Shown: positions 1-43,627 of the stretch, in pieces
Numbering within the stretch: the stretch's first letter is position 1
Layout: every line of letters starts with the position of its first letter
DNA from: Escherichia phage TheodorHerzl
Direction: 5' to 3' (one strand)
Length of the DNA stretch: 43,627 nt
Sequence record: MZ501107
Program-made: the position numbers and the translations under genes
The notes under the pieces: model-generated
Told to the model about the DNA's origin: nothing
Database searches by the model: none
Seen by the model: the letters and a program-made list of their open reading frames with translations, nothing else

Positions 1-552
1 ATGGCAGAAATCAAAGTTAAGGGCCGACGCGCCAAACTGGACGGACGAGTGGCAGTAACCCCGCGCCGTAAACCAGGCGAGCAAACCGAACATACCAATC
101 TCGGGCCTGAAATCGAGTACGGAAAGCGCCGTAAAGGCGGCAAATGTGGGCGCCCTACTGACTACCGATCTGTTTACTGCGACCAGCTTCGCCGCTATTT
201 CGCCGATGCCGTAGCGTGGCAGATCAACTACTCTGACAAGGGGGCCGCGCAAGTCATTCCCCGGAACAAGATGCCGACTTTTGGTCGTTTTGCCGCAGAA
301 ATTGGGGTAGGCGTTGCCTGCCTGTATCGCTGGGCGCGCGCACATGAGGAGTTCGCCGAGGCGATGGCGGACGCAATGGAGTTGCAGAAAACTTTCCTGA
401 TGGAAGCTGGCGGCGTAACCATAGCGGCGGGCTTCGCTACGTTCCTGCTTAAAGCCAACCACGGCGTCCGCGACGATATCCCACTGGATGACGACGAAGA
501 TGATAACGGCGACGTCGTTGTTGAGCCTACCGGCAAAGGCCAGGGCGAATAA
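1..552 (+). CDS. terminase small subunit (HTH-containing)
   Basis: ORF sits directly upstream of the large terminase with a TAATG stop/start overlap. The segment PTFGRFAAEIGVGVACLYRWARAHEEFAEAMADAM...FATFLLKANHGVRDD resembles the HTH core of small terminases as I remember the family. The ORF begins at window position 1, so the record appears linearised at this ATG. Confidence 0.75.
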   Translation: MAEIKVKGRRAKLDGRVAVTPRRKPGEQTEHTNLGPEIEYGKRRKGGKCGRPTDYRSVYCDQLRRYFADAVAWQINYSDKGAAQVIPRNKMPTFGRFAAEIGVGVACLYRWARAHEEFAEAMADAMELQKTFLMEAGGVTIAAGFATFLLKANHGVRDDIPLDDDEDDNGDVVVEPTGKGQGE

Positions 553-1937
553 TGCGTAACTATGCGGCAGAACACCGCGCACTGGAGCGCACGATCGCAA
601 AGCGCAACCGACCGCCACGCCCTACACGCGTTGCGCAGGCGGTGCGTCTTTACCAGCCTGATTGCCTACCGCACCAGGTAGAACTACTGCGCGACACGAA
701 GACTAAAATCCTCGGCCTGTGTTCCGGCTTCGGCGGCGGTAAGTCATGGGTCGCAGCACGTAAGGTAATCCAGCTTCTCACATTGAACCCCGGTCATGAT
801 GGCATTGTGACGGAGCCGACTATTCCGCTCCTGGTTAAAATCATGTACCCGGAACTCGAGAAGGCATTCGATGAGGCTGGCTTCCGGTGGAAGTTCAACA
901 AGCAGGACAAGATCTATAACGTGCGGGTGAAAGGGAAATGGACCCGCGTTATCTGTGAATCAATGGAGAACTATACCCGCCTGATCGGGGTCAACGCCGC
1001 GTGGATTGTTGCCGACGAGTTCGACACCACGAAACAAGACGTCGCGCTGGCGGCATATCACAAATTGCTAGGTCGTCTGCGTGCGGGCTTCGTCCGCCAG
1101 TTCGTCATAGTATCCACGCCTGAAGGCTACCGGGCGATGTACCAGATTTTCGAAGTGGAGAAGGATAGCCAAAAACGTTTGATCCGGGCGAAGACCACCG
1201 ACAACCACCACTTACCGGCAGACTTTATCGACACGCTGCGCAGTCAGTACCCGGCTAACCTGATTGATGCGTACTTGAACGGCCTGTTTGTCAACCTTAC
1301 GTCTGGCGCAGTATACAAGATGTTCAACCGTGAGGAGAACGCCAGCACCGAAGAAGTGCAGCCGGAAGACACGCTGATTATCGGTATGGACTTTAACGTC
1401 ACGAAAATGGCGGCGGTTGTGTACGTCAGACGGCAGCGCACCACGGAGAACAAGGAGTTCCGCGACGAGATCCACGCAGTGGATGAGTTTGTGGACCTGT
1501 TTGATACCCCGGCTATGATTGAGGCGATCGAGGAGCGCTACCCCGATCATTGTGCTGCCGGTCGTGTTGTCGTTTATCCGGATAGCAGCGGCAAGTCTCG
1601 CAAGACTGTCAACGCATCGTCGTCCGATATCGCGCAACTGGAAGACGCGGGCTTCGAGGTGGAATACGACAGCGTTAACCCACCTGTGAAAGACCGATTG
1701 ATCGCGATGAATACGATGATGTGCAACTCGAAGGGTGTGCGCCAGTATTTTGTCAACCTGGATAAATGCCCTACACTAGCGAAATGTCTGGAACAGCAGG
1801 TTTACGACCTGAAGAAAGGCGAGCCGGATAAAACCGCCGGTGTGGACCACATGAACGATGCCGCGGGCTATCCAATTGCGCACCTGTTCCCAGTGATTCG
1901 TCCGATCGCCGTTGTTCCAACTGTAGACTTCTACTAA
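552..1937 (+). CDS. terminase large subunit
   Basis: 461 aa with Walker A-like GLCSGFGGGKS and Walker B-like WIVADEFD, followed by a C-terminal nuclease-like half. Lies between small terminase and portal. Confidence 0.9.
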   Translation: MRNYAAEHRALERTIAKRNRPPRPTRVAQAVRLYQPDCLPHQVELLRDTKTKILGLCSGFGGGKSWVAARKVIQLLTLNPGHDGIVTEPTIPLLVKIMYPELEKAFDEAGFRWKFNKQDKIYNVRVKGKWTRVICESMENYTRLIGVNAAWIVADEFDTTKQDVALAAYHKLLGRLRAGFVRQFVIVSTPEGYRAMYQIFEVEKDSQKRLIRAKTTDNHHLPADFIDTLRSQYPANLIDAYLNGLFVNLTSGAVYKMFNREENASTEEVQPEDTLIIGMDFNVTKMAAVVYVRRQRTTENKEFRDEIHAVDEFVDLFDTPAMIEAIEERYPDHCAAGRVVVYPDSSGKSRKTVNASSSDIAQLEDAGFEVEYDSVNPPVKDRLIAMNTMMCNSKGVRQYFVNLDKCPTLAKCLEQQVYDLKKGEPDKTAGVDHMNDAAGYPIAHLFPVIRPIAVVPTVDFY

Positions 1938-1947
1938 GGAAACGACC

Positions 1948-3468
1948 ATGACCGTTAACGTTGACAACCAGCACCCGCTCTATGCGCGCATCGCGCCAGA
2001 GTGGAAAATGATCCGTGACTGTGTAGCAGGGGAGCGCGCCGTGAAGGCGTGCGGCCCCTTATACCTGCCACACCCAGCCAGTGGCGACAACACTGACCCG
2101 AAAGCACGGGCGCGGTATAAGGCGTACAAGCAACGCGCTGTATTCATGAACGCCACCGCCCGTACACTTAACGCGCTGTTAGGCGTTGCCTTTGCTAAAC
2201 CGGTAAGTCTGGACCTTTCCGGGGCAATGGCTGACCTGATTGACGACGTAGACGGCAGCGGTATGCCGCTGCCGCAACTCCTGCGCGGTGCTATGTCTGA
2301 AGTTCTGCAATCAGGCCGTGCGGGCTTTATGGTCGACTACGACCGCCAGGCGCATTTTGATGAACTTGGTAACGTAGTGCCGCAGACAGCCGCCGAGATG
2401 GCGTCACACCGCCCGCTTATCCGCCTGTACACGGCAGAACAGATCATCAACTGGCGGCAGACCCACGGCGTCGATACGCTAATTGTGCTGAAGGAGACGG
2501 ATGAAATCAGCACCGAAGACCCGGACGACTTCGCAAACCACGAAGTAACAATCTGGACCGAGCTTCGCATGATTAACGGTGCAGCACACGCCCGCCGCTG
2601 GTACTACAACGCCGACACGTCCGAGGTGCAAATGGACTTGCCGCGTGGATTCACCCGCACCGACCTTGTACCGCTGGTGGATGCTGCCGGTAATGCGCTG
2701 ACACAACTTCCGTTTTGCTGGTGTGGCGCGGTGGATAACAACGCGACGCCAGACGCCGCGCCGCTGGCGGATATTGCATCCATCAACATTAAGCACTACA
2801 ACGCCGAAGCGGACGTCGCCGAGATTGCGCACATCGTGGGCCAACCTACCCTGGTGGCAACTGGCTTGACTCAATCATGGGCGGACAAAAACCTGAAAGG
2901 CGGCATCGCGCTCGGAGCGACTAAGGGCGTTATCCTTGGCCAGAACATGGACGCCAAACTGATTCAGGCCGAGGAGCGCAACTTGTCTGTTACACTGTGT
3001 GAGCGACGCGAATTGCAAATGGCTAAACTGGGCGCGGCCCTGGTCGAGAAGGGGACCGCACCTAAGACGGCAACCGAGGCGGCATACGATGCGCAGACTG
3101 ATAACAGTATCCTGTCGCTTATTGCCGGTAACGTTGAGAAGGCTTTCAACCGTGCGCTGCAAATCGTCCAGCTATTCACGGGCGACACTGCCGACCAGCG
3201 CGTAACGCTGAACAAGTTCTACACCGAAATCACGGTTGATGCGCAGCTTATGACCGCGATGATGTCGGGGGTGCAGACCGGCACGGTCCGCCTGGCTGAC
3301 TTCATCAAGTGGATGATGGCGCAGGGTGTCATCGACGACTCGCAAACCGTCGAGCAGGTGGAAGACGAATTGCGAAATCAGAATCCATTGCCCCAAATGT
3401 CCCCCGATGCGGTAGAATCTACCGAAGAAGACCCGGACAAGGTAGCGGACGATGGCGAGAACAATTAA
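1948..3468 (+). CDS. portal protein
   Basis: 506 aa ORF immediately after terL, with RBS AAGGAAA upstream and an acidic C-terminus. Assignment by size and synteny. Confidence 0.85.
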   Translation: MTVNVDNQHPLYARIAPEWKMIRDCVAGERAVKACGPLYLPHPASGDNTDPKARARYKAYKQRAVFMNATARTLNALLGVAFAKPVSLDLSGAMADLIDDVDGSGMPLPQLLRGAMSEVLQSGRAGFMVDYDRQAHFDELGNVVPQTAAEMASHRPLIRLYTAEQIINWRQTHGVDTLIVLKETDEISTEDPDDFANHEVTIWTELRMINGAAHARRWYYNADTSEVQMDLPRGFTRTDLVPLVDAAGNALTQLPFCWCGAVDNNATPDAAPLADIASINIKHYNAEADVAEIAHIVGQPTLVATGLTQSWADKNLKGGIALGATKGVILGQNMDAKLIQAEERNLSVTLCERRELQMAKLGAALVEKGTAPKTATEAAYDAQTDNSILSLIAGNVEKAFNRALQIVQLFTGDTADQRVTLNKFYTEITVDAQLMTAMMSGVQTGTVRLADFIKWMMAQGVIDDSQTVEQVEDELRNQNPLPQMSPDAVESTEEDPDKVADDGENN

Positions 3469-4555
3469 TCAATATATGGCGGACCGCATGATCCGCCGTC
3501 ACATCTTCACCCAGCGCCTGAGCAATGACCAGGCGCGGAGGGTGCTGGCTATGTGGGAGAAGTTCCGGCCCACGTTACTGGGTAAGCTGACCGAGTTACT
3601 TGATGGCAAAAAGTCCATGAATAACAAGGCACTTACCACACTTTTAACGCAACTCGACAAGACCGTTAAAACGGAACTGCGCGCCGAGTTTAAAGTGCTG
3701 GCGGAGAGCCTTCAGGAGTTCGCCGACACCGAGGCTGATTATCTCGCTGACACACTAACGGCAGCGATCCAGCCCGCTGTCGCCGTACCCGCTGTTGAAG
3801 TAGTTGGCGTTGTTACCGGCGCGCAGATTGCAGCGACGGCAGTGAAAAACCCGTTCCAGGGTAATACGATGATGCAATGGCCTGACTCACTTTCCGAGTG
3901 GACCCGGACGCAGATCGGCAACCAGGTGCGCGCCGGATTCATCCAGGGCAAGCCAACGATGGAAATTATCGCGGACGTGAGGCGCGCACTCGGCGGTCGT
4001 AGTGCGCAAGCGATCTCAAGCGTTGTTAAGTCCGCGGTCAACCACTATGCGGCGACCGCCCGCGAATTAATGGTAAAAGCTAATGACGATATTCTCGAAG
4101 GTCGCCAATGGTTGGCTACATTGGACACTCATACTTCCCCTATGTGCCAGCTACGCGATCGCCTGTTTTATCCTGTTGACGTCACTCCCGACACCAAAGG
4201 AAAACGCGGCGGGAAAGTGGTGGCGGGATCACAATATGGCGCTGGTCCGGGCAAGCTGCATTATTGCTGCCGTTCGACGGAGACGTGGAAAGTTAAGGGC
4301 ATGGAAGATTGGCCCAGTGGTAAGCGTCCGGCACTGAAGGCTGACGCGGGCCGATTGCTGAGTGAGCAGGTCGACGCGCAGACTGATTTCTTCTCCTGGG
4401 TGCAGCGCCAGCCTCGCCATATTCTGGAGGAATTATATGGGGTGCAGCGCGCCGATCAGATTATGCGCGGCGTGAAAGTTCCGAAGATGTTTACCGATTC
4501 TGGCGAACTGATGACTATTGCACAGCTTAAAAACCGGGGGTTATGGCGTGATTAA
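3452..4555 (+). CDS. head morphogenesis / minor head protein (Mu F / SPP1 gp7-like)
   Basis: 367 aa overlapping the portal 3-prime end. Position and the region WLATLDTHTSPMCQLRDRLFYPVD are typical of this family as I recall it. Confidence 0.75.
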   Translation: MARTINQYMADRMIRRHIFTQRLSNDQARRVLAMWEKFRPTLLGKLTELLDGKKSMNNKALTTLLTQLDKTVKTELRAEFKVLAESLQEFADTEADYLADTLTAAIQPAVAVPAVEVVGVVTGAQIAATAVKNPFQGNTMMQWPDSLSEWTRTQIGNQVRAGFIQGKPTMEIIADVRRALGGRSAQAISSVVKSAVNHYAATARELMVKANDDILEGRQWLATLDTHTSPMCQLRDRLFYPVDVTPDTKGKRGGKVVAGSQYGAGPGKLHYCCRSTETWKVKGMEDWPSGKRPALKADAGRLLSEQVDAQTDFFSWVQRQPRHILEELYGVQRADQIMRGVKVPKMFTDSGELMTIAQLKNRGLWRD

Positions 4556-4877
4556 GTATGCAGCGATTGGGCTGGTTATCGGTCTGGCGGTGGGATTCTG
4601 GCTAGGTGACTCCTATCGCGCTGGCGTAGTGGCGGAGGCGGCGCAAGAAGCGCAAGCCCAAGCCCAACGGCAGCAAACTAAAGTTGTTGAGCGCTCCGTG
4701 CAGGCAGAACAGGCCCGCGACGTAGAATACCGGACTATCACGAAAGAGGTTGTTAAATATGTTACGCGCCCTAACCGCCCTGATTGTAATTTTGATTCTG
4801 AGCGCGTGCGGATCAAGCAACGTGCCGTTGATGCCGCTAACGGAGTCGGCACTGCGACCGCCGTGCAAGTTCGATAG
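4548..4877 (+). CDS. putative i-spanin (Rz-like)
   Basis: N-terminal transmembrane helix AAIGLVIGLAVGFWLG followed by a charged coiled-coil-like region AQEAQAQAQRQQ. A lipoprotein ORF is embedded in another frame. Start is uncertain (GTG 4548 or ATG 4518). Confidence 0.55.
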   Translation: MIKYAAIGLVIGLAVGFWLGDSYRAGVVAEAAQEAQAQAQRQQTKVVERSVQAEQARDVEYRTITKEVVKYVTRPNRPDCNFDSERVRIKQRAVDAANGVGTATAVQVR

Positions 4878-4989
4878 CCCGTCCGCAGACCCCGACGAGG
4901 ATTTGATGATTGACGTGAAAAATATGGAATGCGGGGCGAATCTAAGGGCGCAGGTGCTGGAGTTGCAGCAAATAATTCGGGGGCCGTAA
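4759..4989 (+). CDS. putative o-spanin (Rz1-like outer-membrane lipoprotein)
   Basis: Signal peptide with lipobox MLRALTALIVILILSAC, a Pro-rich mature part with extra Cys, RBS GAGG 9 nt upstream. Starts inside the Rz-like ORF in a different frame and runs past its stop. Confidence 0.55.
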   Translation: MLRALTALIVILILSACGSSNVPLMPLTESALRPPCKFDSPSADPDEDLMIDVKNMECGANLRAQVLELQQIIRGP

Positions 4990-5002
4990 TGGCCCCTTTT
5001 TG
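4978..5002 (+). terminator. intrinsic terminator after the spanin pair (possibly bidirectional)
   Basis: GC hairpin GGGGCC-GTAAT-GGCCCC followed by TTTTTG; it overlaps the o-spanin stop. Coordinates approximate. Confidence 0.6.
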
Positions 5003-5006
5003 TTAG

Positions 5007-5519
5007 CTACAAACGCATCGGCATGATAACAAGGAAGGCACCGCCTTTGAACAGCACACGTGTCGCCTTGTCTACTCCCTGAAATTCCAGTTTTAAGCTA
5101 TCAAACTTACGGTCGAACAATTTAGCAATTTTGCAGGCGTCTGACAGGTATGCCCCAGCAAACCCGATAGCCTCCACTTTAGCGCTGTCGAAAGACGTAA
5201 ATCTACTCCAGTCTGGGAATCGGCCGTCTACGATCTCTATGGGTATGGTACAGATTAATACGTCTTTACTTTCAAAGAACGCAGCGGAGGTGCCGTCTAT
5301 GTTGCAGTATTCGAATTTAGTAGGTAAGCGGCCTTTAATTGCTACTATTTTACTTTCACCTTCGGGAACAACCGCGGACCCGCAGAACAAGCGATGACCG
5401 TTGGTGGCCACAATGAATCCTTTCTCGTCGAAAAATACACCATTTAGGTAGTATCGCACGTCATTAGTTGCGGCGCACATCGTAGCGGCTTTAAGTTCGG
5501 CATAGTTAACTTTAATCAT
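5007..5519 (-). CDS. truncated beta sliding clamp (DnaN domain II-III) homologue
   Basis: 171 aa from the ATG preceded by RBS AGGAA. DVRYYLNGVFF, ATNGHRL, IVDGRFPDW and C-terminal LVIMPMRL match E. coli DnaN DVRYYLNGMLF, ATDGHRL, LVDGRFPDY and VVMPMRL as recalled from memory. Domain I is absent. Confidence 0.8.
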   Translation of the reverse strand: MIKVNYAELKAATMCAATNDVRYYLNGVFFDEKGFIVATNGHRLFCGSAVVPEGESKIVAIKGRLPTKFEYCNIDGTSAAFFESKDVLICTIPIEIVDGRFPDWSRFTSFDSAKVEAIGFAGAYLSDACKIAKLFDRKFDSLKLEFQGVDKATRVLFKGGAFLVIMPMRL

Positions 5520-5540
5520 TGTCATTTCCTCGTTGTTGGT

Positions 5541-5580
5541 GTGCAACCAATATAGTGCAACCAATACGCGGATTGCAAGC
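5541..5580 (-). promoter_or_regulatory. sigma70-like promoter for the clamp-fragment gene, containing two ATTGGTTGCA motif copies
   Basis: Minus-strand reading gives TTGCAA, an 18-nt spacer that includes ATTGGTTGCAC, then TATATT, with a second TTGGTTGCAC just downstream. Coordinates approximate. Confidence 0.5.
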
Positions 5581-5668
5581 GAATTTTGCGATTATTTTTA
5601 TCACTGATAATATTAGAGGCGTGAAGTCGAGCGGGTGGCCTGCTCTGCCACAATCCCAGGGGGATAGC

Positions 5669-6367
5669 ATGAAACTTACTAAAGCAGAATATGACGCGTT
5701 GCCGGAAGGTATGAAGGCGCTTTTTGTTGCCGATGGCGACGGGTATAAATCAACGTTCATGACCGCAGAAGAAGTACAGGCGGAAATCAAGGGTCTGAAA
5801 GACAACAACGCTAAGCTGGTGAGCGAGAAGAAAGCAGAAGCTGAACGCCGCGCAGAAGCTGAGCGCCTTGCGAAAGAGAAAGAGGAAGCCGCCGCGCGCA
5901 AAAACGGCGACCTCGAAGCGATCGATAAGTCCTGGAAGGATAAGTTTGCGAAACACGAAGCAGATACATCGGGAAAAATCGAAGCCTACCGCAAGCAGAT
6001 CCACGACCTAACCATCGGCAGCGCTGCCAAAGACCTGGCGTCGAAGCTGTTCGGTAAGAATGCGGGAATCATGCAACGCCACGTAATGGACCGCCTGACG
6101 CTGGAAGACGGCGAAGACGGCAGCTTGAAAGTGCGTGTCTTGCAGGATGGCAAACCATCCGCGCTGACTATGGAAGAGCTTGAAAAAGAGTTCCGTAATA
6201 ACGCCGATTTCGCATCCGTCCTGGCTGGCACGCCAGCCAGTGGCGCGCCTAGCAAACCGACGCAGGTTGTCGAAGATGTGAAGTCTAAAATTACGATGGG
6301 CCATAGCTTCGGTATCACCGATCTCACCAAACAGGCCGGGGATATCATCGCAAAAATGGGCGACTAG
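5669..6367 (+). CDS. scaffolding protein
   Basis: 232 aa from the ATG at 5669. Highly charged, Ala/Lys/Glu-rich predicted coiled coil (KKAEAERRAEAERLAKEKEEAAARK), located immediately upstream of the capsid gene. Confidence 0.7.
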   Translation: MKLTKAEYDALPEGMKALFVADGDGYKSTFMTAEEVQAEIKGLKDNNAKLVSEKKAEAERRAEAERLAKEKEEAAARKNGDLEAIDKSWKDKFAKHEADTSGKIEAYRKQIHDLTIGSAAKDLASKLFGKNAGIMQRHVMDRLTLEDGEDGSLKVRVLQDGKPSALTMEELEKEFRNNADFASVLAGTPASGAPSKPTQVVEDVKSKITMGHSFGITDLTKQAGDIIAKMGD

Positions 6368-6467
6368 TAAGCAGATTGCCCGCGAAAGCGGGCAATTTTG
6401 CGAGCGCGTAAAACTAAGGTAACATTAATGCCACTGGGCGAATGCTCACAACTCAAAGGATTTCGAT

Positions 6468-7568
6468 ATGTCTTTAACAGTGTTCCAGCGTAAACTCGTT
6501 ACCGCGGTTACGCAAATGATCCCCGACAACCTGAACGTTTTCAACGCCGCCGCCAATGGCGCTGTTGTTCTCGGTACTGGTGAAGTGCTGAAGGATGTTG
6601 TAGAAAAAATGTCCGTAGGCTTGATCGCCAACCTCGTTACAGACCGTAACGCCTATGCCCCTGTCGGTACTCCGGCGACCGCAAAAGTGCTGGCGCGTAT
6701 GCTGACCAACTCGGTTAACCTTTCCGCGAAAGTGGGTCCGGTAGCAATCACTAAGGCCATGACTGCTAAGATCGAAACCAACGTTAACAGCGTTGCGGCT
6801 GAGATTGCGGCGCAGGCTACTCAAGCGATTATGCTGCACTACCTGAAAGCGGGTATCGGCGCAAGTAAAGCGGCGATCGAAAGCAACGCAGCGGCAAAAT
6901 ACACCCAACCGGCGCGCGTTGATGGCGTTGGCGGTCGTACCTTCCCGACCCTGGCAGACTTCCCGCTGGCGGCGTCTAAGTTCGGCGATCAGGCGTCTTT
7001 GATTAAGTCCTGGTTTATGGACGGTGTTACCTGGGCAAACTTCATTGCGTACCAGGCGCTCCCTTCCGCTGAACATGTATTCGCAATTGGCGATCTTCAG
7101 GTAATGGGTGATGGCCTGGGCCGTCGTTTCATTATCTCCGATGCCGCTGCCGGTGCTATGGGCACGGGTAACATGCTGGGTCTGGTCCCTGGCGCGGTTG
7201 CCGTTACCACCAACGGCCTCGATATGCTGGCGCAGGAGAAAGGCGGTAACGAGAACATCGAACGCTGGTGGCAGGGTGAGTTCGACTTCAACGTGGCGGT
7301 TAAAGGCTACCGTCTGAAGGCGTCCGCTCGTACTCCGGTAGAAGGTGTGCGCTCGTTCAAGCTGTCTGATATCACCACTAAGGATAACTGGGAGCTTGAC
7401 AATGGCCAGGTAGACAACGCACCGGCAACCGTGCAGGACGTTGGCGCTGTTGGTGATGGCGATACTAAAGGCCGTCGTAAGACCCAGGCCGCACAGGTAG
7501 TGCCGACCCGTCACATCAAGGAAACGGCGGGCGTACTGGTTACGCTGACTGAGACCAAAGCGTCCTGA
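6468..7568 (+). CDS. major capsid protein
   Basis: 366 aa with RBS AAAGGA, directly after the scaffold gene and followed by a strong terminator. The mirror ORF on the minus strand (6474-7577) has an Arg/Cys-rich nonsense-like composition. Confidence 0.8.
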   Translation: MSLTVFQRKLVTAVTQMIPDNLNVFNAAANGAVVLGTGEVLKDVVEKMSVGLIANLVTDRNAYAPVGTPATAKVLARMLTNSVNLSAKVGPVAITKAMTAKIETNVNSVAAEIAAQATQAIMLHYLKAGIGASKAAIESNAAAKYTQPARVDGVGGRTFPTLADFPLAASKFGDQASLIKSWFMDGVTWANFIAYQALPSAEHVFAIGDLQVMGDGLGRRFIISDAAAGAMGTGNMLGLVPGAVAVTTNGLDMLAQEKGGNENIERWWQGEFDFNVAVKGYRLKASARTPVEGVRSFKLSDITTKDNWELDNGQVDNAPATVQDVGAVGDGDTKGRRKTQAAQVVPTRHIKETAGVLVTLTETKAS

Positions 7569-7584
7569 TCTACGCACATCAAAA

Positions 7585-7613
7585 ATGGGCGGGCTTATGC
7601 CCGCCTTTTTTAT
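7585..7613 (+). terminator. intrinsic terminator after the capsid gene
   Basis: GGGCGGGC-TTAT-GCCCGCC followed by TTTTTTAT. Confidence 0.75.
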
Positions 7614-7626
7614 AGGAGCAAATAAG

Positions 7627-8127
7627 ATGTATGGCGACCCGCAAACCTTTGTCGATTATGCCGCTGCGCGAGGCGTTGAAATTACGCTGGGCGATGCAAC
7701 TCGACACCTTACCGTCGTTAATGACTTCCTTAACGGCATCAACTGGATCGGCGAACAAGCGGACCAGACCGGAATCGACGCATGGCCCCGCATCAATTAC
7801 CCATCGGACGGTAAGCCGGTGCGCGACACGCTAACCGAAGTCGTGGCGGTAGTGCCTGTCGGGCAAATCGTAGACTTTGCATCAATCCCCGTTGCCGTTG
7901 AGCAAGCTGTTTACCGGCTGGCGCTGTTGGTGGCGGACGAGATCGATATTTCTCCGGTCGGCGATGGTAAAGAGACTATCCGCGAAACGGTCGGCCCGAT
8001 CACGATGGAATATGACCCGGCGTCGATTGGTAGCGGGGTGTCGTTCCCGTGGTGGGATGGCTTGTTAGGCCACTGGGTTGATTCAGGCGGCAACGCCGCA
8101 GGCAATTTCGACGTATTCAGGGGGTAA
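7627..8127 (+). CDS. head-tail connector / adaptor protein (putative)
   Basis: 166 aa from ATG 7627 with RBS AGGAG. Position between capsid and tail genes; no specific motif recognised. Confidence 0.45.
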   Translation: MYGDPQTFVDYAAARGVEITLGDATRHLTVVNDFLNGINWIGEQADQTGIDAWPRINYPSDGKPVRDTLTEVVAVVPVGQIVDFASIPVAVEQAVYRLALLVADEIDISPVGDGKETIRETVGPITMEYDPASIGSGVSFPWWDGLLGHWVDSGGNAAGNFDVFRG

Positions 8128-8128
8128 T

Positions 8129-8248
8129 ATGAATCCTGCATTACTCGCGGCGATAATCGCCGCCAACACTAAACAGCCGCCGGAACAAGAACCGGAGCCA
8201 GAACAAGTACAACCGGCACAGGAGAGCGAAGAAGATGGCGGGCTTTAA
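8129..8248 (+). CDS. small acidic Pro/Glu-rich protein (39 aa), hypothetical
   Basis: ATG one nt after the upstream stop, RBS AGGGGG. Translation MNPALLAAIIAANTKQPPEQEPEPEQVQPAQESEEDGGL. Its stop overlaps the next gene. Below the ORF-track size cutoff. Confidence 0.3.
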   Translation: MNPALLAAIIAANTKQPPEQEPEPEQVQPAQESEEDGGL

Positions 8249-8588
8249 TTACGCAGGATTAAAGCGGAAAGTGAATCCGCTGATTAAAAAATTCGGCATG
8301 ACCGTTACGGTTACGCGTCCGGGATCGGTTGACCGTGTAGACGGCGACGAAGTGGTAATCCCGCCAACGTCGTTTGACGTCATCGGTCTTCGCGAGGAGT
8401 ACAAGCCTAGCGAGATCGACGGAACGCGTATCGTTGCCGGTGATGTGAAGTTTTTATGTCGGGCGGTTGAGCAATTGCGGGTGGGCGACCTTGTTAACCT
8501 GAACGGCACTGACTACAGGGTCATCAACCCAAACCCCCTGCAACCGGCTGGCACAACCATGCTGTTTCAACTACAGCTAAGGGGGTAA
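8235..8588 (+). CDS. head-tail joining / head closure protein (putative)
   Basis: 117 aa in the connector region. Assignment by synteny and size only. Confidence 0.45.
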   Translation: MAGFNYAGLKRKVNPLIKKFGMTVTVTRPGSVDRVDGDEVVIPPTSFDVIGLREEYKPSEIDGTRIVAGDVKFLCRAVEQLRVGDLVNLNGTDYRVINPNPLQPAGTTMLFQLQLRG

Positions 8589-8589
8589 C

Positions 8590-9183
8590 GTGGCTGAAGT
8601 CTACTCGTTCGCCGCCACTATTGCTACGTGGGTGGATAAGACGAAGGAGAACAACGACAAGGCGGTGCGGGCGTACGGTATGCAAATACTCGGACGCCTG
8701 ATCGAGATCTCCCCAGTGGGCGACCCGCGCCGATGGAAAATTAACAGGGCTTACGCGCTCGCCCGCCAGCACGCAAACAAGGTGAACGCCGCACAGCGTC
8801 GCAAGAATGGCGGCAAACTGAAGCGCGGTCAGAAGAAGCACGCCAGTGTGCTGGTATCATTCAAAACTAAAAACGGCAACGTCACGTTCCGCCAGCGCGG
8901 CTGGGCCGCGAAGAATTACACCGGGGGGCGCTTCCGGGGGAACTGGCAGGTGACGTTCGACCGCCCGGCTGTTGGCGCTATTGACCGCGTGGACAAGGCC
9001 GGAACGGCAACATTAGCCGCTGGGCGTGAAGTGCTGGCACATTACGATTCGAGTGAATACGGGTCGATCTGGTTTACTAACAACGTGCCATACGCGCAGC
9101 GCCTAGAGTATGGCTGGAGTAAACAAGCGCCCGCGGGGATTGTTCGCGTAGTAGCGGCAGAAATTAATTCGAAGGTGAAATAA
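8590..9183 (+). CDS. neck / tail-completion protein (HK97 gp10-like, putative)
   Basis: 197 aa with GTG start and RBS AAGGGGG. Position between head closure and tail genes. Confidence 0.45.
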   Translation: MAEVYSFAATIATWVDKTKENNDKAVRAYGMQILGRLIEISPVGDPRRWKINRAYALARQHANKVNAAQRRKNGGKLKRGQKKHASVLVSFKTKNGNVTFRQRGWAAKNYTGGRFRGNWQVTFDRPAVGAIDRVDKAGTATLAAGREVLAHYDSSEYGSIWFTNNVPYAQRLEYGWSKQAPAGIVRVVAAEINSKVK

Positions 9184-9605
9184 TGAGCAATACTCTAATC
9201 CGCAAGGCGCTTAACCGCGTGGTAGAAGATTTATCGGTAAGCCTGAGCACCAGCCAGCGACCGATCCTTGTTAACTGGGAGAACGTGCAAGGGGACCACG
9301 CAAACGGCAGCGGTGTCTACCTGGAACCATATCTGCTTCCGGCCCCTACCCAGTTTGTGGGCTTCCAGCAGAAGGGCCGGATCTATGCAGGCGTGTATCA
9401 GATTGCCGTGGTATTTCCTGCGGGCACTGGCACACAGTATGCGAGCGAACTGGCGGACGCCATCGCGACGTCTGACAAGTGGCAGGCCGTAAGGCTTACC
9501 GGCGCTGCGTTCCAGCTTCAAGACGCGCCATACACCAGTTCGGTGATTGAGGATGTTGATCGCGCCCGCATCGTGGTTACAGTACCCTACACCTGTTGCG
9601 CCTGA
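9183..9605 (+). CDS. tail terminator-like protein (putative)
   Basis: 140 aa with ATG overlapping the upstream stop; lies immediately upstream of the major tail protein. Confidence 0.45.
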   Translation: MSNTLIRKALNRVVEDLSVSLSTSQRPILVNWENVQGDHANGSGVYLEPYLLPAPTQFVGFQQKGRIYAGVYQIAVVFPAGTGTQYASELADAIATSDKWQAVRLTGAAFQLQDAPYTSSVIEDVDRARIVVTVPYTCCA

Positions 9606-9665
9606 TTTGGCGCAATTCTGCGCGTGCTGTATCATTAAACCGTATATCTAAACAGGAGCTTTATT

Positions 9666-10391
9666 ATGGGTTATCAACTTCCCAACGGGTCCAGCGTCCA
9701 GATCGGGTCCGTATTAGGCAGCGGCATCGCGGTTACGGCAGCTACCAACGCCGCGGCGTCAATCTCCGATCTTACGCAAGGTTGCGTAATTACCTGCGCG
9801 GCTTTGCATGGTCTGGTTGTTGGCGACGTTGTTATGTTCACTAAAACCCCGTGGGTCCGAGCGCTTAACCGCGCATTCATCGTGGGTAAAGTGGACGCCA
9901 ACGACGTTACGCTGGCGCGCTTCGACACCGAAGACGTCACAAAATACCCGACCGGCGCTTTCAGCGTAGGCACTCCAGGCGAAGTGGTGAAGGTGTCGGG
10001 CTTTATCGACTTCCCTTTCATTACTAACGTTGCCGTGTCTGGTGGCGACCAGCAGACGACTACCTTCCAGCCGTTGCAGGTGAACACCGCAATCAGTCTG
10101 AACACCACGAAAAACCCGTTGGTACAGACTTACACTTTCACCCACGACGAAGAAGACCCGATCCGCCCAATCCTGGAAGACCTGGACGACACACAGAAAA
10201 CCACTGTGATTAAGTTCACGAACCCAGCGGCAGCAAGCGGCAAAGGTGAAATCCGTATTTACCCTGCTAAGGTATCTTTCCAGAAGATTCCGTCCGCTGA
10301 AGTAAACAACGTGGAAACGGTGCAGTCCACTCTGACCATGCAGTCTGATATGGTTATCTACCGTAAGGACCTGGTCGAGGCGTTGTCTTGA
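9666..10391 (+). CDS. major tail (tube) protein
   Basis: 241 aa with RBS AGGAG, followed by a terminator and then the G/GT chaperone genes. Canonical siphovirus order. Confidence 0.7.
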   Translation: MGYQLPNGSSVQIGSVLGSGIAVTAATNAAASISDLTQGCVITCAALHGLVVGDVVMFTKTPWVRALNRAFIVGKVDANDVTLARFDTEDVTKYPTGAFSVGTPGEVVKVSGFIDFPFITNVAVSGGDQQTTTFQPLQVNTAISLNTTKNPLVQTYTFTHDEEDPIRPILEDLDDTQKTTVIKFTNPAAASGKGEIRIYPAKVSFQKIPSAEVNNVETVQSTLTMQSDMVIYRKDLVEALS

Positions 10392-10421
10392 TTTGGTCGC
10401 TTAAATAGCGAGTGTTAATAT

Positions 10422-10448
10422 GGGGCCAGCAAGGCCCCTTTTTTTATT
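10422..10448 (+). terminator. intrinsic terminator after the major tail protein
   Basis: GGGGCC-AGCAA-GGCCCC followed by a run of eight T. Confidence 0.75.
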
Positions 10449-10461
10449 GGAGAATATTACA

Positions 10462-10824
10462 ATGGCTAAAGCACCACTCTTTACACTTGACCCTAAGCCG
10501 ACCTTTAAGCTGCCGATTGAGATCCCGCGCCCTGGTGAGAACGAACCAGGCAAGATGACGTTTACCGTCCGCCACCGCCCTATCGACGAATTTTCGCAGA
10601 CCATGCAGGACACCGAACGCAAGTTGTCGGAGTATGACGACAATGACCCGGACGGCTTTAACGTTATGGTCGAGGCCATCATGCACGTCGCAGAAGGCTG
10701 GAATCTGCCGGACGAATTTAACGCGGAGAACGTCCGCCGCCTGGTGGTCAACTATCCACGCGCGTTCGGTGTGTTCCACACTTCGTACTATCTCGAACTG
10801 ATGGGATTGCGTGAAAAAAACTAA
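10462..10824 (+). CDS. tail assembly chaperone (G-like)
   Basis: 120 aa from ATG 10462. Ends MGLREKN* with a slippery A-run at its 3-prime end; an open -1 frame continues downstream. Confidence 0.75.
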   Translation: MAKAPLFTLDPKPTFKLPIEIPRPGENEPGKMTFTVRHRPIDEFSQTMQDTERKLSEYDDNDPDGFNVMVEAIMHVAEGWNLPDEFNAENVRRLVVNYPRAFGVFHTSYYLELMGLREKN

Positions 10825-11138
10825 TTGAGGCGGCGCGACGCTTTTATGGCCCGCCGCCACCCTCCGAAGATTTAGCCGCAAGTTTATGGGGTGCGACCCC
10901 CGAAGATGTTTGTCCGCCTGTTGCGCTGTGGCCTGACAACGCGAAGATAGTCGCAGTCTTCACAGATTGCGCCACGCAATGGCGCACCGGATTTGGTGGC
11001 GCATACGGCATCGACTACGGCGTGATGGAGTGGTTATTTAAGATGCACGGTATCGAAAACGAGCAGCGCGCGTTTAAAGATATCAAGCTAATGGAACGAA
11101 TCGCGCTTGATGAGATGGCGCAGCAGAACCCCGCATAA
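10462..11138 (+). CDS. tail assembly chaperone GT fusion, produced by -1 frameshift near 10815-10821
   Basis: The -1 frame extension reads LIEAARRFYGPPPPSEDLAASLWGATPEDVCPPVALWPDNAKIVAVFTDCATQWRTGFGG...MAQQNPA and sits where the T-extension is conserved in siphoviruses. Confidence 0.6.
10815..10821 (+). other. programmed -1 ribosomal frameshift site (A AAA AAC)
   Basis: Heptamer A_AAA_AAC spans the last codons of the G-like ORF. The -1 frame (codon starts divisible by 3) stays open to TAA at 11136-11138. Confidence 0.65.
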
Positions 11139-11258
11139 TGAAGCGGGACAGGCGGGACGTCCCGTTTTGTCCCACCCCTGTGAAACTGCATACCTACTCA
11201 CTTCCATTGCATAATATAAAAGCGGGACAGGCGGGACGTCCCGTTTTGTCCCACCCCA
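11136..11258. repeat. direct repeat: two copies of a ~39-bp unit AAGCGGGACAGGCGGGACGTCCCGTTTTGTCCCACCCC spaced ~80 bp
   Basis: The unit appears identically at about 11141-11178 and 11220-11257. Each contains the palindrome GGGACGTCCC flanked by GGGACA and TGTCCC. Confidence 0.85.
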
Positions 11259-11299
11259 CAAAAGTGCATACGTATTCGGTTTTCGTGCATAAAACAAAC

Positions 11300-11400
11300 T
11301 GGACAAAAAGCGGGACAAACACTAGGCGGGACAAAGCGGGACAGCACCCCGTCCCAGCCAGTGCTGCCGCGGTTTTCAGCCGATCGGGACAGCGGGACAG
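11300..11400. repeat. GGGACA iteron block A
   Basis: Repeated GCGGGACA(A/G) units; about 70 bp is nearly identical to 38636-38705. Confidence 0.8.
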
Positions 11401-11405
11401 CACCC

Positions 11406-11453
11406 CAGTCTTTCAGACTAGACGGGGGTCAACGGCCCCCCTCGTCTGAGACT
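11406..11453 (+). repeat. conserved long imperfect hairpin A (copy of 38757-38803)
   Basis: CAGTCTTTCAGACTAGACGGGGGTCAACGG(C5-6)TCGTCTGAGACT followed by GAATAA. Inverted arms TCAGAC/GTCTGA and GGGGG/CCCCC. This copy appears to carry one extra C relative to copy B, judged from the reading frame of the overlapping ORF in the track. Confidence 0.75.
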
Positions 11454-11522
11454 GAATAAGGTTTGTTTTGAAATCGCTGATACAATATCCATCGGCAACT
11501 GCATAAAAAAGGGGACTGCATA

Positions 11523-14165
11523 ATGGCAGATCAGGCAGCAGGCATCACGCTAAAGGCTGATGTTGCACAAATCAGAACGGCAAATACTGTGCTGGACTCC
11601 TTCGCACAGAAATCCGAGAACACAGAAAACAAGGTTAAGAAATTAAACGACACCCTCGGCAAATCCAAAAAGGTGACGAGTGACGCCGCGGGCGGAATGG
11701 AAAAGCTGGCAAACGAATCGCAGCGCGCCGCCGATGGCATGACGAAACAGGAGCGACTCGCCAACAGGTTAGGGATGTCGACTAAAAACCTGGGCTTTGC
11801 CTCGCGTAACGCCGCATTCCAGCTACAGGATATTGCGGTAACGCTTGAGATGGGTATGCCGGTTCACCGCGTCATGCTTCAGCAGTTACCGCAGCTAACT
11901 GGGGCGTTCGGTGGACTGGGTAACACGCTGCGTTATGTTGCGGGCTTCCTCGGCCCAGTAGGGATCGGCCTCGCCGCCGTAACGGCAACGTTAGGCGTGG
12001 GCGTGGCAATTACGTCCCGCGCAGAGAACCAGGTCGCCGCGCTTAACAAGACGCTGGCGCTGTCAGGTAACATTTCCGGCCTGACGGCAAACCAGATCCT
12101 GGTGTTATCCGAGAACGCCGAGCGCATGGGCGGATCATTCCGCAAGACGCGTGACACAATCCAGGCGCTGGCGGCGGCGGGTGTGAAAGCGGGTGGTGAC
12201 TTCGGTGCATTGGCTAAGGTAGTGAATGACTTCGCGAAGGTGTCCAGCCAGCCGATCGAGGATGTGGTCGCGGCGGTGGCGAAGCTGTCTACAGACCCGG
12301 TAGGCGGCTTGCGAGCATTGGCTGATAAGTATCACGTCGTAAACGAAGCGCAGATCCAGCAGGTGCAGTCACTAATGACGGCTGGTCGCGAAACCGAAGC
12401 GGTGGCGCTGGCTAACAAAACAGCCGCGGCGTCGTTTACCACTATGACCAACGATATTAAGTCCAGCATGGGTACGCTTGAGCGGTCGATGAACGTCGTT
12501 ACATCGGCAGCTAAATCTATGTGGGATGCCATCCTGGATGTCGGGCGCGCGCAGTCCTCGAATGAGTCAGAGATGAAAGCGCGTGAATCATTGCAGCGAC
12601 TGACCACGGCTTACTATGCCGAGATGAAAGCGGTAAACGCTGCCGGTGGGGTGATGACCGAAGCGCAGAAAGCACGTATTAACATGCTTTATAGCGAAAT
12701 GGTCGCCCAGGAGAAAGTAGTCGCGTCGCTCACCCTGCGCAACCGTGCAGAGCGTGACAACGCCAACGCCGCGGAACAATCAGCAAAGGCGAACGAGGAG
12801 GCAAACCGCACTGCCCGCGACCGCGCCGCGTTTGAGAAGGAGTACGCAACCAACGCTAAGCGGCGCGCCGACGAGATCGCCCGCCTCAATTTGCTTAATA
12901 AGCGCGGCGTGATTAACGAGAAAGAGCTTGCCGAGGCGGTGAAGCAGGTAAACGAGCGTTACAAAGACCCCGCCCCGAAGAAGGCCGCCGCTGTTCGAGT
13001 CGATGCCGGGCTGAAAATGCTGGAGGTCGCACGGAGCGAACTGGCACAGCTTCGGGAATCAGGCAAGCAGATTGAGGCCAACTCTTCGACGCAGACCCGC
13101 ACGCAACGAGCGCAAGCGGCCCTTAACAAGCTGATTGCCGACAACGAGCAGTTAATCGCCGCGAGCAAAGAAAGGGCGCTGACGGCAGCAGAGAAGCAGC
13201 AATTAGTCGAGTTCGGACGCGTGAAGGAAGTACGTGAGCAGATCGTCGAAGAAGCCAAATTGCTGGACGCGAAAGAGAAGCAGGTCAAGGCGCACGCGCA
13301 GATCGACGCCTTCGTTAAGAACCAGAACGCCGAGCTAAAAGCCACCGCGGCGGGATATGCGCTTTCCACTCGCGAAGCGGCTAACCTGCGCGAAGAATTG
13401 CAGCTAATTGACCGCCTTAAGCGGGTGGGCGCTAGCGATACCGATATTGATCTGGCGGTGTCTAAGCTGCGCGAAGTGCAGGAAGCACAGACCGGTGCTA
13501 ATGCCTCGTTGTGGGATGGCTTCAGCCGCGGGCTTAAGGATAGCGTGGATGAAATGGGTAACTGTTATACGCAGATGGCGTCACTCACAAAATTCACGTT
13601 CGGCGCTATGCAGGACACGATGAACGAGTTTTTCGAGACTGGCAAGCTGAACGCAAAGGATATGGTTAAGTCCATCCTGAGCGAATTAATCAAGCTGGCT
13701 ACATCGCAGGCATTCAAGTCCATCGTTAACGCTTTCGGTGGTGACGGCGGCAAAAACGGATTGTTCGGCGCTATCTTCTCTGGCCTCACTAAGAATGCGG
13801 ACGGCGGAGCGTACGCAGGGGGCAATCTCGCGGCCTATTCGGGGAAAGTGGTAAGCCAGCCTACCTTTTTCAGTTATGGCGTTCAGGCGTTCGCTAAGGG
13901 CGCGGGATTGATGGGCGAGGCTGGACCCGAGGCCATCATGCCACTGAAGCGCGGGCCGGACGGGAAACTGGGCGTTGCCGCGTCTGGAGCAGGCGGAGGT
14001 ATGGTCGTGACGACTAACGTTTACACGGGGTCCGGTAAAACAGATACCAGTGTCAGCGGGCCGGACCCCCGTACCGCGCAGGCGTTCGGCAAGCAAATCA
14101 CCGAAGCGGTGAAGGCCGAGATCGTGAAAGCGACGAAACCGGGTGGTGTACTTTACAAACGATGA
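11523..14165 (+). CDS. tape measure protein
   Basis: 880 aa, largely alpha-helical and Ala/Gln-rich, with Gly-rich hydrophobic segments. Lies after the G/GT genes. Confidence 0.9.
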   Translation: MADQAAGITLKADVAQIRTANTVLDSFAQKSENTENKVKKLNDTLGKSKKVTSDAAGGMEKLANESQRAADGMTKQERLANRLGMSTKNLGFASRNAAFQLQDIAVTLEMGMPVHRVMLQQLPQLTGAFGGLGNTLRYVAGFLGPVGIGLAAVTATLGVGVAITSRAENQVAALNKTLALSGNISGLTANQILVLSENAERMGGSFRKTRDTIQALAAAGVKAGGDFGALAKVVNDFAKVSSQPIEDVVAAVAKLSTDPVGGLRALADKYHVVNEAQIQQVQSLMTAGRETEAVALANKTAAASFTTMTNDIKSSMGTLERSMNVVTSAAKSMWDAILDVGRAQSSNESEMKARESLQRLTTAYYAEMKAVNAAGGVMTEAQKARINMLYSEMVAQEKVVASLTLRNRAERDNANAAEQSAKANEEANRTARDRAAFEKEYATNAKRRADEIARLNLLNKRGVINEKELAEAVKQVNERYKDPAPKKAAAVRVDAGLKMLEVARSELAQLRESGKQIEANSSTQTRTQRAQAALNKLIADNEQLIAASKERALTAAEKQQLVEFGRVKEVREQIVEEAKLLDAKEKQVKAHAQIDAFVKNQNAELKATAAGYALSTREAANLREELQLIDRLKRVGASDTDIDLAVSKLREVQEAQTGANASLWDGFSRGLKDSVDEMGNCYTQMASLTKFTFGAMQDTMNEFFETGKLNAKDMVKSILSELIKLATSQAFKSIVNAFGGDGGKNGLFGAIFSGLTKNADGGAYAGGNLAAYSGKVVSQPTFFSYGVQAFAKGAGLMGEAGPEAIMPLKRGPDGKLGVAASGAGGGMVVTTNVYTGSGKTDTSVSGPDPRTAQAFGKQITEAVKAEIVKATKPGGVLYKR

Positions 14166-14172
14166 TAAAATG

Positions 14173-14201
14173 GCCCTCACATCCATCGTGGGGGCTTTTT
14201 T
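14173..14201 (+). terminator. terminator-like hairpin plus T-run after the tape measure gene
   Basis: GCCCTCAC-ATCCATC-GTGGGGGC followed by six T. Confidence 0.5.
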
Positions 14202-14801
14202 ATGTCACAAGGTACAATCACATTAACTAAGGGGAGTAAGACCGTTACGGGCGCGGGAACGGCGTTCCTTAGCGAGATCGGGAAGGTACGCGTATTTACC
14301 CGCATAGACGGCAACGACTACACCGGCAAAATTGCGGCATTCAACTCGAACACGGTCATTACACTGAAAGATAACTGGGCCGGTCCGACGAAATCCGGTG
14401 CGGCATATGAACTAATCGAAGCACACGACCCGCGGTCAAACGAATGGCCATATTACTGGCACATGCAATTGCAGGGCGGCGGCGACGTGCAGTTAGCTTT
14501 CCGATCCGAGGAATTGCAATTCGGTAATGGTTACGGGCAGAACATCGCGGACGGCCAGAACGCCGAGACGAAACAATTTCCCGTGCAATTCATAGGACTG
14601 ACTACTGACAAGTGGTGCGACCCTAAACTGGTTTACAACTTTCTTCGCGGTCACTTCGTCAAACCGTTTGTCGTCACCGCTCCGGATGGCGAAACAGGTT
14701 TATTCGTGGTCGAGCGTTCGAGCTTGTCGTACACTGACAACGGACACAACACGGCAACGGTATCCGCCACCCTTAAGACAGCTATTGGATTCGTAAGATG
14801 A
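14202..14801 (+). CDS. minor tail protein (M position) with an N-terminal domain shared with the tail fibre
   Basis: 199 aa, first gene after the tape measure. Its N-terminal ~75 aa (MSQGTITLTKGSKTVTGAGTAF...SNTVITL...GPTKSG) align with the N-terminus of the 21655 fibre (MAAGTLSVTNNSKAVVGVGTTF...SNTALTL...GPTATG). Confidence 0.7.
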   Translation: MSQGTITLTKGSKTVTGAGTAFLSEIGKVRVFTRIDGNDYTGKIAAFNSNTVITLKDNWAGPTKSGAAYELIEAHDPRSNEWPYYWHMQLQGGGDVQLAFRSEELQFGNGYGQNIADGQNAETKQFPVQFIGLTTDKWCDPKLVYNFLRGHFVKPFVVTAPDGETGLFVVERSSLSYTDNGHNTATVSATLKTAIGFVR

Positions 14802-15586
14802 ATAAACTATATCGCGAGGCGACGCGCTTTGACCCATCGGGCCGCGTTCGCCTGATTCACATTGACGCTCAGGACGTGGAGCCAGGCGATGGCGCGATCG
14901 GAGCGGGCCACCACTATTTTCACTACTGCTTTATTCCGCACACTGCCGAGGATATTGCCGCCGCAGGCGGTGACGAGGACAAGCTAAAACCTAAATCCAT
15001 CTTCTTCGGCGGGCAGGAGTTCGAATTTTGGCCCTTCGATCTTTCCGGCCTTAACTTCTCCACATCAACGGCAGCAGAACCGCAGCTAACCATCGTTGAT
15101 ATTGGCGGCATAATTACCCGGCTGTCGCTGAATCACGACCAGCTACTGGGCGCGAAGGTTGAAATAATCGACACGTTCGCGAAGTTCCTGGATAACGGGT
15201 CGGATCCAGACCCGACGCAAAAACGTGTCCAGGAGTATTACATCGACTCACAGGTCGGGCGCAATCCGGGCAAGCAAATCACCTTCGCATTATCCTCACC
15301 CGCGGATATGGAGGGGCAAGTAGTTCCCCGCCGCCAAATCATGAATATGTGCGAATGGGCTTTAAATGGGAAGTACGCCAGCGGGGACGGTTGCACCTGG
15401 AACCTTGCGAAGCCAGGTATCAAGTATTACGACGAGCGAGGTAATGAAGTCATCGCGATGAACATGGACCTATGCGGCGGCTGTTTGTCCGACTGTTATC
15501 TTCGATTTGGGCAAGGGCTTGCCGATCCTAAAGCGGCGGTGCTGGACTTCGGCGGCTTTCCGGGGTCGCGATTAATTAAGGGGTAG
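14798..15586 (+). CDS. minor tail protein L-like
   Basis: 262 aa with ATGA overlap to the upstream gene. A C-terminal Cys cluster (C...CGGCLSDC) is consistent with the Fe-S site described for lambda gpL. Confidence 0.8.
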   Translation: MNKLYREATRFDPSGRVRLIHIDAQDVEPGDGAIGAGHHYFHYCFIPHTAEDIAAAGGDEDKLKPKSIFFGGQEFEFWPFDLSGLNFSTSTAAEPQLTIVDIGGIITRLSLNHDQLLGAKVEIIDTFAKFLDNGSDPDPTQKRVQEYYIDSQVGRNPGKQITFALSSPADMEGQVVPRRQIMNMCEWALNGKYASGDGCTWNLAKPGIKYYDERGNEVIAMNMDLCGGCLSDCYLRFGQGLADPKAAVLDFGGFPGSRLIKG

Positions 15587-15588
15587 TC

Positions 15589-16329
15589 ATGTTAACGAAG
15601 AAGGTTAAAAGCGATATCGCCGCACACGTCGCGGCATGTCTGCCGGAAGAAGCCTGCGGCCTGGTTGTCATGGTGGGCCGCAAACAAGTGTTTATCCCGT
15701 GCCCGAACGTCTTCGAAGACCCCACCGGCGCTCGCTCGCGAAAGGACGCGTTTACAATTAGTGATATGGCCTGGATGGATGCCGAGGATATGGGCGACGT
15801 TGTGCGCGTAGTCCACTCGCACCCCGGTCAGCGCGAGCTAACACCGTCATTGGGCGACGTCAACGGATGCAACGGCAGCGGCGTCGTCTGGACCATCACT
15901 AACGAATATGGCGACTTCATCGAGATCGACCCGGAAGACCCGCCGCTGGTAGGACGCCGATTTGTTCTCGGGGTTACGGACTGTTACGGCCTCGTCATGG
16001 CATGGCATAAAAAGCAGGGCGTAAACCTGCCAGACTTCCGCGTACCGTACAACTGGTGGGAGGAAGGCGAAAACCTGTATATGGACAATTGGTATGGCGC
16101 GGGCTTCCGGGAGTGTGCGGAGAATACACCAGGGGCTATGGTCATCATGCAGATTAGCGCGCCAGTTCCTAACCATGCCGGAATCTACCTTCCGGGCAAC
16201 CAACTACTACACCATATCTACGGCAGCCTGTCGAGCGTGATCCCCTTCCGGGCAGGATTTTTCCGCGACAATGTGGTTAAATGGGTACGTCATAAAGACC
16301 TACCGGGGAATATCACAGAATGGCAATGA
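15589..16329 (+). CDS. tail assembly protein K-like (MPN/JAMM plus NlpC/P60-like)
   Basis: 246 aa. HSHPGQRELTPSLGD resembles a JAMM/MPN motif; the C-terminal half contains Cys/His residues as in NlpC/P60 domains. Confidence 0.8.
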   Translation: MLTKKVKSDIAAHVAACLPEEACGLVVMVGRKQVFIPCPNVFEDPTGARSRKDAFTISDMAWMDAEDMGDVVRVVHSHPGQRELTPSLGDVNGCNGSGVVWTITNEYGDFIEIDPEDPPLVGRRFVLGVTDCYGLVMAWHKKQGVNLPDFRVPYNWWEEGENLYMDNWYGAGFRECAENTPGAMVIMQISAPVPNHAGIYLPGNQLLHHIYGSLSSVIPFRAGFFRDNVVKWVRHKDLPGNITEWQ

Positions 16330-16937
16330 CCACATTTAAATTGTACGGCGTCTTAGGACGTCGTTTTGGTAAAGTGCATAAGCTGGACTGCTTCACACCG
16401 GGCGAAGGAATCACCGGCTTGTGTGTGAAGTTGCCAGGGTTACAAGACTTTTTAATGTCAGCCCACCTGGACAACATGATGTTCAAAGTGCGCAAGGGCA
16501 ATCACACCATGACCGGCTACGATGAGCTGGGCGAGTTCCACGGCGACCGCGTAGTGACCATCGCGCCGGTTATGACGGGCGCAAAAAGCGGACTGGGCCA
16601 ATTGCTGGCGGGTGTAGCGATCGTGGTGGCGTCGTTCTATACCGGAGGGCTTGCGACTGCCGCTTTCGGAGCTTCAGCGGCGACCGCGGCATCTATCGGC
16701 GCAGCGACGTTTTCGTTCGGGATGTCGATGGCGCTGGGTGGCGTTATGCAATTGTTATCACCGCAACCGAAGGGATTGCAAACACGGCAGGACGTGGATA
16801 ACAAGGCGTCGTATGCGTTCGGCGGACCGGTAAACACGACCGCGCAAGGTACGGCACTTGGTGTATTATGGGGCGAGCGTGAGATCGGCGGCGCTATTAT
16901 TTCCGCCGGAATCGTAACCGAGGACTTGAACGAATGA
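16320..16937 (+). CDS. tail assembly protein I-like
   Basis: 205 aa with a Gly/Ala-rich hydrophobic C-terminal half, lying between the K-like and J-like genes. Confidence 0.7.
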   Translation: MAMTTFKLYGVLGRRFGKVHKLDCFTPGEGITGLCVKLPGLQDFLMSAHLDNMMFKVRKGNHTMTGYDELGEFHGDRVVTIAPVMTGAKSGLGQLLAGVAIVVASFYTGGLATAAFGASAATAASIGAATFSFGMSMALGGVMQLLSPQPKGLQTRQDVDNKASYAFGGPVNTTAQGTALGVLWGEREIGGAIISAGIVTEDLNE

Positions 16938-19900
16938 CGATTATCTACGACGTCACGGGCCATAAAGGCGGCGGTGGCAAGCAGCACACCCCACAGGAGA
17001 CGCCTGACAGCCTGCATTCGCTGGCTAAAATCCGCATCTTGCTCGCGCTGGGCGAAGGTGAGTTCGAAGGCATTACCGACCCTAACGAATTACGGCAGCG
17101 CGTATACCTGGACGGAACACCGATCCAGAACGCCGACCGGTCTGAAAACTTCCCAGGCGCGCGCGTGGAGTTCCGCCCAGGCACGCAGCATCAAGACGTG
17201 ATTCACGGATTTTCTGCGGTGGAAAGCGAGCAAACAGTGGGCGTAAAACTGGAAAACGGCACGCCGTGGGTGCGCCAGATTAATGACACCAGTCTTGACG
17301 CCGTGCGCATTCGAATCGGCATTCCGGCCCTATACACTAACGAAGATAATGGCGACCTGGTGGGCGGGCGCATCGACTATAAGATCGTTGTGTATACGGA
17401 TAACGCCGACCCGCGTGAGTTCAGATTCGCCGCCGTTGGTAAAACAATGTCGCTATATGAGCGCGACCACCGCATCGAATTACCGCCGAACGTGAATACC
17501 GGCTGGCGAGTGGAGGTGCACCGCATAACGGCAGACTCCACATCGGCGAAAGTGGTGAACGATATTCAGGTGCAATCCATCACTGAGATTATCGACGCCC
17601 GCCTGCGTTACCCGCTAACCGCGCTGTTGTTTGTGGAGTTCGACGCCAAAGCGTTCCAGAACATCCCGCGCGTGTCCATCAAGTGCAAAGGCCGCAAAGT
17701 TCTAATACCGAACAACTACGACCCGATTAATCATACCTATTCCGGGGACTGGGACGGCACGTTTAAACGCGCATGGACGGATAACCCCGCGTGGCACTGG
17801 TACGATATTTGTATTACTGAGCGCTTCGGCCTCGGTCGGCGTATCAAACCGCAAATGTTAAACCGGTACGCGCTCTACCAGATTGCGCAGCGCTGCGATC
17901 AGTTGGTCAGCGACGGCAACGGTGGTCGAGAAATCCGCTTTAAGAATGATATGTACATTCAGTCACAGACGGATGCCTGGACCGTGCTTAAGGATTTAGC
18001 CGCTATCTTTGCCGGTATGACCTGGTGGGGAAATCAGATGTTGAATATCGTCAGTGACCAGCCGGTCGCAGCGGTATCGCACACCATCACCAACGCCTCG
18101 GTCATTGATGGTCGATTCGACTACGCGTCCGGTAGCCAGAAAACTCGGTATTCCACATTCGCGGTAGCATACGGCAACTCGAAGAACCACTATGAAGATG
18201 CCATTGCTACGGGGCAGCGTGTCGAACTGGTACGCCGCCATAAGATTAACCGTCTGGATATAACGGCGATCGGCTGTACGCGTGAGTCAGAAGCGCAACG
18301 ACGTGGGCACTGGGCGCTAATCTCCAACCAGCTTGACCAGCAAGTTAGCTTTAAGGTTGGCATGGAAGGACTATTCTTTATTCCGGGTAGCGTAGTCGCG
18401 ATCGCCGATACAAACATTTCTGGAGGCTTCGAGACACGCGGCGGTCGCCTGTTGTCGGACCCTGGCACGCGTACCGTGCTTAACACTGACAGCGAAATCA
18501 CATTCCGCCCTGGTGATAAGTTCCTGGTGCGCACCGATAGCGGAAATGTGGAGACTCGCGAGATCGCCAGCGTCAACGGCAACAAGGTTACGCTAAAAAC
18601 CGCACTGGACGCCGACCCGATTCCTGATCAGCCGTTTTGCGTCGATGGCAACGATATCCAGTTGCAGAAGTTCCGCATCACCGACCTGGAATATGACGAC
18701 TCTACCAGCACTTTTTCAGTGCGCGGGATCGAGTACAACGATAGCAAATATGATGCCGTTGATAATGGCGCTCGCCTTGACCCTGGCATCTTTACGCAAG
18801 TGCCTGACGGCGTAATGAAGGGGCCGGAGTCAGTGACCATCACCCCGTCGCAGATTTCATCGCAAGGCCAGCTAATCACCAACGTGGATATTGTATTCCC
18901 GCCGGTGAAGGACGCCGTGGTGTATGAAATCCAGTGGCGACGTACCAGCTTGCAGAATATGGCGATCCAGTGGGGAAACGACTGGGTAAACATCCCCCGC
19001 ACGGCATCGAACGGCGCTCACATCCCTAACGTGTTCTCCGGTAACTACCAGGCACGCGTCCGCGCAATCGGTATGGGCGAGATTTCGTCCCCGTGGGTGT
19101 CGTCCGCTATCACGCCGATCGAAGGTCGTCTCGGCGGGCTTAACGCGCCAATCATCACCAACGCGATTTCGGGCCTCCACCAAATTTTGTGGAAGTGGAA
19201 CCACAACAACGCCGCGACGGATATCTCTTACACCGAGCTTGAAGTCCGCAAGACTGGTGAGACGGAATGGAAGTTCCTAACCAACGTCCCATATCCGGGG
19301 GCGGAGTATGCGCAAACGTCACTGGAGTTCGGCATCTACCAGCAGTTGCGCGCCCGCGTAGCAGATAAAATCGGCAACCTGTCGGACTGGTCGGCCCAGT
19401 TTGAAGGGCAGGTGAGTGACAAAGTTGACGAGTACATGAAGGGGCTTGATGACGAGTTCTTGACTTCCGAGGATGGTAAGCACTTCCAGGAAGCTATTAA
19501 CACGATCCCGCAAGGCATTTATGAGTCAATGCTCACCGACGCCCAGCAGCTATTCAATGCCCGCGCCGAGTATAAAGGGATTTATGCGGAAATCACGGTG
19601 GCGTATAACGTGGCGGCGGATGCCCACAAGGCGGTCGCGCAACTTGAGACGTTGATCGGCACTCGTCTTGACGATGCAGAAGCGTCGATCCACACGTTGC
19701 AGACCGCGCAAAGCACGCATGAACAAGCGTTCGCCCAGTATCAACAAACTGTTGCCGCTAAGTTCGGGGAGCAGGAATCAGCCATCCAGCAGGTACAAAC
19801 GGCAACGGCAGACGTAGCGGGAGCGCTGGCGGAGTACAAGACCCAGGTAGCGACACAGTTCGGTCAGCAGTCCGCCGCGATCGAGCAGAAGATGACGTCT

Positions 19901-20386
19901 TCGTTTAACCATGCTGGTGGTAGCGCCACCTACAGCCTTAAGGCGGGCGTGACGTATAACGGGACTTACTATGATGCCGGTATGCAGCTTTCCGTCGTGA
20001 CGTCGGGCAACGCAGTTAAATCTCGTATTGCGTTCAAGGCCGACCAGTTCTACATTATGCACCCGTCGAATGGGTCGCTTTCGTCCGCGTTTATCGTTGA
20101 CGGCGGTCAGGTGTATATTGACACGGCGCGCATCAAGGACGCGTCCATCAATTTCGCGCAGATCACGGACACGCTGCAATCAAATAACTTCGTTTCGGGG
20201 TCACGCGGCTGGCGTATCCAGAAAGGCGGCGCTGCGGAGTTTAACGAAGTAACGGCCCGCGGCAGGCTGTACGCTAACAGTGGTGAGTTCGCTTTTAACG
20301 GACAAAATAACACCGTGCAGATTAACGGGAATGGGGTTACAGTTAACCTACCCGGAGGGGGAAGGGTTGTATTAGGTGTGTTCTGA
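16934..20386 (+). CDS. host specificity / central tail fibre protein (J-like)
   Basis: 1150 aa with ATGA overlap to the upstream gene. Size and position match lambda J-type tip proteins. Confidence 0.9.
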   Translation: MTIIYDVTGHKGGGGKQHTPQETPDSLHSLAKIRILLALGEGEFEGITDPNELRQRVYLDGTPIQNADRSENFPGARVEFRPGTQHQDVIHGFSAVESEQTVGVKLENGTPWVRQINDTSLDAVRIRIGIPALYTNEDNGDLVGGRIDYKIVVYTDNADPREFRFAAVGKTMSLYERDHRIELPPNVNTGWRVEVHRITADSTSAKVVNDIQVQSITEIIDARLRYPLTALLFVEFDAKAFQNIPRVSIKCKGRKVLIPNNYDPINHTYSGDWDGTFKRAWTDNPAWHWYDICITERFGLGRRIKPQMLNRYALYQIAQRCDQLVSDGNGGREIRFKNDMYIQSQTDAWTVLKDLAAIFAGMTWWGNQMLNIVSDQPVAAVSHTITNASVIDGRFDYASGSQKTRYSTFAVAYGNSKNHYEDAIATGQRVELVRRHKINRLDITAIGCTRESEAQRRGHWALISNQLDQQVSFKVGMEGLFFIPGSVVAIADTNISGGFETRGGRLLSDPGTRTVLNTDSEITFRPGDKFLVRTDSGNVETREIASVNGNKVTLKTALDADPIPDQPFCVDGNDIQLQKFRITDLEYDDSTSTFSVRGIEYNDSKYDAVDNGARLDPGIFTQVPDGVMKGPESVTITPSQISSQGQLITNVDIVFPPVKDAVVYEIQWRRTSLQNMAIQWGNDWVNIPRTASNGAHIPNVFSGNYQARVRAIGMGEISSPWVSSAITPIEGRLGGLNAPIITNAISGLHQILWKWNHNNAATDISYTELEVRKTGETEWKFLTNVPYPGAEYAQTSLEFGIYQQLRARVADKIGNLSDWSAQFEGQVSDKVDEYMKGLDDEFLTSEDGKHFQEAINTIPQGIYESMLTDAQQLFNARAEYKGIYAEITVAYNVAADAHKAVAQLETLIGTRLDDAEASIHTLQTAQSTHEQAFAQYQQTVAAKFGEQESAIQQVQTATADVAGALAEYKTQVATQFGQQSAAIEQKMTSSFNHAGGSATYSLKAGVTYNGTYYDAGMQLSVVTSGNAVKSRIAFKADQFYIMHPSNGSLSSAFIVDGGQVYIDTARIKDASINFAQITDTLQSNNFVSGSRGWRIQKGGAAEFNEVTARGRLYANSGEFAFNGQNNTVQINGNGVTVNLPGGGRVVLGVF

Positions 20387-20390
20387 AATT

Positions 20391-20410
20391 AAAGCCCCGC
20401 AAGGGGCTTT
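20391..20410. terminator. bidirectional terminator hairpin between the J-like gene and the convergent minus-strand cassette
   Basis: AAAGCCCC-GCAA-GGGGCTTT, A/T-flanked on both sides. Confidence 0.65.
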
Positions 20411-21344
20411 AATACATGTTTGGGAGGTACGGCAGCGGAGTTGGTATCGTAACGTCGGGTCTGTTGCCGATTGCGTACCTTACAATCCGGGAGCCAGTTC
20501 CCGACCTTACATATCCGCCACTCATAACTACGCCTTTGTTTCTTAGTTCCTTATATGCTGGTATGGCCCTTGTGTTGAACCCACACCTTAGAATGGGGAA
20601 GTAAGAATCCCCGATATACTGATTGCTTCCTGACAGACTTATAAACCCGGACACAACAAAGGGCCTGGTAACTGTTGAAAGAATACAGGCGCCGTTGCGG
20701 TTAAATATGTTTAACCCCGGTCCCGGAACGGGCGCAACCATCTGGAAAATAACCAAATCCATAGTAACACTTCCGGGGGTGTGCCCTGTATCTTTTGTGT
20801 TTATGTTTGTACAAATCAACCGATTAACTCCGTCGTACTCAACAGAAACACCGGAATTGTCCCACCTGCCGAACGGTATGCCGTAGATGGGGAGGGTGTA
20901 ACTATCATGGAATGATATAGTTTGAGCAAATTTGCAGACAAGCAACCGGTCCGTTGTGGTTATCGATGTAAAATCCGTACTGTCGGCAACGTAGATCCCC
21001 TGGCCTGTCGATGCTCTAAGAACCTCAACTACAGTTCCAGAGAACTGCGTTACGCGGTCGGGATAACCATTCACAGAGCCAATAGATATAGTTCCGCTGG
21101 ATGCTGTTGACGAAAAGCCCTTTATATAATAAGCCTCAACACCCCGGTCCAGTTCGAAGGAGTATGCGCCATTGTTCGGCAGCAGAAACCTTGAAGCCCC
21201 TTCATTACCTTTAATGGGGAATGACTTGCTAAACCCGCCACTTGAAACGTTGAAGTTACCCGCAAAATTCAAGGCACGCATACCCGCGGTGATTGTCATC
21301 GGTTTACGGCCATCCTTAAGATCGATGTAAATACCTTGCGCCAT
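20409..21344 (-). CDS. hypothetical beta-rich Ser/Thr/Gly-rich protein (311 aa), possible receptor-binding or host-range accessory protein
   Basis: Minus-strand ORF against the flow of the tail operon. Its ATG overlaps the stop of the upstream lipoprotein gene (TAATG). Appears lower in GC than its flanks, by eye. No recognisable motif. Confidence 0.6.
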   Translation of the reverse strand: MAQGIYIDLKDGRKPMTITAGMRALNFAGNFNVSSGGFSKSFPIKGNEGASRFLLPNNGAYSFELDRGVEAYYIKGFSSTASSGTISIGSVNGYPDRVTQFSGTVVEVLRASTGQGIYVADSTDFTSITTTDRLLVCKFAQTISFHDSYTLPIYGIPFGRWDNSGVSVEYDGVNRLICTNINTKDTGHTPGSVTMDLVIFQMVAPVPGPGLNIFNRNGACILSTVTRPFVVSGFISLSGSNQYIGDSYFPILRCGFNTRAIPAYKELRNKGVVMSGGYVRSGTGSRIVRYAIGNRPDVTIPTPLPYLPNMY

Positions 21345-21574
21345 TAGTTCCACTCCCGGGAGCCATAATCGCGAACGGAGCCGCCATGCCCTTTAATTCC
21401 GTCATAACGAATATCAACTTCACCCGCCGGAACGACTACACCGCCTTTCCATTTAGCCACACATACGCCGCTTGCTTGCGTAGCGCACCAACCATCCGGA
21501 CGCGGGCCAGAAGAGCAACCAACAGTTATTACTACTACCGCGGCAATGATTGCGGATTTGATTAAAGTTTTCAT
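21344..21574 (-). CDS. small outer-membrane lipoprotein (76 aa), candidate Cor/Llp-like superinfection-exclusion protein
   Basis: RBS GGAGAT upstream. Signal peptide with lipobox [20 protein letters not shown], and a mature part with two more Cys. Position next to the tail fibre genes matches where T1/phi80 cor and T5 llp sit. Confidence 0.55.
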
Positions 21575-21654
21575 GTTATCATCTCCTTTATTTGGTTGAG
21601 TTTTAGTATTACACCGCTCGATCAAGAATGCAACCAATTTAAGAGGATTTAGCT

Positions 21655-23379
21655 ATGGCAGCGGGTACGCTCTCCGTAACGAACAATAGCAAGGCGGTAG
21701 TAGGGGTCGGCACAACGTTCACCGCGTTCAAGGCTGGCGACTTCTTATCGCTGGTGGTAGGGCAAGTGCCTTACACCGTAGCGATCGCATCAATCGAAAG
21801 TAACACGGCGCTTACGCTGGTGCTGCCGTTCGACGGCCCAACGGCAACCGGCCTTGCGTGGGACGGCGTTAAACGCGATACCCTGTCACTGGCAACGATG
21901 GGCGTTACCGTCCAGGCCCAGAAAGCATTGCGCTTGATGATTGCCGACGAAAACAACTGGCGTGCAATCTTCGGCGAAGAAGAAGAAATCTCGGTCACGC
22001 TACCTAACGGTCAAGTGGTGCAGGGTATGTCGTGGGGCTATTTGTCCTCCTTGCTGAAGGAAGTAGACCCCGTTGAGATGCGCAACCTTCAACAACAGGC
22101 CGAGAACGCTCGCAACCAGGCGCAAGGCTACCGTGATGAGGCGGAAGGTTTTAAAAACCAGATTAACCCTGCACTATTCGTGCAGAAGTCCCAAAACCTG
22201 AATGACGTTGCCGATAAAGCTGAGGCGCGCGCTAACTTGCAAGTTTTATTTGCGTCAAACTCTAACCTGGGGTCTACCGACCTCAACACGCTCAACAGCA
22301 CGAAGGAAGGGCGTTATTACCAGACCACATCGGTGAACGCTACACCAGAGCGTAACTACCCGTTTCAGGAAGCCGGTTGTCTTACCGTGTTTAAAACCGG
22401 CGGGGGTAGTGTGGAGGCTTGCATCCAGGAGTACACCACGTTTTCAAGCCTGCGTCGGTTCGTCCGTGCGCTCGCTGGGGCGGTGTGGACGGAGTGGAAG
22501 GAGATCTACCTGCAAGGGTCGTCCCCAACATACGAAAATATCGACTCGACAGGACGAGTTAGATCTGAAAAGGCATATCCGGCGTTCGAGTGGGTGTCGA
22601 CGAGAGTAGACGACGATTTCATCGGTAAGCGAGTCAGCATTGAGAACGACACAGGCGTTAATATGTATATGTTCTTCATGCAGAAAGACACAACCGCAAA
22701 CAGACGTGTCGTAGCGTTCGCAAGGCCAAACTCTACTGTTTTCCACTTCGTAGGATATAACGGCGGGCTACCCACAGACGGCAACAGCGCCCCGTCGGAT
22801 AACATTAACTTTAACACGCAACCGCAAGGATGGCGTATGGTGTCCGGCGGCTGGCAAAATGCACCGCTCGCCGGGAACAACTACGGGACTTTATTCACGC
22901 AGTGTGTGCAAGGTGTGTCGCAGGGGGATTCTAAAAACAGCGGCACTTCTGGCCTATGGTACTCACAGCGATATTTTAATACAGAATCGCGGGCGTTTAT
23001 CCGAAATCAAACAAACAACGCAGACTGGGGCGGGTGGTATGAATTTACTAAAACGGCAGTCTCGGATGAACGCCTGAAGAATGTAAAAGGTAATTTGAAT
23101 GTTGAAGGTGCGCTCGATAACATCAACCGCATGGAATTTAAAATATTCTCGTTTAAGGATGAGAAGGCCGGTAAGGGGTATCGTCGCGGTGTTATCTCGC
23201 AGCAGATTCGCCAGATCGATAAAGAGTACACGAAGGAGATCGGCGGGTACTATCACCTCGACCAGACACCAATGCTACTGGACGCCCTAGCGGCAATTAA
23301 GGCGTTGCGTGCGCGTGACGAGGCTAATAAAGCAGAGATTGCAGAACTGAAGGCGGCTATTGCCGAATTGAAGCAATAA
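21655..23379 (+). CDS. tail fibre protein with C-terminal intramolecular chaperone (S74-like) domain
   Basis: 574 aa with RBS AAGAGGA. The C-terminal ~105 aa begin at the SDERLKN motif and end in a coiled coil, typical of self-cleaving fibre chaperone domains. N-terminus is homologous to the 14202 gene product. Confidence 0.8.
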   Translation: MAAGTLSVTNNSKAVVGVGTTFTAFKAGDFLSLVVGQVPYTVAIASIESNTALTLVLPFDGPTATGLAWDGVKRDTLSLATMGVTVQAQKALRLMIADENNWRAIFGEEEEISVTLPNGQVVQGMSWGYLSSLLKEVDPVEMRNLQQQAENARNQAQGYRDEAEGFKNQINPALFVQKSQNLNDVADKAEARANLQVLFASNSNLGSTDLNTLNSTKEGRYYQTTSVNATPERNYPFQEAGCLTVFKTGGGSVEACIQEYTTFSSLRRFVRALAGAVWTEWKEIYLQGSSPTYENIDSTGRVRSEKAYPAFEWVSTRVDDDFIGKRVSIENDTGVNMYMFFMQKDTTANRRVVAFARPNSTVFHFVGYNGGLPTDGNSAPSDNINFNTQPQGWRMVSGGWQNAPLAGNNYGTLFTQCVQGVSQGDSKNSGTSGLWYSQRYFNTESRAFIRNQTNNADWGGWYEFTKTAVSDERLKNVKGNLNVEGALDNINRMEFKIFSFKDEKAGKGYRRGVISQQIRQIDKEYTKEIGGYYHLDQTPMLLDALAAIKALRARDEANKAEIAELKAAIAELKQ

Positions 23380-23383
23380 ATAG

Positions 23384-23409
23384 AAGGGGCCGTATGGCCC
23401 CTTTTTTAG
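23384..23409. terminator. terminator between the convergent tail fibre gene and the minus-strand early operon
   Basis: AAGGGGCC-GTAT-GGCCCC followed by six T. Confidence 0.75.
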
Positions 23410-23981
23410 TTTAAGTTTTCCCAGTCCATTTTGCGCCGCACTAGCGGGCTTTCGTAATACTCCTTCCCATCCACTTCCACTAAGGGCCAGTCATTAACAA
23501 TGACGTAAGGCTCTGCGATATCCTCGATCACGCCGTGCGCGCTATGTTGTCCGAAATCTACGCCCACCAGGATAACACCGGCAACGCGACGCGTGAGATA
23601 CTCGCGAGCGCAACGGGCCTCGACCAGTCCTCGACGTATGCCGCTGGTGGCCTTAACCTCGTAGGTCCAGACGGCATCGATCACATGTTCGCGGAAGTCG
23701 GGACCGGATTTTACCTTGCGCTTGCCGACCATGATAATATCGCCGCGGTCGATAGTGTTAGCGCTAAACAGGCCGGTACGCATTAGTAAGCCTTGCGGGA
23801 TACAGCTACGCCCACCCGTCTGCCCTTCGAGGTACATGCCTGCAAACATTTCGCCCAGCACACCGACGAGTCTGCTTTGCTTGCACGCGTCGGACTTATA
23901 CCGCCACTGGTCAAACTCGATGCTTGCGATCATTGCCGCCAGGTGGAATTGTTTACCTGATATTTCATATTCGCCGTACAT
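23406..23981 (-). CDS. hypothetical protein, possible PD-(D/E)XK-fold nuclease
   Basis: 191 aa with RBS GGGGGA. The stretch GPDF...DAVWTYEVKAT has PD...ExK-like spacing. Weak assignment. Confidence 0.45.
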   Translation of the reverse strand: MYGEYEISGKQFHLAAMIASIEFDQWRYKSDACKQSRLVGVLGEMFAGMYLEGQTGGRSCIPQGLLMRTGLFSANTIDRGDIIMVGKRKVKSGPDFREHVIDAVWTYEVKATSGIRRGLVEARCAREYLTRRVAGVILVGVDFGQHSAHGVIEDIAEPYVIVNDWPLVEVDGKEYYESPLVRRKMDWENLN

Positions 23982-24023
23982 TGTGAATCCCCCATTGCCG
24001 CGGGCCGAAGCCCGCGATTAGAA

Positions 24024-24545
24024 TTATTTCAGTGCGCCAGTCACCAGTGTTTTTTCCATGTTGCGGAAGTCTTCCGGCGTCATGAGGATTTTGGACCCAT
24101 CCTCGCCAGTGAGCACGACAATAGGCTGGACGTCCTGGGCTACGACGCCGAAATCGGCGGCTTTGACAGTCTTGCCCGCAGATGCCGAAGGACGCCACGT
24201 TCCGCCGGAGGCGATGGGCCAACCTTTGAGGCTGTCGAATTGTGCTGCCGTTGTATCGATCTGAATCTCGTCATGCACGGTCATGTAAGACTCACCCAGC
24301 AGGGCGGCATACGCCACCAGATCCACGATGTTATCTTCCTGGTGCTTTCGGTGCTGACGTACCAGCTTCAGGCAGATCAGGAAGGTCCAGGCTTCTTGCT
24401 CGGACAGGTCGCGACCGGTAAGCGCGTTAAACACGGCGGCGATTTGTTTAGCGCTGCGTTCTTCTTTCGCGTTGTCATAGCCGTTTTCTTTCCCTCGCTG
24501 CTCCATAGTGGTGGCGGCGTTTTTGCAGTATTCGTATGCTTTCAC
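24024..24545 (-). CDS. hypothetical protein
   Basis: 173 aa with GTG start, preceded by a TTGCAA-N18-TATAGT promoter. Confidence 0.55.
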   Translation of the reverse strand: MKAYEYCKNAATTMEQRGKENGYDNAKEERSAKQIAAVFNALTGRDLSEQEAWTFLICLKLVRQHRKHQEDNIVDLVAYAALLGESYMTVHDEIQIDTTAAQFDSLKGWPIASGGTWRPSASAGKTVKAADFGVVAQDVQPIVVLTGEDGSKILMTPEDFRNMEKTLVTGALK

Positions 24546-24592
24546 AGTATTACCCTTTTTAGTGAGGGGGCTGTATTGCCCCCGACGAGTTA

Positions 24593-24622
24593 ACTATAAT
24601 GCAACCAACCTATTGGTTGCAA
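24593..24622 (-). promoter_or_regulatory. sigma70-like promoter containing a palindromic ATTGGTTGCA pair
   Basis: Minus strand reads TTGCAA, then the 18-nt spacer CCAATAGGTTGGTTGCAT, then TATAGT. The 8-4-8 palindrome GCAACCAA-nnnn-TTGGTTGC overlaps the 3-prime end of the HAD gene. Coordinates approximate. Confidence 0.55.
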
Positions 24623-25080
24623 GTGAATTTTGCAACGTTTATTGCGTAAATTTTCGGAACCAAATCACCACACGCCCGACGAATTGCCGCGATGTTCTTC
24701 TCGCAATCTTCAATGATGACCAGTTCCGACACGTCTGCGTAGCAGACCATTTTGAACACGGCGCACGCCTTAAACTCTGGCGGCGGTGTGTCGTCCAGCA
24801 TGTGGCGCATAAACAACCGGCCCACCGGGAAGACCTTCAATTGCTCGGCGGTGGTGTCCCAACATTCTCGCTGCCGGTTTGTCAGATACGCTATCTCGAA
24901 GCCTTGCTCTTTGTACATGCGCAGCAGCGGCAGCATATCCATGTTCAGATCTTCGCGGACGTGCGCTTTGTGCCACTTTGCCCAAAAGGTGGATTTCGTT
25001 TTTATCCCTGGCACCAGGTCGGCACGCGCATCGCTTGAACCGTTAATAACGCCATCCAGGTCACAAATCAGTAATTTCAT
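24610..25080 (-). CDS. HAD-superfamily phosphatase (possible 5-prime-deoxynucleotidase)
   Basis: 156 aa. The N-terminal MKLLICDLDGVI matches HAD motif I (DxDG). Confidence 0.65.
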   Translation of the reverse strand: MKLLICDLDGVINGSSDARADLVPGIKTKSTFWAKWHKAHVREDLNMDMLPLLRMYKEQGFEIAYLTNRQRECWDTTAEQLKVFPVGRLFMRHMLDDTPPPEFKACAVFKMVCYADVSELVIIEDCEKNIAAIRRACGDLVPKIYAINVAKFTCNQ

Positions 25081-25310
25081 TTTAAACTCTCAATAAGGGT
25101 CTGTCGGGCGCTTCGCGCAGTAAAGGAGTTGCACACGAAATGGCAACGCTGAGTCATGACAAGCCAACCGGTGAGGTCAAGGCCCATGATGCGTCCGGGA
25201 TGAGACGCGCGCACCACATGATTGCGCCGCGGGTCAATGCCGTAGTCTTTTTGCATTTGGTCTACGACCGCAGGGTCGCGGTCAACGATTAAGATATTCA
25301 TGTAGCTCAC
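25077..25310 (-). CDS. hypothetical protein
   Basis: 77 aa ORF with ATGA overlap to the downstream gene; co-oriented within the operon. Confidence 0.4.
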   Translation of the reverse strand: MSYMNILIVDRDPAVVDQMQKDYGIDPRRNHVVRASHPGRIMGLDLTGWLVMTQRCHFVCNSFTARSARQTLIESLK

Positions 25311-25767
25311 TCTCGCTCATTATTTCAATTTGTGCGCTGCCGGTGGGCGGCGCTTCGTCAAAGATTATCAATTGCTGGCACTTGTTATTGCTCGGCCCGA
25401 CTTCGCCGGTTACAGCATGTATAAATCGGATCCGCCAGTCCAGAAGAATTATCAGGTTTGCAGTCTTCCGGGCCATCTTTGCCCACTTCGTCGACGTGTC
25501 CTGATTCAGTAGCATGACAGTCCGGCGACCGTGCGCTGCGCATTCCACCCACGGCAGCGGATCGGAATACGGCGGATTGCACCACTTCCACCCTTTCAAC
25601 TCTGCCCAGTCCACATCAAGCGCGCTGTGCTCTGCCGTGAAGTAACGCGGTAGCAGATGATTGGCGTCGCTTGCCGCCATATCGTAACGGAATCGATACT
25701 TCCGACGAAGCGGTTTAAATAAAGCTGGCGGCGTGCGCCAGCTATCTTTTTGCTCATTCTTCTGCAT
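25282..25767 (-). CDS. DNA N6-adenine methyltransferase (phage Dam-type)
   Basis: 161 aa. WRTPPALFKPL...YDMAASDANHLLPRYFTAE...WKWCNPPYSD carries the NPPY catalytic motif and a phage-Dam-like N-terminus. Confidence 0.8.
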   Translation of the reverse strand: MQKNEQKDSWRTPPALFKPLRRKYRFRYDMAASDANHLLPRYFTAEHSALDVDWAELKGWKWCNPPYSDPLPWVECAAHGRRTVMLLNQDTSTKWAKMARKTANLIILLDWRIRFIHAVTGEVGPSNNKCQQLIIFDEAPPTGSAQIEIMSESELHEYLNR

Positions 25768-26218
25768 GACCTGGATCTATCGCGTATAAAGGGACTTTAT
25801 TGCCGGTTTTCATAACGCGCTGGACGCGCTTTGACTCCTCGGCGCTCATTGGGCGCATATCAGTGCTATAACCTCCGTTTGATGTATGCCGCCACGCTAT
25901 CAGCACCAGATCTTTCCTGTCGATCTTAGACTGGCTGCACTTCGGTCGCACGTACGCCTCGGCCCGTTTGCAATGCTCGCGCAGACCTTCGGCCGTGATG
26001 CGGTTTAGCGCGACGGTGGTTGTGTACCCGGTGCGCTGCATAATACCCATCAACTCATACAGCAGTTCGAAGCGTTCCTCTAATTCCTTGCGCGCCTTCT
26101 CCTCGCCTTCATAGCTTGCCAGGTAGGTGTCCGCCAACGCGTTCGCACGTTCGGCCTGTTCGCGGGCTTCGAGGCATTGCGCGGCCCAGTAATTTTTCTC
26201 TTCTTGTAAAATTTTCAT
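25754..26218 (-). CDS. hypothetical protein (coiled-coil N-terminus)
   Basis: 154 aa, contiguous with its neighbours in the operon. Confidence 0.5.
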   Translation of the reverse strand: MKILQEEKNYWAAQCLEAREQAERANALADTYLASYEGEEKARKELEERFELLYELMGIMQRTGYTTTVALNRITAEGLREHCKRAEAYVRPKCSQSKIDRKDLVLIAWRHTSNGGYSTDMRPMSAEESKRVQRVMKTGNKVPLYAIDPGHAEE

Positions 26219-26461
26219 TTATTTAATCTCCGTAGTGCGGATTTCCTTGCGAGGAATAAATTTGCCGTCTTTCTCGACCCAGCAAGTTCCGTAACGCCAT
26301 TGGGTATTACGGCCTGTTTGCTCGGCATATACGGTCTTGCATTCGTAGCGTTCCGTGTAGTAAATAGCCGCGGTAGGTACGAAAATACAAACGGCAAACA
26401 TGAGGGTGAGTATCACCCAAAATCGAAGGTCGCCGTCGTAGTCGAAAAATAATGATCTCAT
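26219..26461 (-). CDS. small membrane protein
   Basis: 80 aa with RBS GGAGA and one predicted transmembrane helix WVILTLMFAVCIFVPTAAIYY. Confidence 0.5.
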   Translation of the reverse strand: MRSLFFDYDGDLRFWVILTLMFAVCIFVPTAAIYYTERYECKTVYAEQTGRNTQWRYGTCWVEKDGKFIPRKEIRTTEIK

Positions 26462-26508
26462 TGTGTCGTCTCCGGGTATTAAAAAGGGCGTCCAAACCGG
26501 ACACCCTC

Positions 26509-26542
26509 AATATAATGCAACCAATATGATTATGCAACCAAT
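26509..26542 (-). promoter_or_regulatory. sigma70-like promoter TTGCAT-N17-TATATT built from two direct ATTGGTTGCAT copies
   Basis: Minus strand reads ATTGGTTGCAT AATCAT ATTGGTTGCAT TATATT. Coordinates approximate. Confidence 0.55.
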
Positions 26543-26866
26543 TTACGCATAAAAGTTCGGGTCGCGTGCAACGTCTACCAGGTAAAGGTTGCTTATGCGG
26601 TTGCCGTAGTGCCCTGGGGTGCGCTGGCGGCACACAACGGCGAAGCCTGGAGGGATTGTATTGCCCGTCGCAATAATCCACGCCACGCGTGCGCCAGACA
26701 GCGTCTTGCCGTTGCATTCGATACGGGTTCCGCCGTCGGCAGTGTTAAGGTTGCCAATCTTGCAGCCGGTGGACTTCAGACGGATGACCCCGGTTTTGCT
26801 GTCGTAGGTGAATAGCTGGTTAGTCATTGCGACCGAAAAGTCGATTGCTTCGAATGAAGTATTCAT
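26543..26866 (-). CDS. HNH-type endonuclease-like protein (putative)
   Basis: 107 aa. The pattern NGKTLSGARVAWIIATGNTIP...NLYLV resembles HNH_3-type homing-endonuclease domains. Assignment from memory. Confidence 0.45.
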   Translation of the reverse strand: MNTSFEAIDFSVAMTNQLFTYDSKTGVIRLKSTGCKIGNLNTADGGTRIECNGKTLSGARVAWIIATGNTIPPGFAVVCRQRTPGHYGNRISNLYLVDVARDPNFYA

Positions 26867-27441
26867 TTTAAATTTTCCTCGTTAACCGCTATCGCGAAGC
26901 CGTTGCCGGTCCATAAGCAGGTCAGCTTCGGATATGAATCGCGGGCGTTGATGTATTCCGGGAAGAGCGGGTGTACGTCATCCTCCGGCAGATATCCCCC
27001 ATACTCCCACGGGTCGAACGAGTGATCCGGCTTGCGCCACTGGGAGGAAAGCACACTGCGCGGATTCTCAATCATATATGGCACTTCGAAGAAGTCACCC
27101 AGGTAAGCGGCGATCTTCGCGGTGCGCACCGCCTTAAGCTGAAAGGCCGGGTCTTTAGCCCGCTTGCGCGGGAAAGCTGGCGCACCGCTCACTGCCAGAT
27201 CCGTACACGGAGGGAATGCATAGATGATATCCGGCGTACCGAAATCGCCGTTCATCGCGCGGTCCACAAAGTCCATATCGATAAACACATTGCGATACCG
27301 GATTCCGCGACCATAAATACGGTAGTCAAGGTAAGACCCGTGATCGGCTTCGGAGTAGTTGAAGCAATAACACTTATGCCCCATCTCGGCAGCACGCTCA
27401 ATCATCAAGCCGCTGCCGTCAAACAATGACCAGATTATCAT
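26863..27441 (-). CDS. short DNA (cytosine-5)-methyltransferase-like protein
   Basis: 192 aa. SLFDGSG (motif I-like), FPPCTDLAVSG (PC motif IV-like) and YMIENPRS (ENV motif VI-like). Too short to hold a canonical target-recognition domain. Confidence 0.45.
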   Translation of the reverse strand: MIIWSLFDGSGLMIERAAEMGHKCYCFNYSEADHGSYLDYRIYGRGIRYRNVFIDMDFVDRAMNGDFGTPDIIYAFPPCTDLAVSGAPAFPRKRAKDPAFQLKAVRTAKIAAYLGDFFEVPYMIENPRSVLSSQWRKPDHSFDPWEYGGYLPEDDVHPLFPEYINARDSYPKLTCLWTGNGFAIAVNEENLK

Positions 27442-28862
27442 TTGCGCGCCTTTTTAGCTTTCATGTATTCCATCAAGTCGTCCTGTATATCTCGCTTACT
27501 GTCGCGACGCTCGGCGACCAATTCGTCCAGTGTCCCGCGCGCCTGGATAATGTAGACGAATACCGGTCGAGGGTGTCCGGCCTGCATCTGGCGAACCGGC
27601 CCGATACGCTCAACGATCTGCGAAAAGTGCTCAAAGTTCCAGGTATCGGAGAAGATTGCCAGGTGATGCCCGCCGTCCTGCAAGTTAAGGCCGTGGCCCG
27701 CCGATGCCGGGTGTGCAAACATGATGGGGATCTCGCCCCTGTTCCACGCTTCCATATCCTTATTGCCCTGCTTACCCTTACCCAACGCGACGCCGTGCGG
27801 AAATTTCTTCTTAAGACGTGCCAGGTCATGCTTATACTGATACGCAACGAGCAACGGCGCGCCGTTCAACTCCTCCACGATACTTTCCAGCGCGTCCAGC
27901 TTCGCGTCGTGAATCTTCACCCACTCGTCGGTCCGTTCGCCGTCTTCGTCCACCTTATACACAGCGCCGGAAGCAAGCTGAAGGCACTTAATTGTCTTCG
28001 CCGCGGCATTCGCCGCTTCCACTGTCCCGCTTTCCAGTTCGGCAAATAGCTCGCTTTCAAACTGGTCGTAAATCTTGCGGGCTTTCTTCGGCAGGTCCAC
28101 AACAACAGGCGTATAGATTGGCTTGTCGCACCCGAAGTATTCAGCCGCGTCAACGGTGAGGGATACATCTGACAGACGTTGTTGTATCTCTTTCTCGGAG
28201 TTCTTTAGCGGAGCGTGCTGCATAGTGAAGCTGCCAGGCTTAACAGGCTTGCTAATGAACCAGCGGTCGGTAAATGCCTTATAACTACTGCCGAGGCGTT
28301 CGCCACCGTCGACAAACCACGTCTGACCCCATAAGTCTTTCAGCCCGTTTGGCGCTGGTGTGCCGGTAAGGTTAATCCAGCGCTTGACGTGCTTATGTGC
28401 AATCGCTGCCAGTGCGCGGGCGCGCTTGCTCCCCTGCTTGCTACGATAGCCTTTCAGCTTAGTCGATTCATCGGCAACAACGACCGTAAAGGGCCACGCA
28501 TCGCCGTAATAGTCGACCAGCCACTCAACCACATCGTAGTTAACACAAACCACGTTAGCGTCGCTCTCAAGCGCTGCAATACGGTCCTTCTCCGGCCCGG
28601 TGCCGTCTACGACCAGCAGGGATGAGAACCGCCATTTCTCCTGTTCCGGGGGCCATGTACCCGACGCAACACGCAGCGGGGCCAGCACCAGTACGCGGTC
28701 CTCATGATGGGACAGGACGCCAGTCTGGAACATTTTATTCAGCGCCCACATTGTCGCGCCGGTTTTACCCGACCCCATTGTCGCCCAGATATTGCATCGC
28801 TTATGCTTGAGGATGAACGCGGTAATCAACTTCTGATATTCGCGGCGTCGGAATCGTGCCAT
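27438..28862 (-). CDS. SNF2/DEAD-like DNA helicase
   Basis: 474 aa from the internal ATG at 28862, which abuts the upstream gene. Walker A ATMGSGKTG, DExx box VVADESTKL, and a C-terminal helicase domain. Confidence 0.85.
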   Translation of the reverse strand: MARFRRREYQKLITAFILKHKRCNIWATMGSGKTGATMWALNKMFQTGVLSHHEDRVLVLAPLRVASGTWPPEQEKWRFSSLLVVDGTGPEKDRIAALESDANVVCVNYDVVEWLVDYYGDAWPFTVVVADESTKLKGYRSKQGSKRARALAAIAHKHVKRWINLTGTPAPNGLKDLWGQTWFVDGGERLGSSYKAFTDRWFISKPVKPGSFTMQHAPLKNSEKEIQQRLSDVSLTVDAAEYFGCDKPIYTPVVVDLPKKARKIYDQFESELFAELESGTVEAANAAAKTIKCLQLASGAVYKVDEDGERTDEWVKIHDAKLDALESIVEELNGAPLLVAYQYKHDLARLKKKFPHGVALGKGKQGNKDMEAWNRGEIPIMFAHPASAGHGLNLQDGGHHLAIFSDTWNFEHFSQIVERIGPVRQMQAGHPRPVFVYIIQARGTLDELVAERRDSKRDIQDDLMEYMKAKKARK

Positions 28863-28866
28863 CTCT

Positions 28867-29100
28867 TTATTCCGCCTTTTTCCAGACTTCAGTTTCACTA
28901 TCCCAGTTCCTCTTTGTGGCGTCGTAGTTGGTGGCGTGTCCGACGTGGATACCGGTCGCACGGAAGCTCTTAAACTTCTGCCAACACACCGTCAACGGCA
29001 GCGGGGTATTCATGCCTGCGATAAACCATACGCGATCTCCTTGTTTACATTCGCCCAGCTTGGTGAGTCGGTAATGTTCTTTCATCGTCATGTCTCCCAA
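28867..29100 (-). CDS. hypothetical protein
   Basis: 77 aa ORF ending 5 nt before the helicase start. Confidence 0.45.
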   Translation of the reverse strand: MGDMTMKEHYRLTKLGECKQGDRVWFIAGMNTPLPLTVCWQKFKSFRATGIHVGHATNYDATKRNWDSETEVWKKAE

Positions 29101-29128
29101 AAATGGCGGGACAAGCCCGCCGTATTAA

Positions 29129-29292
29129 TTATTTTTGTTCTGCACGGTAACGGCGCTGCCGTTCGCGCTCTTTCTTATTGCGGCACGATTTGCACTCTGC
29201 CCGATACCCGTCCGGGCTTCGCGCAGTCTTACCGGTGTATTTGTGGAACTGTGATAGCGGTTTAACGCAGCCGCAATTACTACAACGTTTTT
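29129..29292 (-). CDS. small zinc-ribbon protein (putative)
   Basis: 54 aa from the ATG with RBS GAGG. Contains CSNCGC...CKSC (four Cys) and a basic C-terminus. Start is uncertain; the ORF could extend to 29374. Confidence 0.4.
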
Positions 29293-29323
29293 CTTCAATC
29301 ATCTCTAAAATCCTCGATATGGC

Positions 29324-29363
29324 TAACCGGCACACTATACCGCTATGCGACCAATTCAGCAAC
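29324..29363 (-). promoter_or_regulatory. sigma70-like promoter TTGCTG-N17-TATAGT with ATTGGTTGC and ATTGGTCGCAT motif copies
   Basis: Minus strand reads ATTGGTTGCTG AATTGGTCGCATAGCGG TATAGT. Coordinates approximate. Confidence 0.45.
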
Positions 29364-29621
29364 CAATAAATCACAGTCGGCGATGTTGTCTATAACGCGA
29401 ACGTCAGCGCCGCGGCGGGCCATCCGCTCATGTTCACGTACCTGGTGCGGCTTCGGTTTTCCTCCGGGGCGCTTCACTTCGACGAACACTATTTTGCCGT
29501 TGATGATGATAATCAGATCGGGCGCACCTGCGCGCCCCTCCCATGCCAGTTTGCGGCAGAATCCGCCCACCTCTTTCACCCGTCGCATCAGGTGACTTTG
29601 AATCTTGCCTTCTGGAGTCAT
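29343..29621 (-). CDS. VRR-NUC domain nuclease
   Basis: 92 aa from the ATG with RBS AGGAAG, overlapping the polymerase stop (TAATG). GAPDLIIIINGKIVFVEVKRPGGKPKPHQVREHERMARRGADVRV is a PD-(D/E)XK VRR-NUC signature. Confidence 0.75.
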   Translation of the reverse strand: MTPEGKIQSHLMRRVKEVGGFCRKLAWEGRAGAPDLIIIINGKIVFVEVKRPGGKPKPHQVREHERMARRGADVRVIDNIADCDLLVAELVA

Positions 29622-31912
29622 TACTTCCTGTACCTGTACATGATGTCGCCCTCTGCGGCAAGTGGGAAGCCTTTCGCCCAAATCGGCAGGTCGCACATCA
29701 GCGCGCAAAGCTCCTCGGTCGTGTAGTCGTCGGTGTCCGGCACTTCTGTGATCAATTCGTCGTGTACTGACAGGACGATTTCATAGCCAGCAGCTTCAAC
29801 GCCCGGCATGGACCATGCGAGAATATCGCGGCACAACGCCTGTACGATGTTTTCCGTCAGTTTGCCGCCGTAGGTATACTGGAAGCCCCACTGGCGCGTA
29901 GTCTGATTCTCGCCCTGATATTTAATGCGTGTGCTGGTGCGCTTCTTGCCGGTGTCTTCGTCGATCTCGGTCGTGACAGACAGCGCGATGCCCGGATAGC
30001 TCATGATGCGCCCCGACGGCAACTCAATTTTCAACCACCAACCGGCGGCGTTCGGGTCGTCGCGCTCCTCGTCGAAGGTTGGGTCGTGCTTCGCCTTCGT
30101 GCGCACAATCTTAAGCGCTTTCCTACCGTCAGGGCGAACGTTCGCGCCAGCCCAGTATGCTTTGCCCGGATTGCGGATCGCACATAACACCGCGTCCTCA
30201 AGCTCGGCCCAAAAGGCTACCGTCTTCGGGTGAGCCTCGCGCCACATACGTTTGATTGCGTCACAAGTCAGCCATACGTTTTTCGGCAGTATGTATGTTG
30301 GACGCTCGTCTTTCTTGCCTGGCTTCGGCGGGCGTTTCGCTTCGTTAATGCGGGCGTACTCATAACCACGTTTCGCCGCCGCCCAAATGTGATCCGGGAA
30401 CGTGCCTTTCATCACGTCCGCCATAGTGTAAAGGTCGAGGCCCAGGTTTTTAGCGAACTGCAAGAACGCCGCGACGCCGCCACCATAGCCCAACCCCAAT
30501 TCGCACGCCTTACCGATCTGGCGTAAGTCCTTGCGGTTAGCTTTAATGTAGTCCGGGTCCAGGCCGAACATCTTACCGGCAGTCTCACAATAGATATCGC
30601 GACCGGCCTTAAACACCATTAGCGCGGTTTTCTCGCCAGCGATCCAGGCAAGGCCACGCCCTTCCACGTTGGAGTAGTCCGCTACGACAAACTTCTTACC
30701 CTTTGCAGGGATAATGCACCCGCGAACGGTCGAGGCCGTTAGCTTCGATATGTCATACGCCCAGTGTGCGGTCCCGCGTAACAGGGAGTTGATGCCGTTG
30801 GTGAGCATGTGCGACCGGACCCAAAACGAGACGTCGCTTTCACCCTCGCGGCGTTTAATCTTCCCTTCGTGGTCGTCGCTGTACTCGCCACGCGCCAGGT
30901 TTTGAGGTTGAAAGCCTTTACCGGCCCAGCGTAGCGTGCGCTTTGCCCCACCATACTGAAGACAACCACGGCGGCGACCATCTGCGGATAAGCCGTTAAC
31001 TAGCGGATTGTACTTAGTCGATGCCGTTGATGACGCACCGAGGCGCATTTCGATCAGCGCTTTGCCCTCGTCCGGGAAGTCCGGGTCTTCCAGTAGGTCG
31101 TTTAGCGTGGATTTCTGCGCGTTGTGTATCGTGAATGCTGGCGCAATATCACGCAGGATTGGCAGGAAGTCATTGCCGGTCAGCTTACCGCCAAACCGCT
31201 CCCAGGCTTCTTCCTTCAATTCTTCCTTATGCGCCTGCACCGCTTTGATCGCGGCGTTCGCCAGGTCAACGTCCACATAGAAGCCGCGGTCGTTGATCAA
31301 CTGGTCGATAAGCAGGATTTCATCTTCCTTCGGAGTATTACCCCAGTCCGGTATGCGCCAGTAGACTTCACGCATTGCGATAATATCCAGCGCGGCATAG
31401 CGCAGAAATTTGGCCCATTCTTCAGGGTGAGTCTCGCGAGTGTAGCGGCGTATTTTGTAGGTCTTAGGGGTAGGCTTACAGAATCTTTTAATCAGCGCCT
31501 TGCCTGCCTTATCCTTCGCGTGCTCTGCGTCAACGCCCAGCACCTGGCACTGCATATCGAGGCTACCGGGCAGCGCGTGGCGAAAGGCCATAATCATGGT
31601 GTCTTCGATCTGGCTTACCGGCAGGTCAATACCCCACTTCTCGCGAATAACCAGGCGGTCAAACAGGAGGCCGTTAGCCATCACTATTTTTGCTTTCTTG
31701 CGGGATACCTGACGGAGCGCCTTGCGCAGTTCACGCGGCATTGTTGGGGATTCAGTGGCATCCCATGTCTGCACGCGGCCTTCGTCGATGGCGTAGGTGC
31801 AAATCATAATCTCGGTGGTTGGGTGCTCTGCGTAGGCGTACGCCCCTACTTTCTTCAGGTCCACCCCGCTAAATGTCTCGGTGTCGAGAAACAGACGTTC
31901 GAAGTCTCTCAT
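29621..31912 (-). CDS. DNA polymerase, family A, with 3-prime-5-prime exonuclease domain
   Basis: 763 aa. Exo I motif FLDTETF, motif B-like RQIGKACELGLGYGGG, and motif C SVHDELITEV. Confidence 0.9.
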   Translation of the reverse strand: MRDFERLFLDTETFSGVDLKKVGAYAYAEHPTTEIMICTYAIDEGRVQTWDATESPTMPRELRKALRQVSRKKAKIVMANGLLFDRLVIREKWGIDLPVSQIEDTMIMAFRHALPGSLDMQCQVLGVDAEHAKDKAGKALIKRFCKPTPKTYKIRRYTRETHPEEWAKFLRYAALDIIAMREVYWRIPDWGNTPKEDEILLIDQLINDRGFYVDVDLANAAIKAVQAHKEELKEEAWERFGGKLTGNDFLPILRDIAPAFTIHNAQKSTLNDLLEDPDFPDEGKALIEMRLGASSTASTKYNPLVNGLSADGRRRGCLQYGGAKRTLRWAGKGFQPQNLARGEYSDDHEGKIKRREGESDVSFWVRSHMLTNGINSLLRGTAHWAYDISKLTASTVRGCIIPAKGKKFVVADYSNVEGRGLAWIAGEKTALMVFKAGRDIYCETAGKMFGLDPDYIKANRKDLRQIGKACELGLGYGGGVAAFLQFAKNLGLDLYTMADVMKGTFPDHIWAAAKRGYEYARINEAKRPPKPGKKDERPTYILPKNVWLTCDAIKRMWREAHPKTVAFWAELEDAVLCAIRNPGKAYWAGANVRPDGRKALKIVRTKAKHDPTFDEERDDPNAAGWWLKIELPSGRIMSYPGIALSVTTEIDEDTGKKRTSTRIKYQGENQTTRQWGFQYTYGGKLTENIVQALCRDILAWSMPGVEAAGYEIVLSVHDELITEVPDTDDYTTEELCALMCDLPIWAKGFPLAAEGDIMYRYRK

Positions 31913-32079
31913 TGCTTTATCCTCACCACGGCGTCAGCGCTGCCGATCATGGAGAAGATGCCGTCTGACAGGGCGATCTCTTCGCCGTTGTTGCGAATCT
32001 CGGCAACTGTGAAATATTCCCCCAGTAGCTTGGACCATACTTGCATTCCGACTTTTACTTCGCTGGCTTTAATACGCAT
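31909..32079 (-). CDS. small hypothetical protein (56 aa)
   Basis: ATG with RBS AGGA. Its stop overlaps the polymerase ATG (ATGA). Reads MRIKASEVKVGMQVWSKLLGEYFTVAEIRNNGEEIALSDGIFSMIGSADAVVRIKQ. Below the ORF-track cutoff. Confidence 0.35.
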   Translation of the reverse strand: MRIKASEVKVGMQVWSKLLGEYFTVAEIRNNGEEIALSDGIFSMIGSADAVVRIKQ

Positions 32080-32093
32080 TTTTCATTGTCCTA

Positions 32094-32120
32094 TTAAAAA
32101 GCCCGCATTAAGCGGGCTTG
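32094..32120 (-). terminator. intrinsic terminator (minus strand) downstream of the ssDNA-binding-like gene
   Basis: Minus strand CAAGCCCGC-TTAAT-GCGGGCTTTTTAA. Confidence 0.6.
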
Positions 32121-32137
32121 AATAGTGGTCTTTGCCC

Positions 32138-32860
32138 TTAACGGCGGCGACGTTTACGTGGCGCTTCGTCTTCCTCATCGTCGTCGTCATCGCGGCGCTT
32201 GGATTTCTTGGACTTGCGCGGCTTGTCATCTTCATCATCGTCATCACGACGTTTTGACTTTTTGGACTTGCGCGGTGCTTCGTCTTCGTCGTCGTTGTCC
32301 AGGTCTTCATCGGAGCAAGAAGACCCGCCACCTCCGAAGGCTTCGCCGTCTTCACGGAATCGCAGACCCAGCAAGCCAGCCCCGAGACCCTTGCCGTTGG
32401 TATTGTTCCATGCCCAAATATCAAGGGACACGTTGCAATAACAACCGGAGTAGATCTCCTGGCCTTCAATCTCGTCGCCGTCGATGGTCAGACCTTGTTC
32501 AGTCTGCTTCTCGCCGAGTGACGTTTGAATGATTGGTTGTTTGAACGATTTGGCGTTGATATACAACATGCCTTCGAATTCTTCGGTTACTTCATCGCGC
32601 TCGTCACCGTCGCGGACTGCGCATTCCTTAGAATCCTGGGCGTAGTGGCGGTCCATCCACTTATCGGCATTCTTCTCAGATTTCAGCTTGTCGGTGAGCA
32701 CTGCGCGTGCTGCCGCTTCCACTTTGTCCACCTGCGGATCTTCTTTATCAAGAAGAATCACGGCACGGTATGCCGGTTTTTGTCCATCCTGTTTAGGGGT
32801 ATCACGTTCCCAAATTTTCAGGAAACATACGCGCACATTTTTCAGGTTGACTTTAGCCAT
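32138..32860 (-). CDS. ssDNA-binding-like protein (DUF2815-like) with repetitive charged C-terminal tail
   Basis: 240 aa from ATG 32860 with RBS GAGGA. The N-terminus MAKVNLKNVRVCFLKIWE resembles the phage SSB-like DUF2815 family as I recall it. The C-terminus carries tandem DDDDEDD/PRKSKKSKRR repeats. Confidence 0.65.
   Translation of the reverse strand: MAKVNLKNVRVCFLKIWERDTPKQDGQKPAYRAVILLDKEDPQVDKVEAAARAVLTDKLKSEKNADKWMDRHYAQDSKECAVRDGDERDEVTEEFEGMLYINAKSFKQPIIQTSLGEKQTEQGLTIDGDEIEGQEIYSGCYCNVSLDIWAWNNTNGKGLGAGLLGLRFREDGEAFGGGGSSCSDEDLDNDDEDEAPRKSKKSKRRDDDDEDDKPRKSKKSKRRDDDDDEEDEAPRKRRRR
32160..32300 (-). repeat. in-frame tandem DNA repeat (~63-bp unit, about 2.5 copies) encoding alternating basic/acidic blocks
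   Basis: The segment TTGGATTTCTTGGACTTGCGCGG...TCATCTTCATCATCGTCATCA recurs as TTGACTTTTTGGACTTGCGCGG...TCGTCTTCGTCGTCG on the plus strand. Coordinates approximate. Confidence 0.7.
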
Positions 32861-32950
32861 TTTCCAATTCCTCATTTTCACATGTATCGGGGTTATTGGA
32901 AGCCACCCCGTTCGGCTTGGTTGCCAATTTACTTGGTTGCGCCTGAGCGG

Positions 32951-33193
32951 TCAAGCATTTTCATTAAAAAGATTTCTGGTCACGTAGTTGGTAGCGTTCT
33001 CGATCCAGCTTAACGGCGGGCGGTTGATGTTCTTCTCCACCCAATCGGCGGCAGCTTCGCTATAGCCGTCATCCAACCAGCTGGTCTGATGTCGAATCAT
33101 CCACGCCACCATTAACACGCCTTGCACACAATGCAGGATAAAGCCCAGCGCGCCGAGCAAAAACATCAATAAGATTGCGAATACTTTATTCAT
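32951..33193 (-). CDS. small membrane protein
   Basis: 80 aa with an N-terminal hydrophobic helix FAILLMFLLGALGFILHCVQGVLMVAWMI. Confidence 0.5.
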   Translation of the reverse strand: MNKVFAILLMFLLGALGFILHCVQGVLMVAWMIRHQTSWLDDGYSEAAADWVEKNINRPPLSWIENATNYVTRNLFNENA

Positions 33194-34616
33194 TGCTTAA
33201 GTCCTCGTCAGTAGCTTCTGACCACGCAGGGCGCGGGTCGTCGATTGGTGCTAATACCGGTTTTGCCGGTGCGCGCGTGATTTTATCACACAGCTTCGCC
33301 CACACTTTCGGTTTCTCATCCTTCAATACCTTCTCGGCATCAGTAGGGCTGAGCAATGTTTCTTTGTACATCACATCGCGCTTGATCCGGGCCTTCGTGA
33401 AGATTTCAATCACTTCGCTTTCGTCTGCCCACTTGCGAATCCCTTCCTTACCGGCAACCATCTTGAGGCCCAGCGATTCGCCATCGCCCGCCATAACCGC
33501 TTTGAATACCGCGGACTCGATAGCCTTGATGTGCTGGCGCATTGCGTCTAAACCTTCATACGCCTTGCGCAGTTCCGCGGCAGTCATAGCGCCGGAGGCC
33601 GCTTCTTTCTTGCCACGCTTCGCACGTCGTGCCGCTTTGCGGGCTTCGCGGGCCATATTGCGGTCATGATTGGCGCATTCTTCCTCTGTCGCAATACTCA
33701 CGTCGTCGCCCAGGTCTTCGTCTGTTGCCGTTGGTGGGGTCATCGTGTCGATTGCAGCCTTAGCGCGGGCGCTACACTGATCCGCAAATCTGCACCACTG
33801 ACACGCATCAACGCTCGGTCGGAAGTCGGCGCGGGTGAGTCCCTTTTTGCCTCTGGCGTACGCTTCCAGGGCGGCGATAGCACGCTTGGACGCAAACTTA
33901 GCGAATATCTCCAGGGCTTCTACCGAAATATCCCACTCCGACGCCCCACCGCAATACGGCTGGAAGATAACCAGGCGCACGGTCGTAATGTCGTACATAG
34001 TTTTCAGCTTGCGCAGCAGGCCGAGCGCGTACAACATAAGCTGTTTGTTTTCTTTCGCCTCGACCTTATGCCGCCCCGTCTTCAGGTCGCCAACAATCAG
34101 CATGTACGTGCCGTCGGTCTTCTTCATGACCATGACCATATCCGCAGTGCCGAACGTCTTAACCCGGTTGCCGTCGATCTCGAAGCCAGAGTGTAGGACG
34201 CGGGTTAGGTCGGCGCGCATCTCAAGCTGGACAAACTCCGCCACTTCGAGGAGCGGTCGCCAGTGGTCGATGTACGCGTCGCACTGTTTCACCATGTCGT
34301 CGTTGACCAGTACGCCGCCTTTCGGTGCTTTCGGGTGCGCCTTTACCGGCCCCTTACCTTCGTTCTCGACGTAACACCCTTTGTACGTCTTAGCGGTTAT
34401 CAGCTTCTCACCGGCAATGATGCGGTTGAGTACGACTTCAGATACGGTGTGCATACTCGTACCGTTAATCGCCGCTTGCCCGGATTCGTTCGGGATATCT
34501 TTTTCCACCACCAGGGCGGCGGGGCAACCCATCCATTTTTTAGCACCGGATGGCCCGAGTAATGAGTGTTCCGTGTTGCTACCGGATTGCGTTTTACGTT
34601 TTGGTTTAATCGCCAT
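33186..34616 (-). CDS. DUF2800-like PD-(D/E)XK exonuclease (Cas4/RecB-like) with C-terminal extension
   Basis: 476 aa. N-terminal LLGPSGAKKWMGCPA, and a Cys cluster CQWCRFADQC typical of Fe-S Cas4-like nucleases. Frequently paired with the DUF2815 protein. Confidence 0.7.
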   Translation of the reverse strand: MAIKPKRKTQSGSNTEHSLLGPSGAKKWMGCPAALVVEKDIPNESGQAAINGTSMHTVSEVVLNRIIAGEKLITAKTYKGCYVENEGKGPVKAHPKAPKGGVLVNDDMVKQCDAYIDHWRPLLEVAEFVQLEMRADLTRVLHSGFEIDGNRVKTFGTADMVMVMKKTDGTYMLIVGDLKTGRHKVEAKENKQLMLYALGLLRKLKTMYDITTVRLVIFQPYCGGASEWDISVEALEIFAKFASKRAIAALEAYARGKKGLTRADFRPSVDACQWCRFADQCSARAKAAIDTMTPPTATDEDLGDDVSIATEEECANHDRNMAREARKAARRAKRGKKEAASGAMTAAELRKAYEGLDAMRQHIKAIESAVFKAVMAGDGESLGLKMVAGKEGIRKWADESEVIEIFTKARIKRDVMYKETLLSPTDAEKVLKDEKPKVWAKLCDKITRAPAKPVLAPIDDPRPAWSEATDEDLSNE

Positions 34617-34804
34617 TATTCCACCCTTGAAAATTGAGCAATGTAATAGTCGTGTTTAACATTGGCCCGCTTCGCGGCTTCGTTCATGGTCGATGCCAGT
34701 TCTCGGGCTTGCGTCCAGCAGCAATTCCAGTTTTGATTCATAACAATTTCTGATTGCTCGTCGCCGGTGATACGGCAACGAAATAAAACAAAGAATATAG
34801 CCAT
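34616..34804 (-). CDS. hypothetical protein
   Basis: 62 aa with RBS GGGAGA. Overlaps its downstream neighbour (TAATG) and abuts its upstream neighbour. Confidence 0.45.
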   Translation of the reverse strand: MAIFFVLFRCRITGDEQSEIVMNQNWNCCWTQARELASTMNEAAKRANVKHDYYIAQFSRVE

Positions 34805-35056
34805 TTATTTTGTCTCCCAGCGGTCGATTGTTTTTGCTTCGGATGCAACAGCGAAGCGAACAAATTCCAGATTGGAATCAGCCCAAATATAAAAGTCGGG
34901 ATTAATAAAGGTGGTGCGCTTAATTTGCGCGGGGGTATTGCGGCGTTTGTCTATTACGGCAACGCGTGACTGAAAATTGCCGATGCGTTCGAATAGCCAA
35001 TAATATGAGCGCTGGTCGCGGGAGTCCACCGCCTCGATTAGCGTGAAGCGTGCCAT
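34805..35056 (-). CDS. hypothetical protein
   Basis: 83 aa with RBS GAGGA. Confidence 0.5.
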   Translation of the reverse strand: MARFTLIEAVDSRDQRSYYWLFERIGNFQSRVAVIDKRRNTPAQIKRTTFINPDFYIWADSNLEFVRFAVASEAKTIDRWETK

Positions 35057-35065
35057 TGTCTCGTC

Positions 35066-35100
35066 CTCTAAAAAGAGGCCCGCTAATCTGCGGGCCGGAA
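35066..35100 (-). terminator. intrinsic terminator (minus strand) after the first early gene
   Basis: Minus strand GGCCCGC-AGATTAG-CGGGCC followed by TCTTTTT. Confidence 0.6.
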
Positions 35101-35104
35101 TATA

Positions 35105-35536
35105 TTAGTCTTCCAGTTCGAAATAGGTTTCGACGATTTCTTTTAGCTCTTTGTGGAAGTCTTCGACGTCGTCATCTTCCAGCTTGGCGATTGATTTGAT
35201 CTCGAACGATTCCAGCAGGTCGTCGAATTCGTCGTTCGCGTCGTCGTCGTCACCACCGGCAATAATCGCGGCATACTGTTTGATCTCGTCGCGCATCTCT
35301 GCCAGCGGATCGGCATCTTTCTTACCTTTGCCCTTCGCCGGTGCTTTTTTAGCTTTAGCCGGTTTTTCGTCTTCGGCGTCATCTTCGGCGTCATCTTCGA
35401 CAACTTCTTTTTTGGCCTTAGACGGCTTCTTGTCTTCCTGTTTACCAACGGCAGCGCCAACGGTTTCATAATGCTTTGCAATGGTTTCCAGTGCTACTAC
35501 GCCGCGAGTGATCAGGTTTACGATTTGCTCAAACAT
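35105..35536 (-). CDS. highly acidic protein with central Lys/Ala-rich segment; first gene of the leftward early operon
   Basis: 143 aa with RBS GGAGA. Rich in Asp/Glu (DDAEDDAEDE, GGDDDDANDEFDD, LEDDDVEDF), with a central KPAKAKKAPAKGKGKK segment. Confidence 0.6.
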   Translation of the reverse strand: MFEQIVNLITRGVVALETIAKHYETVGAAVGKQEDKKPSKAKKEVVEDDAEDDAEDEKPAKAKKAPAKGKGKKDADPLAEMRDEIKQYAAIIAGGDDDDANDEFDDLLESFEIKSIAKLEDDDVEDFHKELKEIVETYFELED

Positions 35537-35772
35537 GGTATATCTCCGATTGGTTAAGTTTAGGTGTCGGCAGTTAACTTCGTCGGTGGCCTTAACATAT
35601 TGCCAGGTTACGCGTTCTCCCGTTCGGGTAGTGGACCTGGTTATATAATCACGGTTGGGAATCCTGACACTTCGATCCGGCCCCTGCGTTGCCCCTCTCC
35701 AGTTTGCGTCCTGTATCCTGTCGACGGAGTGAATAATAGATTGGTTGCAGGATGGGTGTCAACAACTAATTT

Positions 35773-35807
35773 CAAAAAAAAGCGCCGAGGCAAAATGCGA
35801 CGGCGCT
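35773..35807 (-). terminator. orphan intrinsic terminator on the minus strand inside the divergent control region
   Basis: Minus strand AGCGCCG-TCGCATTTTGCCT-CGGCGCT followed by eight T. No annotated minus-strand gene lies upstream except a 36-codon ORF. Confidence 0.6.
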
Positions 35808-35916
35808 AACCAATGAGAGACAATGAGACGAGAATTATTATTACACGCGTGCGCGCCCGTTTCAATATCCAAAGGATTGGACACCTTGCGGTTTTAGGTG
35901 TAGTTTCGTTGGTCAT
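35806..35916 (-). other. candidate small RNA or 36-codon micro-ORF ending at the orphan terminator
   Basis: ORF MTNETTPKTARCPILWILKRARTRVIIILVSLSLIG with no clear Shine-Dalgarno; it ends at the terminator hairpin. Confidence 0.25.
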
Positions 35917-35937
35917 TAACCAACTGAGGGCAGAGCA

Positions 35938-36267
35938 ATGAATGTAAACGACGCAATCGAAATGTTAACGAAGACTGTTAGCAGTGAAACAAGCCGGTCA
36001 TGGGCTTATACCGATGCCGTTGGGGCGGTATTATTTGAGGTCGAGCGCCTGCGCAGTGTCGAGAAAGAATTACGCGCCAGGCTGGGATTGCTCAACGGCA
36101 CGGCAGCGAGCAAGCTACAAAAACACAATGAAGAAATGGAAGAATACAAAAAGCAGGTTATCCGTTTGCGCGCCGAGGGTAAATCGTGGGCGATGATTGC
36201 CGAGTTGACCGGGATTAATCAGAGCACAGTGCGCTCCTGGGTACGCAATAATAAAACTTCTAAGTAA
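35938..36267 (+). CDS. HTH DNA-binding protein (putative transcriptional regulator)
   Basis: 109 aa with RBS GAGGG. C-terminal helix-turn-helix KSWAMIAELTGINQSTVRSWVRNN. First gene of the rightward operon; a near-palindrome TTGGTCATTAACCAA overlaps its RBS region. Confidence 0.65.
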   Translation: MNVNDAIEMLTKTVSSETSRSWAYTDAVGAVLFEVERLRSVEKELRARLGLLNGTAASKLQKHNEEMEEYKKQVIRLRAEGKSWAMIAELTGINQSTVRSWVRNNKTSK

Positions 36268-36277
36268 GGCCACGGCA

Positions 36278-38542
36278 ATGAGCTTAATTAAATTCGCTGT
36301 AACAAGACCCGCTAAAAAAGGCGAAAAAGCCAGGGCGGAAAACTTCCAGATGACGACCGATGAGTTTTTCGAATTTATCAAAGATGCGAAAGAAATCTCC
36401 TCGGTGCATATCAACAAGACGGAAGATAAAGCCGAGTATGCGCGCCGCAAGCGTAAGGCCGATGGCATCGTGGCGTATACCAGTGACGGATTGCGTCGTA
36501 AGACCAGTGCGGTGGACCGCTCGATCCTGTTCTTTGATATTGACCGCACCGACACCCGCACCCTGCGCCGCTGCCGTAAGGCGTTCATCGACGCGGGTCT
36601 GGAACACGTATTTCACACCACCACCGGCGACCGCCACCCGCTGAAGGGCGGCACGCGTTGCGCCCGTTTCCTGGTGTTCACTGACAAGCCTGTACCGGCT
36701 GAAGACCTGGGCCGCGTCCAGTATGCACTATTACACCAACTGGGTCTGTCAGATGTGGACTTCGACGATTGCACGAAAGACACAAACCGCCTGATGTACC
36801 TGCCACACCAGCAGTCCGTTATTAAGTGCCACTATGGCAAGCGCGCCAATGTGCGTCGTCTACTCCGTCGGGCGGACAAGCTGGGGGTGGAAAAAGAGGA
36901 AGTACGCCGCGAGCTTACCCAGGGCGACGACGCAGTGGCAGACGGCATTCTGGACTGGTGCTTCCAGGCCGGATTCGAGGAGTTATCTTCTGGTCGCGGT
37001 TATGAAGTGCCGTGCCCGAACGAACATCTGCACAGCGGCGAAGGGTCGACGGCTATCATGGTCAAGGATGGCGAGATCCGTTTCAAGTGTATGCACACCG
37101 GCAACGAGTGTTGCTCGGAACTGAACAGACACCAGCACCTGGCGCTACGTCTTATCGGGATCCCGGACCACCTGAACGTCGAACCGCACAACATGTCACG
37201 TAAGCAAATCGCCGCCATCCTCCCAGGACTGGACGACGAGGAAGTGGAATCGTGCTATGAACATATCGTTGATGCGGTCGGTGACGGCGACGAGTACGGC
37301 GGATGTACGGACGCAGACCTTGACAACGAGCCGGTTGCGCTGTTCAGTAAGCACGACCCGATCATCGAGGGGTTGATTAACTTTAAATCGACCTGGTACA
37401 TGGCGGGTGAGTCGAACATCGGTAAGTCTTTCTACGTGCTGGGCCAGATGGGCGCGGTTGCCGCGGGTATTCCGTTCGGCGGCGCTAAGGTCGTCCAGTC
37501 CCATTGTTTCTATTTCGATGCGGAAGGCGGCGAAGCCTCCAACCAGCGTAAGGAAGCATTGCAGATTAAATATGAGCACGACCTGGACAAGCTGCACATT
37601 ATCGATCTGCAATCACGCGGCTGGGATATCACCAGCAAATCCGGCTTGCGTGAAGTTATCAGCTTCATCAACCGCACCGCTAACGGCGAACCGGTTGGCC
37701 TGGTGGCCTTCGACTCACTCAACCAGACTGTTGCGCTGCGGTCCGCGGATTCTAAGCCGTTCGACGAGAACAACGCCAGCGATATGGGTGAAGTGGTCAA
37801 GGCGCTGAAGGCCATTGCGGAAAATACAGGCGGAAGTGCGGGCGTCATCCACCACCCGGCGAAGGGTGCAAACGGCAGCAGAACGCCACGCGGGTCCGGC
37901 GCGCTTCATGGTGCTGTCGATTCTGCGTTCTTCCTGGAGCAACCGGACGACAATCAGCCGGGCCAATTGAACCTGTATCACGAAAAGGCACGTAACGGCA
38001 TCAAGCAAGCGCCGCGCGGCTTCGTCCTGCTCAAGTGCAAGGTTAAGGTGGATCTCCGCAAGTCCGAAGCGTTCGAAGCCCACCAGTCCACCAGCACCGG
38101 GCCGGACTTCGGTGATGTGGTTGCCGGTTGGGACGTCAAGCCGATCGCATCCACGCCACGCGACGAGACTCTTTATCTCGTACCGGTCGCCCTGGCACCG
38201 TTCGCCATCGAACAGGCGAAGGCCGCGGGTAAGGCAGCAGTTAAGGAAGAGAACGCCGCAGGGCCGCGCAACGAAAAAGAGAAAGTGCTTTATGCGGCAC
38301 TGGAAAAACTGATGGAAGATAACCCGGACCATACCGGATTCAGTAAATCGGCAATCGTCCGCCAGGCGGGATTGGCAAAAGGTGGCACATCGACGAAGGC
38401 AATCGACGATATGGTCGAGCGCGGCGTACTCGGTTTTTATACCGATCCGCACACCGGGGCCATCTATGGGTCGTCGAATATCGTCATCAAAACGAATATA
38501 CCCATCACGCTTTCTGCGACCGATGACGACCTGAAAGATTAA
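36278..38542 (+). CDS. primase-helicase (N-terminal primase-like domain with zinc-binding motif, C-terminal RecA-like AAA_25 ATPase)
   Basis: 754 aa. Cys/His cluster CPNEHLHSGEGS...KCMHTGNEC, Walker A AGESNIGKS, and Walker B LVAFDSL. Confidence 0.8.
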   Translation: MSLIKFAVTRPAKKGEKARAENFQMTTDEFFEFIKDAKEISSVHINKTEDKAEYARRKRKADGIVAYTSDGLRRKTSAVDRSILFFDIDRTDTRTLRRCRKAFIDAGLEHVFHTTTGDRHPLKGGTRCARFLVFTDKPVPAEDLGRVQYALLHQLGLSDVDFDDCTKDTNRLMYLPHQQSVIKCHYGKRANVRRLLRRADKLGVEKEEVRRELTQGDDAVADGILDWCFQAGFEELSSGRGYEVPCPNEHLHSGEGSTAIMVKDGEIRFKCMHTGNECCSELNRHQHLALRLIGIPDHLNVEPHNMSRKQIAAILPGLDDEEVESCYEHIVDAVGDGDEYGGCTDADLDNEPVALFSKHDPIIEGLINFKSTWYMAGESNIGKSFYVLGQMGAVAAGIPFGGAKVVQSHCFYFDAEGGEASNQRKEALQIKYEHDLDKLHIIDLQSRGWDITSKSGLREVISFINRTANGEPVGLVAFDSLNQTVALRSADSKPFDENNASDMGEVVKALKAIAENTGGSAGVIHHPAKGANGSRTPRGSGALHGAVDSAFFLEQPDDNQPGQLNLYHEKARNGIKQAPRGFVLLKCKVKVDLRKSEAFEAHQSTSTGPDFGDVVAGWDVKPIASTPRDETLYLVPVALAPFAIEQAKAAGKAAVKEENAAGPRNEKEKVLYAALEKLMEDNPDHTGFSKSAIVRQAGLAKGGTSTKAIDDMVERGVLGFYTDPHTGAIYGSSNIVIKTNIPITLSATDDDLKD

Positions 38543-38588
38543 ATTTTGCGCGCATTGGTTGCCATTTTGAGTGTTTTTATCTGGTCGT

Positions 38589-38616
38589 ATTGGTTGCCGT
38601 GTAGTGTAAGTATAAT
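38589..38616 (+). promoter_or_regulatory. ATTGGTTGCC motif copies followed by a TATAAT -10 box
   Basis: Motif copies at 38554-38563 and 38589-38598; TATAAT at 38611-38616 (anchored to the track ORF that starts at 38546). Confidence 0.4.
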
Positions 38617-38635
38617 GAATAGTTATGCAATAAAA

Positions 38636-38756
38636 CTGCATAAACCAAACGGGACAAAAAGCGGGACAAACACTAGGCGGGACAAAGCGGGACAGCACCC
38701 CCGTCCCGCCCCGGATGACGCGGCCTGGAGAGGAGCGGGACAGCGGGACAGCACCC
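38636..38756. repeat. GGGACA iteron block B (homologous to 11287-11400)
   Basis: GGGACA at 38651, 38663, 38679, 38689, 38738 and 38745. The block TGCATAAACCAAACGGGACAAAAAGCGGGACAAACACTAGGCGGGACAAAGCGGGACAGCACCCCCGTCCC is nearly identical to region A. Confidence 0.8.
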
Positions 38757-38803
38757 CAGTCTTTCAGACTAGACGGGGGTCAACGGCCCCCTCGTCTGAG
38801 ACT
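38757..38803 (+). repeat. conserved long imperfect hairpin B (copy of 11406-11453)
   Basis: CAGTCTTTCAGACTAGACGGGGGTCAACGGCCCCCTCGTCTGAGACT followed by GAATAA. Confidence 0.8.
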
Positions 38804-38958
38804 GAATAAAATCCGAGGATTGCAAATTACACGGCAGCATGTTGCGAAGTGCGGTCGCGGATGAACTAGGCAACCAATGCGAGTTGTATTATGCTGAGTG
38901 AAAAATGTGGTTTGCAGTCACAGCAGATAGCGATCGACTTTTTCATGCGCGTGATTAA

Positions 38959-38993
38959 TATTGGTTGCATTCACCCCGGCACCTTGTTATATT
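38959..38993 (+). promoter_or_regulatory. sigma70-like promoter TTGCAT-N17-TATATT with flanking ATTGGTTGCA copies
   Basis: ATTGGTTGCAT at 38959-38969; TATATT at 38988-38993, followed immediately by TGGTTGCAC. Lies about 30 nt upstream of the 39021 gene. Confidence 0.55.
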
Positions 38994-39020
38994 GGTTGCA
39001 CACCAACGGGAGGGCGGAAC

Positions 39021-39200
39021 ATGAAAACCGAAATGGTTAATAAGCGCGAAATCAAGATCGGCGATACGGTAGTCCACAACGGGGAGCTTCGCACTGTGTG
39101 CAAGCGAGCGTTTAGCATCGATGAATTTATGGGCCTGCTACTTTGGGGCGACAGCTATCGTTTAGGGCATAAACTGGTTGAGAGGGTTACGGAACTATGA
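39021..39200 (+). CDS. hypothetical protein
   Basis: 59 aa from the ATG with RBS GGGAGGG. Confidence 0.45.
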   Translation: MKTEMVNKREIKIGDTVVHNGELRTVCKRAFSIDEFMGLLLWGDSYRLGHKLVERVTEL

Positions 39201-39523
39201 AAGCGATTATCTGGAATTACGCAATGGCTATGGCGGCGGCACAAGAAGCGGCGGAGTTCGCCGGTGAAGGAGCGGAAGCGGTCGAAAGACTATCGGCAGC
39301 GTGGTCCGTTGTTCGCGTCACGCAGCAGGCCATCGCCTGTATGCTTGAGCGCCGTTTCGACACGATGGCGGAGATCCAGCCTCTGGCGAACGCAATCCAG
39401 GACTACGCGCTTGCATTTGCCCGTGAGCGCCTGGCGTATCGCTTCGGGATCGGCGAGACGGCAGTGACAAACGTCGCCCGGATTAAAGCCCAGCGCGAAC
39501 TATTTGCCCAGCTTGCGAAATAA
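39197..39523 (+). CDS. hypothetical protein
   Basis: 108 aa with ATGA overlap to the upstream gene. Confidence 0.5.
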   Translation: MKAIIWNYAMAMAAAQEAAEFAGEGAEAVERLSAAWSVVRVTQQAIACMLERRFDTMAEIQPLANAIQDYALAFARERLAYRFGIGETAVTNVARIKAQRELFAQLAK

Positions 39524-39532
39524 GGGGCCAAA

Positions 39533-39802
39533 ATGGGCCGTAGACGAGCAAAACAGCTTTCGTGGCATATTCCCCTGCATTGCATACGAATATGGGCTGA
39601 GAATGCGAATGCTGGGGATTCTGTATTCTGGTGTTATCGCGATGACGTTAAGCCGTTGACGCAGACTCGCTACCTGCACCAGTTCGCAGCACAACACGAT
39701 TTCAGGGTGCGGACTTCCTTGCAACCAATGGGGATCCGTATTACATTACGCCGGAAGCCCGCCGTTGAGCGGGTAGGCAAACACTGGAGACTGAGCAAAT
39801 GA
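39533..39802 (+). CDS. hypothetical protein (basic)
   Basis: 89 aa with RBS AAGGGG. Confidence 0.5.
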   Translation: MGRRRAKQLSWHIPLHCIRIWAENANAGDSVFWCYRDDVKPLTQTRYLHQFAAQHDFRVRTSLQPMGIRITLRRKPAVERVGKHWRLSK

Positions 39803-39951
39803 CGCCAATGCAAATAACGCTAATGGCAGGGTATTCGCAGCAATTCGTAGACCTGTTATCTTGCATAGCGGACTATGAAATGGACGGCATCGCTACGGTG
39901 TGCGATGGCGACACGAAGACTATCGACGAGATCGAGGAGACAGAACAATGA
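39799..39951 (+). CDS. small hypothetical acidic protein (50 aa)
   Basis: ATGA overlaps at both ends. Below the ORF-track cutoff. Confidence 0.3.
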   Translation: MTPMQITLMAGYSQQFVDLLSCIADYEMDGIATVCDGDTKTIDEIEETEQ

Positions 39952-40508
39952 AATTACTATTCCGCCGTAAAGCAGATGGCTTCCCCATGAGGCCGATCCA
40001 GACCCTTGATACATGCGTGCGCTTGCGCCATGTACACAGCGGCCTTGAGAGCCTGGCAGATACGGCCCACCTACCGGCAAACTTTGACGTACTTACACAT
40101 GATATCGAGCGCGGCGATGTGCTGCGTGATATACGCAACGGGCAATTGTGGGTCGTGGAGCACACCCACCAGCACGGCTTGCGTATGCAATCCCGCAAGG
40201 ATGGCGTAGTAGTCGGGATGACGTACTTCGGGCTAATCCACTACGAGCGCGTGGGCCGCAAATACAGCCTCCGCAAACGCCAGCCGCATGAGCGCGTCGA
40301 GTTCCGCAAGTCGCAGCCCGCCTACGCAACCTACGACGCCCACCAGGTGCAAGCGAGGATGAAACGCGCCGCGCACGAAATCGTCAATCGCTTTGATGCC
40401 GTGACGAATGCGCAACGCCATGCGCAGGAATACGGCGTTGGATTCATCCGGGTGGAACAAGACGGCAGCATGAAAGCCATCGACCCGCGCTCGGTGATTC
40501 TGAAATGA
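39948..40508 (+). CDS. hypothetical protein
   Basis: 186 aa from the ATG with RBS GAGGAG. Confidence 0.55.
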   Translation: MKLLFRRKADGFPMRPIQTLDTCVRLRHVHSGLESLADTAHLPANFDVLTHDIERGDVLRDIRNGQLWVVEHTHQHGLRMQSRKDGVVVGMTYFGLIHYERVGRKYSLRKRQPHERVEFRKSQPAYATYDAHQVQARMKRAAHEIVNRFDAVTNAQRHAQEYGVGFIRVEQDGSMKAIDPRSVILK

Positions 40509-40651
40509 GTGCGTCTATCCGTGATATGCTGATGCACAACCGCTTTGAGATCGGCGGTCGGGTGTTTCGCAATTACTTCGTGGCGCGTGCATGGGCGCGC
40601 CATATTGGCAAACCGGAAGGGGCAATTCGATGCTATACGTCTTCGCGGTAG
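40505..40651 (+). CDS. small hypothetical protein (48 aa)
   Basis: ATGA overlap with the upstream gene. Confidence 0.3.
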   Translation: MSASIRDMLMHNRFEIGGRVFRNYFVARAWARHIGKPEGAIRCYTSSR

Positions 40652-40731
40652 TATGTGGCGGTAGTCTGGCGGCCCTGGTGCTGTTGGCGTCGGTTATTAG
40701 TCTGGTTAAATACCTATGGGGCAGATTATGA
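40630..40731 (+). CDS. small hydrophobic peptide (33 aa, one transmembrane segment)
   Basis: Reads MLYVFAVVCGGSLAALVLLASVISLVKYLWGRL and overlaps its neighbours. Confidence 0.3.
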   Translation: MLYVFAVVCGGSLAALVLLASVISLVKYLWGRL

Positions 40732-41015
40732 TTCATGATGTGATTTGTTGGTTTGGTTTGATCTGCGGGCTATGCCTGCTTACCGCGGTGCTGTTGGGCA
40801 TCCTGATGTTCGTCGTATGGCCTGCAGTGGAAGCCGCCAGTATTACCCGCATGACGTTCGAGGTATACAAGCGCCGCGGGATCACGGAGCACCCGACCAG
40901 GTTGCGCATGTGGTGGCTGTGGTATCGGGATATGATAGGCGGGCGAACATTCGAGGCCGTCCGGTCGAGTGGATGGGAGTGGAAAGGCGTCGGCAAGTGG
41001 TCCATTTTCGATTAA
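40716..41015 (+). CDS. membrane protein (one transmembrane segment)
   Basis: 99 aa containing WFGLICGLCLLTAVLLGILMFVVW. Confidence 0.5.
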   Translation: MGQIMIHDVICWFGLICGLCLLTAVLLGILMFVVWPAVEAASITRMTFEVYKRRGITEHPTRLRMWWLWYRDMIGGRTFEAVRSSGWEWKGVGKWSIFD

Positions 41016-41033
41016 TTATGCAAGCGTGATATA

Positions 41034-41067
41034 GTCCCAGTGAGCTAAAACTTACTGGGACTTTTTT
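41034..41067 (+). terminator. terminator-like hairpin plus T-run immediately upstream of the holin start
   Basis: GTCCCAGT-loop-ACTGGGAC followed by six T. Confidence 0.5.
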
Positions 41068-41358
41068 ATGGATAAGCTAAACGAGTGGTTATTTGCCATC
41101 GCATGTCTGGCAGGCGGCTTCGTAGGCGCACGCATTCATGGCGAGGCTACGAAAGGACCGCTAAACTTCGTTTTATATATCGTGGTCGGCTTCTTGTGTG
41201 CCGTTTTTGGCGCACCGGCTATTGCCGAGTGGGCTGGCTTATCTGGCGAGCGCACTGTCGCCGGTTTGGGCTTCGTAACTGCAATCTTCTGGATGCCAAT
41301 AGCCGCCCGGATCAGGGAGACTATTGAGTCGTTCCGACTTCCGGGGGGTGCAAAATGA
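41068..41358 (+). CDS. putative holin (three transmembrane segments)
   Basis: 96 aa with three hydrophobic helices and a charged C-terminus (RIRETIESFRLPGGAK), two genes upstream of the endolysin. Confidence 0.6.
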   Translation: MDKLNEWLFAIACLAGGFVGARIHGEATKGPLNFVLYIVVGFLCAVFGAPAIAEWAGLSGERTVAGLGFVTAIFWMPIAARIRETIESFRLPGGAK

Positions 41359-41600
41359 TTATCTCCGTCCTGTTGTTTGTTATCATAGGGGCTTCGTCCC
41401 TGTTTAACGTGTACGCGCCATCCGTTCAGGATGGCTTCTTCGGTCGGGTGTTATATCTGCTCACGGCGATGATCTGCATTATCGGATTGTTGCAGACAGG
41501 AGACGTATCAGATACTACCTGGACCGCGTTAATCTGGCTGTTTGCATTGCGCACACTGCGTAATGCTGTTTTGAATGGGGTAAAACATGCGATTCAGTGA
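41355..41600 (+). CDS. second holin-like / antiholin-like membrane protein
   Basis: 81 aa with RBS GGGGGG and two or three hydrophobic helices. Overlaps the endolysin start. Confidence 0.5.
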   Translation: MIISVLLFVIIGASSLFNVYAPSVQDGFFGRVLYLLTAMICIIGLLQTGDVSDTTWTALIWLFALRTLRNAVLNGVKHAIQ

Positions 41601-42078
41601 CAACGGTCTAAGATTTACGGCAGCATGGGAGGCTTTCAGCCCGGTGCCGTATTTCGCGACCAAGAAAGAGCAGGCCCGCGGCCTGTACACTTGGGGTTAT
41701 GGTCATACCGGCACTAATCCGCCTCGAAGCATTACCCGCGAGGAAGCGCTGGAACTGCTCAAGCGCGATGTGGCGTATGCCGAGGACTGGGTGAACAAAT
41801 ACGCACATCCGAGCATTAACCAGGCGCAATTCGACGCGCTGGTGGATCTGGTAATCAACGCCGGTCCGGGTCCGATCGTACCGGATGACGTCGCGAACGA
41901 CTTTGATGATGCGGTCCGCCTGGGCGACTGGGCGAAGGTACGGGCTACTCTGCCGCAGTTCCGCAAGCAAGGCGGGGAAGTGCTTAAGGGTCTGGTCCGT
42001 CGCGCAATCGGCAGGCAAGCACTATTCGATGGTAAGCCGTGGGACGTTGCCGAGAAAATCGGGCGTAACGCAGCATAA
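41587..42078 (+). CDS. endolysin (lysozyme, GH24-like)
   Basis: 163 aa. The N-terminus MRFSDNGLRFTAAWEAFSPVPY...GLYTWGYGHT and the LKGLVRRAIGRQALF motif are typical of T4/lambda-type lysozymes. Confidence 0.85.
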   Translation: MRFSDNGLRFTAAWEAFSPVPYFATKKEQARGLYTWGYGHTGTNPPRSITREEALELLKRDVAYAEDWVNKYAHPSINQAQFDALVDLVINAGPGPIVPDDVANDFDDAVRLGDWAKVRATLPQFRKQGGEVLKGLVRRAIGRQALFDGKPWDVAEKIGRNAA

Positions 42079-42268
42079 TACGAGGTAACACAGTATGTTA
42101 AAAAGCATTCTTGATCATAACGCCGACGCGCTCGCCGCGCTGGCTAAAACCTAAGATCCGGGCGCGCGAGCTATCATCGCGGATACTATCAACCACGCTG
42201 GGGTCTTCGATGCGAAGCTGCCAAGCCCACCCCCGCAGGAAGAGTCTGACCCCGTAGCGTAAACTATC

Positions 42269-42297
42269 AAGCCCGGTTAATTCCGGGCTTTTTATTG
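42269..42297 (+). terminator. intrinsic terminator after the lysis genes
   Basis: AGCCCGG-TTAATT-CCGGGCT followed by TTTTATT. Confidence 0.7.
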
Positions 42298-42354
42298 CCC
42301 GCCTCGATAAGTCCCGTGATATATTGTCCCCGGTCCCATAATCAGGAAGTAATT

Positions 42355-43497
42355 ATGCACCCGCAAACTAAAATCACAGACGAGCAATTGATTGCTGAAT
42401 TACAATCCGGCGCTACATCGAAAGAGATTTCTAAGAAGTACGGCTTGTCCCTCCGAAACGTCTACATGCGGAAAGCACGCTTGTCGAAAAAAGGAATTGG
42501 GCATGGCAATGATGCTGTAATCCGCAAGCGCGTTGCCGATGGCTTCGGTGTTAAGCGCGTATCGGCCCTGGTGCGCGGCAATGGCGAAGAGGTCATGTCG
42601 TGGGTTATCACTGAGCAGGACAAGGAGCGACAACTCGAAGCTATGCGCGCTGTTATCGAGGGTATGAACAGCGAAATCACACCGGCAGCGCCAGTAAAAG
42701 CCCCGCCAGTACCGATCCAGGCGCTCGACTTGCTCAACCTGTACACCGTGTCAGACTTCCACCTGGGCATGTTGGCATGGGGCGAGGAGACTGGCGAAGA
42801 CTGGGATATGGCGATCGCCGAAGACCTGTTCTACCGCTGGTTTGTCGAAGCCTTCGCCCGCGCACCGGACGCAGGCACTGCCGTAATTAATATCCTCGGG
42901 GATATGGCCCACTTTGATAGCCTCGACGCTGTCACTCCGGCAAGTGGTCACGTACTGGACGCCGACACCCGCTACCAGAAACTGGTCCGATACATGATTC
43001 GCATGGTGCGCAACGTCGTCGAACTGGCGCTGCAAAAACACCACAAAGTAAAACTGCTAATCGTCCAGGGAAATCATGACGAGTCGGGTATGATTTGGCT
43101 GGCTGAGATGTTCAATACTCTGTACGAGAACGAGCCGCGCGTCGATGTGGATACGTCCCCGGACGTCTACAAAATGGTGCAGCACGGCAAGACCACGCTA
43201 TTTTTCCACCACGGGCACAAAGCGCGATTCGATGCTATCGAGCAGGTTATGATTTCTAAATTCAGACAGGCTTTCGGATCCAGTGAGTATAGCTACGCGC
43301 ACGTAGGCCACTTGCACCACCAGAAGATCGTCGAGTCTCGCAATATGATTGTTGAACAGCACCGGACGCTCGCAGCGAAAGACGCCTACGCCAGTCGTGG
43401 CGGTTGGATGTCCGGTCGCAGCGCAAACGTCATCACCTACAGCGCCAACTACGGCGAAGTAGCGCGCTTAACCATTAGCCCAGAAATGTTGAAGTAA
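42355..43497 (+). CDS. HTH domain fused to calcineurin-like metallophosphoesterase
   Basis: 380 aa from the ATG with RBS AGGAAG. N-terminal HTH TSKEISKKYGLSLRNVYMRKARL. Phosphoesterase motifs SDFHLG (D-x-H), LGDMAHFD (GD), QGNHDE (GNHD/E), HHGH and HVGHLHH. Located directly upstream of the small terminase if the genome is circularised. Confidence 0.7.
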   Translation: MHPQTKITDEQLIAELQSGATSKEISKKYGLSLRNVYMRKARLSKKGIGHGNDAVIRKRVADGFGVKRVSALVRGNGEEVMSWVITEQDKERQLEAMRAVIEGMNSEITPAAPVKAPPVPIQALDLLNLYTVSDFHLGMLAWGEETGEDWDMAIAEDLFYRWFVEAFARAPDAGTAVINILGDMAHFDSLDAVTPASGHVLDADTRYQKLVRYMIRMVRNVVELALQKHHKVKLLIVQGNHDESGMIWLAEMFNTLYENEPRVDVDTSPDVYKMVQHGKTTLFFHHGHKARFDAIEQVMISKFRQAFGSSEYSYAHVGHLHHQKIVESRNMIVEQHRTLAAKDAYASRGGWMSGRSANVITYSANYGEVARLTISPEMLK

Positions 43498-43627
43498 CCC
43501 CGCGCTGTAACCCTCCCAGCCTGCCGATTTGGTGGGCTTTTTTGTGCCTGTTATAATCCCACTTAGATGGCAGGGCCGTCTCCTATGTTGCCGATGGTCG
43601 GCGCATATGAACAAAAGGGCTTATATC

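Follow-up and report, generated by a model that had tools for sequence, protein, structure and literature searches.

The closest studied analogues of the helix-turn-helix (HTH) metallophosphoesterase (MPE) examined here appear to be two phage proteins, the A1 protein of phage T5 and gp48 of mycobacteriophage A10ZJ24. T5 A1 is a pre-early protein, which is required genetically for host DNA degradation and is also needed for host shut-off and second-step DNA transfer. It works with A2, and its pre-early gene is located in the DNA of the first-step transfer; A1 itself is not known to have nuclease activity. A preprint on the two-step injection of T5 makes no mention of an MPE. The gp48 protein of A10ZJ24 (cluster A) is a stand-alone MPE with phosphodiesterase and DNase activities in vitro; it is expressed early and fragments the host DNA in vivo, and its conserved motifs are needed for function (PMC12287305). 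Besides gp48, no phage MPE of this general kind with experimental data was found in the literature.

The window analysed here (MZ501107, 43,627 nt) is the complete genome of Escherichia phage TheodorHerzl, a Dhillonvirus siphophage of E. coli. ORF, PHROG and homologue searches identified a CDS (42355..43497, + strand) for an HTH-MPE protein of 380 aa, which belongs to PHROG 704 and is the orthologue of ST16 in phage T1 (45% identity, E=1e-109). Residues 5-380 match positions 2-390 of the 390-position PHROG 704 profile (E=4.4e-161); the family name "DNA repair exonuclease" is a computational annotation. As a sequence feature the gene is ordinary, being a catalogued family member that is 99.5% identical to an annotated protein of phage NHEP3. 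What is worth knowing is the size and conservation of the family, which includes T1: the searches revealed 3726 database homologues and 4622 cluster representatives at 50% identity, the gene is present in 2076 of 50,697 phage records (~4% of the deposited phage genomes) from many families, and it is reportedly persistent in 508 of 522 Drexlerviridae (PMC13164509). The preliminary description regarded the fusion as unusual; instead the gene is common and already catalogued among T1-like, Jersey-like and Dhillon-like phages, with a function predicted by annotation, and the HTH and phosphatase architecture is already mentioned in GenBank for gp37 of Klebsiella phage Sushi. T1 ST16, Sushi gp37 and gp58 of Sodalis phage SO-1 share the family and its full-length three-part architecture; the window copy differs from the PHROG 704 members only in the variable N-terminal allele and the promoter flank, which is nothing material. 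The literature search found no experimental study, biochemical or genetic, of any family member. T1 gene 2.5 is required for host DNA degradation; no source for this role or for its mapping to ST16 was found in the literature, and it is kept as a lead only.

The longest ORF of the gene opens at a TTG (42295) in mechanical ORF calling. The true start is the ATG at 42355, because the Shine-Dalgarno sequence AGGAAG (42344..42349, +; found by inspection 5 nt ahead of the ATG) precedes it and all homologues begin with MHPQTKITDEQL. An intrinsic terminator composed of AAGCCCGG-N6-CCGGGCTT and a T run (42269..42290, +) closes the upstream lysis unit, and another intrinsic terminator is located 3' of the gene (43518..43538, +). 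An extended -10 promoter-like element, TGATATATT (42317..42325, +), was recognized by conservation: of 21 Dhillonvirus sequences compared, 19 keep its core CCGTG(G/A)TATATTG and the other two have CCATG. A further putative extended -10 element, TGTTATAAT (43549..43557, +), lies ahead of terS and would mark the start of the next unit, which suggests that the HTH-MPE gene is monocistronic, with its own predicted extended -10 promoter between the two terminators. The gene had been placed immediately upstream of the packaging genes, and this holds: terS (1-552) is the first gene of the window, and the window is collinear with Bas84, whose genome is annotated as circular. An extended -10 element followed by (G)TCCC is common to positions 41027, 42317 and 43549; a promoter class was considered, but with three cases the pattern was kept as an observation. 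A 26-nt likeness between the 3' end of the gene (43488-43513) and terS (49-74) was judged to be chance, as our own estimate puts the expected number of exact 13-mer repeats at about 14. PADLOC gave no defence-system match, and Rfam gave no match in the window at the gathering threshold.

The product consists of three parts: an HTH, a family-specific connector and a binuclear MPE domain whose active site is complete. The N-terminal HTH proposed earlier was predicted by both profile and structure as a three-helix domain of the LuxR/GerE/sigma-70 region 4 type (residues 9-45; 42379..42489, +). It is constant in the family, in which members reach 1.5e-9 for Sigma70_r4_2 and 2.4e-8 for GerE, and longer variants have one or two HTHs. 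The recognition helix varies across PHROG 704, without a confidently inferable binding site. The connector, a β-hairpin and helix defined by conservation (residues 64-107; 42544..42675, +), contains an invariant W83 and near-invariant S70 and G77, and has no recognizable relative outside the family.

The MPE domain (residues 121-380; 42715..43494, +) was identified from Pfam, conservation and the fold search, and the full motif set that had been claimed is intact (motifs I-V): D134-x-H136, G182-D183-x-x-H186, G239-N240-H241-D242, H285/H286/H288 and G318-H319-x-H321. Among 53 diverse homologues (32-81% identity to the query), D134, H136, G182, D183, N240, H241, H286, G318 and H321 are invariant, and H186 of motif II (GDxxH) is at least 90% conserved. 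The Pfam scores of the window protein are just under gathering (Metallophos_2, 22.4 vs 27; Metallophos, 20.6 vs 21.5); the two models match 15 and 9 of the 53 relatives (E<=0.01), and one homologue (P0128) lies above the cutoff (25.1 > 21.5). The window protein has the β-α-β-α-β sandwich fold of the MPE superfamily, an assignment that was unambiguous in the fold search with the structural model. Designed armadillo-repeat proteins, matched in the single-sequence PDB search, were spurious and disregarded. Between Dhillonvirus and Jerseyvirus, the MPE domain shares 87% identity, compared with 52% for the HTH; the DNA polymerase over its whole length is 66% identical, and TerL 41%. The high conservation of the MPE over the HTH is in keeping with a protein whose main role is enzymatic and whose regulatory role is secondary.

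The fold of the MPE domain most resembles those of the nuclease branch (PolD DP1, Mre11 and SbcD) and not those of the lambda-type protein phosphatases; the scores against PPP folds were low. Of the SbcD/Mre11-like chemistry suggested in the preliminary description, the fold class was thus upheld, whereas the sequence-profile link was not (E about 0.5): the family profile searched against PDB gave non-significant Mre11/SbcD matches (E=0.5-0.9) over motifs I-II only, and the window protein has no Mre11-specific Pfam or NCBIfam match. The nuclease core of Mre11/SbcD is similar in structure to the MPE domain; Mre11/SbcD and PolD DP1 share only 12-17% identity with the window protein. Mre11/SbcD also have a C-terminal capping domain for DNA specificity, whereas the window protein lacks it: in its model, no further domain follows the MPE core, which runs to residue 380. 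A Rad50/SbcC ABC-ATPase partner is absent from the Bas84 annotation, the ORF list of the window, and the neighbourhood of the gene in nine other phages. The archaeal PolD DP1 has an OB-fold and a DP2 partner; the window protein has neither and carries the N-terminal HTH instead. The best PDB sequence match, although non-significant, was the nuclease MPE of P. putida, a Mn-dependent ssDNA endonuclease with a GDFLH motif, and a weak NCBIfam match was obtained to PdeM (TIGR04123), the ligase-associated DNA damage response endonuclease. These enzymes have the same GDFLH and GNHD motif forms, and are encoded near a ligase, as are some PHROG 704 members.

From the gene structure, the domain architecture, the catalytic-residue conservation, the fold class, the distribution and the gene contexts, we infer, with slightly better than even confidence, that the protein is a DNA nuclease or phosphodiesterase that depends on Mn and is tethered by the HTH, which would act in phage DNA metabolism or in an attack on the host DNA. 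The gene would be transcribed alone from a sigma-70 extended -10 promoter between the two terminators; the HTH would hold the enzyme on double-stranded DNA, where the MPE domain, probably using Mn2+, would act as an exo- or endonuclease on the phosphodiester bonds. The chemistry may be that of Mre11/SbcD, PolD DP1 and the P. putida MPE. The role might be the processing of phage replication or recombination intermediates and DNA ends, or an attack on the host DNA comparable to T5 A1 and A10ZJ24 gp48. HTH-enzyme fusions can also be small-molecule-sensing regulators, which is a counterpoint to a nuclease. Several gene contexts speak for a nuclease: in Autographivirales the gene lies between endonuclease VII / 5'-3' exonuclease and a PNK-type phosphatase followed by DNA ligase; in Webervirus and T1 it ends the replication/methylase block; in an N4-like roseophage it is found among nucleotide-metabolism genes; and in a Vibrio phage it follows an OB-fold protein gene. 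Against this, the gene position differs between lineages: in Jerseyvirus it is in the tail module, and in several lineages it adjoins the lysis cassette. The context therefore gives no single pathway.

An improbable alternative is that the protein is an end-healing phosphoesterase, in which the MPE would remove groups that block broken RNA or DNA termini, such as 2',3'-cyclic phosphate or 3'-phosphate. Its partners would be a phage split Pnkp-like set of HAD 3'-phosphatase, P-loop kinase and ligase, for example in undoing the damage of host anticodon nucleases or nicking defences. MPE domains do heal ends in bacterial Pnkp and the lambda phosphatase (PMC2190708, PMC3675462). A HAD_PNKP phosphatase (Pfam 2.3e-18) is encoded within one or two genes downstream in Webervirus Sushi, Erwinia phiEa100 and Bonnellvirus LF82-23, followed by a P-loop protein in Sushi and phiEa100 and by a DNA ligase in phiEa100. 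In Drexlerviridae without SH3, PNK and dNMP kinase are the commonest downstream neighbours, but the authors take the kinases as nucleotide-supply genes (PMC13164509). The window itself encodes a HAD phosphatase (24610-25080); however, in Dhillonvirus this gene lies on the opposite strand at a distance of 17 kb, and Jerseyvirus has no adjacent PNK. The HTH also suits duplex DNA more than tRNA ends. Lambda NinI, which is phage-encoded, and the Pnkp phosphatase module of Clostridium thermocellum, which is linked to kinase and ligase genes, are also of the binuclear MPE superfamily. The known end-healing MPEs are of the lambda-phosphatase/PPP-like clade with the signatures GDxHG, GDxVDRG and GNHE, and the window protein has none of these and little structural similarity to that clade.

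It is quite improbable that the protein acts as a transcription factor carrying an enzymatic or sensory domain, whose HTH binds promoters (its own, or those of the neighbouring lysis and late units) while the MPE hydrolyses or senses a nucleotide signal. The HTH is indeed of the sigma r4/LuxR class, and the copies in Sodalis phage SO-1 (gp58) and Salmonella phage fmb-p1 are annotated as 'transcriptional regulator'. The gene is repeatedly found next to the lysis cassette, a position that late regulators occupy in several phages; such adjacency was seen in T1, 508 of 522 Drexlerviridae, RcRios, L068, L084 and L087. In most Dhillonviruses a 9-10 bp operator-like inverted repeat, GGACCGTGG-N8-CCACGGTCC, spans the -10 box of the gene, but its left arm is missing from the window promoter, and the upstream region in Jerseyvirus shows no comparable palindrome. 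The promoter-proximal bases vary, whereas the recognition helix LRNVYMRKARL is invariant in 14 Dhillonvirus copies; and it is the catalytic domain, not the HTH, that is strongly conserved. A correlation between HTH residue 32 (S/A) and the palindrome arm (GGGACCG/GGACCG) is confounded by physical linkage and was not used.

Still less credible is the earlier proposal that the protein binds the GGGACA iterons (clusters 11141-11399 and 38649-38750), to which it had been tied by GTCCC copies at the promoter. Three such pentamers do exist around the -10 element (42311, 42326 and 42333; 42311..42337, +). A triple within 27 nt occurred anywhere in the genome in 1% of 300 Markov simulations of the same composition, and the cluster is therefore more than expected by chance in this genome. 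Copy 2 has GGGACAA in common with some iterons, and the gene is present in every Dhillonvirus examined, as are the iterons where checked. However, no copy of the 8-mer iteron GCGGGACA was found within one mismatch in 42295-42354. The pentamers are not conserved among the Dhillonvirus relatives, most of which have the inverted repeat in place of this stretch; Bas84 has retained 13 GCGGGACA iterons, yet GTCCAC stands at its promoter, without GTCCC or GGGAC. The link to the iterons was thus not borne out, and iteron binding by the protein is unsupported because Jerseyvirus STP03, with a 76% identical protein, has 0 copies of GCGGGACA. The family is also spread over the 2076 records of many phage families, and better candidates adjoin cluster 2, namely the helicase-primase (36278-38542) and a small HTH protein of 109 aa (35938-36267). 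A Ser/Thr/Tyr protein phosphatase like lambda NinI is hardly believable, since it has in its favour the shared superfamily and a loose architectural parallel (the Fis-like HTH protein NinH is encoded beside NinI in lambda), whereas the PPP signatures and a PPP-like fold were not found in the window protein.

For the HTH-tethered nuclease reading, a bolder version is unlikely: the HTH-MPE family may be a novel kind of Mre11-like nuclease that is guided by its HTH, needs no partner and has T5 A1 as a distant relative. It would provide the function by which the T1-like, Jersey-like and Dhillon-like lytic siphophages break down or disable host DNA, or would cleave DNA at a particular structure. 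Targeting would then fall to the variable HTH/connector half, and catalysis to the near-invariant MPE half. With its own promoter and terminator, the gene forms an independent unit immediately before terS; if packaging is headful it could, speculatively, enter the cell among the first DNA, echoing the pre-early position of A1. A nuclease acting on host DNA or DNA ends would bear on host takeover, on the generalized-transduction risk of therapeutic phages in these genera, and on how a Mre11-type active site works without Rad50.

Comparison with the two analogues also showed differences and similarities. In A10ZJ24 gp48, motif I begins at D10, as judged by numbering, and there is therefore no room for an N-terminal HTH such as that of the HTH-MPE protein; both belong to the MPE superfamily. 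T5 A1 is longer (556 aa), with an extra middle region of ~200 aa. None of the best 50 BFVD matches was named A1, many rows being without names. In default local hhalign, T5 A1 and the HTH-MPE family matched at motif III only (Prob 16-37%); the profile-profile comparison was below significance, and A1 was kept as an analogue rather than a relative. The A1 homologues carry N-terminal Pfam HTHs, as does the HTH-MPE family, and the C-terminal half of A1 contains family-invariant MPE motifs (D304-x-H306, H339-D340, N396-H397-D398, H476 and G500-H501-x-H503). With greedy extension in hhalign, motifs III-V and the C-terminal ITY segment of A1 were collinear with the HTH-MPE family over 227 columns (Prob 55%).

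The AlphaFold2 model of HTH-MPE, the 380-aa helix-turn-helix (HTH) and metallophosphoesterase (MPE) protein encoded at 42355-43497 (plus strand), was built with a 53-sequence alignment and is confident (pLDDT 90.6). It contains a three-helix HTH (residues 9-17, 22-29 and 33-45), a β-hairpin (residues 64-73 and 79-88), a further helix (residues 90-107) and an α/β domain from residue 121 to 380. In the window protein on its own the HTH scores weakly (GerE, E=0.035); across the family it is clear, with homologues reaching Sigma70_r4_2 at 1.5e-9 and GerE at 2.4e-8. The N-terminal profile matches GerE (8.7e-5) and, in the PDB, NarL, VraR, DesR and RhlR (~1e-3); longer family variants likewise begin with one or two HTHs. 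Residues D134, H136, G182, D183, N240, H241, H286, G318 and H321 are invariant in 53 homologues with 32-81% identity to the window protein, and H186 and H319 are kept in at least 90% of them. Every phosphoesterase motif listed in the preliminary description is present, and its N-terminal HTH is recognised by both the profiles and the model. We lean towards HTH-MPE being an HTH-tethered, metal-dependent DNA phosphodiesterase or nuclease, which acts in phage DNA processing or against host DNA.

The fusion had been regarded as unusual. This view was not upheld, because HTH-MPE is a full-length match to PHROG 704 ('DNA repair exonuclease', E=4e-161), the family is present in 2076 of 50,697 phage records, and the GenBank note of Klebsiella phage Sushi gp37 already gives the architecture ('sigma factor 70 region 4 type 2 and metallo-dependent phosphatase-like domains'). 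It is an already catalogued and very common phage gene, whose products are named 'winged helix-turn-helix domain-containing protein' or 'metallophosphoesterase' by NCBI. Homologues numbered 3726 in a set of 5.8 billion proteins; at 50% clustering there were 4622 representatives, including 1208 with E<=1e-30, typically of 370-420 aa. The carriers include Dhillonvirus, Jerseyvirus, Kagunavirus, Drexlerviridae (coliphage T1 ST16, 45% identical, E=1e-109), Webervirus, Autographivirales (Erwinia phiEa100 and Bonnellvirus LF82-23), Rhodobacter RcRios, N4-like roseophages, Vibrio phages and Campylobacter phages. No experimental study of any PHROG 704 HTH-MPE member was found in the literature. The gene is of interest for its large, conserved and experimentally unstudied family, rather than for anything special at the window locus.

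The ORF itself is real. The mechanical ORF list started it at TTG 42295 (400 aa); ATG 42355 is the true start, since AGGAAG lies 5' of it as a Shine-Dalgarno sequence (42344-42349) and all homologues begin MHPQTKITDEQL. Intrinsic terminators flank the gene at 42269-42290 (5') and 43518-43538 (3'). Its own extended -10 element, TGATATATT, is located at 42317-42325, with the core CCGTG(G/A)TATATTG kept in 19 of the 21 Dhillonvirus sequences examined, and another, TGTTATAAT, stands at 43549-43557 ahead of terS. From this arrangement, the gene is predicted to be insulated and monocistronic. The extended -10 pattern TGNTATANT has five matches in all; four are in plus-strand intergenic gaps (38985, 41027, 42317 and 43549), preceding successive blocks of small genes, lysis, HTH-MPE and packaging. 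For those at 41027, 42317 and 43549, a predicted terminator is at most 35 nt away and (G)TCCC comes next; such sites may form a promoter class.

Region 42200-43627 was matched by 155 phage records at 80-96% identity (megablast), nearly all from Escherichia/Shigella Dhillonvirus of the HK578/SSL-2009a group. The window (43,627 bp) has terS (1-552) at its start and runs collinear to the genome of the relative Bas84 (44,189 bp, annotated as circular); it therefore represents an entire genome, opened at terS. The HTH-MPE gene at its right end thus has the packaging genes directly downstream, as previously described. The small ORF that follows the endolysin gene (42095-42262) encodes 55 aa in relatives (for example Bas84_0065 and EpYD_44). 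In place of their GAA, the window reads TAA at 42152-42154, which interrupts the ORF and reflects either a nonsense mutation or a sequencing error. Comparison of window 42291-42316 and 43498-43627 with Bas84 42597-42704 and 43861-44073 also showed that the window is without two small ORFs that flank the gene in many Dhillonviruses. The first, located between the terminator and the HTH-MPE promoter and preceded by a TTGACT promoter of its own, codes for a hydrophobic, membrane-like peptide of 35 aa; the second (70 aa) is found between the HTH-MPE gene and terS.

Whole-protein best matches between the window and the Jerseyvirus STP03 are 76% identical for HTH-MPE, 66% for DNA polymerase, 66% for helicase, 41% for TerL and 30% for portal; by this measure HTH-MPE is the best-conserved protein common to Dhillonvirus and Jerseyvirus. 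Its MPE domain is 87% identical and its N-terminal 125 residues 52%. The N-terminal half shows mosaicism: residues 51-90 come in two alleles, which are paired with different HTH alleles. The gene's place also differs: the gap between lysis cassette and terS in Dhillonvirus, and the tail module, on the opposite strand, in Jerseyvirus. In STP03 (9251-11000), the gene and two small ORFs form a moron-like, opposite-strand island flanked by the genes for the major tail protein and the tail chaperone, roughly where the Dhillonvirus tail module holds iteron cluster 1.

Elsewhere, the neighbours mostly belong to DNA and nucleotide metabolism. In phiEa100 and LF82-23 the gene follows those for a 5'-3' exonuclease and then endonuclease VII, and precedes one for a HAD_PNKP phosphatase; a P-loop protein and DNA ligase come next in phiEa100. 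Sushi and T1 have helicase, Dam methylase and HTH-MPE, with lysis genes later; in Sushi, PNK and a P-loop protein come directly after HTH-MPE, before the lysis genes. The neighbours in one roseophage are thyX, dCMP deaminase and dNTP pyrophosphohydrolase, and in a Vibrio phage an OB-fold protein gene precedes HTH-MPE. Adjacency to PNK-type phosphatase, kinase and ligase genes in three lineages would suit an end-healing phosphoesterase working with these enzymes; however, the motif set is non-PPP and the genes are not linked in Dhillonvirus or Jerseyvirus, which leaves this role unlikely. A HAD-type PNK-like phosphatase (24610-25080) does occur in the window beside a DUF6378 protein (24024-24545), within 23406-25080 on the minus strand; this phosphatase type is directly downstream of HTH-MPE in other phages and 17 kb away here.

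HTH-MPE also adjoins the lysis cassette in several unrelated lineages, and the HTH-MPE gene followed by the lysis cassette is reported to persist as a module across 508 of 522 Drexlerviridae (PMC13164509); this adjacency may be mere module order. An inverted repeat of 9-10 bp, GGACCGTGG-N8-CCACGGTCC, spans the -10 box of the gene in most Dhillonviruses (Bas84 42673-42700; equivalent position in compared loci L002, L004, L007, L019-L024, L027, L028 and L030). It looks like an operator or, if transcribed, a 5' hairpin (-20.9 kcal/mol). In the window, NHEP3, YD-2008.s and two IMG/VR genomes, AAGTCCCGTGA replaces the left arm, so that no inverted repeat is left. The operator-like palindrome and the adjoining lysis genes might suggest a transcription factor with an enzyme or sensor domain. 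This is a rather improbable role, since the 14 Dhillonvirus copies compared all share one recognition helix, LRNVYMRKARL, against variable promoter DNA, and the enzyme half is far more conserved.

Three GTCCC copies are indeed present near the promoter (42311, 42326 and 42333), and Markov simulation produced a triple inside 27 nt in 1% of genomes, so this local grouping is more than noise. GGGAC/GTCCC is less frequent than expected in the window (60 versus 77), and its occurrences show strong clustering at 11145-11516 and 38651-38749. The iteron proper is the 8-mer GCGGGACA, with 12 exact plus-strand copies, all within two clusters except one at 29106, and two on the minus strand. The promoter copies, ACGGGACT, CGGGGACA and ATGGGACC on the complementary strand, do not match it at one mismatch or fewer, and relatives have GTCCAC, GTCCGC, GTCTTC, GCCTCC or GATCGC at these positions. 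Bas84 retains 13 iterons and its promoter has neither GTCCC nor GGGAC; STP03 has the 76% identical protein and zero GCGGGACA. The proposed tie to the iterons therefore finds no support, and HTH-MPE is very unlikely to be the iteron-binding factor. More natural candidates are the helicase-primase (36278-38542), whose gene ends ~100 nt before cluster 2, and an HTH protein of 109 aa encoded immediately 5' of that gene (35938-36267; HTH_23, 2.3e-7).

The direct GCGGGACA repeats form cluster 1 at 11141-11399, between the tail chaperone and tape-measure genes, and cluster 2 at 38649-38750. A 155-nt element is duplicated 27 kb apart with 88% identity (11286-11440 and 38637-38791), and cluster 1 has an exact 38-nt repeat (11141-11178 and 11220-11257). 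A strong hairpin ends cluster 2 (38757-38804, -29.6 kcal/mol, z -4.8), and its sequence also follows cluster 1. Both clusters are kept in Bas84, absent from Jerseyvirus and without an Rfam match. They resemble an origin and a second cis site, a pair comparable to P4 ori/crr.

A lambda-type protein phosphatase is the least credible identity for HTH-MPE. As a tethered DNA phosphodiesterase or nuclease, the protein would be held by its HTH while the metal-dependent MPE takes part in the replication, recombination and end processing of phage DNA or attacks host DNA; the earlier suggestion of Mre11/SbcD-like chemistry on DNA is reasonable. Mycobacteriophage A10ZJ24 gp48, a stand-alone MPE expressed early, has phosphodiesterase and DNase activity that needs the conserved motifs, and it fragments host DNA (PMC12287305).

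In phage T5, genetics shows that degradation of host DNA and second-step transfer depend on the pre-early protein A1 (1706-3376, minus strand). A1 has no Pfam match; its C-terminal half contains family-invariant MPE motifs (D304-x-H306, H339-D340, N396-H397-D398, H476 and G500-H501-x-H503), and its homologues at 45-48% identity have N-terminal Pfam HTHs. The A1 family thus resembles HTH-MPE in both the HTH and the MPE motif set. Against HTH-MPE profiles, motifs III-V and a C-terminal (V/I)ITY segment are collinear, at Prob 55% with greedy extension and 16-37% otherwise; we therefore regard A1 as analogous in architecture and function rather than as a proven relative. This HTH and MPE architecture fits its genetic role in host DNA degradation.
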